Source of the DNA: Thermoplasmata archaeon
Lineage (GTDB): Archaea; Thermoplasmatota; SW-10-69-26; JACQPN01; JAJPHT01
NCBI GenBank assembly: GCA_034667685.1
Contig: JAXDQU010000122.1
Location: 1-63,721 of the forward strand
Direction: 5' to 3'
Length of the DNA: 63,721 nucleotides
The position numbers were made by a program, and so were the translations under genes. Positions 1 through 63,721 of the stretch are shown here, in pieces. The notes beneath the pieces are model-generated. The model ran no database searches, was not told the DNA's origin, and worked only from the letters and a program-made list of their open reading frames with translations. The stretch's first letter is position 1. Each line of letters opens with the position of its first letter.

Positions 1-33
1 AGCCCTGAGTCCGGAGTCCAGAGCCCCGAGCCC
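1..33. repeat. Right arm of a 7-nt-unit iterated palindrome (family A), truncated by the window edge
   Basis: agccctgagtccggagtccagagccccgagccc matches the right arms at 34680-34753 and 48617-48687. Confidence 0.75.
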
Positions 34-86
34 GGTGTTTCTGCTTGGGGAATCCTTCATGACGGGGTTCCGGCATCCGGTGCCCG

Positions 87-239
87 ATGAAGCCGAAGGG
101 CGGGAAGCTGCCTTCCATCAGCGTCGAGGGCCGTAGCGAGGCGAAGGTGGAGGTCCGCGACGGGAAGATCGTCAAGGTCTGCGCGGCGTGCGCGACCATC
201 CTGGACCGCGCGACGGGGCGCTGCCCCAACGGGCACTAG
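87..239 (+). CDS. Small Zn-finger-like protein, 50 aa (not in ORF track)
   Basis: MKPKGGKLPSISVEGRSEAKVEVRDGKIVKVCAACATILDRATGRCPNGH: CxxC...CPxxH, GC3-rich codons; its stop overlaps the convergent ORF's stop at CTAG 236-239. Confidence 0.6.
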   Translation: MKPKGGKLPSISVEGRSEAKVEVRDGKIVKVCAACATILDRATGRCPNGH

Positions 240-355
240 GCGAGCACGGGCGGACGCACCGCCGATTCTTCCCGCAGCGCCCGGAGCATCGCGGCGTCGC
301 GGGCGTGGCGCTCGCACCAGTCTTCTTCGGAGCCTTCGGGGTAATGGCAGGGCAT
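236..355 (-). CDS. Small hypothetical protein, 39 aa (not in ORF track)
   Basis: MPCHYPEGSEEDWCERHARDAAMLRALREESAVRPPVLA; G-run upstream; stop shares CTAG with the convergent ORF. Confidence 0.4.
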   Translation of the reverse strand: MPCHYPEGSEEDWCERHARDAAMLRALREESAVRPPVLA

Positions 356-482
356 CGGCCCCCCCGTGGACCTGGCAGGCTTTGAGCCCTACGACCAGGG
401 ACTCCGTCCCGAAACGGCTTCTCGGGAGCGCCCTGGACCCGTCAGGGCCACGGCTTAAGCGCGACGGCGCCGTGCCCCGGGC

Positions 483-872
483 GTGCAGGTCCCCCCCAGC
501 GTCGCGGCCTTCGCGAAGCGCCACCAGGCCGAGCGCGCGCTCCAGCCCGAGGGCCCGCTGATCCCGTTCCTGATGCGGCTGCACGACGGCCTCCCGCCTG
601 GGGGGGTCGCGGTGGTCGCGGACGTCGTCTGGCAGACCGCCCCCACGCCCGCCCTGGCACGCGCGTTCGCTCCGGCCCCGGGCGGCGAGAAGGTGCGCCC
701 CATCGAGGGGTGGGAGATGCAGGCCGAGCACGCGGGCTTCGCGATCGTGGAGAAGCTCGACGTGCCGCGCGCGGAATGGGCGCCGCACGAGGGCCCCGCG
801 CGGCGCGAAGCGATCGAGGCCGACGAGCGTGGCGCGGCGCGGCTCGTGGCCTGGGCGCTGCGGAGGACCTGA
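483..872 (+). CDS. Hypothetical protein
   Basis: 129 aa ORF; CTTAAG box at 454-459; TGATG coupling to the next gene. Confidence 0.65.
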   Translation: MQVPPSVAAFAKRHQAERALQPEGPLIPFLMRLHDGLPPGGVAVVADVVWQTAPTPALARAFAPAPGGEKVRPIEGWEMQAEHAGFAIVEKLDVPRAEWAPHEGPARREAIEADERGAARLVAWALRRT

Positions 873-1540
873 TGCGCCTCGTCCTCTTCGGCGCGACCGG
901 CATGGTCGGCCGCGGCGCGCTCCTGGAGGCCCTCGACGATCCGGCCGTCACGCGCGTGCTCGCTGTGGGCCGGCGCCCCGTGGACCTCCAGCACCCGAAG
1001 CTGGAGCAGGCCACGCACGAGGACTTCACGGACTTCGGGCCCCTCGCGCCGCGCCTCGCGGGGTACGACGGCTGCCTCTTCTGCCTGGGCGTGAGCGCGG
1101 TGGGCATGAGCGAGGCGGACTACACGCGCGTCACGCACGACTTCACGTTGGCCGCCGCGCGCGCGTTCCTCGCGGCGAATCCGGGCAGCGCGTTCGTCTA
1201 CGTCTCGGGCCAGGGCACCGGGTCGAGCAGGCAGATGTGGTCGCGCGTCAAGGGGCGCACCGAGGAGGAGCTGCTCGCGATGCCCTTCGGCGCGGCGTAC
1301 ATGTTCCGCCCCGGCTTCATCCGCCCCGAGCGCGGCGTCCGCTCCAGCACGCGCGCCTACCGGATCGCCTACGCCGTGCTGCGGCCCTTCGGCGGCCTGC
1401 TCCAGCGCATGGCGCCCGGCAGCGCCACGACCACCACGCGCGTCGGGCGGGCCATGCTCCAGTGCGTGGAGAAGCGGCCCGCGCTGCGCCTCGTCGAGAC
1501 GCGTGATATCAACCGGCTCGCGGCCGAGCGCGGCACCTGA
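872..1540 (+). CDS. NAD(P)-binding Rossmann-fold epimerase/dehydratase-like protein
   Basis: MRLVLFGATGMVG glycine motif, CLFCLG, FVYVSG, FRPG. Confidence 0.9.
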   Translation: MRLVLFGATGMVGRGALLEALDDPAVTRVLAVGRRPVDLQHPKLEQATHEDFTDFGPLAPRLAGYDGCLFCLGVSAVGMSEADYTRVTHDFTLAAARAFLAANPGSAFVYVSGQGTGSSRQMWSRVKGRTEEELLAMPFGAAYMFRPGFIRPERGVRSSTRAYRIAYAVLRPFGGLLQRMAPGSATTTTRVGRAMLQCVEKRPALRLVETRDINRLAAERGT

Positions 1541-1653
1541 TATCGCCGCGTCCTCGATCCGATGTCTCGCGGCCAGCCGGGCGGCAGGACCGAGGGAACG
1601 GCGAGAACCGTCTTAGCCGCCGTCCAGTCGAGCCTTGCCTAGGTGAACCTGAA

Positions 1654-1851
1654 ATGCTGACCGCACTTGCCGCGACGTTCGGGATGCCGGGCGGGCTCCT
1701 GGGCCTGATCGTGCTCTTCCTCGTGCTCGCGCTGATCGCCTACGTCCTGGGGGCCCGTGGGGTCGCCGGGTTCTCGATGGAGCTTGCGAGGATCCTGATC
1801 GTGGTGTTCGTGATCCTCGCCGTGCTCGCACTCATCGTAGGCGTGATCTGA
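1654..1851 (+). CDS. DUF1328/UPF0391-like small membrane protein
   Basis: Two hydrophobic helices, LIAYVLGARGVAGFSMELARIL pattern. Confidence 0.75.
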   Translation: MLTALAATFGMPGGLLGLIVLFLVLALIAYVLGARGVAGFSMELARILIVVFVILAVLALIVGVI

Positions 1852-1860
1852 CGCTCTGAC

Positions 1861-1952
1861 GAAGGGAAGAAGCGAAGACGGGAAGACGGGAAGACGGGAG
1901 GAAGGGGGCCCTTGTTCCCCAGTTCCCTTCTTCGCTTCTTCCCGTCTTCCCC
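1861..1952. repeat. Iterated palindrome family B (GAAGACGG-type 8-nt units, then the inverted pyrimidine arm)
   Basis: gaagacgggaagacgggaagacggg ... ttcttcccgtcttcccc; between convergent genes; related copy at 9486-9578. Confidence 0.75.
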
Positions 1953-1960
1953 ACCATCTG

Positions 1961-3523
1961 TTACTTCCGCCGCAGCAGGAGCGCGAGCGCGATGGCACCG
2001 AAGACGAGGGCCGGAGCCTCGAAGCCCGGCGCGGGGCGCGTCGCCTGCGTGAGCGGCGAAGCCGAGGCGGGCGCGAGCGCGCCGGGCGCCGCCTTGGCGT
2101 GGAAGACGATGGGCGCGCCGGGGCCGTCGGGGCCCGCGAAGACGACGGGGCCGATGTCCGTGGGCAGCGGATCGACGCGCACCACGTAGTCGCCCGCGTC
2201 CGGGAAGACGACGACGGCCTTCGTGTCGCCCGAGTCGTGCGTGTGCAGCTTGAAGTTGTAGAGCGCGGGCTTGCCAGCCTGGCCGATGGTCACGTCGACC
2301 TCGCTGTGCTGGATCGGACCGGCCTGGTTCGACGCGCTGAACGTCAGCGTGGTGGGCTCGCCGGCGACGACCTTGTCGAGCCCCTTCACGTCGATCGTCG
2401 CGAGCCCCGCGCTGCCCATGCTCGTCGCGCTCGCCATCGCGCTGGGCGGGAGCACCTGCACGTGGAAGGGGACGCTCACCTTGTCGCCCCCGTCGTTGGC
2501 GGTGAGCATGCCGTCGTAGGCCCCGGGCACCTGCGGGACGTACAGATACTCGAAGTGCCCGTCGTACTCGTGGAGCGTGCTGCTCTGGAAGACCGTGCCG
2601 CGCGGACCGGCGAGCGTGAAGCTGAAGTCGACGTGCGGCTTGGGCATGTGGTCCGCGCCCTCGACGAGGCCCGAGAGGCGGATCGGGAAGCCCATCACGA
2701 TCTGGTTCTGCGGGTCGTACATGCCATAGAGCGTGATCGTCTTGCCCTTGGCCGTCGCGCCCGCGGGCTCCATCACGGCGGGCGGGAGCGCGGACGGGTC
2801 GGGCGCGTTGGGGAGCGCGAGCGGGCCCGCGTCGAAGGTGGCCTTGCCCAGCACCGCGGCCACGTCGGTGCTCGTGCCGGTCGCGTAGGCCTTGTACGCC
2901 GTGACCTGGAGGTCGTACGTGCCCGGCGCGTCGAACGCCTGCGTGAGCTGGATGGGCTTCTCGTGGATGTGCGCGTGCGTGCGCGAGACGAGCGCGCCGG
3001 TCCTGGCGTCGCGCCACTCGAGGAGCGCGTCGGTGTGCGGGATCGTCTTGCCCGCGGCGTCCTGGACGTCGACGACGACGTCGGCCGCGTTCCCCTCCTG
3101 CATCGCGGGGGCGAGCTTGATCGCGGCCTTGGCGACCGTCTCGTTGACGGGCATCACGGCGTCGCCCTCGAAGACGCCCATCGCCATCTTGCCGCTCATG
3201 GCCTCGACGCGGTAGTGGCCGGCGTGCGCGAAGACGAGGTCGAGGCTGAAGAGGCCGTCGTACTCGTGCGTGTCGTTGGTCTGGAACGTGGTCACGTTGT
3301 CCAGCGTGACGAGGAACGCGGCGTTCTGGTGCGGCGTGGGCGCGCCGTCCTTGTCGAGCAGCGCGAAGCCGAAGTGGGTGACGCTGCCCACCACCGCGCG
3401 GCCGGAGTTCGGCCCGTCGTGGAGGACCATCGCCATGCCCTCGCCGCCCATCATGCCCTCGTGCTGGGCCGCGGCGAGCGGCAGGAGAAGGGCGGCCGAG
3501 ACGACGAGAAGCGTGACACGCAT
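1961..3523 (-). CDS. Secreted His/Met-rich multi-domain surface protein with PGF-CTERM-like sorting signal
   Basis: Signal peptide; HEYDG motif twice; HAHIH and HTHD motifs; C-terminus PGFEAPALVFGAIALALLLRRK. Confidence 0.85.
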   Translation of the reverse strand: MRVTLLVVSAALLLPLAAAQHEGMMGGEGMAMVLHDGPNSGRAVVGSVTHFGFALLDKDGAPTPHQNAAFLVTLDNVTTFQTNDTHEYDGLFSLDLVFAHAGHYRVEAMSGKMAMGVFEGDAVMPVNETVAKAAIKLAPAMQEGNAADVVVDVQDAAGKTIPHTDALLEWRDARTGALVSRTHAHIHEKPIQLTQAFDAPGTYDLQVTAYKAYATGTSTDVAAVLGKATFDAGPLALPNAPDPSALPPAVMEPAGATAKGKTITLYGMYDPQNQIVMGFPIRLSGLVEGADHMPKPHVDFSFTLAGPRGTVFQSSTLHEYDGHFEYLYVPQVPGAYDGMLTANDGGDKVSVPFHVQVLPPSAMASATSMGSAGLATIDVKGLDKVVAGEPTTLTFSASNQAGPIQHSEVDVTIGQAGKPALYNFKLHTHDSGDTKAVVVFPDAGDYVVRVDPLPTDIGPVVFAGPDGPGAPIVFHAKAAPGALAPASASPLTQATRPAPGFEAPALVFGAIALALLLRRK

Positions 3524-3637
3524 GGCGTTCGTGGGGCAGCCTCACCACCTGGGGATGAGCCTTGTGGCAGACCGCACCCCCCTGTGCGAGGGGATTCGGG
3601 CATCGGATGACGGTTTTTGGGCCTTCGGTTGCGCCCC

Positions 3638-3705
3638 CGGGAACACGAAGGGCACGAAGACGGAAACTTCGTGCTCTTCGTGCCTTGGTGCTCTTCGTGT
3701 TCCGG
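3638..3705. repeat. Iterated palindrome family C (CACGAAG units)
   Basis: gaacacgaagggcacgaag ... cttcgtgctcttcgtgccttggtgctcttcgtgttcc; related copy at 25603-25685. Confidence 0.75.
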
Positions 3706-3712
3706 CGGGCGG

Positions 3713-3753
3713 AGGCCAAGGCTGAGGCTAAGGCTAAGGCCGGGGCTGGGGCT
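3713..3753. repeat. 6-nt tandem run, family D (GGCTAA/GGCTGA)
   Basis: aggccaaggctgaggctaaggctaaggccggggctggggct; same unit at 24160-24282. Confidence 0.65.
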
Positions 3754-3762
3754 CGGGGCGCC

Positions 3763-5109
3763 GTGGAGAAGATCCGCCCCTCCGCCACCGTGATCCTGGT
3801 CCGACGCCAGCCCACGCTGGAGGTCTACATGGTCGAGCGCTCCCTGCGGACGCGCTTCTTTCCCGGCTACCACGCCTTCCCGGGCGGCACGCTGGACCCC
3901 GCGGACGGCACGGACGACCAGGCCCGGCGCCGCGCCGCGGTGCGCGAGGTGGAGGAGGAGGTCGCCGTGCGGCTCGACCCCGCGGCGCTGATCGAGGCGG
4001 GACGGCTGCTCACGCCGCCGTTCGGGCCGCTGCGTTACGACACGTCGTTCTTCCTCGCGGAGCTTCCCGCCGGCCAGGAGCCGAAGGTCGACGGCGAGGA
4101 GCTGGTCAGCGGCGCGTGGTGGCGCCCGGCCGACGCGCTCGCGCAGTGGGAGGAGGCCGCGATGCCGATCCCGCCGCCCACGCTCGCCTATCTCCATCTG
4201 CTGACGTCGCACGCCGACCCCACCGCCGCGGCCGCCGCCGCGCGCGCGACCGACGGCCGCCCGCACCACGAGCGATTCCGCATCGAGCTGCACCCGGGCG
4301 TGTTCGCGCTGCCACTGCGCACGCGGACGCTGCCCCCCGCCACGACCACGAATTGCTATCTCTTCGACGGCGACCCGATCGTCGTCGTGGACCCGGGCAC
4401 GGACGACGCGCACGAGAACGTCGCGCTCTTCCACACGCTCGACGCGATGACGAGGGAGGGCCGCGACGGCGTCGTGGTCCTGACGCACCACCACCACGAC
4501 CACGTCGAGGGCGCCGCCGCCGTGCGCGAGCGTTACGGCTTCCGCGTGCTGGCGCACCCCGAGACACGCGCGCGGCTGCCCGAAGGGCTCGTCGACGACA
4601 CCCTGGAGGAGGGCGAGCGCCTCGACCTGGGCGTCTGGGGCCCGCGCCCTTGGCGGCTCGAGGCGCTGCACACGCCGGGCCACGCGCCGGGGCACCTCGC
4701 GCTGCGCGACGCGCGCTGGGGCGCCATCGTCGCGGGCGATCTCGTCAGCGGCGTCTCGACGATCCTCGTCGATCCGGAGGAGGGCGACATGGCGCGGTAC
4801 ATGGCCTCGCTCGCGCGCTGCGCCGCGCTCTCGCCCGCGCTCGTGCTGCCCGCGCACGGACCCGTCATGCCCGGGGGCGCCTTCGCCGCGACGCTGGCCC
4901 ACCGCGAGGTGCGCGAGCAGAAGGCGCTCGCCGCGCTCGGACCGACGCCGCGCACCGCGGAGGAGATGGTCCCCCAGGTGTACGACGACACGCCGCGCGA
5001 GGCCTGGCCGCTCGCCGAGCGCAACCTGGAGAGCGCGCTGCGCAAGCTCGCGGCGGAAGGAAATGCGATCCGCGTCGGAGACGCCTGGGCGAAGGCTGGG
5101 CAGCCATAG
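3763..5109 (+). CDS. NUDIX domain + metallo-beta-lactamase-fold hydrolase fusion
   Basis: FPGG..D...AAVREVEEE Nudix box; THHHHDH, HTPGH, AGD and PAHG MBL motifs; GTG start chosen by eye. Confidence 0.9.
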   Translation: MEKIRPSATVILVRRQPTLEVYMVERSLRTRFFPGYHAFPGGTLDPADGTDDQARRRAAVREVEEEVAVRLDPAALIEAGRLLTPPFGPLRYDTSFFLAELPAGQEPKVDGEELVSGAWWRPADALAQWEEAAMPIPPPTLAYLHLLTSHADPTAAAAAARATDGRPHHERFRIELHPGVFALPLRTRTLPPATTTNCYLFDGDPIVVVDPGTDDAHENVALFHTLDAMTREGRDGVVVLTHHHHDHVEGAAAVRERYGFRVLAHPETRARLPEGLVDDTLEEGERLDLGVWGPRPWRLEALHTPGHAPGHLALRDARWGAIVAGDLVSGVSTILVDPEEGDMARYMASLARCAALSPALVLPAHGPVMPGGAFAATLAHREVREQKALAALGPTPRTAEEMVPQVYDDTPREAWPLAERNLESALRKLAAEGNAIRVGDAWAKAGQP

Positions 5110-5150
5110 GCTCTAAACCAGCCGGCGCGCTCGCCGAACCGGGTTTTCCT

Positions 5151-5750
5151 ATGGCTGACCGCCCCGCGATCGCGCCGAGCATCACGTGCCAGAACGTGGA
5201 CAAGACGTACGACTACTTCACGCAGGTCCTGGGCTTCGCCGGGACGGGCAAGTGGGCCGGCCCCGACGGGCAGACCATGCACGCCATGGCGATCTTGCCC
5301 ACGAAGCTCGGCCAGGCGTCGGTCATGATGGGCCCGCTCGCGATGGCCACCTCGCCCATGGCGGGCGACCTGGGCGAGTTCGGCGAGAACCTCAAGAAGA
5401 GCCCGCAGACGTTGGGCAACGGCGTCGTGCTCTGGTTCAACGTCCCCGACGTCGACAAGTACTTCGCGTTCATCAAGAAGAACGGCGCGATGATCGACGA
5501 GCCGCCCACCGACCAGTTCTGGGGCGACCGCACGATCAGCGTCCGCCTGCCCGACGGCTACTACGTCACGTTCGCGAGCCCGATCAAGGGCTTCAAGGCG
5601 CCCGCGGGCATGGGCGACGCCGAGGGCGTCGGCGCCACGCAGGCGAAGGCGCCGCTCACCGGGAAGATCGCGCTCCCCCGCGCGCCCGCCAAGAAGAAGG
5701 CCGCGCCCGCGAAGAAGCCCGCCAAGAAGGGCAAGGGCAAGAAGCGCTGA
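5151..5750 (+). CDS. VOC/glyoxalase-bleomycin-resistance family protein with Lys/Ala/Pro-rich C-terminal tail
   Basis: YFTQVLGF, VPDVD, EPPTDQFWGDR, PDGY; tail APAKKKAAPAKKPAKKGKGKKR. Confidence 0.85.
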   Translation: MADRPAIAPSITCQNVDKTYDYFTQVLGFAGTGKWAGPDGQTMHAMAILPTKLGQASVMMGPLAMATSPMAGDLGEFGENLKKSPQTLGNGVVLWFNVPDVDKYFAFIKKNGAMIDEPPTDQFWGDRTISVRLPDGYYVTFASPIKGFKAPAGMGDAEGVGATQAKAPLTGKIALPRAPAKKKAAPAKKPAKKGKGKKR

Positions 5751-5789
5751 GCGATTCCACCAGCTTGATGCAGGCCCGCGCGGCGTAGG

Positions 5790-6209
5790 GTGGCGATGCT
5801 CGCCACCCTCGCCTGGGCCTGGATCGCCATCGTCGTCGCCGTCGTCTGGAAGATGGCCTTCGGCAGCGTCGTCTACGCGCGCCCCGTGCTGGGCACCTGG
5901 TGGGCCAAGCAGGTCGGCCTCGACATGGAGAACGTCCCGCGCGGCGAGGCCATGAAAGGCCTGCTCTACGCCGTGGTCTGGAGCATCGTGGGCGTCCTTC
6001 TCTTCGACGCGCTCTGGAGCTGGACCGGCGCGCACGGCGCCAGCGAGGGACTGATGGTCGGCCTCGTGGCGGGGCTCGGCCTCGCGGCCACCGCCGCGAT
6101 GGTCCACCCGCCCTTCGAGCAGCGCCCCGCGGGCATCATGTGGATGTACGGCGGCTACCACCTGGTCGAGTGGCTCGGCGTCGGGCTCATCTTCGGCCTG
6201 CTGGCGTGA
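5790..6209 (+). CDS. DUF1761-like 4-TM membrane protein
   Basis: Four hydrophobic segments; FGSVVYARPVLGTWW, FEQRP, GGYHLV. Confidence 0.7.
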   Translation: MAMLATLAWAWIAIVVAVVWKMAFGSVVYARPVLGTWWAKQVGLDMENVPRGEAMKGLLYAVVWSIVGVLLFDALWSWTGAHGASEGLMVGLVAGLGLAATAAMVHPPFEQRPAGIMWMYGGYHLVEWLGVGLIFGLLA

Positions 6210-6211
6210 GC

Positions 6212-6598
6212 CTACCGCTTCGGAGCCTTCACGACCGCGAGACCCCGGATCGTGTCGTAGTCGCGGTCGAGCGTCGCCAACGGCGCGCCGTGGAAGAGCG
6301 CGTGCGAGGCGATGAGGAGGTCGAAGGCGGGGCGCTCGATGCCCGCGTTCCGGTGCTCGACGTGCAGGTCGCCGGCGAGCCGCGCCATCGCCGGGAGGAA
6401 CGGGTCGACGTCCACCGCTTCGAGCAGCGCCTCGACCTTCTCGGCCCGCGCGGGCGTCGTGGCGCCCTTCCAAAGCTCCCAGGCGGCGAGTGCGGGGACG
6501 ACGAGCGGCCCGCGGGCGGCCTCGGCGTCGAGGAACTTCGTGGCGGCCTTCGCGCCGCGCAGGTGCGCGATCAGGACGCTGGTGTCGACGACGAGCAT
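6212..6598 (-). CDS. vapC: VapC PIN-domain toxin
   Basis: VVDTSVLI, WELWKG, FDLLIASHAL, LATLDRDY. Confidence 0.9.
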   Translation of the reverse strand: MLVVDTSVLIAHLRGAKAATKFLDAEAARGPLVVPALAAWELWKGATTPARAEKVEALLEAVDVDPFLPAMARLAGDLHVEHRNAGIERPAFDLLIASHALFHGAPLATLDRDYDTIRGLAVVKAPKR

Positions 6599-6602
6599 GG
6601 GC

Positions 6603-6815
6603 TCACTCCCGCGTGGTGCCGAACGCGTCGATGCGCTCCTTGGCGAGGCGCTTGCTCTCGGCGTCGGTCATGTCGGCCCAGCCTCCCGCGGAGTCCGCGA
6701 GCGAGCGCTTGGCCCCGAAGCGGCGCTTCACGACGTCGCTGAACGACTCCGCGGGCGAGAGCTTGGCCCCCTTGAGCAGGTTGTACGCGTCGTCGTCGAA
6801 CGAGACCGTCTTCAT
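6603..6815 (-). CDS. vapB: VapB antitoxin (UPF0330/DUF217-like)
   Basis: MKTVSFDDDAYNLLK...ESFSDVVKR, directly upstream of the PIN gene; AAATCTTATG TATA-like box about 30 nt upstream. Confidence 0.85.
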   Translation of the reverse strand: MKTVSFDDDAYNLLKGAKLSPAESFSDVVKRRFGAKRSLADSAGGWADMTDAESKRLAKERIDAFGTTRE

Positions 6816-6860
6816 GTCATCGTGCTATGACCACACGAGCCACATAAGATTTTCCGGGAT

Positions 6861-7202
6861 TCACCGATCGGGCAGCCACTTCGCGAACGCCCGCCGCGTC
6901 AGCCCCAGGAGCGGCTTGCCCTCCAGCCGCGCGACCTCGCGCCCGCCCTCGAAGCGCAGCACGGTCGGGCTGATCCGCATGCCCCACGCGTCCCACTGCG
7001 CGGGCTCGCGCTCCTCGACCAGGAGGTCTGTCGCCGCCAGGCCACGCGCCTTCGCGAGCTCGAAGAACGCGGGCCGGAACGCCGCGCCGTAGGGGCAGAT
7101 CGTGGAGCGCAGCAGGACGAGGACGGGATCGCGCTTCGCCAGCCGCTCCCGGAGACGATCGGCCTCGTGGGGCGCGAAGTCGGCGGGCGGAACGAGGGGC
7201 AC
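6861..7202 (-). CDS. Thioredoxin-fold protein (monothiol CPYG)
   Basis: STICPYG, WGMRISPTVLRFEGGREVARLEG. Confidence 0.7.
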   Translation of the reverse strand: MPLVPPADFAPHEADRLRERLAKRDPVLVLLRSTICPYGAAFRPAFFELAKARGLAATDLLVEEREPAQWDAWGMRISPTVLRFEGGREVARLEGKPLLGLTRRAFAKWLPDR

Positions 7203-7330
7203 GTGGGCGCGAGGGGGCTCCGCGATGTGAAGCTTGCCCCGCGGGCGGGGCCGGCAGCCGGCGGGTTGCCCAACTTCATGCAGCGCAGGACGATGGAGGG
7301 ACGCTCTTCGGAGCTGGAACGTGAACCCCG

Positions 7331-7525
7331 ATGCGAGCCCTCCTTCTTGCCAGCCTCTGTCTCGCCGTCCTCGTCCTCGCGCCCCTCGCCAGCGCGGAGC
7401 CGTGCGTCGATTCCTTCCGGTGCGCGCCGGGCGGCCCGCCCCTGGCGTACGCCGCGTGCAGCCAGGTCGTCGCGCCGACCCTCAACGACGTCGGCGCCGC
7501 CGTCAACTCGGTGACGTGCAACTAG
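7331..7525 (+). CDS. Small secreted Cys-rich peptide (64 aa)
   Basis: Signal peptide ending LASA; mature part EPCVDSFRC...C...C has 4 Cys; fills the gap to the etfA stop. Confidence 0.6.
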   Translation: MRALLLASLCLAVLVLAPLASAEPCVDSFRCAPGGPPLAYAACSQVVAPTLNDVGAAVNSVTCN

Positions 7526-8524
7526 TTACTCCTTCTTCAGGTATTCGAGGATGCGGGGGATGATCTCCTTCGCGTCCCCGACGAGCCCGTATTGCGCGTA
7601 GCGGAAGATGGGCGCGTCCTTGTCGGCGTTGATGCCCACGACGGTCTCCGCGTGGCGGATGCCGTAGTAGTGCTCGAACTGGCCCGACACGCCCGCCGCG
7701 ACGTAGAGCTTCGGCCGGACGTGGTGGCCCGTGGCGCCCACCTGGCGATCCTCGGGGGCGAGGCCGAACTGCACGGCGGCGCGGCTGGCGCCCCAGGCTC
7801 CGCCCAGCGCGTGCGCCAGCTCCTTCACGAGCGCGAACTCCTCCTGCGTGAAGCCCATGCCGCCCGCGACGATGACCTCGGCGCTCTCCAGCGGCTGCTC
7901 GGGGAGCGGCGCGTCCTCGATGCCCAGGAGCTGCACCTTGAGCGCGCCCTTCGGGATGCGGACCTCCAGCGTCTCGACGCTGCCGTAGCGCGAGTCGTCG
8001 GGGAAGCCGGGCCGCACGGCGCCGGGGCGGAGGCTCGCGATCTGCGGGCGGTGGCGCGGAATCGTGGCGGCGGCCTCGACGCTGCCGTCGTAGGTGAGGC
8101 GCTTGGCGACGAGCAGGCGGTCCGCGTCGTCCACGTCGAGCTTCGTGGCGTCGGAGAGCGCGCCGGTCCCGAGCGCGGCGCCCAGGCGCGGCGCGAGGTC
8201 GAGGCCCAGGGGCGTCGCGCTCATGAGCACGATCTCGGGCTTGCGCTCCTTGATGACCGGCAGCGTCGCGGCGACGTAGGCGTCGATGTTGCCGATCGCG
8301 AGCGCCTCGTCCTGCGCCAGAAGAACGATATCAGCGCCGTTGTGGATCGCCGTCTCGCCCAGCGCGGAGACCTCGGTGCCCAGGATCAGCGCCTCGACGC
8401 GGCAGCCGATCGTGTCGGCCAGCTCGCGCGCCTTCGAGAGCGCCTCCAGGCTCGTCTTGGGAAGGTGGTCGCCCCGCGTCTCCAGGACGACGAGGATGTC
8501 GCGGAAGTCGGCGCGCTGCGCCAT
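7526..8524 (-). CDS. etfA: Electron transfer flavoprotein alpha subunit
   Basis: VAGGMG, GASRAAV, QVGATG, PKLYVAAGVSGQFEH, GINADKDAPIF. Confidence 0.95.
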   Translation of the reverse strand: MAQRADFRDILVVLETRGDHLPKTSLEALSKARELADTIGCRVEALILGTEVSALGETAIHNGADIVLLAQDEALAIGNIDAYVAATLPVIKERKPEIVLMSATPLGLDLAPRLGAALGTGALSDATKLDVDDADRLLVAKRLTYDGSVEAAATIPRHRPQIASLRPGAVRPGFPDDSRYGSVETLEVRIPKGALKVQLLGIEDAPLPEQPLESAEVIVAGGMGFTQEEFALVKELAHALGGAWGASRAAVQFGLAPEDRQVGATGHHVRPKLYVAAGVSGQFEHYYGIRHAETVVGINADKDAPIFRYAQYGLVGDAKEIIPRILEYLKKE

Positions 8525-8552
8525 CAGATCACCTCCAAGGCGTATCGCCCCC

Positions 8553-8644
8553 GGAGCCGCGCTTCAGCGCGGCGCAGCGGGGCGTGTAGGGCGTATTGCC
8601 GGCTGGTACGCCAGCCGTGTCCTCGGAAGTCGGCCCGCTGCGCC
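8553..8644. repeat. Cluster of REP-like hairpins between etfB and etfA
   Basis: GGAG-CCGCGC-TTCA-GCGCGG (8553-8573); GTAG-GGCGTA...TACGCC (8586-8612); outer ggcgcagcggg/cccgctgcgcc pairing. Confidence 0.55.
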
Positions 8645-8646
8645 AT

Positions 8647-9444
8647 TCAGCTCATCCCCCGCGCGCGGATGCGCCGGACGAACGAGCGCGCGACCTCGTC
8701 GGCGTCCCCCTCGAACAGCTCGGCCTGCTGCTTCTCCTTGCGCTCGGCGGTGATCTTCTCGAAGCGCCGCACGCGCGTGGGCGAGCCCTCGCGCCCCACG
8801 GAGTCCTCGTGCAGGTCGAGGTCGCGGCGGTTCCAGACCGTGACCTCCTTCTCGCGGAAGGCGTCCGCGACGCCCCACGCGGTGGCGACCCGCGGCTTGG
8901 GGATCTCCTCGGAGACGGAGAGCAGGCAGGGGAGCGGGACCTCGTAGGTGGCGAGCTTCGCGCCGAACCGCTTCTTGACGCGCAGCGACTTGCCGCTCGT
9001 CTCCGCGCTCGTGATGAACGTCACGCTCGGGACGTTGAGGAGCTGCGCGACCATCGGGCCCACGCCCGCGGCGCGCCGGTCCGCCGTGCGCCCGCCGGTG
9101 AGGATCAGCTCGGCGCGCATCTTCTCCGCCGCGGCCGCAAGCACGCGCGCCGTCGCCAGCGTGTCGGCGCCCTCGAAGCTCTTGTCCGCGAGCAGCACGG
9201 CCTTGTCCGCGCCCATCGCCAGCCCCTCGCGCAGCGCGACCGTGCGGTCGGAGTGGCTCATGCACGCGACGGTGACGGTGCCTCCCTGCTCGTCGCGCAG
9301 GCGCAGCCCGAGCTCGATGGCGCGCTTCTCCCACTTGTTGATGACGTAGCGCGCCCCCTCCAGGACGGGCTCGCCGGTCCGGCGCGACACGGTCACGTTC
9401 AGGTCCGCGGGAACCGGCCGGACGAAGACCACGATGTTCGGCAC
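8647..9444 (-). CDS. etfB: Electron transfer flavoprotein beta subunit
   Basis: AIELGLRL, LAMGAD, GADTLATARVLA; adjacent to etfA. Confidence 0.95.
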   Translation of the reverse strand: MPNIVVFVRPVPADLNVTVSRRTGEPVLEGARYVINKWEKRAIELGLRLRDEQGGTVTVACMSHSDRTVALREGLAMGADKAVLLADKSFEGADTLATARVLAAAAEKMRAELILTGGRTADRRAAGVGPMVAQLLNVPSVTFITSAETSGKSLRVKKRFGAKLATYEVPLPCLLSVSEEIPKPRVATAWGVADAFREKEVTVWNRRDLDLHEDSVGREGSPTRVRRFEKITAERKEKQQAELFEGDADEVARSFVRRIRARGMS

Positions 9445-9485
9445 GCGCCAGCCATCCGCGGGGCGGCTTATCTACCGTTTTCCTA

Positions 9486-9578
9486 CGACGCAAGGGAACT
9501 GCGGGGGAAGACGGGAAGAAGGGAACAAGGGACCCGTCTTCCCTTCTTCCCGTCTTCCCCCGCAGTTCCCTTGCGTCG
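9486..9578. repeat. Iterated palindrome family B, near-perfect arms of about 40 bp
   Basis: cgacgcaagggaactgc...gaagacgggaagaaggg / cccttcttcccgtcttccccc gcagttcccttgcgtcg; between divergent promoters. Confidence 0.8.
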
Positions 9579-9598
9579 CTGGACAAGCCGGGCGCGGC

Positions 9599-9608
9599 AA
9601 GGCTTATC
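9599..9608 (+). promoter_or_regulatory. BRE/TATA-like promoter (AAGGCTTAT) about 27-30 nt upstream of ATG 9634
   Basis: Same motif and spacing recur before many genes in the window. Confidence 0.55.
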
Positions 9609-9633
9609 CGCGCCTCGCGGGGCTTGGGGCGGC

Positions 9634-11022
9634 ATGGTCCGAGCCTGGCTCCTCGCCGTCGCGCTTCTCGTCACCGGCGTCGCCGGCTGCCTCCAGTCCC
9701 CCCAGCAGGTCGCGCCCGCCGCGACGGTCGCGTCCCCCGCGGTCGCCGGAGGCCTCGCGCACATCGTCGCCGAGGACGTGATGACGTTCCGGCAGTCGAA
9801 CGTGACGCCCGCCGTGGGCATCGCGCAGGACCTCTACGAGCCCACCCTCGAGGTCTCGGACACCGGCACGATCTACGTCGCGGCGCACGTCATCGGCGCG
9901 GCCACGACCGGCACGCCCACGTACTTCAGCCGCGACGACGGCAAGACCTGGGCGCAGCTCCCCTTCGTCGCGTCCGTCGCGGCGCCCTCGCCCATCCAGG
10001 GCGCGCAGCCCCCGCCGGGCGACGAGGGCTTCCTCGTGGCGGGCGACCACGGCCAGGCGTGGATGGCCGACATCTACGCGGCCGGCTTCAGCGTCACGGG
10101 CTGGTGCGACAACGGCGCCTCCCAGTGCTACGACAACCGCGAGGCCTACGACCGCGCCGCCTCGACGACGAGCTGCACGCCCACGAGCCTCAACGACCGC
10201 CCGTGGTCCGCGTACGGCAATGGCACGCTGCTGCTCGTGAACAACCCGGGCGGCGGCCCCATGCAGATCGGCGTGATGAAGGTCCCGCCCGACCTGCCCG
10301 TGGGCGCCGTGGGCGTCAACGGCCCGACGTGGAACATGTGCGCGAGCGAGGGCGGCTCGATCCCGGGCGTCCCCGCGATGCGCAAGGACGGCCTCTTCGC
10401 CGTGCCCCAGATGATGGGCTCGGGCGAGGACCAGGTGCTCGGCGTCGTCATCGGCAACGCTTCTGATATCATGAAGGTCCACACGCAGAAGCCGTTCAAG
10501 GTCACCTCGGCCGACGACGGCACCGTCAACGGCGGGCGCGCGGCGTTCGACCACGACGGCACGCTCTACGTGGGCGCCGTCAACAACACCAAGGACGGCG
10601 CGGGCCGCATCATCCTCGCGATCAGCGCGGACGGCGGCAACACGTTCACCAACACGACGTTCGCGGCCGACAACACCGTGACCTCGCTCTTCGTCGACGG
10701 CAACATGGCCGGACCCGGCGCGCTCGTCGCGTGGGGCCAGCTCTCGCAGGGCGACAAGACGAAGACCGACTGGTACGTCGCGCACGCCTTCGTCGGCCCC
10801 GACGGGACGCCCGTGCTGCGCAACGTCACCGCCGCCGTCAAGAATGGCCCGCCCTACTCCGCGCACGTCATGGGCGCCGCGGCCGGGCCCGACGGGCGCG
10901 CGTACTTCATCAACTTCTTCGACGCCGGCATGCCCGGCTACGTCGGAAGCTCGCCGATCAGCGTCTGGATCCAGAAGGAGGGCGCCACGCTGCCCGTCAC
11001 GGCGCCCGTGGCGAAGTCCTGA
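9634..11022 (+). CDS. Lipoprotein with BNR/Asp-box repeats (sialidase-like beta-propeller)
   Basis: Lipobox VAGC; SRDDGKTW and SADGGNTF Asp-boxes. Confidence 0.85.
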   Translation: MVRAWLLAVALLVTGVAGCLQSPQQVAPAATVASPAVAGGLAHIVAEDVMTFRQSNVTPAVGIAQDLYEPTLEVSDTGTIYVAAHVIGAATTGTPTYFSRDDGKTWAQLPFVASVAAPSPIQGAQPPPGDEGFLVAGDHGQAWMADIYAAGFSVTGWCDNGASQCYDNREAYDRAASTTSCTPTSLNDRPWSAYGNGTLLLVNNPGGGPMQIGVMKVPPDLPVGAVGVNGPTWNMCASEGGSIPGVPAMRKDGLFAVPQMMGSGEDQVLGVVIGNASDIMKVHTQKPFKVTSADDGTVNGGRAAFDHDGTLYVGAVNNTKDGAGRIILAISADGGNTFTNTTFAADNTVTSLFVDGNMAGPGALVAWGQLSQGDKTKTDWYVAHAFVGPDGTPVLRNVTAAVKNGPPYSAHVMGAAAGPDGRAYFINFFDAGMPGYVGSSPISVWIQKEGATLPVTAPVAKS

Positions 11023-11069
11023 GCGCGAGGCGAACCCTCTTTGCATCTCGGGCGCCGTCCCCGCGCTAC

Positions 11070-11276
11070 ATGAAGACCACCCTTCTTCTGACGGCGCTCC
11101 TCGCCTTCTCCGTCGCGCTGCTCCTCGTCCCGCCCGCCGGCGCGAGCGAGACGGTCAGCGTCTGCACCGAGGTCCAGCATGACTGCGGCCTCAACCTCGT
11201 CTGCGTCTCCGCGAGCGGGACCGTGACCGCGTTCCGCTGCGTGCGCGATCCGTGCGAGAATCCCGAAGTGTGCTGA
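11070..11276 (+). CDS. Small secreted Cys-rich peptide (68 aa)
   Basis: MKTTLLLTALLAFSVALLLVPPAGA signal; mature part has 6 Cys and ends CVRDPCENPEVC. Confidence 0.7.
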   Translation: MKTTLLLTALLAFSVALLLVPPAGASETVSVCTEVQHDCGLNLVCVSASGTVTAFRCVRDPCENPEVC

Positions 11277-11325
11277 AGCCCGGGCGCGGTTTCCCCCATC
11301 CGTTCTTCCGGCAGCGCTCCGCGCA

Positions 11326-11391
11326 CCGCCAACACGCCAAGACGCCATCACGCCACCGCTCCTCGTCGTCGGCGTGATGGCGCGTTGGCGG
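11326..11391. repeat. Iterated palindrome family F (ACGCCA units)
   Basis: ccgccaacacgccaagacgccatcacgcc ... ggcgtgatggcgcgttggcgg; between convergent genes. Confidence 0.7.
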
Positions 11392-11433
11392 CAAGCGCGA
11401 AGCGCGCGGCGACGCAATACAGGCAAGCAGGGC

Positions 11434-12651
11434 TTACAACGGCAGCTCGCCCAACTGGTAGAGCTCCCTACCAATGATCAGCCGCTGCACGTCGTTGGTC
11501 CCTTCGTAGATCTCCGAGATGATGTGGTCGCGGAACGCCACCTCGAGGTCGTCGAAGCCCTCGATGAATCCGCGGGCGCCGTAGACCTGCATGCACTTGT
11601 CGATCGTGCGGCCGGCGCACTCGCTGCCGAGGACCTTGACCATCGCGCTCTGGCGGCTGACCTGGTCGCGGAAAGGGCGCGGGACGCTCTTGCCCTCGGC
11701 GATCATGTCGTAGTAGTGCTCGCAGTCCTGCGCGGCCTTGTAGCAGGCCATGCGCAGCGCCCAGATCTCGGCTGCGCTTTCCGCGAGCGTGAACTGGATC
11801 GCCTGCTTCTTGCCCAACGGCTCGCCGAACTGCTCGCGCGCCTTCACGTACTGGAGCGTGCGGTTGAGCACGGCGTGCGCGCCCGCGAGCGAGCCCAGGC
11901 CGAGGATGATGCGGCCGCCGTCGAGCGCGGTGAGCGCGGCGATGAAGCCCTCGCCGACCTTGCCCAGGATGTTCTCCTTCGGGATGCGTACGCCGTCGAG
12001 GTGGATCTCGGCCGTCGTGGAAAGCCGGATGCCCATCTTGTCCTCGACGTTGGCGACCTTGAACCCCTCGCGCTTCGACTCGACGATGAAGGTGGTGACG
12101 CCGCCGCGCGCGCCCAGCGCGGGGTCCGTGACGGCGCTGACCATGAGGTAGTCCGCGACGTCGCCGTTCGTCACGAAGATCTTCGTGCCTGATAGCACGT
12201 ATTCGTCGCCGTCGAGCACGGCCTGCGTCTGGATGTTGGCCGCGTCGCTGCCGGCCTGCGGCTCGGTGAGCGCGAACGCGCCGATGGCCTTGCCCTCCGC
12301 GAGCGGCTTCACGAACTGCATGCGCTGCTCCTCGGTGCCGAAGAGGTAGAGCGGCTGGATGCAGATGCCCGTGTGCGCGCCCACGATGGTCGCGATGCCG
12401 GCGTCCAGGTGGCCCAGCTCCTCGATCATCAGCGAGTAGCCCACCTCGCCCATGCCGGCGCCGCCGTACTTGCGCGGGATCGGCACGCCCATGAGGCCCT
12501 GCTTCTGGAGCTTGCGCACGATCGGCCAGGGGAACTCGTGCCCTTCGACGAAGCCCCGCGGCATCATGGGCCGGATCTCCTCGTCGAGGAACTCGCGGAC
12601 CGTCTGGCGGAAGAGCTCCTGCTCCTCGGTGAAGGAGAAATCGAGCGCCAT
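11434..12651 (-). CDS. Acyl-CoA dehydrogenase
   Basis: FALTEPQAGSDA, GTKIFVTNG, REQFG, IYEGTNDVQR. Confidence 0.95.
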   Translation of the reverse strand: MALDFSFTEEQELFRQTVREFLDEEIRPMMPRGFVEGHEFPWPIVRKLQKQGLMGVPIPRKYGGAGMGEVGYSLMIEELGHLDAGIATIVGAHTGICIQPLYLFGTEEQRMQFVKPLAEGKAIGAFALTEPQAGSDAANIQTQAVLDGDEYVLSGTKIFVTNGDVADYLMVSAVTDPALGARGGVTTFIVESKREGFKVANVEDKMGIRLSTTAEIHLDGVRIPKENILGKVGEGFIAALTALDGGRIILGLGSLAGAHAVLNRTLQYVKAREQFGEPLGKKQAIQFTLAESAAEIWALRMACYKAAQDCEHYYDMIAEGKSVPRPFRDQVSRQSAMVKVLGSECAGRTIDKCMQVYGARGFIEGFDDLEVAFRDHIISEIYEGTNDVQRLIIGRELYQLGELPL

Positions 12652-12870
12652 GGTGACGCGGACGGATCGGCGGGCGCCGCCATGAAGGTGTTGCCAAGGA
12701 GCGGTACGACCAGGAGTGAAAAGCCGAGGCCCCGCAGCCCGCCTTCGAGGACCTCGCGGCCCGCTTCTCCAGCGTCGAGCCGGTGTCGGACGCCCAGGCG
12801 AGCCGCGCGCGCCGCGTCGTGAGATCGTGCTTCTGAGCAATGCTTTTCGGGCGCGGCGGGATGCGCTCGC

Positions 12871-13230
12871 GTGAAGACCTGCCCGGGCTGCGGCGCGGCG
12901 CGCGAGGCCCAGCCTTGCCCGCGCTGCGGCGGGCTCTGGCTCGCGCACGAGGCGCCCGGTCCGCTGCGCCGGCTGATCTCGAAGGGCCCGCTCGCGCCGA
13001 TGCAGTGCGCGGATTGCGGCGCGGCGATGAAGGCGCTCGACGTGCCCGGCGAGGCGCACGAGGGCGACCTCTTCTGGGGCTTGGAGAGCCCGCGCCCCGC
13101 CGGCAGCGCCCTCGCGGAAGGGTGCGCGCGGTGCGGAGGAATCTGGGTCGACGCCGCGAACCTTCAGCGCGCGGGCGGCGCCCCGTCGTTGCGCGCGGCG
13201 CTGGCCCGCGTGTCGCGCGACGCGTCCTGA
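12871..13230 (+). CDS. Double Zn-ribbon (zf-TFIIB-like) protein
   Basis: CPGC, CPRCGGLWL, CADC, CARCGGIWVD. Confidence 0.75.
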   Translation: MKTCPGCGAAREAQPCPRCGGLWLAHEAPGPLRRLISKGPLAPMQCADCGAAMKALDVPGEAHEGDLFWGLESPRPAGSALAEGCARCGGIWVDAANLQRAGGAPSLRAALARVSRDAS

Positions 13231-13388
13231 CGGGCGCGCATCAGGTCGGCGTGCGCCTCGCGCTCGCGCCGCGCGGCGCCGGGGATGTCGTCCGCATCGC
13301 GCAGGTTCACTTCGTTCTGGAGGTCGTCCATCGCGTCCTTGTGCTCCCGGATCGCATCGTCCAGGGCGTGTCGCCGCCTGTTGGGCAT
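13164..13388 (-). CDS. Small charged hypothetical protein
   Basis: MPNRRRHALDDAIREHKDAMDDLQNEVNLRDA...; helical and charged; overlaps the 3' end of the convergent gene. Confidence 0.35.
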   Translation of the reverse strand: MPNRRRHALDDAIREHKDAMDDLQNEVNLRDADDIPGAARREREAHADLMRARQDASRDTRASAARNDGAPPAR

Positions 13389-13423
13389 CCTGGGGTCGAG
13401 GGGCGCTCCGAGTGCCTTGAGAT

Positions 13424-15262
13424 TTACGGCAACCGGTCCGCTTGCGTTCCGGGAACGTTCGGAACGCTCGTGGGATTGCTCTTGACCTTCGCCCACGGCG
13501 CCTTCTCCCAGAGCTTGGGCCCGGCGCCCTCGATGGCGACCATGCCCTCGGCGCGGCGCGAGTCGGCGGGCATCGGGCAGGGGTCCTTGCAGCCGTCGCT
13601 GTAGCTGATGTAGACGCGCCCGTCGGGCCCCACGGCGATGTCGATGAAGTCGAGCAGGTTGCGCGCGCTGTCGCATGCGACGCCCGCGGTGCACATCGGC
13701 CCGCGCTGCTGGATGTCCTCGGGCGGCGTGACCATGCCGACCTTGACGCTGCGCGTGCCGTCGTCGGTGGCGTTCTCGACGAACGCGGTGTAGAGGTACC
13801 AGCCGGCCCAGCCGTCCGCGCCGTCGGGGCCTTTCGCGGTGTCGCTCGTCGCGCGATAGACGATCGCGAGCTTGCCCGCGTCGCCCGCGACGGCGTCGAC
13901 GTGGACGAACGACCTCTGCGTGGGCGGGCTGACGGTGACGGGCGCGCTCCACGTCTTGCCGTGGTCCTTGCTGAACGAGTAGCGGATGCCGTCGGCGCGG
14001 TGGTAGGCGAGGTACGCGACGCCGGCCGCGTCCACCGCGAGGCCCGGGTCCACGTCGCTGCACGCCTCCTTCGTCTTGTCGACCTCGACGAAGCTGAACG
14101 TCATGCCGTAGTCGTTCGAGACGCCCACGCCCATGTAGCCGCCGTTGTCGCACATGTAGAGCGGGACGTACACGTCGCCCTTCTCGTCGGCGATGACGGG
14201 CCCGTCGTTCGCGTAGGTGCGCGAGTCGCTCACGCCGACGACCGGCGCCGTGGTGAAGCTGACGCCTCCGTCGAGGGAGCGCGAGACCCACACGCCCTTC
14301 GCGAAGCTGCTGTAGGAGTAGTAGACCGCGGGGAACGGCGCGGGCGTGGGGTTCGGCCCGACGCCGAGCTTCTGGTGGTCGTCGCCCGGCCCACCACACG
14401 CCGCGGGGTTGCTGGTCCACGACGCGCCCGCGTCGGCGCTCCACGCGAGCGCGCTGCAGCCGACGTAGAGCTGGTCCACGTACACGGTGTTGCGCGCGTC
14501 GTCGACGTACATCATCGGATCGAGCGTGACCTGGCTCGTGGTCGCGGGCCCGACGTCCTTCCACGTCGCGCCGTCGTCCGTGCTCTTCAGCGTCGCCGTG
14601 TTGACCTGCGTCCAGACGCTCCCGTCGGGGAGCACGCCCACGTTGTCCTCGCCGCCGCCCAGCTTGGTGTCGGAGACGCGGAACGAGATCGCGGAGTCGG
14701 TCCCGGCCAGCGGGTCGCCGCGCGTGACCTGGCTGGGCAGGTGGAGCGTCACGGCGAGCTTGAACGCCTGGCCCGGCGTCTCGGCCGGCGCGGCGGAGGT
14801 CGGATAGCCCGTGTTGACGCGGACCTTCCAGGAGACGGGCGTCGTCAGGTTGGAAGGCACCGGCACGGTGCACGTCGGGTTCGCCATGAAGGAGAGCGCG
14901 CTGCACTGGACCTTGCCCGCCTCGTCGATCAGCTCGGCGATGACGCTGTTGCCCTGCGAGGCGTCCAGCGTGACGTTGACCTCGACGAAGCCGACGCGGT
15001 CGTCCACCTTGAACGCGTCCTCCAGCAGCGGGTCCTTGACGCCCTGCGTGAGGAGGATCGCCGAGGCGCCGCCCTGCGTCTGCCCCTCGTACTGGAACGT
15101 GCGAGTGCCGTCCGCGTTGTCCAGCGTCGTCTTCGCCGCCGTCGCGGTCAGGTCCTTCAGCGACCCAACGGGCGCGGCGGGAGGCTGCTGCTGCGCGGCG
15201 GGGGCGGCGCCCAGGCAGCCGGCGAGCAACGCGAGGACCAGGAGAAGGGGCAGGGCGCGCAT
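13424..15262 (-). CDS. Lipoprotein with BNR/Asp-box repeats (sialidase-like) and extra N-terminal domain
   Basis: Lipobox LAGC; STDDGATW, SADAGASW, SLDGGVSF, SNDYGMTF, SKDHGKTW; C-terminal LLDFID motif. Confidence 0.9.
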   Translation of the reverse strand: MRALPLLLVLALLAGCLGAAPAAQQQPPAAPVGSLKDLTATAAKTTLDNADGTRTFQYEGQTQGGASAILLTQGVKDPLLEDAFKVDDRVGFVEVNVTLDASQGNSVIAELIDEAGKVQCSALSFMANPTCTVPVPSNLTTPVSWKVRVNTGYPTSAAPAETPGQAFKLAVTLHLPSQVTRGDPLAGTDSAISFRVSDTKLGGGEDNVGVLPDGSVWTQVNTATLKSTDDGATWKDVGPATTSQVTLDPMMYVDDARNTVYVDQLYVGCSALAWSADAGASWTSNPAACGGPGDDHQKLGVGPNPTPAPFPAVYYSYSSFAKGVWVSRSLDGGVSFTTAPVVGVSDSRTYANDGPVIADEKGDVYVPLYMCDNGGYMGVGVSNDYGMTFSFVEVDKTKEACSDVDPGLAVDAAGVAYLAYHRADGIRYSFSKDHGKTWSAPVTVSPPTQRSFVHVDAVAGDAGKLAIVYRATSDTAKGPDGADGWAGWYLYTAFVENATDDGTRSVKVGMVTPPEDIQQRGPMCTAGVACDSARNLLDFIDIAVGPDGRVYISYSDGCKDPCPMPADSRRAEGMVAIEGAGPKLWEKAPWAKVKSNPTSVPNVPGTQADRLP

Positions 15263-15336
15263 GCGCGGGCAGCCCGGCGCCCGATCTTAAGCGTTCGTGG
15301 AGCGGAATTATGTGAGTCCGGCCTCCTGCTCGGCGC

Positions 15337-17298
15337 GTGATCCCGATCGACGCCGGCCTCAAGGCGTTGGCGGGGATCATCTCGCTGAGCTTCGCGTGCA
15401 TCGCCCTGGGCGCCGCGCGCGGGAGCCCGCGCAACGCCTGGCTGGGCGTCTTCCTTCTGCTCATCGCGGGCAACCAGGGGGCCGAGGTGCTGCGCGCCCT
15501 CGCGACGAGCGCGCATGACCAGGACCTTTGGTTCCGCGTCGCGAGCGTGTTCGCCTCGCTGGACCCGGTCGCGCTGGCCCTGTTCGCGAGCCACGCCTTC
15601 CCGCGCAGGACACCCACGTGGGTCCTGGCGTCCGTGCTCGCGGTGGGCGGCGCGGATGCGGTCTACGCGGGCTGGGCCGCGCACTACTCGGCCTCCGTGA
15701 ACCCGACGTCCGTCTTCGACTTCGTGCGCGCCCTGGAGACGCTGCTGGTCTACGGCTGGGTCCTCCTGGGCGCGATGGAGATGCTCCGGACCGAGCCGGG
15801 CGCCCCGACATGGGGCGACCTCGTCCCCGCGATGGGCGTCGCGACGCTGCCCACCGCGGTCAGCCTCGTCATCGCGGGCTTCACGCTGATCTTCCCGTTC
15901 TATCCCGCGGACGTCCGCGACGGCACCCATCCCCTGCCCTACCTGGGGCCGCGCCTCGCGCTGGGCGTCGTCGTGATGGCGCTCCTCGTCGCGTGGCTCT
16001 CCCGCGCCGCGCTCCGCGAGGCTCCAGGGCCGACGCGGCGCCGCCTCGTCGCGGCGACCCTGAGCAGCGCCGCGGTGCTGGTCCTCCTTCAGCTTCCGGG
16101 GCTCCTCTCGCAGGTCGCGATCCCCGCGACGCCGGGCCCGGACGCGATCGTCACGGTGCTGGGCCGCTCGGGCGCCGCGATCCGCTGGCTGATCTTCGGC
16201 GCCTTCGCCTCCGCGATGGTGCTGCGCGACAAGGCGACTCCCCTGGGCCAGGCGGCCCGCCGCCGCGCGGCGCGCGCGTTCCTCGCCATCGCGTTCATCT
16301 CCCTTGCGGTCATGGCGATGTCCGCCGTCCTCCTCGCCACCGGCAGCACGGCAAGCACCCTCGCGATGGGCGCTCTCGTCGTCGCCGCGGCGCTCGCGAT
16401 CTCGCAGGGCTTCCGCACGCTCGTCGACGGCATCGCGACGCGCCTCTACGGCTTCCCCCAGCCGGCCGCGCCGCCGCCCCCGGGCGACGTGCTCCCCGGC
16501 GCGATCGTGGCCGGACGATATCACGTCCTGCGCGAGCTGGGCCGCGGCAACACCGGCCGCGCGTTCCTGGCGCGCGACGAAGGCCTCCGCCGTGAGGTGG
16601 CGCTCAAGGTGCTCGCCGAAGGGGACACGCGCGGGCTGCGCGAGGCGCGCATCGCCGGCTCCGTCTCGCACCCTCACGTCGTCGCGGTGTTCGACATCCT
16701 CGCGGTGGGAAGCGCGACCGTGATCGTCTCGCAGTTCGTGCCGGGGGGAAGCCTGGGGGACCGGCTCGCGGCGCGCGGGCCTTTCGAGCTTCGCGAGGGG
16801 CTCCGGACGCTCGACCAGGTGGCGCAGGGCGTCGCGGCGCTGCACGCCGCTGGCGTCGTCCACCGCGACCTCGCGCCCGGCAACGTGCTGCTGGGTCCGG
16901 ACGGCGTGCCGCGCATCACGGACTTCAGCATCGCGGGGCGCTTCGCGCGCGGCACCGTCGCGCTCGACGCGAGCATCCTGCGCAGGGGCACGCCCGGATT
17001 CGTCGCGCCCGAGCAGGCGCGCGGGGAGACGCCCACGCCACGCGCGGACGTGTACGCGCTGGGCGCCCTCGCGCGGGCCGCGGTGCGGGCGCCGCTCCCG
17101 CCGGCGGTCGAGGCCGTGGTCGTCAAGGCGCTCGACGAGGACCCCGCGCGCCGCCAGCCCGACGCCGCCGCCTGGCTCGCCGAGCTTCGCGCGGCGGTCG
17201 CCTCACTCCCAGAAGACCAGCGCGCTGCGCCCGACGCCCACGATGGAGCCGTGCCGGAGGACGCCGCGCTCCCCGGCTCCGAGCTGCCGCAGGTCTAG
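15337..17298 (+). CDS. Polytopic membrane Hanks-type protein kinase (receptor-like)
   Basis: About 10 hydrophobic segments, then LGRGNTG, VALKVL, HRDLAPGN, DFS, GTPGFVAPE, ADVYALG. Confidence 0.9.
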   Translation: MIPIDAGLKALAGIISLSFACIALGAARGSPRNAWLGVFLLLIAGNQGAEVLRALATSAHDQDLWFRVASVFASLDPVALALFASHAFPRRTPTWVLASVLAVGGADAVYAGWAAHYSASVNPTSVFDFVRALETLLVYGWVLLGAMEMLRTEPGAPTWGDLVPAMGVATLPTAVSLVIAGFTLIFPFYPADVRDGTHPLPYLGPRLALGVVVMALLVAWLSRAALREAPGPTRRRLVAATLSSAAVLVLLQLPGLLSQVAIPATPGPDAIVTVLGRSGAAIRWLIFGAFASAMVLRDKATPLGQAARRRAARAFLAIAFISLAVMAMSAVLLATGSTASTLAMGALVVAAALAISQGFRTLVDGIATRLYGFPQPAAPPPPGDVLPGAIVAGRYHVLRELGRGNTGRAFLARDEGLRREVALKVLAEGDTRGLREARIAGSVSHPHVVAVFDILAVGSATVIVSQFVPGGSLGDRLAARGPFELREGLRTLDQVAQGVAALHAAGVVHRDLAPGNVLLGPDGVPRITDFSIAGRFARGTVALDASILRRGTPGFVAPEQARGETPTPRADVYALGALARAAVRAPLPPAVEAVVVKALDEDPARRQPDAAAWLAELRAAVASLPEDQRAAPDAHDGAVPEDAALPGSELPQV

Positions 17299-17892
17299 CG
17301 AGGTGCCGTTGCGGCTCGTGGGCAGGTCTTCGAGCGTGAAGCCGGAGGCCGTCGCGCGCACCAGGCTGTTGCGGGCGCTGACGAACGGATCGTAGTCGAG
17401 CGCCACGCCGGCCTCGCGGCTCCGCCCCAGCGTCCACGACTGCGCGCGCGTCCGATCGAGCCGGAAGACGCGCCCTTCGTCGGCGCCCTTGATGATGACG
17501 AGCCGCGGGCCCTCGGCAGCGGCGGGCGCCGCGCCGCTCACCTCCATCGTGCCCGCGTGGGGCTCGGCCATGCCGCGCCGGCGCGCCAGCTCGCGCAGCT
17601 CCTCCGAGAGCGCGAAGAGCATCGGATGGTTGAGCAGGTACTCCTTGATCGGCGTCCCGCCGCGCGAGGACTCCTGCGCGAGCACGAGCCCGGCCTCCTC
17701 CAGCCGATCCAGGTGGACGCGGACGGTCTGCCGCGCGACGACGTGGTCCGAGCCGCGGCGCGCGCCCTGGATCTCGATCTCGCTCACCGTGCGCGGCACG
17801 CGAAGCTCGCGCAGCAGCGCCAGGCGCGGCTTGCTGGCGAGCGCGGAGAGCGTCGCGGCCAGCGCTTCGTCGTCCTGCGGTTCCGGGCCCAC
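17203..17892 (-). CDS. ArsR-type winged-helix + FHA domain regulator
   Basis: LSALASKPRLALLREL...TVRVHLDRLEEAGLV (wHTH); WTLGR, PFVS, EDLPTSRNGT (FHA); GTG 17892 has an upstream GAGGT; alternative ATG 17961. Confidence 0.9.
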   Translation of the reverse strand: MGPEPQDDEALAATLSALASKPRLALLRELRVPRTVSEIEIQGARRGSDHVVARQTVRVHLDRLEEAGLVLAQESSRGGTPIKEYLLNHPMLFALSEELRELARRRGMAEPHAGTMEVSGAAPAAAEGPRLVIIKGADEGRVFRLDRTRAQSWTLGRSREAGVALDYDPFVSARNSLVRATASGFTLEDLPTSRNGTSLDLRQLGAGERGVLRHGSIVGVGRSALVFWE

Positions 17893-17934
17893 GGACCTCG
17901 AAGCGGGCGGATGCGCTTGGGCTCTTCGTGTCTT

Positions 17935-17952
17935 CGCAGCAAAGTTTCTGCG
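17935..17952. promoter_or_regulatory. Imperfect palindrome, candidate operator between divergent genes
   Basis: cgcagcaaagtttctgcg. Confidence 0.35.
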
Positions 17953-18003
17953 CGGGTTCATCGCCCCCCGCTGGCTGCTCGGAGCTGCATGTCACACGAC
18001 ACC

Positions 18004-18276
18004 ATGCGCAACGTCTTGATCGTCCTCGCGACCACCCTCGTCCTCGGCGTTCCGCTCGCGGCCGCCGACGACATCGCCAACGCGCACGTGTACGCGCTCG
18101 GCGGCACCGACCTGAGCACCGACCAGTACGGCGCCCTGTGCTACGCCGTCGCGACGTACAGCGTGCACCCCGCCGAGGACGGCTTCTGCGTCGGCAAGGG
18201 CATCATCACGCCCGGCCCGCGCGACTGCGAGATCTACCACATGGGCACGGGCACCTGCGTCAACCCGCTCCCGTAG
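18004..18276 (+). CDS. Small secreted Cys-containing protein (90 aa)
   Basis: MRNVLIVLATTLVLGVPLAAA signal; 4 Cys; ends TCVNPLP; typical codon usage. Confidence 0.75.
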   Translation: MRNVLIVLATTLVLGVPLAAADDIANAHVYALGGTDLSTDQYGALCYAVATYSVHPAEDGFCVGKGIITPGPRDCEIYHMGTGTCVNPLP

Positions 18277-18333
18277 GCGGGCCTATCCGTCGCTGGGGAG
18301 TCGCGTTCCTGCCCCGCAACCTGGCGTGGCGAG

Positions 18334-18402
18334 GCTCCCTTCCCAACACCGAGAATCCCGGAATCCGCGGATGCCTCGGATGCGCGGTGTTGGGAAGGGA
18401 GC
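18334..18402. repeat. Intergenic palindrome family G
   Basis: gctcccttcccaacaccg ... cggtgttgggaagggagc with inner gaatcc/ggatgc units; left arm recurs at 46326-46346. Confidence 0.75.
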
Positions 18403-18405
18403 GGC

Positions 18406-19194
18406 TCACTCGCCCTTGAAGCTCGGCGGCCTCTTCTCCACAAAGGCCGTGATGCCCTCGCGCAGGTCGCTGGAGGTCATGACCTCGCCGACGACCTTCT
18501 CGGAGGCCGCGAGCGCCTGCTCGATGGGGACGCCGATGCCCTCGTTGATGGCCTGCTTCGCGTTGCGGACCGCGACGGGGCTCGCCTTGCCGGCGATGCG
18601 CTTCGCGATGTCGAGCGCGGCGCGGACCTCGTCGCCGTCGGGGACGACCTTGTTGACGAGGTTGATCTTCGTGGCCTGCTGCGCGTTGATGAGCTGGCCC
18701 GTGTAGATGATCTCCTTCGCGTTGCCGATGCCCACGACGCGGGGCAGGCGCGCGGTGCCGCCCCAGGCGGGGATCAGGCCCAGCGTGACCTCGGGCAGGC
18801 CGAAGCGCGCGCGGTCGCTGCTGATCCTGATATCACAGGCGAGCGCCAGCTCCAGCCCGCCGCCCAGCGTCAGGTTGTTGATCGCGCAGAGCACGGGCGC
18901 GGGGAAGTTCTCGATCTTGTTGAAGACGTCGACGCCCTGCTGGAGGAACTCGGCCGCCTTCGCGGGGTTCGTCTCGAACTCGCGCATCGCCTTCACGTCG
19001 GCGCCCGCGCAGAACGCGTTCGCGCCCGAGCCGGTGATGATGACGGCGCGCACCTTCTGCGCCTTGAACTGGTCGAGCGCGGCGTCGATCTCCTTGAGCA
19101 CCGCGGGCGAGAGCGCGTTGACGGGGGGCGACGCCAGGGTGAGGGTGCCGATGTTGTCCTCGACCTTGGTCTTGATGTGCTGGAAGTCGGCCAT
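18406..19194 (-). CDS. Enoyl-CoA hydratase/crotonase family protein
   Basis: PPVNAL, AFCAGAD, GGGLELALACDIR, FGLPEVTLGLIP. Confidence 0.95.
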   Translation of the reverse strand: MADFQHIKTKVEDNIGTLTLASPPVNALSPAVLKEIDAALDQFKAQKVRAVIITGSGANAFCAGADVKAMREFETNPAKAAEFLQQGVDVFNKIENFPAPVLCAINNLTLGGGLELALACDIRISSDRARFGLPEVTLGLIPAWGGTARLPRVVGIGNAKEIIYTGQLINAQQATKINLVNKVVPDGDEVRAALDIAKRIAGKASPVAVRNAKQAINEGIGVPIEQALAASEKVVGEVMTSSDLREGITAFVEKRPPSFKGE

Positions 19195-19287
19195 CGCCCC
19201 AAAGGATCGGCCGGCGTTGATAAGCCCTTTTCGAACAAAGGGCGCCCCTCGGGAGTGAAAAGGCTCCCGGGGGCAGGGGCGCGGGGC

Positions 19288-19674
19288 TCAGCGGCGCCGC
19301 GCCAGCACGATGGCCGCCGCGACCGCGCCCACGAGCGCCACGGCCTCGAAGCCGGGCGTGGCGTGCGCGCCCTCGTCCGCGGCGGGTCCCGTGGGCGTGG
19401 GCGTCGCGGACTCTGAGTCCGTGAGCCACGACGCGCTGTCGTCCGCGGGCACCGACGTGTCGAGGTCCGAGTCGTTCAGCGAGGGATCGGCGGGCGCCGC
19501 GCTCGCGTTGGCGTCGGTCCCGTTCGTGTCGTCGAGATAGCTCTCGTCGGCCGGGGGCGTCGAGGTGTCCATCTCGGTCTGGTTCACGGTCGGGTCGGCG
19601 GTCTGCGCGTGCGCGAGCGGCAGCGCCAGCAGCGCGCCCGCGAGGAGCGCGTAGGACAGGCGCAGCGCGCTCAC
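19288..19674 (-). CDS. Acidic low-complexity secreted protein with PGF-CTERM signal
   Basis: GTG overlaps the upstream stop; signal peptide; D/S/T-rich body with DTSxPxxDES-like repeat; TPGFEAVALVGAVAAAIVLARRR. Confidence 0.8.
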   Translation of the reverse strand: MSALRLSYALLAGALLALPLAHAQTADPTVNQTEMDTSTPPADESYLDDTNGTDANASAAPADPSLNDSDLDTSVPADDSASWLTDSESATPTPTGPAADEGAHATPGFEAVALVGAVAAAIVLARRR

Positions 19675-20213
19675 CCGCTGTGGTGGTGGCGCTCGTTGAT
19701 CTCGTCGCGGTGGTGGCCGAACTGCGCGAGCGCGGCGGTGCGCAGCGCGACGAGCGTGTCGTGGAGCTTGTCCTGCGCGGCGCGGATGTCGGCGTGGGCC
19801 TTCTCGATGAGGGGCTTCAGGCCGTCGCGGACGCAGTGCTGGTCGCCCTCGGTGCCGTTGCCCTTCGTCGCGTTGCGCTCCGCGCGGCAGGCGTCGATGA
19901 CCTTCGTCTTGTTCTCCAGGAAGGAGGCGCGGATGCCATCGAGCGTGTCGCGGTAGAGCTTCAGGGCGGCGGAGCGGTTCTCCTGGAAGGAGGAGAGGGC
20001 CGCGTGGCGCGCGCCTTCGAGCTCGTCGTGGCGCTGGTGCTCGTCGGTCTCGTTGCGCGTCTCGTTGGTCTCGTTGCCGTGCGGGCCGGGGTGGTCCGCC
20101 GCGCTCTCGTTCGCGTGCTCGGAGCCGCCCTGCGCGCTGGCGAAGGCGGCCGTGCCGGCGGTGGCGACGAGGAGGAGGCCCAGGAGGGCCAGGAGGGGGG
20201 TCGGGGTGCGCAT
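19671..20213 (-). CDS. Secreted helical protein with N-glycosylation sequons
   Basis: Signal peptide; NET x3, NES, NRS, NKT, NAT, NGT; one Cys pair; CTTATA box at about 20250-20256. Confidence 0.75.
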   Translation of the reverse strand: MRTPTPLLALLGLLLVATAGTAAFASAQGGSEHANESAADHPGPHGNETNETRNETDEHQRHDELEGARHAALSSFQENRSAALKLYRDTLDGIRASFLENKTKVIDACRAERNATKGNGTEGDQHCVRDGLKPLIEKAHADIRAAQDKLHDTLVALRTAALAQFGHHRDEINERHHHSG

Positions 20214-20283
20214 GGGTTGTTCCTCGACGCCGCACTCCTGTGCCGGGACGTATAAGGGACTTGGGGCGGACTTCGAAGGTTGA

Positions 20284-20727
20284 TCAGGACGCGTTCAAGA
20301 CCCCTTCGGCCTGGGCCTGCGCGTAGGCCGCCGCCGAGAGATCCGGCTGGGGCGGGGCCGGCAGGGAGGGAATCTCGGCGTGGACCTCGGCCTTGGCTTC
20401 GCTGGCCGCGCCGAAGAGGCCGCGGATCCAGGCGCCGAAGCTGGCCATCTGGTGGCCGAAGCTCGCGGCGAGGCCGTGCCCGGCCTCCACCGTCGCGTCC
20501 GCCTTCGCGTGCGCGTCCTGCGCGGTGGCTTCGGCGCTCGCCTTCGTCGCGTCGACGCGCGCCTGGGCGTCGGCCAGCGTGCTCTCCGCGAGCTTCTGCG
20601 CGCCGGAGGCATCGGCCGAGGCGTGCGCGTCGGCCTGGACGTCCACGAGCGGGAGCGCGGCGGCGGCGCCGGAGAGGAGCAGGAGGGTCACGAGGCAGGC
20701 GGTGGGGATCAGGGCGGGGGTTCGCAT
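20284..20727 (-). CDS. Secreted Ala-rich protein
   Basis: Signal peptide (MRTP start like the next gene); Ala-rich helical body. Confidence 0.7.
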   Translation of the reverse strand: MRTPALIPTACLVTLLLLSGAAAALPLVDVQADAHASADASGAQKLAESTLADAQARVDATKASAEATAQDAHAKADATVEAGHGLAASFGHQMASFGAWIRGLFGAASEAKAEVHAEIPSLPAPPQPDLSAAAYAQAQAEGVLNAS

Positions 20728-20790
20728 GGTGGTCGCCGAAGCCCTGCTCGCGGCCGGAGGGTGATATCGGATTTGGATTCGCTGGGAAAC

Positions 20791-21141
20791 TCAGGCCGGC
20801 ACGATGCAGAACTCGTTCCCGTCCGGGTCGAGCATCACGATCCAGGATGCGTTGGGCGGATAGTAGGGCCAGTCCGCGCGCTTCGCGCCCAGGCCTTCGA
20901 GCCGGCGCGCCTCGGCCTCCACGTCCGCGGCGGCGAGGTCCACGTGCGCGCGGTTCGCGTCGCGCTTCGGGTCGTCGCGCGGCTGCAGGCCCAGGGCAAT
21001 GCCCTTGCCGCGCGGGTCCGCGAGCGTCGTCCACGTCTCGCCCTCGTCCTTGATATCATAGTGGAGCGCCTCGCGCCAGAACGAGGCAGCGCGCTTCACG
21101 TCGGAGACGTCGAGGACGATCGTGGCCAGACGCAGGGTCAT
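20791..21141 (-). CDS. VOC/glyoxalase-like protein
   Basis: FWREALH, NRAHVDL, LDPDGNEFCI. Confidence 0.9.
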   Translation of the reverse strand: MTLRLATIVLDVSDVKRAASFWREALHYDIKDEGETWTTLADPRGKGIALGLQPRDDPKRDANRAHVDLAAADVEAEARRLEGLGAKRADWPYYPPNASWIVMLDPDGNEFCIVPA

Positions 21142-21208
21142 GGCAAGGCGAGCGCCGCGCCAGAGCTTGGCGTTGCTGCCGGCGCAGGCCGGCCCGCGCG
21201 TCTTCGGA

Positions 21209-21616
21209 TCAGTCGAGCTTCGCTTCCCACGTGACGGGGATGCCCTTCTCCAGCGTCGCGCCGACGCTGCAATATTTCTCGACGGAGAGGCGCACCGCGT
21301 CCTCGAACGCCTTCACGGGCACCTCGCCCTTGACGCGGAAGACCAGGTTCACGCCCAGGAAGGGCTTGGGCGTCACGTTGTCCGGCCGCGCGCCGTGGCA
21401 CTCCACGCGCAGGTCCTGGTAGGCCAGGCGCTTCTTCTTCAGGATGACGTCGACGTCCATGAGCGCGCACGCGCCCGCCGCGGCGAGCAGGTGCTGCATG
21501 GGCGAGGCGCCGTGCTTGCCCTCGCTGTCGAAGGTGAGGACGGGCCCTTCGGGCGTCGCGCAGTCGAGCGCATTGCCGCTCCCCGTGTGCGTCACGGTCA
21601 GCGTCATCGTGGCCAT
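21209..21616 (-). CDS. OsmC/YhfA family protein
   Basis: GASPMQHLLAAAGACALMDV, SVEKYCSVGATL. Confidence 0.9.
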   Translation of the reverse strand: MATMTLTVTHTGSGNALDCATPEGPVLTFDSEGKHGASPMQHLLAAAGACALMDVDVILKKKRLAYQDLRVECHGARPDNVTPKPFLGVNLVFRVKGEVPVKAFEDAVRLSVEKYCSVGATLEKGIPVTWEAKLD

Positions 21617-21703
21617 GCCTGGCGCACGCGGAGGGTGGGAGATAAGCCTTGGCGGGCAGCCTCGCCTAGCTTCTTGCACCGCACGCCCATTCGGGGCAAC
21701 TCG

Positions 21704-22102
21704 GTGAACCCCGTGACGACCATCGAGAACATCCACACCGTCTACGTGAAGGCCGACAACCGGCCCGGCTCGCTCGAGCGAATCGCCAAGGCGCTGGGCG
21801 AGAAGCGCATCAACATCGACGCGATCAGCGTCGAGACCGTGGGCTCCACGGGCTTCGCGCGCCTCGTCACGAACCGCCCCAACGAGGCCGTCGAGGCGCT
21901 GCGCCACGCTCGCCTCGAGGCCTACGACAGCCCGGCGCTGCTCGTCGCGCTCCCCAACCGCCCCGCCGAGCTGGGCCGCGCGTGCGCCGAGCTTTCCGCC
22001 GCGGGCATCAACATCGAGGGCGTCATCACGACGGCCGACGGCCGCCTCGTGGTGCGCACGCACGACAACGAGCGCGCCGCGCAGATCCTCAGGAAACTCT
22101 GA
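21704..22102 (+). CDS. Tandem ACT-domain protein
   Basis: DNRPGSLERIAKALGEKRINID and PNRPAELGRACAELSAAGINIE. Confidence 0.85.
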   Translation: MNPVTTIENIHTVYVKADNRPGSLERIAKALGEKRINIDAISVETVGSTGFARLVTNRPNEAVEALRHARLEAYDSPALLVALPNRPAELGRACAELSAAGINIEGVITTADGRLVVRTHDNERAAQILRKL

Positions 22103-23003
22103 GGCTCTCGACGCGACCGCCTTCGCCTCGCAGCAGGGCCGCCACGATGCGGCCCGTCCTCTGATATCGTTCTCGCACCGTGCGGCGGTCGTAGGCGGCG
22201 ACGTGCGGCGTGAGCACCACGTTGTCGAGCCCGGCGAAGCGCGCCAGGTCCTCCGCGGGCTCGGGCTCGCCGGGCAGCACGTCCGCCGCGTAGCCCGCGA
22301 GCCGGCCCGCGCGCAGCGCCTCCGCCACGGCGGCCTGGTCGACGACCGCGCCGCGCGACGTGTTGACCAGCAGCGCCGGCGCCCGCAGCAGGGCCAGCTC
22401 CCGCGCGCCGATCATGCCGCGCGTGGCGGCGTCGAGCGGCACGTGGACGCTGAGCGCGTCGCTCCCTTCGAGCAGCGCGTCCAGGCTCTCCGCCATGCGG
22501 AAGCCCGGCCTCGGCTTGATATCATACGCCCAGGCGTCCACGCCCAGCTCCGCGAGCTGCCGGAGCACGCGCTCGCCGATCCGCCCCGCGCCCAGCACGC
22601 CCACCCTCAGCTCGTCCAGCTCGCGCGAGACGAGCCCGTCGCGGCGCCACGAGCCCGCGCGCGTCCGCGCCGCCGCCTCCGGCACGCGCCGCGCGAGCAT
22701 CATCAGGAACGTCACGGCGAGCGAGGCGACCGGATCGGCGGCGTAGTCGCCCAGGTGATAGCACGCGACGTCCGCCAGCGGCAGGTGGTCGAAGCCGTCG
22801 GAGCGCGTGACCACCGCCTCCAGGTCGGGGAACGCCGCGAGCGTGTCGCGCGTCACGCGGTCCGCGTACGAGACGCACAGCACGCGCACGCCGCGCTCGC
22901 CCATTGACGGGCCCAGCGGCGCCGCGACGATCCGCGCGCCGGGAAGCGAGGCCTCCGCCAACGCGCGCTCCTCGCGGGGCACGGACGTGACGAGGACGGT
23001 CAC
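22089..23003 (-). CDS. D-isomer-specific 2-hydroxyacid dehydrogenase
   Basis: TRSDGFDH, GAGRIG, LVNTSRG, LTPHVA. Confidence 0.9.
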   Translation of the reverse strand: MTVLVTSVPREERALAEASLPGARIVAAPLGPSMGERGVRVLCVSYADRVTRDTLAAFPDLEAVVTRSDGFDHLPLADVACYHLGDYAADPVASLAVTFLMMLARRVPEAAARTRAGSWRRDGLVSRELDELRVGVLGAGRIGERVLRQLAELGVDAWAYDIKPRPGFRMAESLDALLEGSDALSVHVPLDAATRGMIGARELALLRAPALLVNTSRGAVVDQAAVAEALRAGRLAGYAADVLPGEPEPAEDLARFAGLDNVVLTPHVAAYDRRTVRERYQRTGRIVAALLRGEGGRVESLRVS

Positions 23004-23060
23004 GAGGGCGCCACGGCCACGCCGCGCATGAAGCCTGCCTCGACCCGCGCGAAACGGGGC

Positions 23061-23255
23061 CTACTCGCGCACCCACTCGGTGTCGCGCGTGATGGGGACG
23101 TCGGCGCCGCAATGGGCGCACTTGACGCGCGTGCCGGGGAGGGCGACCGCGCTCACAAGCTCCGCCTGGGTCCAGGGCTCCTGCAGCGCCGGCTTGCCGC
23201 ACGTGGGGCACCGGGGCGTGGATCGCACGGACACCGGCATGCCCCACGGCGTCAT
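23061..23255 (-). CDS. CPxCG-type small Zn-finger protein
   Basis: CPTCG ... CAHCG; divergent from the TrmB gene. Confidence 0.65.
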   Translation of the reverse strand: MTPWGMPVSVRSTPRCPTCGKPALQEPWTQAELVSAVALPGTRVKCAHCGADVPITRDTEWVRE

Positions 23256-23316
23256 GACCCCGACGGGTGTCGCCCTGCGACAGACAATCTTCTTCTCCCG
23301 GACGCGCTCTCCCTTC

Positions 23317-24177
23317 GTGGATCCTGACCCGTGGAGCGCCCTGGAGGAGTCGCTTGCCCTCCTGGGACTGGACCCGCGACGCGCGCGCCTCTACGTCATC
23401 CTCGTGACGCGGGGGCCGCTGCGCGCCAGCGAGCTGGCCGAGGCCGCGCGCATGCAGCGCACCGAGGCGTACCGCGCCATGGAGGAGCTGCTCCAGGGCG
23501 GCTTCGCACGGGCGAGCCTGGAGCGGCCGACGCGCTACGTGGCGGTCCCCCCCGCGTCGGTCTGGGACCAGGCGCTCGCGTCGCACCGCGCCCGCACCGC
23601 GCTCCTGGAGTCGGGCCGCAGCGCATGCCTCGCGGCGCTCGCGGACATCGCGCCCCCGGCGCCCTCCGGTCCGATCGTCCTCTCCCACCGGATCCTCAGC
23701 GGCCGCGAGACGATCTACGAGACCGTCGAGGCGATGATCACCGGCGCGCGGCGCGACCACTGCATGGTCAGCAGCGCGCTCGTCCCTGAGCAGGTCACGC
23801 TGTCGAACCGACCCTTCCGGGCGACGATGCTCCGCGCCCGCGACGGGCTCCCCATGCGCCTCGTCTTCCCCGACTCGCCCGGTCTGGGCACGCTCGTCGC
23901 CCCCTTCATCGGGCTGCCCAACGTCGAGATCCGCACCTTCTCCTTCCCCGCGCCGCTGCGCCTCTCCATCGTGGACCGCCGCGAGGTCGTGCAGTGGCTC
24001 GCGAGCGACGCCTCCCCGCGCCTGGACGCGAAGGGCGACGTCGCCATGATGACCAACGCGCCCGAGTTCCTCGCCACGCAGACCGCGCTCTTCGAGGCGC
24101 TCTGGGCGCGCGCGACCCCCTGGCAGGCGTGGATCGGACGCCGCATCCCCCTCGACGCCCCCCAGCCCCAGCCTTAG
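23317..24177 (+). CDS. TrmB-family transcriptional regulator
   Basis: LALLGL...ARLYVIL...ASELAEAA...EAYRAMEEL...RPTRYVAVPP; C-terminal IVDRREV, LFEALW. Confidence 0.85.
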   Translation: MDPDPWSALEESLALLGLDPRRARLYVILVTRGPLRASELAEAARMQRTEAYRAMEELLQGGFARASLERPTRYVAVPPASVWDQALASHRARTALLESGRSACLAALADIAPPAPSGPIVLSHRILSGRETIYETVEAMITGARRDHCMVSSALVPEQVTLSNRPFRATMLRARDGLPMRLVFPDSPGLGTLVAPFIGLPNVEIRTFSFPAPLRLSIVDRREVVQWLASDASPRLDAKGDVAMMTNAPEFLATQTALFEALWARATPWQAWIGRRIPLDAPQPQP

Positions 24178-24282
24178 CCTTAGCCTCAGCCCCATTCTCA
24201 GCCTCCCGGCCCCCGCGCCTGCGGCCGCAGCGACGGTGTGCGAGGCTAAGGCTAGAGGCTAAGGCTCAAGCTGAGGCTGGGG
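24160..24282. repeat. Iterated palindrome family D (AGCCTT / AAGGCT 6-nt units)
   Basis: cagccccagccttagccttagcctcagcc ... gaggctaaggctagaggctaaggctcaagctgaggctgggg; left arm supplies the TrmB stop codon. Confidence 0.75.
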
Positions 24283-24286
24283 AAGC

Positions 24287-25585
24287 ATGCGGCCCCTTCT
24301 GCTCGCGCTCGTCCTGATCGCGGCCGGCTGCCTCACGCCCGGCCACACGGCCCCGACCTCGCCCACCGCCGCGGATGCGCTCGCGCCGATCGTCTTCTCC
24401 GCGCCGAAGATCCTCGATCCGGTGCGCAGCGGCGGCGAGCCCATCATCTTCGAGACGCCCAAGCACACGCTGCTGATCGCGGCGCACCCGGGCTTCACGC
24501 ACGTCAAGGCGCCGCCGGGCCCCGAGCTTCTCCAGGACGCCAACGGCCAGAGCTACCTCTACCGCTCGACGGACGCGGGGAAGACCTGGACCGTCGTGAC
24601 CGGGCCGGCCAACACGCCGCGCAACGATGCGTGGGGCATCAGCGACCCCGACCTCGCCACCAACGCCGACGGCTCGAAGCTCGTCATGGTGGACCTCCAG
24701 GCCGTGAGCGTCGCCACGCAGGCCAGCGCGGACGACGGCGCCTCGTGGCCCAGCGCGAGCCCGATGGTCACGGACCCGCAGGACGGCAGCGTCGACCGCC
24801 CATGGCTCACGTTTGCCAACGGCCACTTCTACATGCTCTACAACGGCGACGGCAACGGCCACTGGCGCCTGCGGCAGAGCGATGACGGCGTGACGTGGAC
24901 CGACCTCTCGACGCCGGGCGACGGCAGCTACCCGGGCGCCATGGTCGCGGGCCCCGACGGATCGCTCTACGTGGGGAACGGCGACAAGGTCTGGGCCTCG
25001 ACCGACCAGGGCAAGACGTTCGCGTCGAGCAAGGTCCCCGCGCAGAAGCCCATGACGGGCATCACGGCGCAGCGCCCCGCGGTCGACGACGCGGGCACCG
25101 TCTACTTCGCGTGGTCCGAGCTCCACTCGATCTGGTACGCCGCGAGCCACGACCACGGCAAGACGTGGGGCACGCCGCACGCGCTCACGGCCGACCTGCC
25201 CGGCACGCACATCTGGCCCTGGCCCGCGGCGGGCGCGCCCGGCAAGCTCGTCGTGGCGTGGGTCGGCACCACCCAGAAGAACGACGACCCCAGCGCGGTC
25301 ACGGGCGACTGGCTCGTCCACGTCGCGGTCGTCTCCGACGCCGACACCGACCATCCCGTGATCCAGGGCGGCCCGGTCGCGGGCGCGAAGGTCACGACGG
25401 GCGGCATCTGCATCGACGGCACCGCGTGCGAGGCCGAGGCGAAGGACCGGCGGCTGGGCGACTTCATCACCGTGATCGTCGACCACGCGGGCCTCGCGCA
25501 GATCGCCTACGGCACGACCACGACCGGGCACTCGATCTCGTCGCCGGCGTACATCGTCGAGACGGGCGGGCCGCGGCTGCGTTGA
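24287..25585 (+). CDS. Lipoprotein with BNR/Asp-box repeats (sialidase-like)
   Basis: Lipobox AAGC; STDAGKTW, SADDGASW, SDDGVTW, STDQGKTF, SHDHGKTW; LGDFI. Confidence 0.9.
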   Translation: MRPLLLALVLIAAGCLTPGHTAPTSPTAADALAPIVFSAPKILDPVRSGGEPIIFETPKHTLLIAAHPGFTHVKAPPGPELLQDANGQSYLYRSTDAGKTWTVVTGPANTPRNDAWGISDPDLATNADGSKLVMVDLQAVSVATQASADDGASWPSASPMVTDPQDGSVDRPWLTFANGHFYMLYNGDGNGHWRLRQSDDGVTWTDLSTPGDGSYPGAMVAGPDGSLYVGNGDKVWASTDQGKTFASSKVPAQKPMTGITAQRPAVDDAGTVYFAWSELHSIWYAASHDHGKTWGTPHALTADLPGTHIWPWPAAGAPGKLVVAWVGTTQKNDDPSAVTGDWLVHVAVVSDADTDHPVIQGGPVAGAKVTTGGICIDGTACEAEAKDRRLGDFITVIVDHAGLAQIAYGTTTTGHSISSPAYIVETGGPRLR

Positions 25586-25602
25586 TCATTTCGCTCGTCC
25601 GA

Positions 25603-25685
25603 CTTCAACACGAAGGCACGAAGCCACGAAGAGCACGAATCTCTGAGGCTCCGTGGCTTCGTGCCTTCGTGCCTTCGTGTTGAAG
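25603..25685. repeat. Iterated palindrome family C (CACGAAG units)
   Basis: cttcaacacgaaggcacgaagccacgaagagcacgaa ... ttcgtgccttcgtgccttcgtgttgaag. Confidence 0.8.
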
Positions 25686-25741
25686 CGGGCCGGCGGTCGA
25701 CCCGAAACGTTGATGGGCGAACCGGATTTGGCCAGGAGCGA

Positions 25742-26617
25742 ATGCCAGCGGGCACCTGCGACTTCTGCGGCGTGGAGGAGTACATGCCCTACGCCTGCAA
25801 GTTCTGCAAGGGACGCTTCTGCGCCGCGCACCGGCTGCCGGAGAACCACGGCTGCGCGGGGCTGGGCGCGTACAAGGACAAGGTGCGCGAGCAGGGGCGC
25901 GTCTTCCAGAGCGATCCGCTCGTCCGCCCCGTCGTGGCGAAGCCCGCCCGGGCGCGCGCGAGCCTCGACTCGCTCTGGGCGAAGCTCGACGGCAAGGTCT
26001 CCTACGTCATCATCGGCGTGTGCCTCGCCGTCTTCCTCGTGCAGGTGATCCTCCAGGCGGCCGGGCAGGGTGCGCTGGAGACCGACCTGTTCGTCATCAC
26101 GAACGGCTTCGTCACGCACCCGTGGACGATCGTGACGTCGCTGTTCGCCCACGAGAACCTCTACCCGCACCTGTTCTTCAACATGCTCGCGATCGCGTTC
26201 ATGGGCCCCGCCGTCGAGCGGCTGATCGGCTCGCGGCGCTTCGCCCTGCTCTTCCTGCTCTCAGGCGCCGTGGCGGCCGTCGCACAGATCCTCATCGAGG
26301 AGGCGCTGCACCCCGGCGAGGCCGTGGGCGCGCTGGGCGCGTCGGGCGCCATCCAGGGATTCATGGGCACGCTCGTCGTCCTCGCGCCGACGCTGACGAT
26401 CCTCGTGTTCTTCGTCATCCCGGCGCCGCTCTGGGCGTTCATCGCCTTCTTCGTGCTGCTGGACCTCGTGGGCGTCATCTCGCCGGGCGACAGCGTCGCG
26501 CACTTCGCGCACCTCGCCGGCCTCGCCGTGGGCGTCGCGTACGGCTTCTACCTCCGCCAGCGCGGCCTCCGCGCCGTCGTCCGCCCGCGTGAGCCGACCA
26601 TCCGCAGGTACTTCTGA
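25742..26617 (+). CDS. Rhomboid intramembrane protease with N-terminal AN1-type Zn finger
   Basis: CDFC..CKFCKGRFCAAHRLPENHGC; HLFFNM, GASG, AHLAG. Confidence 0.92.
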   Translation: MPAGTCDFCGVEEYMPYACKFCKGRFCAAHRLPENHGCAGLGAYKDKVREQGRVFQSDPLVRPVVAKPARARASLDSLWAKLDGKVSYVIIGVCLAVFLVQVILQAAGQGALETDLFVITNGFVTHPWTIVTSLFAHENLYPHLFFNMLAIAFMGPAVERLIGSRRFALLFLLSGAVAAVAQILIEEALHPGEAVGALGASGAIQGFMGTLVVLAPTLTILVFFVIPAPLWAFIAFFVLLDLVGVISPGDSVAHFAHLAGLAVGVAYGFYLRQRGLRAVVRPREPTIRRYF

Positions 26618-26618
26618 C

Positions 26619-27155
26619 ATGCAGCCCGCCGTTTTTCTTGACCGGGACGGCGTCCTGAACAAGCGCCACTTCCCCGTCGTGCGTCGACCCGACCAGCTCG
26701 TCCTTCTACCGGGCCTGGGCGAGGCGGCGGCGCGCCTGTCGAAGGCGGGCTACGCGCTCTGCATCGCGACCAACCAGGAGCTGGTCGGGCACGGCTACAT
26801 CACGCGCGCGGACCACGACGAGGTGATGCGCCTCTGCGTCGCGGCGCTGGAGTCCGAAGGCGCGAAGGTGACGGGCGTCTACGCCTGCGTCCACCCGCGC
26901 GGGAGCGGCTGCGACGACCAGAAGCCCAAGCCGGGCATGCTGCTCCAGGCCGCGCGGGAGCACGGGCTCGACCTCGCGCGCTCGTTCATGGTGGGCGACC
27001 AGCGCAAGGACATGCAGGCGGGACGCGCGGCCGGCTGCCGCACGGTGCTCGTGGACCCGCGCCTGCGCACGAGGCTCCAGGGCGCGGAGCGCTACGCGGA
27101 CCACGTGTGCGCCGACCTGCCCGCCGCCGCTAGCTGGATCCTGGCCCAGGGCTAG
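26619..27155 (+). CDS. HAD-IIIA phosphatase (GmhB/HisB-like)
   Basis: FLDRDGVLN, ATNQ, KPKPGML, MVGD. Confidence 0.9.
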   Translation: MQPAVFLDRDGVLNKRHFPVVRRPDQLVLLPGLGEAAARLSKAGYALCIATNQELVGHGYITRADHDEVMRLCVAALESEGAKVTGVYACVHPRGSGCDDQKPKPGMLLQAAREHGLDLARSFMVGDQRKDMQAGRAAGCRTVLVDPRLRTRLQGAERYADHVCADLPAAASWILAQG

Positions 27156-27624
27156 CGTCCTCGGCCGGCGCGGGGCGCTCGCTGACGAGCGCGGACCACC
27201 AGAGCCACGCGCCCGCCGCGCCGAACACGTTGGCGAGGCCGATGACGGTCGCGCCGGCCAGGAGGTACTGGCCCACGAACCACGACCGCGCGACCGCGAC
27301 GAGGAGGACGCCGGGCGCCGCGAGGCGCGGCGAGAGCGCCGGCAACGCCCAGCCGACCGGGACGGCGTACACGAAGACGAAGACCGGCGAGAGGCCGCCG
27401 GTGGACTGGAGCAGCGCGCGCACGAGCGTGAGCGCCGCCACGACGCCGAGCAGCCAGCGCGGGACGGCCTCACCACGCCACGCGCGCCAGAGGGCGAAGC
27501 CCAACGCGAGCACGAGGCCCGCGCCCACCAGCGCGAAGGTCGCGGCGCCGACGCTGGCGAGGTAGGCGGCGAGGATCAGCTCGAAGAGGAACAGGCCGGC
27601 GGGGCCCCACGCGGCGCGGCGCAT
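27130..27624 (-). CDS. Hypothetical polytopic membrane protein
   Basis: MRRAAWGPAGLFLFELILAAYL...; about 6 hydrophobic segments. Confidence 0.65.
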   Translation of the reverse strand: MRRAAWGPAGLFLFELILAAYLASVGAATFALVGAGLVLALGFALWRAWRGEAVPRWLLGVVAALTLVRALLQSTGGLSPVFVFVYAVPVGWALPALSPRLAAPGVLLVAVARSWFVGQYLLAGATVIGLANVFGAAGAWLWWSALVSERPAPAEDASPGPGSS

Positions 27625-27680
27625 GCGCGGGGGAGCGCGGCCCGCGAGCTTGAGCCGATCGCCGGCCCACGCCGGTCCCG

Positions 27681-28937
27681 CTACGCCAGGATCTGCCAGA
27701 GGAGGTAGCCGTTGAACGCGAGGATGATGGCGGCGACGACCCAAGCCGCGAGCGCGACCCAGCGCGTGTTGGCATAGGCGCCCATGACGTTGCGCTTCGA
27801 GGTGAGCCAGATGAGCGGCACGACCGTGAACGGAAGCTGGAGCGAGAGGACGACCTGTGATAGCACGAGGATCGACGCGCTCGCCTGGCCCAGCCACCAA
27901 ATGGCGAGGATGGCGGGCACCATCGTGATGCCGCGGCGCAGCCAGAGGTTCATCCGGTAGCCGATGAAGCCCTCCATGATGCTCTGGCCGGCCAGCGTGC
28001 CGGTGACGCTGCTGGAGAGGCCCGCGGCCAGGAGCGCGATGGCGAAGGCGCCCGCGCTGGCGGCGCCCAGGAGCGGGCCCAGGGTCGCGTGCGCCTGGTC
28101 GATCTGCGTGATCCCGCCGCCGCGGAACGCCGAGGCGCTCATGATGAGCATCGCGGCGTTGACGAGGAACGCGATGTTCAGCGCGATGGCGAGGTCCACG
28201 AGGGCGAAGCGGTAGAGGCGCTTCCGCGCGGGCTCGTCGGGCGCGGCGGCGCGTCGGGCCTGCACGACGTGCGAGCCCAGGAAGATGTTGTGCGGCATCA
28301 CCGTGGCGCCGATCATGCCCACCGCGACGAGCACCGCGCCGGCGTCGGCGAATCCGGGCATGAAGCCGTGCCCGACCGCGGCCCAGTCGGGCTTCGCGAT
28401 GAGCACCTCGTAGAGGTATGCGAAGCCGACCACCGCCACGAGCGCGATGATGATCAGCTCGACGACGCGATGGCCGAAGCGGTGCAGGCCGAGGATCAGG
28501 AACACGAGCGCGCCGGTGAGCAGCGCGGCCCAGAGGAGCGGGATGTGCAGCAGCAGGTAGAAGCCGAACGCGGCGCCGAGGAACTCCGCGAGGTCGGTCG
28601 CCATCGCGGCGGCCTCCGCCGTCAGCCAGAGGCCGAGGCTCACCGGGCGCGGCGTGTTGTCGCGGATCGCGCGCGCCAGCGTCGTCCCGGTCGCGAGGCC
28701 GAGCTTCGCGCTGAGCGCTTGCAGCAGCAGCGCCATGACGTTCGAGAGCAGCAGCACCCAGAGCAGCGTGTAGCCGAACCGGCTGCCGCCCTCGATGTTG
28801 GTGGCCCAGTTGCCCGGGTCCATGTAGCCCACGCTGACGAGGAACGCGGGGCCCAGGAAGGGCACCGTCCGCCAGGCGCGCGCCCAGAAAGAGACCTTCG
28901 CCGGCGCGGCGCCCACCGTCACCTCGGGCGTGGCCAC
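27681..28937 (-). CDS. mntH: Nramp-family Mn2+/Fe2+ transporter
   Basis: YMDPGNW, DLAEFLG, GATVMPHN, TLAGQ. Confidence 0.95.
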   Translation of the reverse strand: MATPEVTVGAAPAKVSFWARAWRTVPFLGPAFLVSVGYMDPGNWATNIEGGSRFGYTLLWVLLLSNVMALLLQALSAKLGLATGTTLARAIRDNTPRPVSLGLWLTAEAAAMATDLAEFLGAAFGFYLLLHIPLLWAALLTGALVFLILGLHRFGHRVVELIIIALVAVVGFAYLYEVLIAKPDWAAVGHGFMPGFADAGAVLVAVGMIGATVMPHNIFLGSHVVQARRAAAPDEPARKRLYRFALVDLAIALNIAFLVNAAMLIMSASAFRGGGITQIDQAHATLGPLLGAASAGAFAIALLAAGLSSSVTGTLAGQSIMEGFIGYRMNLWLRRGITMVPAILAIWWLGQASASILVLSQVVLSLQLPFTVVPLIWLTSKRNVMGAYANTRWVALAAWVVAAIILAFNGYLLWQILA

Positions 28938-28965
28938 ACCTGCCTGGAGTCACCCCTTTCCCATG

Positions 28966-28987
28966 AATGTTTCCTTAGTGCAACATT
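28966..28987. promoter_or_regulatory. Candidate metalloregulator (DtxR/MntR-type) operator in the mntH promoter
   Basis: AT-rich imperfect palindrome aatgtttccttagtgcaacatt, about 30-50 nt upstream of mntH. Confidence 0.55.
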
Positions 28988-29030
28988 TTTCGAGTCGGGC
29001 AATTCATGGACTGTTTGGGTTGCGCGGCCC

Positions 29031-29103
29031 CCTCCAGCCACAGAGGACACAGAGGGGCGAGAAAAGCCGCCTCTGTGTCCTCCGTGTCCTCTGTGGCTGG
29101 AGG
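29031..29103. repeat. Iterated palindrome family H (CACAGAGGA 9-nt units)
   Basis: cctccagccacagaggacacagagg ... cctctgtgtcctccgtgtcctctgtggctggagg. Confidence 0.8.
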
Positions 29104-29156
29104 CGAGAGCGAGACCTGCCAAACGTTGAAGCCGCGCCGGCCGGCTCCCGGCGCCG

Positions 29157-30569
29157 ATGCTCCAGGTCACGAACACCCTCACCGGGAAGAAGGAGCCCTT
29201 CGCGCCGCTCCAGCCGCCCCAGGTGCGGATGTACGTGTGCGGCCTGACGCCCTACGAAGAGGCGCACATCGGCCACGCCCGCGCCTACGTGGCCTACGAC
29301 GTGATGAAGCGCTACCTCGCGCACAAGGGGCTCGCGGTGCAGCACATCCAGAACATCACCGACGTGGACGACCGCATCCTCGCGCGCGCCCACGAGCGGG
29401 GCGAGCAGCCCCTCGCCTACGCCGAGCGCATCCACAACGTGTCGCTGGAGGCGTTCGACAAGCTGCGCATCCGCCGCGCGCAGAGCTACCCCAAGGTGAG
29501 CGAGCACATCGCCGGGATCGTCGCCATGACCGAGGCGCTCATCGCGCGCCACCACGCCTACGCCGGCAAGGACGAGCACGGCACCTCGGTCTACTTCAGC
29601 GTGGAGAGCGACCCCGACTACGGAAAGCTATCACACCTGAACCGCGACGAGCTGCTCCAGGGCGTGCGCAAGGACGTCGCGGAGGGCAAGCGCCACCCGG
29701 CCGACTTCGCGCTCTGGAAGGCCACGAAGCCCAACGAGGGCGTCTCGTGGGACTCGCCCTGGGGCCGCGGCCGCCCAGGCTGGCACATCGAATGCAGCGT
29801 GATGGCGAAGTCGCTCCTGGGCGAGACGCTGGACATCCACGGCGGCGGCTGGGACCTCATCTTCCCGCACCACGAGAACGAGCTCGCGCAATCCGAGTCC
29901 GCCAACGGCAAGCCGTTCGTGAAGTACTGGCTGCACGTCGGCTTCCTCACCGTCGAGGGCGTGAAGATGAGCAAGTCGCTCGGGAACTTCACGACCCTGA
30001 ACGCGGCGCTCGCCGAGTGGAAGCCCGAGGCGCTGCGGCTCTGGTTCGCGGGCACGCACTACCGCAGCCCCATCGACTACAGCCTCGCGGCGCTGGGCCA
30101 GGCCGCGAAGAACATCGAGCGCTTCACCAACATGCTGCACAACGCGCGCAGCGCCAAGACGCGGGACAACGAGGCGCCCCACGATGCCGAGTTCCTCGCC
30201 CTCGTGGCGAAGCGCGCCGCCGAGTTCGACGCCGCGATGGACGACGACCTCAACACGCCCAAGGCGCTCGCCACGCTCTTCGACCTGGCCTCTGACATCA
30301 ACAAGTACGTCTCCGCCGGGCCGCAGAAGGCCGCGCTCGACAAGGGGCTCGCGACGTTCCACAAGATGGAGCAGATCTTCGACGTCCTGCCCGCCGCCGA
30401 GGAGGCCGTCGAGGACGCCGCGCCGCTGCTCGACCTCCTGCTGGAGCTTCGGCAGGACGCCCGCAAGCGCAAGGACTTCGCGCAGAGCGACCGCATCCGC
30501 GACCGCCTCGCCGAGCTTGGCTACGTCATCGAGGACAGCGCCAACGGGCCGCGGTGGAGAAAGAAGTAG
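29157..30569 (+). CDS. cysS: Cysteinyl-tRNA synthetase
   Basis: MYVCG, HIGH, DFALWK, GRPGWHIECS, FPHHENE, KMSKSLGN. Confidence 0.97.
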   Translation: MLQVTNTLTGKKEPFAPLQPPQVRMYVCGLTPYEEAHIGHARAYVAYDVMKRYLAHKGLAVQHIQNITDVDDRILARAHERGEQPLAYAERIHNVSLEAFDKLRIRRAQSYPKVSEHIAGIVAMTEALIARHHAYAGKDEHGTSVYFSVESDPDYGKLSHLNRDELLQGVRKDVAEGKRHPADFALWKATKPNEGVSWDSPWGRGRPGWHIECSVMAKSLLGETLDIHGGGWDLIFPHHENELAQSESANGKPFVKYWLHVGFLTVEGVKMSKSLGNFTTLNAALAEWKPEALRLWFAGTHYRSPIDYSLAALGQAAKNIERFTNMLHNARSAKTRDNEAPHDAEFLALVAKRAAEFDAAMDDDLNTPKALATLFDLASDINKYVSAGPQKAALDKGLATFHKMEQIFDVLPAAEEAVEDAAPLLDLLLELRQDARKRKDFAQSDRIRDRLAELGYVIEDSANGPRWRKK

Positions 30570-31529
30570 ATGCGGCTCGCTGCGCTGGCCTTCGCCCTCG
30601 TGCTGCTCGCGCCTTCGGCCCTGGCGCACGTGCCGCACGACCGCGCCTACGTGCAGGCCAGCGAGGCGCAGCGCGTCGACCAGGTCGTGATGAACGGCAC
30701 GACGGCGACGGTCACGCTCCTTGATGGCGCGGACCGGCTGCGCCACCTCGTCACGCACGTGATCACGCCCTCGCGCATGAGCTTCGACGTCGAGGAGCGC
30801 GACGACCCGCCCGTCGCCGACAAGAATTCGATCCACACGCGCATCGAGCTGACGCGCCTCGTGCTTTACCACGACGCGAACCAGAACGGCGCCTGGGATC
30901 CCGACGGCGACGGCCTGCTGCGCGCGTGGCGCTTCTCCAACTACCAGTGGCGCGCGAGCGCCGTGCGCCAGGTCTCGGTGGGCGGCCTCACGGGCGTCGA
31001 CGACGTGCTCTGGAACGGCACGCTCGGGGGCGGGCCCAACGTCTCGCTGGAGATGGCGATCCCCGACCAGGCGGCCAACGACGTGGGCGCCAAGGCGCGC
31101 GCGCAGGACGTGTTCCTCTATCTCACCTTCACCGGATTCCCGCCGCGCCCCGGCGGCTCGCTCTACGCCATCGAAGGCACCCTCCTGATGCCCGCGGGCG
31201 CCACGAACGCGCGCGAGGAGCTGGACAACCTCACGCTCGCGGTGCACGCGGACCTCGGCAACCGCAGGACCTACCTCGACTGGGGCGGCACGGCCATCGT
31301 CGACCGCGGCGAGCACAACGTCACGTTCGCCAACGACCCCGCGCAGCCCGACGCCGCGCTGGGCCAGGCCGTCCCGCTGCGCTGGAGCCTGCCGCTGACG
31401 GACCACGGCGCCAACTTCGAGTTCGTGAGCGCGGTGGAATACACGCAGCCGCGGCCGAGCCCTGATGTCACGATGCCCGTGGCGGCGGTCGGGCTCCTCT
31501 GCGTCGCGCTGCTGCGGCGCATGCGGTGA
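30570..31529 (+). CDS. Secreted beta-rich protein with C-terminal TM + basic tail (sorting-signal-like)
   Basis: Signal peptide; DANQNGAWD Ca-binding-like loop; PSPDVTMPVAAVGLLCVALLRRMR. Confidence 0.8.
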   Translation: MRLAALAFALVLLAPSALAHVPHDRAYVQASEAQRVDQVVMNGTTATVTLLDGADRLRHLVTHVITPSRMSFDVEERDDPPVADKNSIHTRIELTRLVLYHDANQNGAWDPDGDGLLRAWRFSNYQWRASAVRQVSVGGLTGVDDVLWNGTLGGGPNVSLEMAIPDQAANDVGAKARAQDVFLYLTFTGFPPRPGGSLYAIEGTLLMPAGATNAREELDNLTLAVHADLGNRRTYLDWGGTAIVDRGEHNVTFANDPAQPDAALGQAVPLRWSLPLTDHGANFEFVSAVEYTQPRPSPDVTMPVAAVGLLCVALLRRMR

Positions 31530-31572
31530 GGATCGCTCCGACGCCTCGTCATGTTGGCTTGCGCCGCCTCCG

Positions 31573-31656
31573 GCGGGAAGCATCCCGAATCACGAAGACC
31601 CGAATCACGACGAGAAGAGGCGGGATTCGGATCTTCGTGATTCGGGATGCTCCCGC
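31573..31656. repeat. Iterated palindrome family I (CCCGAAT/CACGAAG units)
   Basis: gcatcccgaatcacgaagacccgaatc ... gattcggatcttcgtgattcgggatgc; between convergent genes. Confidence 0.8.
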
Positions 31657-31704
31657 GCGGAGCGCGCCCACGACCCCCAACACCGTCGTGGTTCCCGCGC
31701 CGCG

Positions 31705-33072
31705 TCACGCCGTCCGGATGATCTCGCGGATCTCCGCCAGCGACTTCAAGGCAAGCGCCTCGGCCTGCTCGGGCGTCTTGCTCTCGGCGTAGACGCGGAA
31801 GATCGGCTCGGTGCCGCTGGGTCGCACGAGGACCCAGCCCTCGCTCGTGTAGACCTTGACGCCATCGGTCGTGTCGACGCGGTCCTTGGCGTGCGCCTTG
31901 GCAAAGCCGTCGAGCGCCTTCTGCTTCCTCTCGTTGGGGCACTCGACCTTCTTCTTCACCGACGCGGCGGTCGGAAGCTCGGCGAGCAGCGCGCTGAAGG
32001 ATTTTCCGCTGCTGGCGAGGAGCTCGAGGACCTTGGCGAGCGTCATGGAGGCGTCTCGGCAGTGCTGGAACTCGGGCCAGATGATGCCGCCGTTCTCCTC
32101 GCCGCCGACGACCGCGCCGTGGTCCATCATGTAACGCGCGACGATCGGCGCTCCGACCTTCGTGTAGGCGACCTTGCCGCCCTTGGCCTTGACGTGCTCC
32201 TCGATGATGCCGCTGCTGGAGACGGGCGTCACCACCAGGCCGCCCTTCTTCTGCGACACAACGAAGCCGGCCATGAGCGCGAGCGTGCGGTTGCCGTCGA
32301 CGTAGGCGCCCTTCTCGTCGATGAAGACGCAGCGGTCCGCGTCGCCGTCCTGCACGACGCCCAGGCTCGCGCCGAACGCGCGCGTGGCGGCGACGAGGTC
32401 CTTCACGTTCTCGGGCGTGGGCTCGCTGGGGTGGCCGGGGAACGTGCCGTCGGGCTGCGCGTTCATCGTCACGACGTGCACGCCGAGCTTGCGCAGCAGG
32501 TAGGGCGCGGTGTGGCTGCCGGCGCCGTTCGACGTGTCGAGCACGACGGTGAGCTTCGCGCGGCGGATCGCCTCGTGGTCGACCTTGCCGAGGATCGCGT
32601 CGACGTAGGCGTTGTTCACGCCGGGCTGGTAGTGGCCCTGGCCGATGTCGCTCCACGGGACGCTGCGGAACTTGTCGGCGAAGAAGAGCGCCTCGATCGC
32701 GTCCTCCTTGTCGGAGCGCATTTCCGTGCCGTCGGGATCGATGAACTTGATGCCGTTGAACTCGGGCGGGTTGTGCGAGGCCGTGACGACCGCGCCGGCG
32801 GCGTAGCGCCCCTTGCCGGTCTTCACCGCGTACTGGAGCGCGGGGGTCGTGACCTCGCCCGCGTCGTGCACGTGGACGCCCGCGCTCTGGAGGCCCGCCG
32901 AGAGGCTGGCCACGAGCATCGGGCCGGAGGTGCGCGTGTCGCGGCCCACGAGCACGGTGTCGCCCTTCTGGAGGAAGGAGCCGAGGCTGCGCCCCAGCTT
33001 GAGCGCCAGCTCCGCGTTCATGTCCTGGTTGGCGAAGCCGCGCACGCCGTTGGTCCCGAAGAGCTTGCCCAT
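31705..33072 (-). CDS. glmM: Phosphoglucosamine mutase / phosphomannomutase
   Basis: FGTNGVRG, TASHNP, DGDADR, GGEENGG, RPSGTEP. Confidence 0.9.
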   Translation of the reverse strand: MGKLFGTNGVRGFANQDMNAELALKLGRSLGSFLQKGDTVLVGRDTRTSGPMLVASLSAGLQSAGVHVHDAGEVTTPALQYAVKTGKGRYAAGAVVTASHNPPEFNGIKFIDPDGTEMRSDKEDAIEALFFADKFRSVPWSDIGQGHYQPGVNNAYVDAILGKVDHEAIRRAKLTVVLDTSNGAGSHTAPYLLRKLGVHVVTMNAQPDGTFPGHPSEPTPENVKDLVAATRAFGASLGVVQDGDADRCVFIDEKGAYVDGNRTLALMAGFVVSQKKGGLVVTPVSSSGIIEEHVKAKGGKVAYTKVGAPIVARYMMDHGAVVGGEENGGIIWPEFQHCRDASMTLAKVLELLASSGKSFSALLAELPTAASVKKKVECPNERKQKALDGFAKAHAKDRVDTTDGVKVYTSEGWVLVRPSGTEPIFRVYAESKTPEQAEALALKSLAEIREIIRTA

Positions 33073-33084
33073 GATATCATCTCG

Positions 33085-34071
33085 CTACGGAGCTGGATCG
33101 ACCTTGACGTTCTTGAGGAGGACGCCCTTCTCGACGCGCGCGCCCTGGCCCACGACGCAATCCACGAGCGCCACGTCGTCCTCGATGCGCGCGTCGGGCC
33201 CCACGATGGAGTCGCGGATGGTGACGTTCTCGCCCACGGTCACGCCATCGAGCACCACGCTGCGCGCGATCGTCGCGGTGGGGGCGATGCGGCAGCGCGC
33301 GCCCACGACGGCCCACTCGTCGTACGCGGGCTTCGCGGGCGTCGTGCCGGGCCCCACGAGCAGGTCGCGGCGCTCGGCCTGGAGCAGCGCGCGGTTCGCG
33401 GCGAGGTACGTGTCGGGCCGGCCCGCGTCCACCCAGAAGCCGTGGAACGGGAAGCCGAAGAGCTTGCGCCCGGCCCCGAGCATGGCGGGGAACGTCTCGC
33501 GCTCGACGCTGACGGCGCGCCCCGCCGGGATGAAGTCGAAGACCTCGGGCTCCAGGAGGTACGTGCCCGCGTTGGCGAGCGGGCTGGGCGCCTCCTCGCG
33601 CGTGGCGGGCTTCTCGACGAAGCGGACGATGCGCTCGCCCTGCATCTCCATCACGCCGAAGTGGCGCGGGTCCTCGACCTCCCAGAGCGCGAGCGTGCCC
33701 ACGCCGCCCCGGTGCTGGTGGAAGCGGCGCATCTCGACGAGGTCGAGCGAGTCGAGGATGTCGCCGTTGAAGACGAAGAAGGGGCCGTCGATCTCGCGCT
33801 CGACGTTCTTGATCGCGCCCGCGGTGCCCAGCGGATCCCTCTCCTCGACGAGGACGACCTCGCGGCCCAGGTCGCGCTTCGCGAAGTGGTCGCGCAGCAT
33901 CTCGAGCTTGTAGTTGACCGCGAGCACGACCTTGTCGACGTCGTCGGGCAGCTTCGCCACGATCCGCTCGATGATGGGGACGTTCGCGACCGGCAGCAAG
34001 GGCTTCGGGATCGTGAGCGTCAGCGGACGCAGACGGGTCCCAAAACCACCGGCGAGAATGACGGCCTGCAA
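33085..34071 (-). CDS. NDP-sugar pyrophosphorylase (mannose-1-phosphate guanylyltransferase-like)
   Basis: LAGGFGTRLRPLT..PKPL, PLGTAGA, NGD, EKP, C-terminal hexapeptide repeats. Confidence 0.93.
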   Translation of the reverse strand: MQAVILAGGFGTRLRPLTLTIPKPLLPVANVPIIERIVAKLPDDVDKVVLAVNYKLEMLRDHFAKRDLGREVVLVEERDPLGTAGAIKNVEREIDGPFFVFNGDILDSLDLVEMRRFHQHRGGVGTLALWEVEDPRHFGVMEMQGERIVRFVEKPATREEAPSPLANAGTYLLEPEVFDFIPAGRAVSVERETFPAMLGAGRKLFGFPFHGFWVDAGRPDTYLAANRALLQAERRDLLVGPGTTPAKPAYDEWAVVGARCRIAPTATIARSVVLDGVTVGENVTIRDSIVGPDARIEDDVALVDCVVGQGARVEKGVLLKNVKVDPAP

Positions 34072-34128
34072 GCGGGTCCCGCGCTCATCTGGCGCGGGCG
34101 ATTAAGACTTTCTGGGTTGAAGGGAAAA

Positions 34129-34560
34129 TCACGCGTGCTGCCGCGCGGTCCAGGCGTCCTTGGGCAGGCTCGCGTAGACGTCCTCTTCCGCGTCCAGGAT
34201 CGGGATGCTGCGGGCGGTCGCCAGCGCGTCGTCGCGGATGCGCCACCAGAAGCCGCGGCGCTTCTCGCCGTTCTCCCAGACGTACTCCTCGCGCCGGAAG
34301 CTGAGGATCTTCTTGGCCTCCAGCGTGTAGAAGATGCTGCGCACCGAGGGGTCGAGCGTCTCGTCGTTGACCTCGGCGGCCGCGCCGAACTGCTCGACGA
34401 CGACGTGCGCGATCTCGGCCGCGTCGTCCGTCGCCATGTCGAACCGGTCCTCGAGCGCCTTCGCCAGGACTCCCGCGCGCTCCTCGTCCACGACGAGGTC
34501 GGTCCGGGGAGCGTACGTCTCGTCGTTCGCGTCGTCCACCATCGGGTTCACCTGGAACAC
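34129..34560 (-). CDS. DUF6015-like / TFE-alpha-like winged-helix protein, copy 1
   Basis: EVNDETLDPSVRSIFYTLEAKKILSFRR...GFWWRI; close paralog of the neighbouring gene; start uncertain. Confidence 0.75.
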   Translation of the reverse strand: MFQVNPMVDDANDETYAPRTDLVVDEERAGVLAKALEDRFDMATDDAAEIAHVVVEQFGAAAEVNDETLDPSVRSIFYTLEAKKILSFRREEYVWENGEKRRGFWWRIRDDALATARSIPILDAEEDVYASLPKDAWTARQHA

Positions 34561-34679
34561 CTGCCCCTATGCGGCGGGGGATGCCACTTGTTGAACGGAC
34601 GTGCGCCAAGCGGCAGGCGAGAAGCGGTCCCCGGGGGGTACCTACTTTCTCGGACGAACTGCGATGCGATGTAGGACGG

Positions 34680-34753
34680 CGGGGCTCTGGACTCAGGGCT
34701 CGGGGCTCAGGGCTCCGGAGCCTTGAGCCCTGAGTCCAGAGCCCGGAGCCCCG
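34680..34753. repeat. Iterated palindrome family A (GGGCTCN 7-nt units)
   Basis: ggggctctggactcagggctcggggctcagggctccggagccttgagccctgagtccagagcccggagcccc; centre gctccggagc. Confidence 0.85.
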
Positions 34754-34767
34754 AAAAAGAGGGGGTT

Positions 34768-35121
34768 CTACCCGGCGTGACGCCAGGCGGTCGAGGGCAG
34801 GGTGGCGTAGACGTCTGCGTCCATGTCCTGGACGGGGACGGTCACGACCTCGTGGAGCGCCTCGGGGCGCAGCTTCCAGAAGAAGGCGCGGCGCTTGTCG
34901 CCGTCCTCGCGCGTGTACTCGACGCGCCGGAAGCTGAGCATCTTCTTGGCTTCGAGCGTGTAGAACACGCTGCGGACCTCGGCATCCAGGGTGGAGTCGT
35001 CCACCTCGTCGGTCTGCGCGAAGCGATCCAGGACCACGTCGGCCAGCTCGCGGGCCTCCTCAGGCGCCATCTCGAACTCGCGCTCGAGGGCGTGCTGGAA
35101 GGCCATGGGGTCGAGCGACAT
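34768..35121 (-). CDS. DUF6015-like / TFE-alpha-like winged-helix protein, copy 2
   Basis: EVDDSTLDAEVRSVFYTLEAKKMLSFRR...AFFWKL; C-terminal DVYATLP..AW shared with copy 1. Confidence 0.8.
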   Translation of the reverse strand: MSLDPMAFQHALEREFEMAPEEARELADVVLDRFAQTDEVDDSTLDAEVRSVFYTLEAKKMLSFRRVEYTREDGDKRRAFFWKLRPEALHEVVTVPVQDMDADVYATLPSTAWRHAG

Positions 35122-35285
35122 CAGGCGCTCCCCTCCAGGCGCGACCAGGCGGCGCGGACGAGGACCGCGAAGTGCCAACCCACGTGCGGGCCGTTGAGGC
35201 TCGCGGCGGCCGGGATGAGGGCCGCGTGGGGCTGGAGCGTTCGAGGGGTCGTCTCGTCGTCGCGGGTGTGGGTCGTTCCTTCCAT
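35121..35285 (-). CDS. Small leader ORF (54 aa) coupled to the winged-helix gene
   Basis: MEGTTHTRDDETTPRTLQP...RLEGSA; TGATG overlap with the downstream start. Confidence 0.45.
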   Translation of the reverse strand: MEGTTHTRDDETTPRTLQPHAALIPAAASLNGPHVGWHFAVLVRAAWSRLEGSA

Positions 35286-35554
35286 TGTGGTCACTCGATT
35301 CCGGACCCGAAGCCCCTGGGCTTCGGAGCAGGCAAGCCTCTCCCCGGCTTGTCGGCCGATCACGCCCCACGAGCACCTTAAAGATTGTGACATGGGGTTG
35401 GACCGTTTACCGATCAAGTGTCGGGCACAGTTGATCTCTTTCGGACTTTTGCCGGCAATTGTGCGAAAATGTCGGTCGTGGCAACGGCCCGGCCGCCTGG
35501 AACCCGCCAGCCAGGCGCGCAAGGTACAAGGGGCGCCGTCGCCTCGCCAGCGCC

Positions 35555-35731
35555 GTGCCCGGGTTCCTGGCGGAGCGCTGCATGGACTGCGGCGGGTGCG
35601 TGGGTATCTGCCCGCACGACGCGCTCGACCTCTTCCAGGGCCGGATCACCGTGAGGGCGAGCTGCACAGAGTGCGACCTCTGCGTGCGGCTCTGTCCCGT
35701 GGATGCCTTCGTCAGCCTGCGGCCGGCGTAA
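35555..35731 (+). CDS. 2x[4Fe-4S] ferredoxin
   Basis: CMDCGGCVGICP and CTECDLCVRLCP. Confidence 0.9.
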   Translation: MPGFLAERCMDCGGCVGICPHDALDLFQGRITVRASCTECDLCVRLCPVDAFVSLRPA

Positions 35732-37268
35732 CACGCGCCACGCGCCGGGCCGCGCCGCGCCCCTCGTCGCGCACGAGCCCGCGCGCCTGCAACGCGCGCA
35801 GGTGATGGTTCAGCAGTTGACGCGAGACGCCCAGCCGCGCCGCCAGCTCGCGCGCGTCGACCCCGGCCCCGTCCTCGGGGAGCGAATCGTACAGCTCCCG
35901 GGCGAGCCCGAGCGGGATCGTGGCCGAGGCGCCCAGCGGCACCGCGCCGCGCGGGAAGACCAGCCGATATCGTCCCTGCCGCTCCTGGCGCAGGTACCCG
36001 GCGTCCTCGAGCATGCGCAGGTGGAACGTGAACGGCCCCCAGGCGGAGCCGAGGCGCCGCTGCAGCTCGCGCAGGTGGATGCCGGGCTCCGCGCGCACCG
36101 CGTCGAGAAGGACGCGGCGCTGCGGGTGCCGCCCGACCTCCTCGGGGCTCAGCCGCGTGTAGAGGAGCACCGCGACGCGCAGCGCCACGAGCGCGAGCCC
36201 CACGAGACCCACGGTGGCGGCGGCGACTGGCACCGCCGCGCTTCCGGCCGCGGGCTCCAGCCGCACGCTCTCCCCGCCGATCGTCACGTCGTCGATCCGG
36301 CCCGTGATATCATAGCCGTCGCGCGAGAGCGCGGTCTCGCCGGACTGGGGCAGGATCGCGAGCGCGCCCTGGACGCGGACCTCCTGCCCCTGGAAGGCTT
36401 GCGCCCCGGCCGCGCCCTCGGCCTCGCCCGTGGCGTCCTGCCAGAGCACGTCGTCGGCGCGCCACGTCATCTGGGGCGCCGCGAGGCCTGCGCTCGCCTG
36501 GAGGTGGAGGACGCCCGAGCCGATCGTGCCCACGAAGGTGAGCGACACGTCGTTGGCCTGCCCGGTGTGGAGCGGCGTGTCGAAGGTGCGCCCCGTCGTG
36601 ACGTTCGTCTCCTGCCCGGTCGCGTCGCGGAAGTCCGCGATGCCGCCCTTCAGGTAGAAGGTGAACGCGCCTTCGGGCGAGACGGTCGCGCCCGCGCCGG
36701 TGGGTTGCGAGGTGCCCGCGCCGGTCACGTCGCCCAGGAACGCCCAGCCCGCGGGCCAGCGGAACGGGGCGGAGTAGGCCTCCTGGGAAGGCAGGGGAGG
36801 CGCGTCGCCGGCCACGGGCCACGAGAAGTTGGCCGCCAGGCGGCTGGGCTTGTATGCGCCCGGGTCGAGCCCGAGCACGCGCGCCGTCCCGCCCGCGGAG
36901 CCGTCCAGCATCCAGCGCGACTCGACGCCCTCGATGGAGACGTTGAGGTCCGCGTGGCGCAGCGTGAGCGTCGTGTTCTGCGGCTTGCCACCCACGAGGG
37001 GGATGCCGGCCCCGTTGTCGACGACGTAAGGCGTGGCCGTGGAGATCGTGACGGTCCCGGTCACGTCGCGCAGGCGGATCTCGTCGAGGAGGGCGTGGCC
37101 GACGTCGTGCACGATGGCGCGCGGCGCCTCGACCGTCACGGGGCCCAGCGCCAGGGCGGCGCGCGGCGACGTCAGGTGGACCGATGCGGCCTGCGCGCCC
37201 CCGGCCAAGGCCAGGAGGAGCGCGAGCGCGAGGACGGGGCGCGTCAGCCTGATGCCTCCGGTCGCCAA
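35712..37268 (-). CDS. Membrane-anchored regulator: signal peptide, extracellular domain, TM, double winged-helix (COG3398-like)
   Basis: PVLALALLLALAGGAQA; TM; LYTRL...HPQRRVLLDAVRAEPGIHLREL...FHLRMLE; second HTH ARELAARLGVSRQLLNHHL; start uncertain. Confidence 0.8.
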   Translation of the reverse strand: MATGGIRLTRPVLALALLLALAGGAQAASVHLTSPRAALALGPVTVEAPRAIVHDVGHALLDEIRLRDVTGTVTISTATPYVVDNGAGIPLVGGKPQNTTLTLRHADLNVSIEGVESRWMLDGSAGGTARVLGLDPGAYKPSRLAANFSWPVAGDAPPLPSQEAYSAPFRWPAGWAFLGDVTGAGTSQPTGAGATVSPEGAFTFYLKGGIADFRDATGQETNVTTGRTFDTPLHTGQANDVSLTFVGTIGSGVLHLQASAGLAAPQMTWRADDVLWQDATGEAEGAAGAQAFQGQEVRVQGALAILPQSGETALSRDGYDITGRIDDVTIGGESVRLEPAAGSAAVPVAAATVGLVGLALVALRVAVLLYTRLSPEEVGRHPQRRVLLDAVRAEPGIHLRELQRRLGSAWGPFTFHLRMLEDAGYLRQERQGRYRLVFPRGAVPLGASATIPLGLARELYDSLPEDGAGVDARELAARLGVSRQLLNHHLRALQARGLVRDEGRGAARRVARVTPAAG

Positions 37269-37355
37269 GCTGCGCAACCGCCTCGAAAACCTTTGGGGTG
37301 CAATCGCTTTCGGGACAAGAGAATCCTTATCGCCGCCTGGGGCGTCGTCCGGCCC

Positions 37356-37658
37356 GTGCGAGCCCTCCTGGCCTCCTTCCTCCTGTTGGCTGGCGTCACG
37401 TGCGCCGCCTCCGTCGCCCTCGCCGACGCGCCGAACGTCCGGGCCTGCGTCGTGCTGGGCAACCTCTACCAGGACGTCCACTACGTCGGCGACTCGTACC
37501 ATCCCTTCCCCGACCCGCCCTGCATCGTCCAGGGCGTCTGCTGCCCGCCGGACTACTGCACGCCCCCCGTTCCCTTCCCGCTGCCGCAGCCGAGCCCGCC
37601 CATCTCCGTGTGGTCCTTCGTCTCGTCGTCGAACGACCCCGGGCTCCCGCTTCCGTAA
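37356..37658 (+). CDS. Small secreted Cys/Pro-rich protein (100 aa)
   Basis: CTTAT box 26-30 nt upstream; signal peptide; PPCIVQGVCCPPDYCTPP; ends PLP. Confidence 0.65.
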   Translation: MRALLASFLLLAGVTCAASVALADAPNVRACVVLGNLYQDVHYVGDSYHPFPDPPCIVQGVCCPPDYCTPPVPFPLPQPSPPISVWSFVSSSNDPGLPLP

Positions 37659-37707
37659 CCGCGCGGCCACCCCAAACCCTCTTCTCCCGCGGGCAGCTTG
37701 ACCCGCC

Positions 37708-39192
37708 GTGCCCTCCCAGACGGCGGATTCCCTGCTCGCGCGCGGCATGGCCCCGCGCCTCCCGGCCGAGCGCATGCGCGACGCGCTCCTCGAATGCCTT
37801 CGCAAGGCCGAGGCGCAGGGCGCCACGCGGCGCGAGGCGATCCAGGAGCTCTTCCCCCACACGCAGCTCGACGACGCCGTGCTGGAGAGCGTCACCGCGG
37901 CGCTGCTCTCCGGCACGAACCTGCTCCTGATCGGTCCTCCCGGCTCGGGCAAGACCAGCCTCGCGAAGGACATCTGGACGCTCTACCCCAAGGAGGTCAT
38001 CACCGTCGAGGACTGCCCCGTGCAGGACGACCCGTTCTCGCTCATCGACAAGGAGTTCGCGCAGGAGCACCCGGCCTGTCCCGCGTGCCGCACGCGCCAC
38101 GGCGCCCTCTCGTACAAGGAGGTCGGCGAGTTCGACCCGGCGAAGGTCGACGCGAAGAAGGTCCCGATCCGCGTCGCGCGCCTGCGCGAAGGGTTCGGCC
38201 TCGCGCGCCTCCAAGGCAGCCCCGAGGTCTTCCCCGACTACCTCACCGGCTCGATCAACCTCGCCAAGCTGGAGGAGATCGGCGACCCGGAGAGCCCGCT
38301 CGTCCTGGAGCCGGGCAAGGTCATGCAGGCCAACCGCGGCGTCTTCCTCGTGGACGAGGTGGGCAAGCTCCCGCGCGGCACGCAGAACGTCCTCCTGCAG
38401 GCGCTCCAGGAGAACATCGTCACGCCCAGCAAGAGCCGCGAGACGTTCCCCGCGTCGTTCGTCGCCGTCGCCACGTCGAACCTCGCGGACCTGGAGGCCA
38501 TCGAGGAGCCGCTGCTGGGCCGCTTCACGAGCGTCTACGTGCCGTTCAACACGGACCACGTGAAGAACCGCAGCATCGTGGACCACGCGCTGCGCCAGAC
38601 GCGCCTGCCCATCCCCGTCCTCGTGCGCGAAGCCGCGGTGCTGCTCATCGAGCGCTGGCGCAAGGTGAGCGGCGAGAGCCCCGAGCTGGGCGAGGTCGGC
38701 AGCAACCGCACCATGATTGATATCTTGAAGCGCAGCGAGGCCCACGCGCTCCTGCGCGGTGTCACGCTCGTCGAGGGCGAGGACTTCCTGCGCGGCGCCC
38801 AGGAGGCGATGGTCGGGCGCGTGCGCGGCCGCAGCGGCGAGGGCTACCTGGAGAACCGCGAGGCCGTCGAGGCGTTCCTCGCCAAGCAGGCGCCCAAGGC
38901 GCTCGCGGACGCGGCGACCGACTACTGGTGCGGCTTCTTCGTCGAGGTCCTCAAGGAGGACAAGAGCGAGGGCGACCGCACCGCGCGCGAATTGAAGGAC
39001 GCCGCCGCGCAGCCCAAGCTCGTCGCCGAGGCGCTCGCGGGCACCAGCGGCCTGGCCAAGCTGCGCCGCTTCGCCGAGTACGTGCAGGCGCGCGAGTCGC
39101 CCGCCGCGCCGCGCGACGCCGCGCTCACGATGGTGCTCAAGACGTTCGAGGCGACGAAGACGTTCGATGCGCCGGCGCAGGCCAAGAAGTGA
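37708..39192 (+). CDS. AAA+ ATPase (ChlI/MoxR-like)
   Basis: GPPGSGKT Walker A, RLQGSP, QANRGVFLVDE Walker B, QNVLLQALQE; CPAC insert. Confidence 0.9.
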   Translation: MPSQTADSLLARGMAPRLPAERMRDALLECLRKAEAQGATRREAIQELFPHTQLDDAVLESVTAALLSGTNLLLIGPPGSGKTSLAKDIWTLYPKEVITVEDCPVQDDPFSLIDKEFAQEHPACPACRTRHGALSYKEVGEFDPAKVDAKKVPIRVARLREGFGLARLQGSPEVFPDYLTGSINLAKLEEIGDPESPLVLEPGKVMQANRGVFLVDEVGKLPRGTQNVLLQALQENIVTPSKSRETFPASFVAVATSNLADLEAIEEPLLGRFTSVYVPFNTDHVKNRSIVDHALRQTRLPIPVLVREAAVLLIERWRKVSGESPELGEVGSNRTMIDILKRSEAHALLRGVTLVEGEDFLRGAQEAMVGRVRGRSGEGYLENREAVEAFLAKQAPKALADAATDYWCGFFVEVLKEDKSEGDRTARELKDAAAQPKLVAEALAGTSGLAKLRRFAEYVQARESPAAPRDAALTMVLKTFEATKTFDAPAQAKK

Positions 39193-39196
39193 TCCC

Positions 39197-41005
39197 GTGG
39201 CGAAGCTCCAGCTCCCGGACTGCCAAGGCGAATATGATAGCTTCAGCCTGAGCCCCGCGGACCGGCGAGAATTGGTCCGACGCATCGCGGCCGAGGGCGC
39301 GGGCGCCATCGACCAGTTCATCCGGGAGCGCGAGGCCGAGGGCGACAGCAGCATCGCGCGCAAGGTCCAGAAGCTCAAGGAGGAGCTGATGGCCCGCGCC
39401 GCCGCGCTGCGCGAGCGCCTGCGCGAGGAGTTCGGCGAGCGCGCGGAGGCCACCGAGGCGGAGTACCGCGCGAAGATGGCGGCGCTGGAGCGCGACCGCG
39501 CCGCGGCGAACGCCGACCTGGAGCGCCTGCGCGGAAGCTCCGACGCGCAGCTCCTCGCCGCGCTCCGCTCCAACCGCGTGATCGGACTCGCGTTGGACGC
39601 CGACGTCGCCGCGCGTCCCCCCTGGTGGCGCCGCGCGCTGCGGGGCCTCGCGCGCGTGCTGCGCGTGATCCTCTTCCCGATCCTGTGGCTGCTGCGCAAG
39701 CTCTTCCCGCGCAAGGCGCCCGACCGCGTGGCGATCGCGCTGCCCGGCGGCGCGTCCTTCGCGCACGCGGGCGACCTGTACCTCGCGGACGCGGGCTTCC
39801 GCAGCGCCGTGAAGGCGAAGCTGCGCGAGGCGCCCACGAGCGAGCGCGTGCGCCGCGCGTGGGAGCGCCTGCTCGGGCGCGAGGACTACGAGACGCTCGC
39901 GCAGAAGGCGATGGCGCAGATGATGGCCGAGGAGGCCGAGCGCCAGAAGCGGTCGCAGAGCGCGAGCGAGAAGACGCTCACGGAGCGCCTGGCCGAGCTT
40001 GCGATGGCCGAGTCCGCCGCGGCGCGCGAGCACGACGCCGACGCGCAACGCCTGCGCGAGGACGAGGAGGCCGAGGCCCGCCGCATCGAGGAGGCGCTGC
40101 GCGACGCGCCCGAGCAGGAGGTCAAGGAGGCCATCGTGGACGAGCTGAAGGCCGCCGGTCTCCTGCGCGAGACCGGAGGGAAGCTTCTGCCCACGCTCCA
40201 GTTCATGGATCGCTTCGCCGCGCTCGTCTACCAGGACGAGTCGCGCGGCGCGGGCAGCTCGCGCGGAAGCGCGGGCGAGTACGCCGAGGGCGAGGGGCAC
40301 TACCTGCGCGAGCCGCTGCGCAGCGCGGTGGAGATCAGCCGCATGGACATCCCGGCCTCGCTGCTGCGCGCCCGCACACGCCACCCGCACGTGCGCCACA
40401 TGGTCGAGGACGACGTCGTGGTCTACCGCGAGGAGCGCGAAAGCTCGATGCACGTCGTGCTCATCGTGGACCGCAGCGGCAGCATGGAGGAGAACGGCCG
40501 CATGGAGGCCGCCAAGCGCGCCGCGCTCGCGCTGCACCACGCGGTGCGCGCCAAGAACCCACGCAGCCAGGTGGACCTCCTGCTCATGGACACGAGCGTC
40601 CGGCGCGTGAGCCTCAAGGAGATGTGGGAGGCCGAGCCGCGCGGCTTCACCAACACCGGCGCCGCGCTCCGCCTGGCGCGCGAGGCCGCGCAACGCTCCC
40701 GCAGCGGGCGCACGCTCGTCTATCTTGTCACAGATGGCCTCCCGGAAGCCTACACGAAGGACGGCGAGGACCGCGCCGGCCACCCCGACAAGGCGATGGC
40801 GTACGCGAAGGAGCAGGCCAAGCTTCTCGCGCGCGAGCGCAGCGTCGCCGGCTTCGTCATGCTGCTCCTGGAGCCCAAGGACGAGCGCTACGTCAAGAGC
40901 GCCGAGGCGCTGGCGAAGGAGGGGCGCGGCCGCGTCGTCCCGGTCGACCCGCACGAGCTTGCCCGGACGCTGCTCAAGGAGCTGCGCGCGCCCGTCGAGG
41001 CGTAA
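39197..41005 (+). CDS. Coiled-coil + VWA (MIDAS) domain protein
   Basis: VDRSGSM, FTNTGAAL, LVTDGLP; long N-terminal coiled coil with an amphipathic/hydrophobic segment. Confidence 0.9.
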   Translation: MAKLQLPDCQGEYDSFSLSPADRRELVRRIAAEGAGAIDQFIREREAEGDSSIARKVQKLKEELMARAAALRERLREEFGERAEATEAEYRAKMAALERDRAAANADLERLRGSSDAQLLAALRSNRVIGLALDADVAARPPWWRRALRGLARVLRVILFPILWLLRKLFPRKAPDRVAIALPGGASFAHAGDLYLADAGFRSAVKAKLREAPTSERVRRAWERLLGREDYETLAQKAMAQMMAEEAERQKRSQSASEKTLTERLAELAMAESAAAREHDADAQRLREDEEAEARRIEEALRDAPEQEVKEAIVDELKAAGLLRETGGKLLPTLQFMDRFAALVYQDESRGAGSSRGSAGEYAEGEGHYLREPLRSAVEISRMDIPASLLRARTRHPHVRHMVEDDVVVYREERESSMHVVLIVDRSGSMEENGRMEAAKRAALALHHAVRAKNPRSQVDLLLMDTSVRRVSLKEMWEAEPRGFTNTGAALRLAREAAQRSRSGRTLVYLVTDGLPEAYTKDGEDRAGHPDKAMAYAKEQAKLLARERSVAGFVMLLLEPKDERYVKSAEALAKEGRGRVVPVDPHELARTLLKELRAPVEA

Positions 41006-41020
41006 CAGCGCGCGTTCGCG

Positions 41021-41154
41021 CGGATCCCTCCAAGCGACTCCCCCAAGATTGGACTGGAGAGAATATCCCCAAGGAATGGATTCCGGGTTCGGTCGGACTC
41101 GGAAGCTTCCCCAAAGTGCCGGGTCCGACCCTTCTTCTCGCCATCGAGGATCCG
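41021..41154. ncRNA. Candidate structured RNA / intergenic element with repeated CCCCAA motifs
   Basis: Closing stem cggatccctc/gaggatccg; inner ggtcggactcgg/ccgggtccgacc; four YCCAA(A/G) copies; lower GC than the flanks. Confidence 0.3.
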
Positions 41155-41192
41155 ACGGCACGCCTTGTAACGCGCCCCGCACATGTCCAGCC

Positions 41193-41864
41193 ATGCGCCG
41201 GCTCCTGGGACCCCTTGCGGTCGCCTGCGTGCTCGCATCCAGCGGATGCATCCAGATGGCCGAGCGTCAGATCGACAAGGCGCGCGAGGCCGGCGCGCCC
41301 GCGGACCCGACGCCGCAGGAGTCGACGAACGAGAGCCCACCCGTGAGCGCCACGACCGCACCGACGCCCCCCTCTCCGTCCGCGCCGCAGCCGTGGCCGC
41401 ATGAAGGGAGCTACGTCCGGTATGCGATGGAGGCGGGCAAGAGCTTCACGGGCTCGGACATCGGGTGGCGCGCGTTCGCCAACGCCTCGTGGCGCTATCA
41501 CGACGGCGATTGGACCGGCGCGTGCGACGGCGTGGTCTACGAGGGCGGGAACGCCACGCCCGTGCACCGGACCTACACGGCGGCGCATCCGCCCCACTGG
41601 CCGCTCTTCGACACGCGCTCGCCCCCGGCCGTGGGCGAGCCGGTGCAGGTCTGGATCCTGGGCACGTGCGCCATCGGCAACGACACCCACGTCTTCGTAG
41701 GCGGCAACGCGACGACCTTCCGCGCGCAGGACGAGTCGCCCCCGTTCGCGTTCAGCACGACGTGGTCGCGCAGCTCCGGCCTCGTCCTATCGTGGAGCGA
41801 GACGCGCTCTGGCCTGGCGCCGACGCACGACGTGGGCTGGCTCACCGCGACCGACGCGCCCTAG
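41193..41864 (+). CDS. Hypothetical lipoprotein
   Basis: LASSGC lipobox, Pro/Thr linker, Trp-rich beta domain. Confidence 0.75.
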   Translation: MRRLLGPLAVACVLASSGCIQMAERQIDKAREAGAPADPTPQESTNESPPVSATTAPTPPSPSAPQPWPHEGSYVRYAMEAGKSFTGSDIGWRAFANASWRYHDGDWTGACDGVVYEGGNATPVHRTYTAAHPPHWPLFDTRSPPAVGEPVQVWILGTCAIGNDTHVFVGGNATTFRAQDESPPFAFSTTWSRSSGLVLSWSETRSGLAPTHDVGWLTATDAP

Positions 41865-41875
41865 GAGGACGCGTT

Positions 41876-42037
41876 TCAGCGGCGCGCGCCCAAGGTCTGC
41901 GGCTTGCCGGCGCCCTTGCTGCGCAGGTAGGCGGAGATGTCCTGCAGCTCGCACGGGATCTGCGCCGCGACGCCCAGGCCGATCAGCTCCTTCACGAGGG
42001 CGCAGCAGAGCGCGTGGCGACAAGCCGCGCCCCTCAC
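41876..42037 (-). CDS. Small Cys-rich protein, 53 aa (not in ORF track)
   Basis: MRGAACRHALCCALVKELIGLGVAAQIPCELQDISAYLRSKGAGKPQTLGARR; GTGA overlap with the HAD stop; GC3-rich. Confidence 0.65.
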   Translation of the reverse strand: MRGAACRHALCCALVKELIGLGVAAQIPCELQDISAYLRSKGAGKPQTLGARR

Positions 42038-42765
42038 GCGTCTGGGGCGCCTGCTTCGAGCAGGTGCCGCAGCACGGGCCGCATGTCGGTGCCCTCGACG
42101 ACGCGGCTCGCCCTGCGCCGGACGATATCATCGCTCGGGTTGAACGCGATCCCGAAGCCCGTCTCGCGGAACATCGGCACGTCGTACGCGCTGTTGCCCA
42201 CGGAGGCCGTGCGCTCGCGCGGGACGCCAAGCTTGCGGCGGATCTCGCGCGCCATCTTGCCCTTGTCGTGGATCTCGACCCAGACGATGCCCTCGCCGTG
42301 GACGTGGCCGGTGTCGCGCAGGCGGATGCCGTTGGCGACGTACATGTCGACGCCGACCTCCTCGCAGACGCGCCGCGCCAGGATGTCCAGGCCGCCCGAG
42401 AGGATGCAGGTGGCGATGCCCAGGCGCCGCAAGCCATCGACGACCTCGCGCGCCCCGTCCATGACCGGCGCGTGGCGCAAGACCTCCTCGATCTCGGAGA
42501 CGTGCACGTCGCGCCCCTGCCAGAGCGCGATGTCGCTGCGGATGAACTGGTGGTCATCGATCGCGCCGCGCTGGTAGGCCTGCCAGTTCGCCTCGTTGCT
42601 CACGCCGAAGGCTTCGTGGAGCCTTTCCCAGGCGCTGCCGTGGACGAGCGTGCCGTCCATGTCGAAGAGGACCAGCTCCAGCCCCTCGCGCTTGCGGTCG
42701 ACGTCCTCCCAGGGGCTCTTGTGGTGCGTGGAGACCACTTGCAGCCAGCCGTCGGCGAGGCTCAC
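42034..42765 (-). CDS. HAD-IB phosphatase (phosphoserine phosphatase-like)
   Basis: FDMDGTLV, ILSGG, DKG, SVGNSAYD, IAFNP. Confidence 0.88.
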   Translation of the reverse strand: MSLADGWLQVVSTHHKSPWEDVDRKREGLELVLFDMDGTLVHGSAWERLHEAFGVSNEANWQAYQRGAIDDHQFIRSDIALWQGRDVHVSEIEEVLRHAPVMDGAREVVDGLRRLGIATCILSGGLDILARRVCEEVGVDMYVANGIRLRDTGHVHGEGIVWVEIHDKGKMAREIRRKLGVPRERTASVGNSAYDVPMFRETGFGIAFNPSDDIVRRRASRVVEGTDMRPVLRHLLEAGAPDA

Positions 42766-42869
42766 CGGCTCGCGCGCGCTGCGATGGGTCGGAGTGTCCA
42801 CGAGGCGGGGACACCGGGTCGGCTCATCACGATTTCGAGGAGGCGCTTCGCGCCGACGAGGAAGGCGGT

Positions 42870-43529
42870 CTAGCGGCGCGCCGCTTCCCATGCGCTCAGG
42901 AAAGGTCGGCCGGGCTTCGCGGGCGAGCAGCGCATGCCCTGGTCGTCCGTCAGGCTGAGGCGCGCGGCGTAGACCGGCTCCATGATGCGCGGGCGGAGCG
43001 CGTCGAAGGCGTCGTAGAGGAACTTGACGTAGTGGCCGTCGAACTGGCGCGCGTCGTCGAGGTGCCGGACGGCCGCCTCCACGGCGCGGGCGTGGCGCGA
43101 GTCGTCGCGGAAGCGCCAGCCGCACAGCCTCCCGTCCATCGTCAGGATGTAGACGAGGTGGTCGCCGCGGATGAGCGCGCCCACCACGTCGATGCCGCTG
43201 GGCACGATCGCCGCCTCGGCCGAGGGGTGCGTGTGGAACGAGTAGGCGACGGTGGCGTCGGGGTGGCGCCAGTGCCACGCGATGCTCTCGCGCGTGCCCA
43301 CGGCGTCGTCCTCCAGCGTGTGCGCGCCCGTGCGGTCCGCGTAGGCGAGGAAGCCGTGCTCGCGGCCGGTCGCCAGGCTGGCGCGGAAGAGCGGCGCCAC
43401 GCGCTCCAGGGCCGCCTCGATGGCGTCCGGGCGCACCGACGGGGTGGCGCGACCGCGCAGCGCGTGGCCCGCGTCGGCCGGAAGGAGCTGGGAGGGGGAT
43501 TCGACCGCGGCCAGGAGCCGACGTGCCAT
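42870..43529 (-). CDS. JAB/MPN-like metalloenzyme domain protein
   Basis: REHGF ... SFHTHP....PSGID fits the E...HxH-x-S-xx-D JAMM pattern. Confidence 0.65.
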   Translation of the reverse strand: MARRLLAAVESPSQLLPADAGHALRGRATPSVRPDAIEAALERVAPLFRASLATGREHGFLAYADRTGAHTLEDDAVGTRESIAWHWRHPDATVAYSFHTHPSAEAAIVPSGIDVVGALIRGDHLVYILTMDGRLCGWRFRDDSRHARAVEAAVRHLDDARQFDGHYVKFLYDAFDALRPRIMEPVYAARLSLTDDQGMRCSPAKPGRPFLSAWEAARR

Positions 43530-43623
43530 CGGGCCCCCGCGTCTGCGCGAGGTGCACATCAAGGGCGAGGCCGCCGCCGAAGCGGAATTCCGCGCGACCG
43601 GCCGTGTGGATGGAGGGAAGACG

Positions 43624-44070
43624 TCAGCGGCTGCGGGCGCGCGCCTTCTTCGGCGCCTTCTTGGCCGCCTTCCTGCCGCCGGGCTTGGCCTTGTTCGCCT
43701 TCGTCTCGCGGATCATCTTCGCGGGCGCCTCCAGCAACCAGAACTCGTTGCCGTCGGGGTCGAGGAACTTGGCGTTGCGCCCCCACGCGTGCTTCTTCAT
43801 CGGTTGCGAGAACGTCACGCCGCCCTTCTCCATCCGGGCGACCTGCCCCTTGATATCATCGGTGATGAAGGCCACGCCCGTGTTGCCCGGATCGGGCCGC
43901 TCGAACCCCTCGCAGAGGTGGAGGACGAAGCGGTCGCCCGGCGGCGCGATCATGACCGCGTGGCCGGAGCCCCCGAGGACGAACACCTCGAAGCCGACCT
44001 TGTCCTTCCACCACTGGGCGGAGACCTTGGCGTTGGAGACCGCGATCCCGACGTCGGCGAGGGCCATCAT
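43624..44070 (-). CDS. VOC/glyoxalase family protein with Lys-rich tail
   Basis: WWKDKVGF, AFITDD, WGRNAKFLDPDGNEF; tail KAKPGGRKAAKKAPKKARARSR. Confidence 0.88.
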   Translation of the reverse strand: MMALADVGIAVSNAKVSAQWWKDKVGFEVFVLGGSGHAVMIAPPGDRFVLHLCEGFERPDPGNTGVAFITDDIKGQVARMEKGGVTFSQPMKKHAWGRNAKFLDPDGNEFWLLEAPAKMIRETKANKAKPGGRKAAKKAPKKARARSR

Positions 44071-44102
44071 CGGGAAAGGAATCGAGCTTGCGCGTTTCTA
44101 TC

Positions 44103-44471
44103 TCACGCCTTGCCCACGACCGTTTCGGCGTGGGTTCTCAGTAGATGCGCCAACTCCTGAGCATCCCGGACGTCGCGGTCGGACAACGGCCGGTCGAATC
44201 CGTACGTTCCGAGCGTGAATTCTGCCAGGAGCTTGTGGAGCGCCCGACCATCCACTGCTGGCGGAAGAAGGCCTGCCTTGGCGATGGCGCCGGCGATAAG
44301 ATGGCTCTTCGGATGCTCGCCTGTAGCATGGGCGAGCAGCGCCTTTCCGGCGAGCTCCGCGGCGTGACGCGCGGCTTCGAACGCCACCCGTCGGCGTCCG
44401 CGCTGCATCTCGGTGACGGAGGCATCCTCCCACTCCCGAGAGCCATCTAGCAAAGCCCGGGCGTCGCTCAT
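44103..44471 (-). CDS. HEPN-domain protein
   Basis: AFEAARHAAELAGKALL...PKSH; ATGA-coupled to the MNT gene. Confidence 0.75.
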   Translation of the reverse strand: MSDARALLDGSREWEDASVTEMQRGRRRVAFEAARHAAELAGKALLAHATGEHPKSHLIAGAIAKAGLLPPAVDGRALHKLLAEFTLGTYGFDRPLSDRDVRDAQELAHLLRTHAETVVGKA

Positions 44472-45199
44472 GCGTTCCCCCCATGGACAAGCCGCCACAC
44501 GCTCGCGTCCTCGAGGCCGTCGAACACGACCAGCCCATCCTGCTTGAGGGCCTTGCGGATCTGCGGGGGCATCTTTCCAAGAGCGCCGATAGGCACGACG
44601 CGGACCTGGAGCGATCGGGGCGCCTCGAGCGAGACCGACGCGGCGACATCAACGATCTCATCCTCGTCGGCCGCATCCTGCGCGAACACGACGACGTCGA
44701 CGTCCGATTCCTTCGAGGCCGTTCCGCGCGCCGTGGAGCCGTAGACGACGACGGTCACGCCCGGCTCGCCCGACTCCCCGATGCTCGCCTCAGACGAGTG
44801 GCGTGCCGCATCGAGCCGCCCGCCTGCGCGGAGTCCCAGGAGGAAGCGCCGAAGCGTCTCTCGTGCGCCCGCATCGGGAAGCTGGCTGACAAGGGGGAAA
44901 TCCCAACTAATCTCGTCCCCCAGCGACCATTCCAGGGCCACGCCGCTCAAGAGGGAAATCCACTGGATGCTGACACGCGCGCGGGGAAGGTAGTACACGG
45001 CGCGTCCGCGTGGCATCACCTCCTGGCGGCGCTCCACCCAGCCTTGCGCCACGAGCTTCTGGAGTCTTCGGACAAGCAAGGAGGGCGATATCTCCAGTGC
45101 ATCCGAAAGGTCCTCCAGCTTCAGCCGACGATCCCGTTGGACCTCGACGAGCCTCTGGAGAAGCGCGAAATCCTGGCTGCTCAGGGCCGTGGAATCCAC
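44468..45199 (-). CDS. HTH + minimal nucleotidyltransferase (MNT) protein
   Basis: N-terminal LEDLSDALEISPSLLVRRLQKL wHTH; VYGSTARG....SDVDVVV; atypical, lower-GC codons. Confidence 0.85.
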   Translation of the reverse strand: MDSTALSSQDFALLQRLVEVQRDRRLKLEDLSDALEISPSLLVRRLQKLVAQGWVERRQEVMPRGRAVYYLPRARVSIQWISLLSGVALEWSLGDEISWDFPLVSQLPDAGARETLRRFLLGLRAGGRLDAARHSSEASIGESGEPGVTVVVYGSTARGTASKESDVDVVVFAQDAADEDEIVDVAASVSLEAPRSLQVRVVPIGALGKMPPQIRKALKQDGLVVFDGLEDASVWRLVHGGNA

Positions 45200-45223
45200 G
45201 AATTGAGAAATTTCTCAATTCGT
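45198..45223. promoter_or_regulatory. Perfect 26-bp AT-rich palindrome overlapping the MNT start codon (candidate autoregulatory operator)
   Basis: acgaattgagaaa|tttctcaattcgt. Confidence 0.75.
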
Positions 45224-45239
45224 AAATATGTGCTGAAAC

Positions 45240-46259
45240 CTACCCTTCCTTCTCCATCTCGCGCGAATACTTGCCCTGCGCCGCGAGCCCGTTGAGCCGG
45301 GCACGCTTCAGGAACGCCTTCTGCATCGCGGCCTTGTTCTCCGCCTTGCCGGCCCACGCGTGGAGCGGCGCCTGCTGGAGCGCGCGGCCGTAGCTGAACG
45401 AGAGCGCCCACGGCTTGGGGCCCGCGGCCTTGTTCATGGCGTCGAGATACTCGGTGCTGTCCTCGTCGCTGAGGCCGCCCGAGAGGAACACGATGCCCGG
45501 CACGCTGGCGGGCACGTTGCGGCGCAGCACGTCGAGCGTCCACTCGGCGACCTGCGGCGCGTTGGCCTTCTGGCCGCTGGCGTAGCCGGGCACGACCATG
45601 TTGGGCTTCAGCAGCATGCCGGGGAACCAGACCTTCTGGAGGTGGAGCTGGTCGAACACCGCGCGCTGGATCGCGTCCGTGACCTCGAAGGCGCGCTCGG
45701 CGGTGTGGTTGCCCTCGCCGATGACCTCGGGCTCGACGATCGGCACGATGTTGGCCTCCTGGCAGAGCGCCGCGTAGCGGGCCAGCGCGTGCGCGTTCGC
45801 CTCGAGGCCGTAGCGCGTCGGGAACCCGTCGCCGATGTTGATGACCGCGCGCCACTTGGCGAAGCGCGCGCCCAGGTCGTAGTACTCCCGAAGCCTCTCG
45901 CGCAGCCCGTCCAGGCCTTCGGTGATCTCCTCGTTGGGCGCGCCGGAGAGGGGCTTGGAGCCCTTGTCGACCTTGATGCCGGGCACGACGCCGTGCTGCG
46001 CGAGGAGCTTGGGCACGGGCGTTCCGTCCACGCTCTGGCGGAGCGTCTCGTCGTAGAGGATGACGCCGCTGACGTGCTTCTCCCAGCCGGCGGCGGTGAA
46101 CATCGCGCCGCGGAACCCGATGCGGTTCTGCTCGGTGTTCTCGACGCCGATCGACTTGAGGCGCTTGCCCATCGTGCTGGTGCTCTCGTCCGCGGCCAGG
46201 ATGCCCTTGCCGGACGCCACGAGCGCCTTCGCGGTCTGCGCGAGCTGGGTCTTGTCCAT
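45240..46259 (-). CDS. Class I fructose-bisphosphate aldolase (eukaryote-like type)
   Basis: GKGILAADES, PGIKVDKG, FAKWR, VPIVEPEV, LLKPNM, FLSGG, SFSYGRALQ. Confidence 0.95.
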   Translation of the reverse strand: MDKTQLAQTAKALVASGKGILAADESTSTMGKRLKSIGVENTEQNRIGFRGAMFTAAGWEKHVSGVILYDETLRQSVDGTPVPKLLAQHGVVPGIKVDKGSKPLSGAPNEEITEGLDGLRERLREYYDLGARFAKWRAVINIGDGFPTRYGLEANAHALARYAALCQEANIVPIVEPEVIGEGNHTAERAFEVTDAIQRAVFDQLHLQKVWFPGMLLKPNMVVPGYASGQKANAPQVAEWTLDVLRRNVPASVPGIVFLSGGLSDEDSTEYLDAMNKAAGPKPWALSFSYGRALQQAPLHAWAGKAENKAAMQKAFLKRARLNGLAAQGKYSREMEKEG

Positions 46260-46355
46260 GTCCAGGTCCCTCTCTTCGAACCGGCTGATGGCGGACCCCT
46301 TGATGGCGTTTTCTCCTGCCGGCGCGCTCCTTCCCAACACCGAGAAGGGACGCCA

Positions 46356-46853
46356 TCAACCAGACGCGGGAGTCCGGAGCCACTTCGCGATGGCGGCCTC
46401 CTCGTGGGGCCACGCCATCCGGGGCAGCGCCCGCGGATCGAACCAGCGCAGCGCCTCGGAGTCGTCCGCGGCCCGCGGCTCGCCCTCCGCCTCGCAGAGG
46501 TAGACCAGGTTGAGCGTCGCGCGGCCATCGTCGTAGCCGCCCACGCCCACGTCCACGAGGCGCACGACGCGCGCGTCGAGCCCCGTCTCCTCCTTCAGCT
46601 CGCGGCGCAGCCCCTCCTCCGGATGCTCGCCCCCCTCCAGGAAGCCGCCCGGCAGGTCCCACTGCCCCTGGCGCGGGGGGCGGGCGCGCAGCGAGAGGAG
46701 GATCTTGCCCCCGCGCGCGAGGATGGCGCCGGCCGCCGGCACGGGGTTGGCGTAGTCCACCCAGCCGCACGCGGGGCAGCGCGCCCGCTCTTGGCCGTGC
46801 TCGTGGAGCGGCGCGGTGGCGTGGCCGCACTTCACGCAGAACTTCGCGGGCAC
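46356..46853 (-). CDS. NUDIX hydrolase with N-terminal Zn ribbon
   Basis: FCVKCG..CPACG..YANP; PGGFLEGGEHPEEGLRRELKEETG. Confidence 0.92.
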   Translation of the reverse strand: MPAKFCVKCGHATAPLHEHGQERARCPACGWVDYANPVPAAGAILARGGKILLSLRARPPRQGQWDLPGGFLEGGEHPEEGLRRELKEETGLDARVVRLVDVGVGGYDDGRATLNLVYLCEAEGEPRAADDSEALRWFDPRALPRMAWPHEEAAIAKWLRTPASG

Positions 46854-46943
46854 GCGCGGGGCAGGCGCCGGGGAGCCGCATTAGCCCTTTCGCTTCGATG
46901 GCGCTTCGCGGCGCTTATGAGGCCCGCGCCGTCGTGCTCCAGC

Positions 46944-47258
46944 ATGGCGAAGCCGAAGGGCAAGTCCTCCGCGAAGGGCGGGGGCGGCAAGACGAAGGGC
47001 GGGTTCCTCGCCGCCTTCGTCGCCACCGTCGCCCTCGTCGCGGTCGTCGCGATGGCGTGGGACGCCTACGGCCTCGACGGCTACTCGCCGAGCTTCGCCG
47101 TCTCCGGCTGGCCCATGGTCGGCGCGCTCGTCCTCGTGGGCGCGTGCGGCCTCGCGTACTGGCGCGGCGGCAAGCCCGCGCTCTGGGGCGTCGTGGCCGC
47201 GACGTGCGGCGCCGCGCTCGTGCTCGCGTGGCTCACAGACTCGCTTCCCCGGCCATGA
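46944..47258 (+). CDS. Small 3-TM membrane protein with Lys/Gly-rich N-terminus
   Basis: MAKPKGKSSAKGGGGKTK then three hydrophobic helices; CTTAT box upstream. Confidence 0.7.
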   Translation: MAKPKGKSSAKGGGGKTKGGFLAAFVATVALVAVVAMAWDAYGLDGYSPSFAVSGWPMVGALVLVGACGLAYWRGGKPALWGVVAATCGAALVLAWLTDSLPRP

Positions 47259-48144
47259 CGCGCACGCACGCGCCGCCCACGCGCACGGTCGCGGGCGCGC
47301 CGCCGCGCATCTCGACCTCGACGTTGACGCGCCCGGGCCTTCCCATGACGTGCCCCTGGGTGTGCACGTAACGCACGACGCCATCGGCGCCGGGCTTCGC
47401 AAGACCGTGCTGCGCGACGTAGGCGCCCAGGCACCCCGACGCGCTGCCCGTGACGGGGTCCTCGAACTCGCCCGCGACGAGCCCGCGTGCAGCGGAGAGC
47501 GCGTCCTTCTCGAAGCCTTCGAGCGCGAACGGGTAGACCATGTGCCGGACGCCCCAGCCGTGGAGCCGCGCCTTGGCGTCGGGGGCGAGCTGCACCTTGC
47601 GCAGCGCGTCGAGCGAGCGCAGCGGCACGAGAAGCCAGCCCACGCCCGTGTCCACGACCTGGCTGGGCAGGTCGGAGCGCACGTCGGAGGGGGCGAGCCC
47701 GAGCAGGTCGACCATCTCGCGCGCGTCGAACGTCTTGCCGAAGCGGGGCGGCGCCTGCGTGGTGAGCACGTTCACGACGCGGCCCCCCTGGCGGTCGACG
47801 TCGATGGGCAGCAGGCCCGCGCCGACCTCCTGCACGACGCTCGTGCGCCCATCGGCCGGACCGGCGTGGCGCCCCTCCTCGGCGAGCAGCCAGTGGGTGC
47901 CCACGCTCGGATGGCCGGCGTAGGGCAGCTCATCGTGCGGCGTGAAGATGCGCACGCGCGCCGCGGCCTTCGCGGGGTCGGTCGGAGGCAGCACGAACGT
48001 CGTCTCGCTGAGGTTCAGCTCCTTGGCGAGCGCCTGCATCTCCGCGTCCGAGAGCCCGCGCCCATCGGGGAACACGGCGAGCGGGTTGCCCGCGAACGGC
48101 TTGTCAGCGAAGACATCCAGCACGACATAGCGGAAGCGGCGCAT
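47233..48144 (-). CDS. PhzF-family isomerase
   Basis: DVF...FAGNP, NLSETTF, RIFTP..ELPYAGHP, EDPVTGSA. Confidence 0.93.
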   Translation of the reverse strand: MRRFRYVVLDVFADKPFAGNPLAVFPDGRGLSDAEMQALAKELNLSETTFVLPPTDPAKAAARVRIFTPHDELPYAGHPSVGTHWLLAEEGRHAGPADGRTSVVQEVGAGLLPIDVDRQGGRVVNVLTTQAPPRFGKTFDAREMVDLLGLAPSDVRSDLPSQVVDTGVGWLLVPLRSLDALRKVQLAPDAKARLHGWGVRHMVYPFALEGFEKDALSAARGLVAGEFEDPVTGSASGCLGAYVAQHGLAKPGADGVVRYVHTQGHVMGRPGRVNVEVEMRGGAPATVRVGGACVRVMAGEASL

Positions 48145-48226
48145 GCGGCGCCAGCCCGCAACGAGGGGATGGGGTTTTCCCTTCCGCCGGCAGACACATG
48201 ACCGCGATTGTGCAGAACGGTCACGC

Positions 48227-48616
48227 ATGCGCGCGGCGCTGCTCGTGGTGCTCCTGCTCGCGGGCTGCGCGACCGAGGCGGAGGTCCCGGTCCTCGCGCA
48301 CGCGCGGGTGGACGCGCTCGCCGTGACGCCCGCGTGCGTGCCGCGCGGCGCGACGATCACGCTCTCGGTCACGATCTCGAATCCCACGGACGAGGCCGGC
48401 GAGATCCGCTTCGCCCTCTACGCACAGCAGGTCGGCAACCTCGTCGAGGCGCGCGAGCCGCTGGCGCCGCACGAGACGCGCAATGTGAGCTATCAGGCGA
48501 CGGCCGACGTGGTGGGCCGGACGACGATCTACGCCACGGGCGCCGACGTGCGCGCGGGCCAGGCGCAGCTCGTCGTCGCCGATCCTGATAGCAATCCGCC
48601 CGTCCGGTGCCCGTGA
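48227..48616 (+). CDS. Lipoprotein with Ig-like (CARDB-like) domain
   Basis: LLAGC lipobox; ITLSVTISNP, LAPHETRNVSY. Confidence 0.7.
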   Translation: MRAALLVVLLLAGCATEAEVPVLAHARVDALAVTPACVPRGATITLSVTISNPTDEAGEIRFALYAQQVGNLVEAREPLAPHETRNVSYQATADVVGRTTIYATGADVRAGQAQLVVADPDSNPPVRCP

Positions 48617-48687
48617 GGGGCTCGGGGCTCTGGACTCAGGACTCTGGGCTCCGGAGCCCAGAGCCTGGAGCCCCGAGCCCGGAGCCC
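48617..48687. repeat. Iterated palindrome family A
   Basis: ggggctcggggctctggactcaggactctgggctccggagcccagagcctggagccccgagcccggagccc. Confidence 0.85.
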
Positions 48688-48716
48688 TTTTGAGGGCGGG
48701 CCGAAATGCCTCGCGC

Positions 48717-49787
48717 ATGGCCCGCGAGGCCGTCAACGAGCCCTCCGTCGCGATCCTCATGGACTTCGAGAACGCGCGCGACGTGAACCTGAACCGCGTG
48801 CTCACGGAGGCCGCCGCCTTCGGTCGCGTCATCGTGCGCCGCGCGTACGCCGACTGGACGCGCCACGCCAAGGCGCAGAACGGCCTGCGCGAGGCGGGCT
48901 TCGAGGAGGTCCACCAGTTCACCACGGGCAGCGGCACGAAGAACGCGACCGACATCATGCTCACCGTGGACGCGATGGACATCCTCTACACGCGCCCCGT
49001 GGACGTCTTCATGCTCGTGACGGCGGACAGCGACTTCGCCAAGCTCGCGCGCCGGCTCCGCGAGGGCGGCAAGCGCGTCGTGGGCATGGGCAGCAAGAAG
49101 CGCGTGGGCCGCGCGCTCGTGCAGAGCTGCGACCAGTTCATCTACTACGACCAGGCGCCCGCCCCGCCGCCCGCCGCGACGCTCCCCGAGGCCGCGTACG
49201 CGGAGGAGGCGCGCGCCGCGGCGACGACGAAGACGGCGCAGCCTCCCGCCAAGGGGAGCACGAAGCTCACCGAGGGGCACCGCATCGTGCTGGAGGCGAT
49301 GCCCGCGGCGGCCGACGACGAGGGGCGCGTCTACGGCGGCCCGCTCCACGAGAGCATCCGGAGGATCCGGCCCGACTTCAGCTACCGCGACTTCGGCTTC
49401 TCCTCGTTCCTGCGCTTCATCGAGTCGCTGGCGCCCATCATCCGCACGCGCCGCGACCCGGACGCCTCCGACTTCGCGGTGTGGGTCGATCCGGCCTACG
49501 AGGCCGAGCTGCCCAACGTGCGCGACCTGCCCACCGAGGTCCCCCCGGTCGGGGTGGAGCTCGACGAGGACGTGCAGGTGCACATCCACCGCCGCTGGAA
49601 GGACCTCCTGGGCGACCGCAAGCGCCTCGCGGGCTCGCGCGCCGCGGAGGTCGTGGCGGAGGAGTACGGCGTCGAGCGGCTCGCCGACACGCCGCTGAAG
49701 GACCTGCAAGGCGTGCTGGACGCCGCGCCCGAGCTCGCCCGGCGCTGGAAGCGGGAGCGCGCGAGCCTCGTTCCCGTCGCGCGATAG
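48717..49787 (+). CDS. NYN (PIN-like) domain + OST-HTH/LOTUS protein
   Basis: MDFEN, RAYADW, KNATDI..VDAMD, TADSDF; PDFSYRDFGFSSF. Confidence 0.9.
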   Translation: MAREAVNEPSVAILMDFENARDVNLNRVLTEAAAFGRVIVRRAYADWTRHAKAQNGLREAGFEEVHQFTTGSGTKNATDIMLTVDAMDILYTRPVDVFMLVTADSDFAKLARRLREGGKRVVGMGSKKRVGRALVQSCDQFIYYDQAPAPPPAATLPEAAYAEEARAAATTKTAQPPAKGSTKLTEGHRIVLEAMPAAADDEGRVYGGPLHESIRRIRPDFSYRDFGFSSFLRFIESLAPIIRTRRDPDASDFAVWVDPAYEAELPNVRDLPTEVPPVGVELDEDVQVHIHRRWKDLLGDRKRLAGSRAAEVVAEEYGVERLADTPLKDLQGVLDAAPELARRWKRERASLVPVAR

Positions 49788-49847
49788 CTCCGCCCCGTTC
49801 GGCGTTCGGCCGCAGCTATATGCACGCCCGCGCCGACGGGGGAGGGC

Positions 49848-50468
49848 ATGCGCGTCGCCGTGACCCGCGCTCTCGCCGCCGCGGCCATCGCCTTGGCCGG
49901 GACGGGGCTCACCACGGGCCTCGCGCTGCACGTCCTGGAGCCCTCGCTCGATCCGCTGCACCGCATGCTCAGCGACTACGGCGACACGCCGCACCGCCCC
50001 GTGCTGGAAGTGGCGGAGATCGCCATCGGCGCCTCGGGCATCCTGGCCGCCGCCGCGCTCGCCGTGGGCGCCGGCGCCACCCGCGCGACCCTCGTGGGCA
50101 CCAGCATGCTCGTGCTCGCGGGCGCGACGACGCTGGGGCTCGCCATCTGGCCCGACGGCGTGATGCACCTCTCCATGGTCTGGGCCGGCCAGGGCGTGAC
50201 GCTCGTGGCGATGGGCGCGTTCGCGTTCGGCTCGCGCAGCCGCCAGACGTGGCGGACGTTCGGCGTGCTATCGTGGACGCTCGTCGCGCTCACCGCGCTG
50301 GGCATCGTGGGCGCCGAGTGGCTCACCCCGTTCCCCGCCCTCATCCAGCGCGGCTATTGGGCCGTGCTCATCGCCTGGGTCGTGGCGGGCGCCGTCGCCG
50401 CATTGCGCGCCGTCCCCTCGGCCGAGAACGGGTCCCTCAGCGTCCGGCCCGCGATGGCCTCGCGGTAG
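49848..50468 (+). CDS. DUF998-like membrane protein
   Basis: LDPLHRMLSDYG, conserved His, LIQR; about 5-6 TM. Confidence 0.65.
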   Translation: MRVAVTRALAAAAIALAGTGLTTGLALHVLEPSLDPLHRMLSDYGDTPHRPVLEVAEIAIGASGILAAAALAVGAGATRATLVGTSMLVLAGATTLGLAIWPDGVMHLSMVWAGQGVTLVAMGAFAFGSRSRQTWRTFGVLSWTLVALTALGIVGAEWLTPFPALIQRGYWAVLIAWVVAGAVAALRAVPSAENGSLSVRPAMASR

Positions 50469-50894
50469 AACGCCACGAACTCGGGATGGAGCAGCCCCTC
50501 GCGCACCGCGACGAACTTGTCGATCCCGCCGGCCGCGTCGAACATCTCGCTGAACGCCGGCTGCGTGTCGCGCCACTCCCGCTCCAGGTTGGGGAACCGG
50601 AGGAACTGGTTGCGCGTCTCGCGGAAGCGCTCGTACATCGCGAGGTTGCTCTCCATGCGCGCCAGCATCGTCGCGTTCTCGCTCTGCCGGCGCGCCTCGT
50701 CGGCCTGCCGGTGCGCGGCCGCCGCCTGCGAGCGGAAGTAGACGGCGGAGATCGCGGTCGCGACGCACCCGCCTGCGCCGAGCCGACGGAGGCGCGCCTC
50801 CGTCGGCTCGGCTAGCCGAAGCCCCCCGGCGAAGCCTGGCGGCTTCGGCGGCGCCCAGAACGACGCCCACGAGCGCCACGGGATCGATCGCCAT
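50354..50894 (-). pseudogene. N-terminal-TM protein gene interrupted by a 76-bp double-hairpin insertion
   Basis: Removing 50780-50855 gives a continuous 154-aa ORF MAIDPVALVGVVLGAGGCVATAISAVYFRSQ...MLARMESNL... Confidence 0.7.
50775..50855. mobile_element. REP/MITE-like double-hairpin insertion flanked by a GCGCC direct repeat
   Basis: Perfect 36-bp palindrome 50777-50812, then TA, then gccgaagcc...ggcttcggc hairpin 50815-50849; gcgcc at 50775-50779 and 50851-50855. Confidence 0.6.
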
Positions 50895-50937
50895 GCGGCG
50901 TACTGCCACCCCGCGCTCTTTTTTCTTCCGGACGCGC

Positions 50938-51438
50938 ATGACGCCCCCGATGGGCGAGAAGCTCTTCCTCACGTTCGACAACGAGTACGCCGTCCCGCCC
51001 GAGTACGCGATGGCGTGGCTGCTGGACTTCCGCGAGGACGACATGCAGCACGCCGGCGGCGCCAAGATGCCCGCGATCCGCGTCACGAAGCTCCCCGACG
51101 GGCGCATCCAGCGCGAGTTCGCGCTCCCGATGGGCCTGGGCAACTTCGTGACGAAGACGCGCGTCGAGAGCAAGGACACGTGGATCGCCGACTGCGAGAA
51201 CCGCGACCCCAAGTCGGGGAAGGTCACGTCGACCAACCGCATCGTGGAGAGCGTGCGCCCCGCGGGCCCGGGCACGCGCCACCACGTCGACCTCTACCAG
51301 ACGGACCTCACGCTGAAGAGCCGCATCTTCGCCGCGCTCGGGAAGCCGATGCAGCGCGCGCAGATCAAGAAGCTCTTCGCCGTGCAGAAGCGCGACATGG
51401 AAGCCGCGCACAAGGCGGGGAAGCCGCCCACGGCGTGA
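50938..51438 (+). CDS. START/SRPBCC-like hypothetical protein
   Basis: VPPEYAMAWLLDF N-terminal motif, beta-rich core, C-terminal helix; strong codon bias. Confidence 0.7.
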   Translation: MTPPMGEKLFLTFDNEYAVPPEYAMAWLLDFREDDMQHAGGAKMPAIRVTKLPDGRIQREFALPMGLGNFVTKTRVESKDTWIADCENRDPKSGKVTSTNRIVESVRPAGPGTRHHVDLYQTDLTLKSRIFAALGKPMQRAQIKKLFAVQKRDMEAAHKAGKPPTA

Positions 51439-51494
51439 GCGTGAGCGGCGATCTCCGGAGGAGATTCAAGCCTCCGACGCCGCTCCAACGCGAC

Positions 51495-51625
51495 GTGCGC
51501 GATCCTGACTTGCCCCTGCTGCGCGAAAGCCTGCGGACGACTAATGCCTCGTGGTCGGAGCGGGGTTCGCGCTGCTGACCCTTGCGGTCGTCTGCTACGC
51601 GGGGGCTGCCTTTTATGGTCTCTGA
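51495..51625 (+). pseudogene. Possible frameshifted micro membrane protein
   Basis: Adding one base near 51547 gives MRDPDLPLLRESLRTTNALVVGAGFALLTLAVVCYAGAAFYGL. Confidence 0.25.
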
Positions 51626-52005
51626 GCGCCTAGCTTCCGTCGTGCATGGCGCGAAGAAACCGGAGAAGGTGGAGCCGGCGCCGCCGGCCTCGATCGCGAA
51701 GCTCCGGCGCGAACCCCGGCCGCGCTGATCCTACCCGGCGCCGAGGTGCCCTCGCCCGCGCGAACGGCCCGGCCGCGCCGTCGAGCACGTACGCGGGCGC
51801 GTGGCCCGGCTCGTACTCCACGAGCGTCTGGGTGGCCTCGGTGCGACCCATGAGCGGTCTCGGGAGGCGGCAGGTGCGGCGCGTGCCGACGCGGACGTCG
51901 GGCGACCCCGGCCCGTGGGACGACGCAGCAGCACGCGCGGTCGTCCGCGCAGACGACGACACGGAAGCCGCGGTCCACGACGCAGCCGCACTCGGCGCAC
52001 TTCAC
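51613..52005 (-). CDS. Hypothetical protein with Cys-rich N-terminus
   Basis: MKCAECGCVVDRGFRVVVCADDRACCCVVP; the rest of the ORF looks non-coding-like. Confidence 0.3.
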   Translation of the reverse strand: MKCAECGCVVDRGFRVVVCADDRACCCVVPRAGVARRPRRHAPHLPPPETAHGSHRGHPDARGVRAGPRARVRARRRGRAVRAGEGTSAPGRISAAGVRAGASRSRPAAPAPPSPVSSRHARRKLGAQRP

Positions 52006-52065
52006 GGGGCCGGGGAGCTGCTCCGAACCAAGATGCTTTTCCACCGGAGGCGCCGTGCGCGCCGC

Positions 52066-52500
52066 ATGGTCGACGTGACCGTCAGCGGCCTGGTGCGCGC
52101 GCCGCCCCAGAAGGTCTTCGAGTTCCTCGCAGACCTGGAGAACTGGCCGCGCTGGCAGGACGACATGAAGAGCACGAAGCTCGTCGAGGGCGAGCGCGGG
52201 CGCGTCGGCGCGCGCTATCGTTACGTCTCGAAGGCGATGGGCCAGACGTTCGACAGCACGGTGCGCGTGAGCGCGGTCGAGCCCGGCCGTCTCGTGGCGT
52301 TCGAAGGCGAGTGGGCCGGCATGATCCGCCCCAGCGGCCGCTACCTGGTCGAGCCCGCCGAGGGCGGCTCGCGCGTCACGCTCAACCCGCACCCCGAGGC
52401 GCGCGGCTTCGGCAAGCTCATGGCGCCGCTCATGGGCGCGATGATCCGGCGGCTGAACAAGCAGCACCTGGAGAAGCTGCGCGTGGCGCTGGAAGCCTAG
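52066..52500 (+). CDS. SRPBCC (polyketide cyclase/START) family protein
   Basis: RAPPQKVFEFLADLENWPRW, VEPGRLVAF, LEKLRVALE. Confidence 0.9.
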   Translation: MVDVTVSGLVRAPPQKVFEFLADLENWPRWQDDMKSTKLVEGERGRVGARYRYVSKAMGQTFDSTVRVSAVEPGRLVAFEGEWAGMIRPSGRYLVEPAEGGSRVTLNPHPEARGFGKLMAPLMGAMIRRLNKQHLEKLRVALEA

Positions 52501-53688
52501 CTACAACCCCATGCACTTCGCGATCGTCATGCGCTGGATCTCGGAGCTCCCTTCCCAGATGCGCATGACGCGGGCCCAGCGCAGGATGCGCTCGATCTCG
52601 TTCTCGCGCAGCACGCCCTGGCCGCCCATGGCCTGCACGCAGCGGTCCGCGACGTTCCAGAGGACCTCGCTGCAGTAGAGCTTGGTCATGCTCGTCTCGG
52701 CGATGGCGGACTCGCCCTCGTCCACGCACCACGCGGCGTAGAGCGCCAGCGCGCGGGCGGCGGTGATCTCGGTCTTGCAGTCGGCGAGCGGGAAGCTCAC
52801 GCCCTGGAACTTGCTGACGGGCTTGCCGAAGGCCTTGCGCTCGGTGACGTACTGCACGGTCTTGTCGAGGCAGAACTCCGAGAGCCCGATGCACTGGCCG
52901 CCCAGCTGCATCCTGATATCATTGATGTTCTGGAGCGCGTGCCACCAGCCCTCGCCCGGCTCGCCGATGACGTTCTCCTTGGGCACGCGGCAGTCCTCGA
53001 AGACGAGGTGCGCCGGGAGGCCGTTGTTGGCGATCGTCTCCATCGTCTCGACGACGCGGAAGCCCTTCGTCCCCTTCGGCACGAGGAACGCGCTGATCGC
53101 GCCCATGTCCTCGTCGCTCGTCTTGGCGAACACGCACGCGAAATCGGCGTAGGGGCCGTTGGTGATGAACACCTTCTCGCCGTTGAGGACCCACTCGTCC
53201 CCGTCGAGGCGCGCGGTGGTCTGGATGCCCTTCACGTCGCTGCCGGCGCCCGGCTCGGTGAGCGCGAAGCAGCTCGTCTTCTCGCCGCGCACCAGAGGAT
53301 AGAGATATCGTTCTCGCATGTCTTCGGGGAGCGCGAGGAGCATCCGGCTGGGGCCTTCGATGCTCGCGAGCACGCTCAGCGTGAAACCCAGGCCGTGACG
53401 GAACACCGTGCGGTTGGCCTCGACGAGCGCGACCTTGCGCAGGCCCGCGCCGCCGACCTCGGGGGGCAGGTGGGCCGCGTAGAATCCCTCGGCCGCGGAC
53501 TTCCGGCGGATGTCGCGCGAGAGCGCGAGCACGTCGTGCTGGATCGAGCTGTCGGGCAGGAAGACGTTGGACTCCTTGCGCGCCCGCACCCGATATCGCT
53601 CGTGGTGGGGCTCGACCTCGCAGGCGAGGAACGCCTCAAGCCGCTCGATGAACTTCTGCTCGTCCGGGGTGAGACGGAAGTCGACCAT
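52501..53688 (-). CDS. Acyl-CoA dehydrogenase
   Basis: CFALTEPGAGSD, NGEKVFITNG, RKAFG, RIWEGSSEIQR. Confidence 0.95.
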   Translation of the reverse strand: MVDFRLTPDEQKFIERLEAFLACEVEPHHERYRVRARKESNVFLPDSSIQHDVLALSRDIRRKSAAEGFYAAHLPPEVGGAGLRKVALVEANRTVFRHGLGFTLSVLASIEGPSRMLLALPEDMRERYLYPLVRGEKTSCFALTEPGAGSDVKGIQTTARLDGDEWVLNGEKVFITNGPYADFACVFAKTSDEDMGAISAFLVPKGTKGFRVVETMETIANNGLPAHLVFEDCRVPKENVIGEPGEGWWHALQNINDIRMQLGGQCIGLSEFCLDKTVQYVTERKAFGKPVSKFQGVSFPLADCKTEITAARALALYAAWCVDEGESAIAETSMTKLYCSEVLWNVADRCVQAMGGQGVLRENEIERILRWARVMRIWEGSSEIQRMTIAKCMGL

Positions 53689-53769
53689 GTGAATCCTTCT
53701 TTCAACCTGGTTGCAGGAATACACTGAAGGTCCCACAAGGCATCAACGCGGAGGTGGAGCGCGCGACCC

Positions 53770-54201
53770 TTGGTATCCCGCGGTAAACCGAAGCCGCTCG
53801 ACGTGGACGCCGCGCTCGCCTCGTTCCTGCGCGCGAGCCGCGCGACGCTCTTCGATCCGTGGCGCGCGATGATGGACGCGAGCGACGACCTGCAGCGCGA
53901 CACGGGCGCGATCGTCGAGCTGCTCCAGGTCTTCTTCAACAAGTGGGTCGTCGAGATCCTCGTCGTGCTCGGCCAAGGGGAGACGCGCCGCTTCAACGAG
54001 TTGAAGAAAAGCCTGCCGGGCATCTCGGGGCGCACGCTCTCCGCCCGGCTGCGCGACCTCGAGGAGCAGGGGCTCGTGAAGCGCCAGATGTTCGACGAGA
54101 TGCCGGTGCGCGTCGAATACTCCCTCACGAAGCGCGGCACCGACGTGGCCGTGCTCGCGCTGCCCCTCGTGCTCTACCTCATGGCAGGGCAGGACGCCTA
54201 G
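53770..54201 (+). CDS. HxlR-family transcriptional regulator
   Basis: KWVVEIL, RRFNELKKSLPGISGRTLSARLRDLE, PVRVEYSLT; divergent from the acyl-CoA dehydrogenase. Confidence 0.92.
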   Translation: MVSRGKPKPLDVDAALASFLRASRATLFDPWRAMMDASDDLQRDTGAIVELLQVFFNKWVVEILVVLGQGETRRFNELKKSLPGISGRTLSARLRDLEEQGLVKRQMFDEMPVRVEYSLTKRGTDVAVLALPLVLYLMAGQDA

Positions 54202-55039
54202 AGCCGCCCATTGCCAGCCACGCGAAGAGGGCGCTCCACGCCACGAAGAACATCCAGCCCAGGTTGGCGTGCGTCCACTCCAGCGCGTCGGCGCCCCAGC
54301 GCGAGCCCACCAGCGCGAGGACGACGAGGCGCACCACGTTGGCGACGTAGACGCCCAGGAGGCCCGCGGCGCCCCAGAGCAGCCCGCGGCGCCAGCCCGG
54401 CTTCTCGGCGAGGACGAAGACGGCGATCACGCCCATGAAGAGCGCCATCGCCTGGATGCCGCTGCACGCGACCCCGACCTCCAGCGCGAAGGGGCCGCGC
54501 GGCGTGTCGTACGTGATGACCTGGCCCACGACGCTCGGGTGACGGCCCAGGAGGGCGAGCGCGGCGGCCATCGGCGCGAGGAGCGCGTAGCGGATGAACA
54601 GCTCCATCGGCGTCATGCCCGCGACCTGCGCCTTGGCGAGCGCCTGGACGCCCCAGACCAGGAGCGGCGCGCCCACGAGCGCGGTGCCCCAGGCGGTGGC
54701 GTGCGCGACGCGCGGACGCTGCGCGAACGGCGCCGCGGCCACGAGCGCGAGGCCGAGCGCGACGAGCGCGACCTTCGGCGGGTCCCACGCGGCGTGCCGC
54801 AGAAATTGATAGCCCATCATCAGCGCGACGAGGGCGAGCCCGGCCGCGACGAGCGGCGCGCGGGGGAGCGAGGCGACGCGCGGCGGAGGGGCCATGAGCA
54901 GCGCGACGGCGCCCGCGAGCGCGAGCCCGGCGCCCAGCCAGACGCTCTCGTGGGGGACGACGCGCAGGAGGATGAACAGGCCCTCGCCCAGGCTCGCGAG
55001 GCCGAGCAGGGCGAGGACGCGGGCCAGCGTGGCGTTCAT
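54179..55039 (-). CDS. Exosortase/archaeosortase family transpeptidase
   Basis: Polytopic; EVGVACSG (Cys), ANVVR (Arg), WTHANLG (His). Confidence 0.9.
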   Translation of the reverse strand: MNATLARVLALLGLASLGEGLFILLRVVPHESVWLGAGLALAGAVALLMAPPPRVASLPRAPLVAAGLALVALMMGYQFLRHAAWDPPKVALVALGLALVAAAPFAQRPRVAHATAWGTALVGAPLLVWGVQALAKAQVAGMTPMELFIRYALLAPMAAALALLGRHPSVVGQVITYDTPRGPFALEVGVACSGIQAMALFMGVIAVFVLAEKPGWRRGLLWGAAGLLGVYVANVVRLVVLALVGSRWGADALEWTHANLGWMFFVAWSALFAWLAMGGSRRPALP

Positions 55040-55043
55040 GGGA

Positions 55044-55265
55044 TCACGCGCGCCGCGCGAGCAGGCAGCCGGCGGCGACGCCGACCAGGCCCACGAGGCA
55101 GAGGCCGAGGCTCTCCACGAGCGGGACAAGCGTCGGCGAGGGGGGCGGCGCCGGAGGCGCCAGCGCGGCGGCCTGCGTCTCGCACGCATCGCAGCGCGGG
55201 TCGGCGCGGGCGACGGGCGCGAGCAGCAGGAGCGCAAGCAGAGGAAGGATGCGGAGCGGCGCCAC
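55044..55265 (-). CDS. Tiny secreted protein with C-terminal sorting signal (putative sortase substrate)
   Basis: Signal peptide, CDAC, Pro linker, VPLVESLG + TM + ARRA. Confidence 0.75.
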   Translation of the reverse strand: MAPLRILPLLALLLLAPVARADPRCDACETQAAALAPPAPPPSPTLVPLVESLGLCLVGLVGVAAGCLLARRA

Positions 55266-55379
55266 GAGCGGCCGGCCCCTCCGGAGAGCCAGCCGGTTGT
55301 GGTACGTCGCTCCAAGGGTCAGCCGATCAGCGGCGGCGTCCGCGCGGCCCCATCAGAGCCGCGCGGACAAGCCGAACCA

Positions 55380-56030
55380 TCAGGTTCGGCGGCGGAGCAC
55401 GATCGCGCCGACGCTTCCCGCGGCGCCGAGCACGCCCATCACGAGCGAGCCCGTCGAGGGGAAGAAGGGGATCTGCGTCGTGGGCGGCGTGCAATCCTGC
55501 GTGCAGGGCGGAGGCGTGCAATCCTGCGTGCAGGGCGGCGGCGTGCAGTCCACGGTGCACGGCGGGGGCTGGCAGCTCTCCGTGCAGGGCGGCGGCGTCT
55601 GCTCGCACGGATCGACCCAGAAGACCTTCGACTTGGTCTTCGTGCCGTTCTCGTTCTGCGCGGTCACCTTGTAGTGGCCGGCGGGGAGCTGGTAGGCGCC
55701 GTTGAGGAAGTGGTAGTTGCCGTGGCTGTTGCCGCTGTCCGCGCTCCAGTCGAGGCCGGCGCCCGTGGGCGTCACGGTCTGCTTGTTGCCCGTCGGAGGC
55801 CAGGCCTGGAACGTGAGGACGCCGGACGAGTCCTGCATGTTGAAGCCCTCGATCCAGAAGTCGCAGCTCACGTGGGGCTCGTTCCGGGTCTCGGGAGTCG
55901 CGGTCGCGTCGTCGTGGACTTTGATCGTGCCTGCGTTGTTGCCGTTCTTCGGCGCGGCCGCCGCGAAGGGAGCCGCGGTCGCAAGGGCCAGCGCGACCAA
56001 GCCAACGAAGATCAGGGTTCGGGGTGTCAT
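55380..56030 (-). CDS. Secreted protein with Cys/Pro repeat stalk and IPFFPS C-terminal sorting signal
   Basis: Signal peptide; GTIKVH, NEPHVSC, KSKVFWV domain; (PPPCTxxC)x4; IPFFPSTG + TM + RRRT. Confidence 0.85.
   Translation of the reverse strand: MTPRTLIFVGLVALALATAAPFAAAAPKNGNNAGTIKVHDDATATPETRNEPHVSCDFWIEGFNMQDSSGVLTFQAWPPTGNKQTVTPTGAGLDWSADSGNSHGNYHFLNGAYQLPAGHYKVTAQNENGTKTKSKVFWVDPCEQTPPPCTESCQPPPCTVDCTPPPCTQDCTPPPCTQDCTPPTTQIPFFPSTGSLVMGVLGAAGSVGAIVLRRRT
55483..55610 (-). repeat. 27-bp intragenic tandem repeat encoding PPPCTxxC(T/Q)
   Basis: ggcgtgcaatcctgcgtgcagggcgg repeated, about 4 copies. Confidence 0.85.
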
Positions 56031-56160
56031 GGTATCGCGCCGCCAAGCTCTGCAGGATGCTCGGGTTGCTCCTTGTGGAGCGAGGCTGAACGCGTGCGCG
56101 GCTTGCGTGAGGGCTCCGTGAGCCAAACGCTTAAGGCGCGGCCCTGGCTGGTTTCGCCCG

Positions 56161-58971
56161 ATGCCCGACGAGGACGAAGCCCCTCAGTCCGACCCCGCGA
56201 TCCAGGCCATGGAGGAGAAGTGGCTGGCCTTCTGGGAGGAGCAGGGCGTCTACCGCTTCGATCCGCGCTCGGCGAAGCCCGTCTTCAGCATCGACACGCC
56301 CCCGCCCACCGTGAGCGGGCGCATGCACATCGGGCACGCGTACAGCTACAACCAGATGGACTTCACCGCGCGCTATCAGCGCATGCGCGGGCACAACCTG
56401 TTCTATCCGTTCGGGTTCGACGACAACGGCCTGCCCACCGAGCGCTACACGGAGAAGGCCGTGGGCAAGAAGCTCAGCGACGTGGGCCGCCAGGAGTTCA
56501 TCCGGCTCTGCCTCGCGGAGACGAAGAAGGGCGAGGCGGAGATGGAGCGCTCGTGGCGCCGCATCGGCACCTCGTGCGACTGGAGCCTCGTCTACCGCAC
56601 CATCGACAAGCCCGTGCAGAAGGTCAGCCAGGAGTCGTTCCTCGCGCTGCTCCACGACGGCCGCGTCTACCGCGCCGAGCGCCCGACGATCTGGTGCCCC
56701 GACTGCGCCACCGCGATCGCGCAGGCGGAGATCGAGGACCGCATGCTGCCCAGCACGTTCAACGACATCAGTTTCGACCTGATGGACGATCATGGCCACG
56801 GCATGGCACGGGCCGGCCACGAGCATCTCGTGAAGCGCACGATGGTGCCCGGCCCCGAGGCGAACTCCAAGCCCCGCGAGGTCGTCACCTACCAGCAGGG
56901 CGCCGAGAGCAAGATCGTGATCTCCACGACGCGCCCCGAGCTGATCCCGGCGTGCGTGGCCATCTTCGTCCACCCGGACGACGAGCGCACGCGCCACCTC
57001 ATCGGCAAGAACGTCCGCGTGCCCATCGGGGGCCACATCGTCCCGATCCTCACCTCCGACAAGGTGGACAAGGAGACCGGCACGGGCGTCGTCATGAACT
57101 GCACGTTCGGCGACCAGGTGGACATCGAGTGGTGGCAGGCCAACAAGCTGCCGCTGCGCGTCGTGGTCGGCCCCAAGGGAACGATGACCGACGCCGCGGG
57201 CAAGTACGCGGGCCAGAGCATCCCGCACGCCCGCGAGCACGTCCTCCAGGATCTCAACCGCGAGGGGCGCCTGCTCGCGCAGAAGCACATCGAGCACGCC
57301 GTGGGCGTCCACGAGCGCTGCGGCACACCCATCGAGTTCCTCGTCACCAAGCAGTGGTTCGTGAAATATCTCGATACGAGGGGCGACTTCCTCGCCGACG
57401 GCGAGAAGGTCGCCTGGCACCCGCCGTACATGAAGACGCGGTACGACAACTGGGTGAAGGGCCTGAAGTGGGACTGGTGCATCTCGCGCCAGCGCTACTT
57501 CGGCGTGCCGTTCCCCGTATGGTACTGCGAGAGCTGCCACGAGCCGCGCACGGCCGGCGTGGACGAGCTGCCCGTCGATCCCACCGTGGACAAGCCGAAG
57601 GGCGCGTGCGCCAAGTGCGGCGGGATGGCGTTCCGCGGCGAGACCGACGTCATGGACACGTGGGCCACCAGCAGCCTCACGCCGCAGATCGCCATCCTCG
57701 CGGCGGCCGAGCGCATGGGCGTGCCGAACGCGCGCCTCGCTGATATCAACACGAACCCGCGCCTCGCGGCCATGCTGCCGATGGACGTGCGCCCGCAGGC
57801 CCACGAGATCATCTCGTTCTGGGCGTTCAACACCATCGTCAAGGCGCGCTTCCACCACGGGAAGATCCCGTGGAAGCACGCGCAGATCAGCGGCTTCGTG
57901 AAGCTCGGCAAGGGCAAGAAGATGAGCAAGTCGAAGGGCGACATCGTGGAGCCCCTCGACGTGATCCGCGACTACTCGGGCGACGCGCTGCGCTACTGGA
58001 GCGCCACCGGCGCGAACCTGGGCGAGGATATCATCTGGAACCCGAAGGAGCTGACGCGCGCGATGCGGCTCGTGACCAAGCTGCGCAACCTCGAAGGGTT
58101 CATCGCCAAAGGCTTGGGCACGGAGAAGCCCGCGGCCGTCCCGTGGGAGAAGCTGCCGCTCGTCGACCAGTGGGTGCTCGCCGAGTTCGCCGAGGTCGTG
58201 CGGAGCGCCACCGAAGGGTGGAACGGCTACGACTATACCAAGGCGGTCAAGGAGACCGAGCACTTCCTCTGGCACACGCTCGCGGACCACTACGTCGAGC
58301 TGGCGAAGCACCGCCTCTACGCCGGCGACCCGGCCGCGCGCCACACGCTCTACACCGTGGGCCTGGGCGTGCTCAAGATGATGGCGCCCGTGCTCTGCTT
58401 CGCGACGGAGGACCTCTACCAGGAGATCTACCGCAAGCACGAGGGCGACGTCTCGATCCACGTGAGCCCTTGGCCGCACGCGCCGCGCGTGGACAAGGAA
58501 GCGCTGGAACTGGGCGGTCACGTGCGCGACGTCGTGGCGGCGATCCGCAACTGGAAGAGCCAGTCCAAGATGGCGCTCAACCAGGAGCTTCCGGCCGTCG
58601 AGGTCGTGGCGCCTCCGTTGGTGCGCGACGCGCTGGCCCGTGGCAAGAACGACATCATGGGCACGACCAAGGTCGCCGACGTGCGCTTCGCGGACGCCAA
58701 GGACATCCAGATGGTGCCCTACGCCGTGGAGCCCGTGCACGCCAAGATCGGGCCGCGCTATCGCCAGAACGCCAAGGCGGTGGGCGACGCGATCCGGGCT
58801 CTGGATCCCGCCAAGGTCGAGCCGCAGAACGTGGTGGTCCACCTCGCCGATGGCACGAGCGTGAGGCTCCAGCCCGACGAGATCGAGATCAAGTCGCGCC
58901 CGACGCTGCACGGCGCGGCCGTCGAGGCGCTCGAGGTGGGCCCCGTCACGCTGCTGCTGCGGAAGGCGTGA
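56161..58971 (+). CDS. valS: Valyl-tRNA synthetase (archaeal type)
   Basis: DTPPPTVSG, HIGH, DDNGLPTE, TTRPEL, WDWCISRQRYFG, RPQAHEII, KMSKSKG. Confidence 0.96.
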   Translation: MPDEDEAPQSDPAIQAMEEKWLAFWEEQGVYRFDPRSAKPVFSIDTPPPTVSGRMHIGHAYSYNQMDFTARYQRMRGHNLFYPFGFDDNGLPTERYTEKAVGKKLSDVGRQEFIRLCLAETKKGEAEMERSWRRIGTSCDWSLVYRTIDKPVQKVSQESFLALLHDGRVYRAERPTIWCPDCATAIAQAEIEDRMLPSTFNDISFDLMDDHGHGMARAGHEHLVKRTMVPGPEANSKPREVVTYQQGAESKIVISTTRPELIPACVAIFVHPDDERTRHLIGKNVRVPIGGHIVPILTSDKVDKETGTGVVMNCTFGDQVDIEWWQANKLPLRVVVGPKGTMTDAAGKYAGQSIPHAREHVLQDLNREGRLLAQKHIEHAVGVHERCGTPIEFLVTKQWFVKYLDTRGDFLADGEKVAWHPPYMKTRYDNWVKGLKWDWCISRQRYFGVPFPVWYCESCHEPRTAGVDELPVDPTVDKPKGACAKCGGMAFRGETDVMDTWATSSLTPQIAILAAAERMGVPNARLADINTNPRLAAMLPMDVRPQAHEIISFWAFNTIVKARFHHGKIPWKHAQISGFVKLGKGKKMSKSKGDIVEPLDVIRDYSGDALRYWSATGANLGEDIIWNPKELTRAMRLVTKLRNLEGFIAKGLGTEKPAAVPWEKLPLVDQWVLAEFAEVVRSATEGWNGYDYTKAVKETEHFLWHTLADHYVELAKHRLYAGDPAARHTLYTVGLGVLKMMAPVLCFATEDLYQEIYRKHEGDVSIHVSPWPHAPRVDKEALELGGHVRDVVAAIRNWKSQSKMALNQELPAVEVVAPPLVRDALARGKNDIMGTTKVADVRFADAKDIQMVPYAVEPVHAKIGPRYRQNAKAVGDAIRALDPAKVEPQNVVVHLADGTSVRLQPDEIEIKSRPTLHGAAVEALEVGPVTLLLRKA

Positions 58972-60180
58972 TCAGCGCGCCGTGGAAAGGGCGCCGGCGT
59001 ACGCCTCCGCATCCCGGCCGGCGCGTCGCGCGTCCTTGAGCTGGATCATGAAGCGGCAGCTCGGATCGCCCCGCGACTCGCACGTGACCTCCGCGCCGGG
59101 CGCGGGCAGGCCCCCGTTCACGCGGCTCACGACGCCGCTGAGGAACCCGAGCGCGAGGTGGCACGTCGTGGAGCGCGCGCCCGGCGACCGCTCGAAGAGG
59201 TTCTCCCCGTCGAAGACGTAGCGGCGCCCCTGCTCCTCCTCGAGGTGGAGCGTGCCCAGCCCCATCTCCTCATAGGCGCGGCAGAATGCGTCGACGTCGT
59301 TCGCCTCGCCCTCCATCGCCAGCTCCTGGCCCAGCCGGAGCAGCACGCTCGCCTGGGCGCCCGTCATCTCGAAGACGCTCAGCAGGATCTTCTTCACGAG
59401 CGGACGCGCGACGCGCGAGGAGACGAGGGCCGCCTCGGCCCGCTTGCGCTCGGTGACGTCGTGGGCGACGGCATAGACGACGCCATGCGCCTGCGAGCGG
59501 ACCGCCACGCAGAGCAGCCAGCGCGTCGAGCCGTCGGCGCACGCGAACCGGCACTCGACGGGCTCCGCGGCCTCGCCCAAGGCCTGCATCCGCATCGTCG
59601 CCTCCAGGCGCAGGCGGTCCTCCGGATGGACGAGGTCGAGGACGGGCCGCGCGAGGAGCTGCTGCGTCGAGTAGCCCAGCGTGCGCTCCCACGCCGGGTT
59701 GAGGAGCTTGAAGCGGCCATCCTCCCCGATGATCGCGAGCATGTCGAGCGAGAGCTGGAAGAAGCCGTCGCGCTCCTCCTCGGCGCGCGTCCGCGTGAGC
59801 CGCTCTCGCCGCTCCTGGATCGCGCGATCCACCGCGCCCGCGAGCAGGCCGAGGCGGTCCTTCGGCACGTAGCCCACCGCGCCCCGCTGCATCGCGGCGA
59901 CCACCGCCTCCTCGCCGATCTGCCCCGAGACGATGATGACCGGGACGTCGGCGCCCGCCCTGCGCAGGGTCTCGATCACGGCGTGGGAGCTCAGCCGCGG
60001 AAGGGAGTGGTCGACCAGCGCGACGTCCCAGCGCGCGTCGCGGAGCGCGGCCAGAAGCCCCGGCTCGTCCTCGACGCGGGTCCACGCCACCTCGTGGCCG
60101 GCGCGCCGGAGCGCGAGCGCCGCAAGCTCCGCGTCGTCGCGCGAGTCCTCGACGATCAGGACGTTCAGCGCGGGGCCCAC
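58972..60180 (-). CDS. Response regulator with REC-PAS-V4R architecture
   Basis: LIVEDS..D, VD..LP, SG, K; PAS NPAWERTLGY/VHPED/HDVTERK; V4R CHLALGFLSG...EVTC...GDPSCRF. Confidence 0.88.
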   Translation of the reverse strand: MGPALNVLIVEDSRDDAELAALALRRAGHEVAWTRVEDEPGLLAALRDARWDVALVDHSLPRLSSHAVIETLRRAGADVPVIIVSGQIGEEAVVAAMQRGAVGYVPKDRLGLLAGAVDRAIQERRERLTRTRAEEERDGFFQLSLDMLAIIGEDGRFKLLNPAWERTLGYSTQQLLARPVLDLVHPEDRLRLEATMRMQALGEAAEPVECRFACADGSTRWLLCVAVRSQAHGVVYAVAHDVTERKRAEAALVSSRVARPLVKKILLSVFEMTGAQASVLLRLGQELAMEGEANDVDAFCRAYEEMGLGTLHLEEEQGRRYVFDGENLFERSPGARSTTCHLALGFLSGVVSRVNGGLPAPGAEVTCESRGDPSCRFMIQLKDARRAGRDAEAYAGALSTAR

Positions 60181-60182
60181 GC

Positions 60183-60626
60183 TCAGACGCTCCGGTGGAG
60201 GGCTGGCGGCGGGCTCTCGTTGAGGACGAGCCAGTAGAGGCCAAGCTGCTTGACGGCCTCCATGAACTGCGCGAAGTCCACCGGCTTCTGGATGTAGCTG
60301 TTCGCGCCGAGGCTGTAGCTGCGCACGACATCGGCCTCCTCCCGCGAGGAGGTCAGGACCACGACGGGCAAGAGCCGGGTCGAGGGCGCGCCGCGGATCC
60401 TCCGAAGCACGTCGAGCCCGTCGACCTTGGGCAGCTTGAGATCGAGGAGGACGAGCGAGGGGAGCGGCGCCTCGTCGCCCCGGCCGAAGAGGTAATCGAC
60501 GGCCTTGGCGCCGTCCTGCATGACGACGATCTCGTTCGCGATGTGGTTCCTCTTGAAAGCTCGGAGGGTCAACTCGACGTCGTCGGGGTTGTCCTCCACG
60601 AGCAGGACGATGCTGGGCTCATTCAT
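60183..60626 (-). CDS. Single-domain response regulator (Rcp1-like)
   Basis: LLVEDNPDD, LLDLKLPKVDG, LTSS, GANSYIQKPV, LGLYWL. Confidence 0.93.
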   Translation of the reverse strand: MNEPSIVLLVEDNPDDVELTLRAFKRNHIANEIVVMQDGAKAVDYLFGRGDEAPLPSLVLLDLKLPKVDGLDVLRRIRGAPSTRLLPVVVLTSSREEADVVRSYSLGANSYIQKPVDFAQFMEAVKQLGLYWLVLNESPPPALHRSV

Positions 60627-62322
60627 GCGGGTCCTCCGTGGGATCGTACTCGTTGAGCGTGAAGAAGAACGTCGAGCCGCGCTCGATCGCGCCGCGGGCC
60701 CAGACCGACCCGCCGTGCTGGCGGATGACGCGTTGCACGGTGGCGAGGCCGATGCCCGTCCCCTCGAACTCGTCGGACGTGTGCAGGCGCTGGAACGCGC
60801 CGAAGAGCTTGCCGGCATAGGCCATGTCGAAGCCCGCGCCGTCGTCGCGCACGTGGTAGATGGTGCGTCCCCGCTGGACCTCCGCGCCGAACTCGATGCG
60901 CGCCCGCTCGTGCTTCGACGTGAACTTCCACGCATTGCCCAGGAGGTTCTGGAGCGCGAGCTGGAGCAGGCGCGCGTCGCCCCTGACCGCGAGCCCCTCG
61001 GCGACCACCGCATCCACGTCGCGCTCCGGCGAGGCCGCGCGCAGCTCGCCGACGATCGCGCGCGCCATCGCGCTCAGGTCGACCGGCTCGCGCGCGAGCG
61101 GGGCGCGCGTCACGCGCGAGAGCGTGAGCAGGTCGTCGATGAGCCGCGCCATGCGCTGGCTCGCTTTGCGCACGCGCTGGAGGTAGTCGAGGCCACGCTC
61201 GTCGAGCTTGCCGCCGTAGTCCTCGATGAGCGCGTGGCTGAAGCCGTCGAGGCTCCGCAAGGGAGCGCGCAGGTCGTGCGAGACCGAGTAGCTGAACGCC
61301 TCCAGCTCGCGGTTCGCGCCGCGCAGGGCCGCGGTGCGCTGCCGGACCGTCTCCTCGAGGTGCTCGCGGTGCGCGTCGAGCTCCGCCTCGACGCGCTTGC
61401 GCTCGCTGATGTCCTTGAGCGTGATGACGCTCCCGATCGCGACGCCCCCCTTCGCGATGGGCGTGCTCACCCATTCCGCCGGGATCGCGGAGCCATCTCG
61501 CGCGCGCACGAGCAGGGTCTCGCCCCGGTGCACGCTCTGGTCGCTCCGCGAGCGCGCGTTCGAGAAGGGGTCGGGCCGGTCGCCGCCCGGCTTGACGAAC
61601 TCGGCGAGCTCGCGCCCGCGCAGCCCCGCGTCCTCCGCGCGCAGGAGCGTCGCCGCGACGGGGTTGGCGAAGATGACCCGCCCGTCCGCCCCGACGCCGA
61701 CGATGCCGTCGCCCGCCGATTCGAGGACGAGCGAGGTGCGCGAGCGCGCCTCCTCGGCGACCTTCCACCCCGCGAGGAGCGCGGCGCTCTCGGCGAACAC
61801 GAACGCGGCATGGATCGCGGCCCACTTCCAGGGGTGCGCGATCGCGTCGGGATGGTTGTAGACCCACGCGGGGAAGAGCGTCCCGATCGCGCCGTGATCG
61901 ACCGCGACGTAGACGACCGCGAGCAGGAAGGGCGCCCAGTCCTGGTAGAGCGACACGACGGCGAGCACCACGAAGAAGTGGAAGTGCGCCTCGATGTAGC
62001 CGCCCGAGAACTGCACGAGGATCGCCGAGGCGGTCACGAGCGCGAGCGAGGCGGCGCAGCAGCGGAAGCGCCGCGATAGCTTTTCCCAGGACGCGACGAG
62101 GCCGATCAGCGCGACGAGCCCGCCCTCGGCCCCGGCCTGAAGCGGCGCGTAGCCGCGGTAGAGCCCGAACGCCACGAGCCCCGCGGCGTGGAGCCAGACG
62201 AGGACGAGGATCCCGGCGTGGCGCAGGTCCCAGTCCTGCGCGGGGAGCTCTCTCCCCTCGGGAAGCCATCGGGCGAAGGCCCACGATGGGGTCGCCCGGG
62301 TCGCGAGCGAAGCAGAAGGCAT
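60619..62322 (-). CDS. Membrane PAS sensor histidine kinase
   Basis: TM region with IEAHFHFF/DHG; PAS; SHDLRAPLR (H-box), NLLGNAWKF, DDGAGF, FQRLH, GTGIGLA. Confidence 0.93.
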   Translation of the reverse strand: MPSASLATRATPSWAFARWLPEGRELPAQDWDLRHAGILVLVWLHAAGLVAFGLYRGYAPLQAGAEGGLVALIGLVASWEKLSRRFRCCAASLALVTASAILVQFSGGYIEAHFHFFVVLAVVSLYQDWAPFLLAVVYVAVDHGAIGTLFPAWVYNHPDAIAHPWKWAAIHAAFVFAESAALLAGWKVAEEARSRTSLVLESAGDGIVGVGADGRVIFANPVAATLLRAEDAGLRGRELAEFVKPGGDRPDPFSNARSRSDQSVHRGETLLVRARDGSAIPAEWVSTPIAKGGVAIGSVITLKDISERKRVEAELDAHREHLEETVRQRTAALRGANRELEAFSYSVSHDLRAPLRSLDGFSHALIEDYGGKLDERGLDYLQRVRKASQRMARLIDDLLTLSRVTRAPLAREPVDLSAMARAIVGELRAASPERDVDAVVAEGLAVRGDARLLQLALQNLLGNAWKFTSKHERARIEFGAEVQRGRTIYHVRDDGAGFDMAYAGKLFGAFQRLHTSDEFEGTGIGLATVQRVIRQHGGSVWARGAIERGSTFFFTLNEYDPTEDPHE

Positions 62323-62425
62323 GATCGTCCGGTCTAACCTGCGGCCACCCGATACGTCTGGCGGCGATCGGGCGCTTGCACGCTTCCGGCAGCCGCATGA
62401 CGTTGCGCGACGCATCGGTGGTGGC

Positions 62426-62830
62426 ATGGACGCGACCTCGCGCGCGGAGCGGGTCGCGGCGTTCCTGTCGCTGGGCGCGGGGCTCGTCCACGGGGGGCTG
62501 GGGCCCGAGCACTTCGCGGAGTGGTGGGGGTACGGGGCGTTCTTCGCGGCCGCGGCGACCGCGCAGATCCTTTTCGGCCTGGCGCTCCTGACGCATGCGA
62601 CCGGCACCCTGGAGGAGGAGCGCCCGTGGATCCGCCGCGCCGTCCGCGCCGCGGGCATCGCCGGCAACGCGCTCATCCTCGCGCTCTACGTCACGACGCG
62701 CGTGGTCGGCATCCCGCTCTTCGGCCCCCAGGCCGGCACGGTGGAGCCCGTCGCGCCCCTCGACGTCGTCGCCGCGACCGCGGAGACGGCGCTGATCGCG
62801 ATCTTGGCCTACCTCCTGGCCAAGCGCTGA
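62426..62830 (+). CDS. Hypothetical 4-TM membrane protein
   Basis: AGLVH...PEHFAEWWGYGAFF, TRVVGIP, EPV..LD. Confidence 0.75.
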   Translation: MDATSRAERVAAFLSLGAGLVHGGLGPEHFAEWWGYGAFFAAAATAQILFGLALLTHATGTLEEERPWIRRAVRAAGIAGNALILALYVTTRVVGIPLFGPQAGTVEPVAPLDVVAATAETALIAILAYLLAKR

Positions 62831-62831
62831 C

Positions 62832-63167
62832 TCAGCCCTTCTTCGCCCGCTTCGCGCCCCCGAGCATGCCGGCCTCGTGGCGCGTCAGCGTCTCGCCGCG
62901 CTCCTCCTTGGCCTTGATGCGCTCGACCTCGCTGCGCGTCTCCTCGGAGAGGTGCGGCTTGCGCGTGTCCTCGCCGGCCATCCACGACGCGACCTTGTGC
63001 TCCGACTCCGGGTCGTGCCGGGTGCTGCGGCGCGACTCGTAGGCGCCCAGCTGGCCCTTCTCCTTCTGCGTGAGCTTCTCGCCGCGGTGCTCCTTCTCGC
63101 GGATCTCCTCCGCGCGCTCGCGCTCGGCCTCGTTGCTGATCCAGCCGCGCTCCTGATGGTCGACCAT
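62832..63167 (-). CDS. Hydrophilic stress protein (Em/LEA/KGG-like)
   Basis: Two copies of KExRGExLTxxExGxLG; no hydrophobic core. Confidence 0.65.
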   Translation of the reverse strand: MVDHQERGWISNEAERERAEEIREKEHRGEKLTQKEKGQLGAYESRRSTRHDPESEHKVASWMAGEDTRKPHLSEETRSEVERIKAKEERGETLTRHEAGMLGGAKRAKKG

Positions 63168-63256
63168 GCAAGCGCCTGGCGCGACGGGAGGCATACCCGT
63201 TCTCGCCCGATCCTCGGATCGGCAGGCTTGAGCATATGCAAGGGCTGCCCAGGCGC

Positions 63257-63721
63257 GTGCGCGAGATCGTCCTCCGGCGTGCCCTCGATCCCACCGACCG
63301 CGTGGAGCGCCTCGTCCAGCGCCACCCGAGCCTGGCGATGGAGACGCTGCACGCGGGGCTGAGCGCCGGCCGGCTCGTCACGCTCCAGCGCTGGCAGGGC
63401 TCGCGGGCGGCGCTCGCCGCGCTCGCGGGCGTGGGCGAGCCGGTGGGCAAGGCGCGCGACGCGCGGGTGCTGCACGTGGTCGAGCGCGCGGGCGGGCGGC
63501 CCTCGCCCCTTCCGATCGCCGAGGCGCACCTGGGCCCGTACACCGCGGCGCGCGCCACGTTGGACCGCGCGGGCGCGACGTGGCTCCTCGCGACGCCGCA
63601 CGACGCGCGCGTGCCGGCGTTCCTCGCCGCGCTGCGGCAGGCGGAGGACGCGTTCGAGAAGGCGCAGGGCGCCGCGATCCCGCGCTTTGTCGAGCACCGT
63701 GCGCTCCCGCGGGGAGAGCAG
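63257..63721 (+). CDS. Hypothetical protein, runs off the window end
   Basis: GTG start, open to the end (MREIVLRRALDPTDRVERLVQRHP...). Confidence 0.5.
   Translation, partial: MREIVLRRALDPTDRVERLVQRHPSLAMETLHAGLSAGRLVTLQRWQGSRAALAALAGVGEPVGKARDARVLHVVERAGGRPSPLPIAEAHLGPYTAARATLDRAGATWLLATPHDARVPAFLAALRQAEDAFEKAQGAAIPRFVEHRALPRGEQ

Follow-up and report, generated by a model that had tools for sequence, protein, structure and literature searches.

The polytopic-membrane Hanks-type kinase and the wHTH-FHA regulator encoded side by side in this archaeal genome are probably a cognate signalling pair, one of about 11 paralogous pairs, with a logic like that of two-component systems and an FHA domain to read Ser/Thr phosphorylation. 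The locus lies in a stretch of 63,721 nucleotides, the window. Its features are collected in Table 1.

Results

Organization of the locus

The kinase gene, the ArsR-FHA gene and the divergent ORF for a secreted Cys protein that had been proposed in an initial annotation, made from the sequence alone, were all found in place. The two stop codons also bear out its claim of a 96-bp convergent overlap. Within the overlap, the kinase frame codes poorly (coding score of 0.06 vs 0.46 for the FHA frame), so the C-terminal tail of the kinase is probably a run-on to the next stop codon. Convergent ends that overlap or nearly abut were seen again among the paralogues and in the loci of relatives. An identical copy of the locus was present in one soil-metagenome contig set (X2) and fragments only in another (X3), with no strain variation.

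Table 1. Coordinates of the kinase/wHTH-FHA module and adjoining features in the window.
Feature	Coordinates	Strand	Details
BNR-repeat lipoprotein gene, neighbour of the module	13424..15262		
Kinase gene	15337..17298	+	653 aa; polytopic-membrane Hanks-type Ser/Thr kinase; Pfam Pkinase
Membrane sensor domain of kinase	15337..16491	+	aa 1-385; 11 helices; AlphaFold2 model
Kinase catalytic domain	16519..17076	+	alignment of 31 multi-TM kinases
Convergent 3'-end overlap, kinase/wHTH-FHA	17203..17298	.	96 bp; set by two stop codons
wHTH-FHA transcription regulator	17203..17892	-	229 aa from GTG 17892 (most likely start); Pfam FHA and HTH_20
FHA domain of regulator	17206..17505	-	aa 130-229; Foldseek and conserved contact residues
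Thr115 codon, wHTH-FHA linker	17548..17550	-	candidate phospho-acceptor; 54-member alignment
ArsR/SmtB-type wHTH of regulator	17584..17892	-	aa 1-103; profile matches and AlphaFold2 model
Divergent intergenic region, regulator/90-aa ORF	17893..18003	.	111 bp; 65% GC
Imperfect palindrome around AAAGTTT	17935..17952	.	within chance (shuffles)
90-aa secreted 4-Cys protein gene	18004..18276	+	coding score +1.09; GC3 0.99

The palindrome that the initial annotation had placed between the divergent genes (CGCAGCAAAGTTTCTGCG) does exist, with seven of nine positions pairing, but 393 of 2000 shuffles of the intergenic region matched its quality. It is thus not beyond chance and carries no weight here. 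The motif AAAGTTT/AAACTTT occurs six times in 3.48 Mb, always between genes and twice upstream of wHTH-FHA genes. AAGTT/AACTT was observed upstream of 5 of the 11 regulator genes of this genome vs 0 of 39 in relatives. No operator shared by the upstream regions of the 11 own-genome regulator genes was found. Perfect palindromes with arms of at least 7 precede 4 of these 11 genes, where about 0.26 per sequence would be expected by chance (an estimate); we set them aside as operator evidence, their frequency being about that of chance. A promoter hexamer scan returned GCTTAT, CTTATC and CTTATG as the common upstream words, unlike the AAAGTTT of this intergenic region.

The membrane kinase

A Pfam search matched Pkinase to residues 395-580 of the kinase (E 4.5e-32) with 111.9 bits against a curated cut-off of 31.7, which places the protein within the Hanks-kinase profile. 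The window copy keeps the β3 Lys (VALK), the αC Glu (REAR), the HRD Asp, the Asn (..GN), the DFG Asp and APE, and the Lys, Asp, Asn and Asp are retained in all 31 aligned multi-TM kinases. Whereas the family consensus in that alignment reads HrD.kp.N and DfG, the window copy departs from it at two catalytic motifs: HRDLAPGN, with Ala for Lys, and DFS, with Ser for Gly. Thus, the catalytic-loop Lys and DFG Gly typical of Ser/Thr kinases are kept in the family consensus and missing from this copy. The Lys is also absent from its nearest relatives, replaced by Thr in C12 and L041 and by Asn in L024. Based on the two substitutions, the window copy may be a weak or altered enzyme. A Thr 8-10 residues after DFG occurs in nearly all family members, and the window copy keeps this activation-loop residue. 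A defence-system reading was dropped because the NCBIfam matches to MADS6 (105.6 vs 460) and BREX PglW (76.3 vs 990) reflect kinase-domain similarity far below the cut-offs.

The C-terminal Hanks domain of the initial annotation thus stands, and its count of about 10 TM segments gives way to 9 by hydropathy and 11 in an AlphaFold2 model of residues 1-385 (11 long helices, pLDDT 87.1, pTM 0.87). The predicted topology is N-out/C-in with short loops, based on the positive-inside rule as read on the sequence; on the model's helix list, the extracellular loops are all short. None of the 10 paralogous membrane domains had a Pfam family at E values up to 5, the sole match being YtpI at E 0.11. Only 13 relatives of the domain were found among 5.8e9 protein clusters, and all 13 are fused to Pkinase. 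A Foldseek search of the model against the PDB yielded nothing at E ≤ 0.001 (best E 7e-3). VIA-align superposed residues 1-315 on 7TM/GPCR-like bundles (Z 12-13.5, rmsd of 4 Å, 205-236 residues aligned), values in the range common for helical bundles, and an Atlas feature score of 0.88 between the membrane domain and HisKA_7TM clusters is a lead only.

The wHTH-FHA regulator

The regulator ORF as first delimited (17203-17961, minus strand) matched HTH_20 at residues 41-93 (E 6.6e-6; 26.5 bits, slightly below the 27-bit cut-off) and FHA at residues 176-244 (E 1.7e-6; 28.8 bits vs a cut-off of 20.7). The true start is most likely the GTG at 17892, since the statistics of 17893-17961 are non-coding (GC3 of 0.61, coding score of -1.35) and the paralogues begin at the equivalent place. 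In the AlphaFold2 model (pLDDT 92.7, pTM 0.79), the wHTH has helices, a wing of two strands and a helix at its C-terminal end. The family profile matched solved ArsR-family regulators (2oqg at E 5.3e-9, 2p4w, SmtB and HlyU) and several relatives carry PF12840; NCBIfam HTH_metalloreg scored 18.6 on the window regulator vs a cut-off of 55. The protein has no Cys and hence none of the Cys/His metal or metalloid sites of ArsR/SmtB proteins. The role of input would thus fall to the FHA domain, and the wHTH would provide a scaffold for DNA binding without sensing metals.

The FHA assignment combines the Pfam score with an 11-strand β-sandwich fold. In Foldseek, the closest structures were the FHA domains of GarA and OdhI (rmsd of 1.0-1.1 Å over about 101 residues, E ~5e-9, 28-30% identity; for GarA, TM(target) of 0.84-0.95), the PDB entries listed including the PknB-GarA complex and phospho-OdhI. 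The EmbR structures 2fez and 2ff4 were among the fold and profile matches of the regulator, and the FHA domain of ArnA (5a8i) was a more distant match at E 4.5e-7. The predicted phospho-Thr contacts (Gly-Arg, Ser and Asn) are present: among 54 sequences, G156 never varies, and conservation of R157, S172, N195 and T197 reaches at least 90%. The His of the S-x-x-H motif, which is structural and not strictly invariant in FHA domains, is replaced in the window copy (S-A-R-N) and not kept in the family consensus. The fusion of a wHTH, probably of ArsR type, to an FHA domain with GR, S and SxNGT motifs agrees with the initial annotation.

The linker between the two domains is variable except at one position. 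Position 115 carries Thr in 46 of the 54 aligned family proteins and Ser in none, and a Thr falls within reference positions 111-119 in 51 of the 54; the three exceptions are loci without a kinase. Judged from this conservation, Thr115 is likely the phospho-switch of the regulator.

Pairing and co-divergence of kinases and regulators

The genome contains 11 full-length wHTH-FHA genes. Its strong Pkinase matches likewise number 11, and every one is of the multi-TM type. Ten of the 11 regulators adjoin a kinase and ten of the 11 kinases adjoin a regulator. All eight Pfam-FHA matches in the genome fall within wHTH-FHA genes, with none outside the family. The family is present in every one of 20 genomes from this class, at 1-15 copies, and its profile matched 28 of the 301 phylum genomes; outside the class, it occurs in 7 of 280 other phylum genomes (Thermoplasmatota-named MAGs).

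The initial annotation had suggested searching related genomes for HTH-FHA genes co-located with TM kinases, and such co-location is widespread. A kinase ORF is adjacent to the regulator gene in 26 of 39 loci from seven relatives, the other 13 regulator genes being without one, and in five out-of-class genomes 18 of 21 regulator genes have a kinase domain no more than 1.7 kb away. Gene orientation varies among the loci, a convergent order rather than an operon being the commonest.

The two partners diverge in step. The Mantel correlation was 0.54 for 35 pairs, a value reached by 0 of 5000 permutations, and 0.84 for the nine own-genome pairs (1 of 5000); nearest neighbours agree between partners in 15 of 35 pairs. 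Together, the ten-of-11 pairing, the conserved adjacency and the co-divergence strongly support the earlier proposal that the membrane kinase signals to the adjacent FHA transcription factor. Co-divergence may partly mirror the common descent of whole cassettes and not necessarily functional coupling.

Elsewhere in the genome, 26 receiver domains scored over the cut-off. The kinase/FHA system is thus an addition to two-component systems, not a replacement for them.

The 90-aa protein and other secreted neighbours

Coding statistics (at most 0.02 in the other five frames) and composition (a hydrophobic N-terminus and four Cys) confirmed the divergent 90-aa signal-peptide ORF of the initial annotation; an earlier ATG at 17989 is possible. 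The protein matched no Pfam or NCBIfam family, has no paralogue in its own genome and has no homologue in any of 20 relatives. Likewise, the search suggested in the initial annotation for short secreted Cys ORFs near HTH-FHA genes of relatives gave none within 600 bp of the module at 39 loci. As a conserved feature, the role that it had proposed for the peptide in a signalling circuit is therefore unsupported. We favour a reading of the 90-aa protein as a neighbour that is, at most, under the regulator's control in this genome specifically, and not as a conserved ligand.

Within this genome, small secreted Cys-rich ORFs number 106 among 3479 genes, this ORF included. Such ORFs make up 4 of the 24 immediate neighbours of the modules (binomial P of 0.0056), a modest enrichment that falls to P 0.028 without the discovery case; given this enrichment, a genome-specific link between peptide and module, as target or ligand, is possible. 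Prediction of a complex between the mature peptide (residues 22-90) and the kinase membrane domain (score 0.02, mark 0.32) weighs neither way on binding.

The four-Cys peptide might be the ligand of the kinase, with the wHTH-FHA protein controlling the peptide promoter in an autocrine or quorum-sensing loop. Consistent with such a circuit, codon statistics mark the peptide gene as real, it diverges from the regulator gene across 111 bp, its class is enriched beside the modules, and small secreted Cys ORFs lie directly upstream of the C31 kinase on the same strand and 7 bp upstream of the C109 regulator gene. Nevertheless, we consider the circuit quite improbable: paralogues, homologues and equivalent ORFs at related loci are lacking as described above, the four own-genome neighbour peptides are mutually non-homologous and each differs in position and orientation, secreted neighbours are not enriched in the relatives (11 of 94 vs 32 of 217 other genes), and the extracellular loops of the modelled kinase are short. 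There is similarly little chance that the cassettes in general serve as receptor-kinase circuits responding to secreted Cys-rich peptides, with ligands, possibly auto-induced, drawn from the repertoire of more than 100 and perceived by cognate 11-TM kinases; if true, plant Cys-rich-peptide/receptor-kinase signalling or bacterial peptide quorum sensing would have an archaeal counterpart in these circuits, with Ser/Thr-FHA chemistry. Alternatively, the secreted neighbours may be outputs instead of ligands, the regulators controlling adjacent secreted, often Cys-rich genes that include the 90-aa ORF and the BNR-repeat lipoprotein. Signal-peptide-like N-termini occur in 10 of the 24 immediate neighbours vs 573 of 3479 genes genome-wide (P 0.003), the C122, C12 and C25 modules are flanked on both sides by such genes, and the divergent arrangement gives neighbour and regulator gene a common promoter region. 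We hold this reading only tentatively, as somewhat doubtful, since the enrichment is not replicated in relatives, the neighbours are mutually unrelated and the regulator genes yielded no shared upstream operator.

Discussion

In the model that we infer for the cognate pair, the 11-helix membrane domain would sense a membrane-associated or small extracellular cue, and the cytoplasmic Hanks domain would autophosphorylate, probably on the Thr 8-10 residues after DFG. The regulator would dock on the phospho-kinase through its FHA domain and be phosphorylated at Thr115 of the linker. Phospho-Thr115 would then be bound by an FHA domain, in cis by the regulator's own, after the manner of GarA/OdhI, or in trans by that of another subunit, altering DNA binding by the ArsR-type wHTH dimer and shifting transcription at the regulator's own or neighbouring promoters. 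Phosphatases of the PP2C_2 and SpoIIE families, the two searched for, were not found in the genome to reset the switch.

Two other readings bear on this model. The window copy could be a degenerate kinase, acting as a pseudokinase or scaffold or relying on a paralogous kinase, with the regulator controlled by binding or sequestration at the membrane and not through phosphorylation by this kinase. The HRDLAPGN and DFS motifs, set against the consensus, and the missing Lys in the nearest sub-clade point this way. The remaining catalytic residues and the activation-loop Thr are all intact, however, and the regulator retains Thr115 and the FHA contact residues; moreover, the absence of the Lys from several related, otherwise conserved copies suggests a tolerated variant, not decay. 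We therefore judge degeneration unlikely. As for the pairing itself, both families might merely be co-inherited in variable genome regions, with no mutual signalling, a notion to which the varying orientation and the one third of relatives' regulator genes without an adjacent kinase lend some support. Chance adjacency would nonetheless be about 1% per gene (an estimate from ~11 kinases in ~3500 genes), far from the frequencies seen in this genome, in its relatives and outside the class; partner sequences diverge in step, and the genome has no FHA domain elsewhere. Adjacency without function is accordingly disfavoured and, in our assessment, very improbable.

Among known systems, the probable kinase/wHTH-FHA pair recalls mycobacterial PknH-EmbR, in which a membrane Hanks kinase is encoded beside a regulator whose FHA domain reads the phospho-Thr of the kinase. 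Both arrangements have a membrane Hanks kinase gene adjoining the regulator gene and unite DNA-binding and FHA domains in one protein. EmbR, however, has a SARP wHTH and a BTAD domain in place of an ArsR-type wHTH, and PknH crosses the membrane once and has an extracellular sensor domain, whereas the kinase here has 11 predicted membrane helices and short loops. PknH-EmbR is also a single bacterial pair, in contrast to about 11 paralogous pairs per genome in this archaeon. GarA and OdhI of Actinobacteria, which have the closest FHA fold, share a conserved Thr that precedes the FHA domain in a flexible stretch and could be bound once phosphorylated; they regulate enzymes, lack a DNA-binding domain and carry an ETTS motif that does not align with Thr115 (judged from alignment ranges).

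The FHA domain also serves as an input module instead of a receiver in the enhancer-binding proteins of Myxococcus, which have a sigma-54 AAA+ activator output, and in Bdellovibrio DgcB (FHA-GGDEF), where it binds a phosphorylated tail according to the PDB titles of 6hc1 and 6hbz. These bacterial proteins differ in output (GGDEF or sigma-54 AAA+ activator) and are not known to be accompanied by a fixed family of kinase neighbours. With two-component systems, the resemblance is in logic only. The two proteins hold Pkinase, HTH_20 and FHA, and a domain search detected neither histidine kinase (HisKA/HATPase) nor receiver domains in them; Ser/Thr phosphorylation would be read by FHA, and the commonest gene order is convergent instead of operonic.

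In archaea, FHA proteins phosphorylated by Hanks kinases and tied to promoter control include Sulfolobus ArnA/ArnB with ArnC/ArnD (PMC5007285) and ST0829 with ST1565 (PMC13286277). ArnA has a zinc finger and no wHTH and acts with the vWA protein ArnB. The kinases of these systems are not known to be polytopic membrane receptors, each encoded beside a regulator of its own, and no paralogous expansion of the systems is known.

Archaeal transmembrane signalling to transcription is poorly understood, and archaeal Ser/Thr phospho-signalling is known chiefly from the Sulfolobus archaellum network (PMC5007285). A full-text search of the main text of openly accessible papers returned none on a wHTH-FHA regulator paired with archaeal membrane kinases. 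In this soil Thermoplasmatota-like lineage, a Hanks kinase and an ArsR-type DNA binder gated by an FHA domain seem to have been combined into a sensor-regulator system that is modular, duplicates and pairs its members one to one. If confirmed, the system would add a third general way, next to one- and two-component systems, in which prokaryotes relay signals across the membrane to transcription. It would also provide a new 11-helix membrane sensor domain and a natural collection of co-evolving kinase-FHA pairs for specificity studies.

Regulator and kinase genes

The wHTH-FHA fusion gene proposed in the initial annotation is present. In Pfam searches, its FHA domain scored 28.8 bits (cut-off 20.7) and its HTH_20 domain 26.5 bits, just under the 27-bit cut-off. 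The start was placed at GTG 17892 because the first 69 bases of a longer ORF, reaching back to 17961, have non-coding statistics and because the starts of the paralogues fall at the corresponding place. The model of the regulator (pLDDT 92.7, pTM 0.79) has an FHA fold closest to that of GarA/OdhI (rmsd 1.0-1.1 Å over ~101 residues, 28-30% identity, E ~5e-9); the match list includes a PknB-GarA complex, phospho-OdhI, the DgcB FHA domain bound to its own phosphorylated tail, ArnA, and EmbR. Positions 4-100 of the family profile match solved ArsR-family regulators, namely 2oqg (E 5.3e-9), 2p4w, SmtB, HlyU, and NolR. All chains listed for the family profile align with one continuous segment of it, confined to the FHA half or to the wHTH half. 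The regulator contains no Cys and thus lacks ArsR-type metal sites.

An alignment of 54 regulators shows no variation at R23, H60, or G156 and conservation of at least 90% at R157, S172, N195, T197, and N200. Among these are the Gly-Arg, Ser, and Asn residues with which FHA domains contact phospho-Thr. The linker between the two domains (residues 104-129) is otherwise unconserved, save for one column that holds Thr in 46 of the 54 sequences and Ser in none; a Thr occurs within reference positions 111-119 in 51. The three exceptions, at loci L039, L042, and L055 from other genomes, all lack a nearby kinase. As FHA domains recognize phospho-Thr but fail to bind phospho-Ser, this Thr-only column beside the FHA domain is a plausible phospho-acceptor. 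Thr115 in the window protein is likely to be the phospho-switch of the regulator.

The multi-TM kinase with a C-terminal Hanks domain was likewise borne out. In the AlphaFold2 model (pLDDT 87.1, pTM 0.87), its N-terminal half forms 11 long helices, compared with the roughly 10 TM segments originally noted. The positive-inside rule applied to the sequence, together with the helix list of the model, suggests an N-out/C-in topology with extracellular loops of only ~5-16 residues. The 3' ends of the kinase and regulator genes do overlap, by 96 bp, and the kinase frame codes poorly within the overlap.

In an alignment of 31 multi-TM kinases, the β3 Lys, catalytic Asp, catalytic-loop Asn, and DFG Asp are kept in all, and a Thr 8-10 residues after DFG, read from the alignment columns, is nearly universal. 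Two motifs of the window kinase depart from the family consensus, with HRDLAPGN in place of HRDxKPxN and DFS in place of DFG. This copy may therefore be a weak or altered enzyme. The catalytic-loop Lys is also replaced elsewhere, by Thr in the copies on contig C12 and at locus L041 and by Asn at L024; kinases of the pairs on contigs C31 and C28 have canonical HRDxK/DFG motifs.

None of 10 paralogous membrane domains matched a Pfam family, and Foldseek with the membrane-domain model returned nothing at E ≤ 0.001. A word-based search of 5.8 billion protein clusters, limited in length range, recovered only 13 proteins, including the query and a paralogue, all with a Pkinase domain. Residues 1-315 aligned with GPCR-like seven-helix bundles (VIA-align Z 12-13.5, rmsd ~4 Å, 205-236 residues), a level common for helical bundles; a protein-atlas feature search gave HisKA_7TM clusters at 0.88, which serves as a lead only. 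Polar residues conserved in the family consensus are Asn46, Arg53, Arg67, and Asp75-Pro76 (window numbering). We refer to a lineage-specific, 11-helix predicted sensor domain, possibly with a 7TM-like core.

Features of the window and of related intergenic sites
Feature	Position	Strand	Remarks
Small secreted Cys ORFs	7331-7525; 11070-11276; 17989-18276; 37356-37658		
612-aa protein	13424-15262	-	Lipobox-like N-terminus (LLAGC), 11 Cys, BNR/Asp-box repeats (BNR_2 E 3.5e-8)
Kinase	15337-17298	+	Pfam Pkinase aa 395-580, E 4.5e-32
Regulator	17203-17892	-	229 aa, start GTG 17892; HTH_20 + FHA
Palindrome	17935-17952		Pairs at 7/9 positions
AAAGTTT/AAACTTT sites	17941-17947; on other contigs: C95 6064; C74 4030; C101 2596; C111 1385; C118 22287		
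Peptide ORF	18004-18276	+	GC3 0.99, coding score +1.09, far over other five frames
Palindromic repeat	18331-18405		~75 nt, intergenic; 17-nt perfect arms CTCCCTTCCCAACACCG ... CGGTGTTGGGAAGGGAG
Three consecutive small genes	19288-20727	-	128, 180, 147 aa; signal-peptide-like N-termini
Two receiver-domain matches	59857-60608	-	Side by side, near window end

Paralogous pairs in the source genome

A six-frame search of the genome (3.48 Mb, 124 contigs) revealed 11 full-length regulator paralogues and one weak partial match (query residues 43-163), spanning roughly the wHTH and linker region. Kinase-domain tblastn matches fell on 12 contigs. Those on C88 and C109 fall at contig ends and look to be two pieces of a single gene interrupted by the break, which gives 11 kinases. 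The Pfam Pkinase model gave one weak match (34 bits) and 11 strong ones (108-151 bits), the latter coinciding exactly with this set. Hydropathy predicts 8-11 TM segments ahead of the kinase domain in the ten full-length kinases and nine in the C88 part of the split one.

A kinase gene adjoins 10 of the 11 regulator genes and vice versa, the unpaired members being a regulator on C17 and a kinase on C85. Six pairs are convergent, three are same-strand with the regulator upstream, and one has the kinase upstream. All eight Pfam FHA matches in the genome lie within wHTH-FHA genes, and this search found no FHA domain outside them; the window copy and two others fell below its first pass and were assigned to the family by other searches.

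Distribution and linkage

With the single regulator as query (E ≤ 1e-5), all 20 same-class genomes were positive, with 1-15 matches each, as compared with 0/20 from other classes of the phylum. A 54-sequence profile (E ≤ 1e-10) matched 28 of 301 phylum genomes: the source genome, all 20 from its class, and 7 of the 280 remaining ones, of which four belong to one family. Named relatives of the regulator gene come from MAGs labelled Thermoplasmatota, Thermoplasmata, or 'Methanobacteriota', and two are labelled Halobacteriales. Contigs carrying the module locus come from soil metagenomes.

The linkage of HTH-FHA genes to kinases in related archaea was checked and upheld. Every match was fetched from seven relatives (40 loci), and L059, with no regulator match at 1e-5, was left out. 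In 26 of the remaining 39 loci, a kinase-domain ORF overlaps the regulator ORF or directly adjoins it, with a gap of at most 204 bp; in two more, it lies ~1.0-1.3 kb away. The 26 pairs comprise 13 convergent, 8 regulator-then-kinase, 4 kinase-then-regulator, and 1 divergent; L063, whose ORF call is over-extended, was counted as convergent by its tblastn coordinates. Most partner kinases have 6-11 predicted TM segments, and five of the 26 have only 1-2 (L034, L049, L050, L060, L061). In five out-of-class genomes, a kinase domain lies within 1.7 kb of 18 of 21 full-length regulator genes; the exceptions are L101, where the kinase domain is 2.3 kb away, and L106 and L111, which have none. At four named MAG loci, this distance holds for two of five regulator genes, and the other three have a kinase at 2.1-2.2 kb. 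By our estimate, chance adjacency to a kinase is ~1% per gene (~11 kinases, ~3500 called genes).

Distances between kinase domains correlate with those between partner regulators (Mantel r 0.54, 35 adjacent pairs, reached by 0/5000 permutations), as they do for the nine complete pairs of the source genome (r 0.84, reached by 1/5000). In 15 of 35 cases, the nearest kinase and nearest regulator were members of one pair. Such a correlation is expected if entire cassettes duplicated and then diverged; by itself it is no proof of physical specificity, and the pairs share ancestry.

Peptide ORF and intergenic region

The divergent 90-aa ORF, with a signal-peptide-like N-terminus and 4 Cys, is a real gene by its coding statistics. 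Comparison with relatives gave no support for a conserved role in the proposed signalling module. The peptide has no Pfam or NCBIfam family, no paralogue was found in its own genome, and homologues were found in 0/20 same-class genomes (E ≤ 0.01). Among the 39 loci of relatives, a permissive scan found no small secreted Cys ORF within 600 bp of the module and three further away; a stricter scan of the 34 loci with a called regulator gene found none within 300 bp and one further away. Signal-peptide neighbors are not enriched there (11/94 neighbors, 32/217 other genes of the same loci). Gene calls in relatives used the codon table of the source genome and may miss small genes, so this lack of enrichment is weaker evidence than it looks.

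Within the source genome, 106 of 3479 called genes (about 3%) are small secreted Cys ORFs by a simple hydropathy rule (≤ 130 aa, signal-peptide-like N-terminus, at least 4 Cys), with 4-13 Cys. Many occur in tandem arrays (e.g., C10 14228-15133, C63 14177-15186, C89 8745-10007, C106 22277-23118), and 33 form one similarity cluster, which excludes the peptide ORF. For the window ORF at 11070, a genome of the same genus has a homologue with 58% identity, and two others give weak matches. Such ORFs make up 4 of the 24 immediate neighbors of kinase/regulator spans (binomial P 0.0056; 0.028 without the discovery case), and signal-peptide-like N-termini make up 10 of 24, versus 573 of 3479 genome-wide (P 0.003). 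The four ORFs (C122, C31, C95, C109) share no similarity beyond the signal peptide, and each is placed differently: one diverges from the regulator gene, one sits upstream of the kinase gene, one converges on the kinase gene, and one sits upstream of the regulator gene. On balance, the peptide does not count among the conserved components of the module. It is possibly a genome-specific target, and less probably a ligand.

The palindrome noted between the regulator and peptide genes does exist; when the intergenic region was shuffled 2000 times, 393 of the shuffled sequences paired as well, which puts it within chance. The 7-mer AAAGTTT/AAACTTT occurs only six times in the 3.48 Mb, always intergenic and mostly as GAAA(C/G)TTTC. 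Two of the sites (C122, C95) closely precede wHTH-FHA genes, and the 7-mer could serve as a rare promoter or operator element.

Other features and source organism

The ~75-nt repeat sits between the stops of the peptide ORF and an enoyl-CoA hydratase gene. There is a partial copy near 46329 and about 20 further loci in the genome; its 13-nt arm core occurs 25 times, always outside called genes, and in a second soil metagenome the contig shows high depth at the repeat. The repeat resembles a REP/MITE-like element or a shared terminator. The 612-aa BNR protein gene is divergent from the kinase gene, with 74 bp between them. The mature parts of the three consecutive small proteins are low-complexity, either Asn/Thr/Asp-rich or Ala-rich, and no Pfam family scored over cut-off.

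The source organism belongs to the Archaea: the SSU rRNA model for archaea matched full-length (1498 bits) and ribosomal protein S17e is present, the latter matching only the four archaea among control genomes. The G+C content of the window contig, C122, is 67-76% (2-kb windows). Hexamers GCTTAT, CTTATC, and CTTATG are the most enriched 10-90 nt upstream of 1370 gene starts (20-25 fold), and AT content upstream of genes is highest at -40 to -20. These hexamers are probably a TATA/BRE-like promoter word of the lineage. The genome has 26 receiver domains over cut-off, including the two in the window; thus, classical two-component systems coexist with the kinase/wHTH-FHA family.

Discussion

The best-supported reading is that the kinase and regulator are a cognate pair, with a two-component-like logic built on Ser/Thr-FHA chemistry. 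The systems closest in logic are PknH-EmbR, the GarA/OdhI switch, and ArnA/ArnB with ArnC/ArnD (PMC5007285, PMC13286277). The initial annotation was aware of no characterised case of this architecture in archaea; full-text literature searches, limited to the main texts of papers, returned no description of it. Unlike PknH-EmbR, ArnA/ArnB, and GarA/OdhI, the module has an ArsR-type DNA-binding domain, an 11-helix predicted sensor, and one-to-one genomic pairing, and it is expanded to 5-15 copies in most of the same-class genomes sampled (range 1-15).
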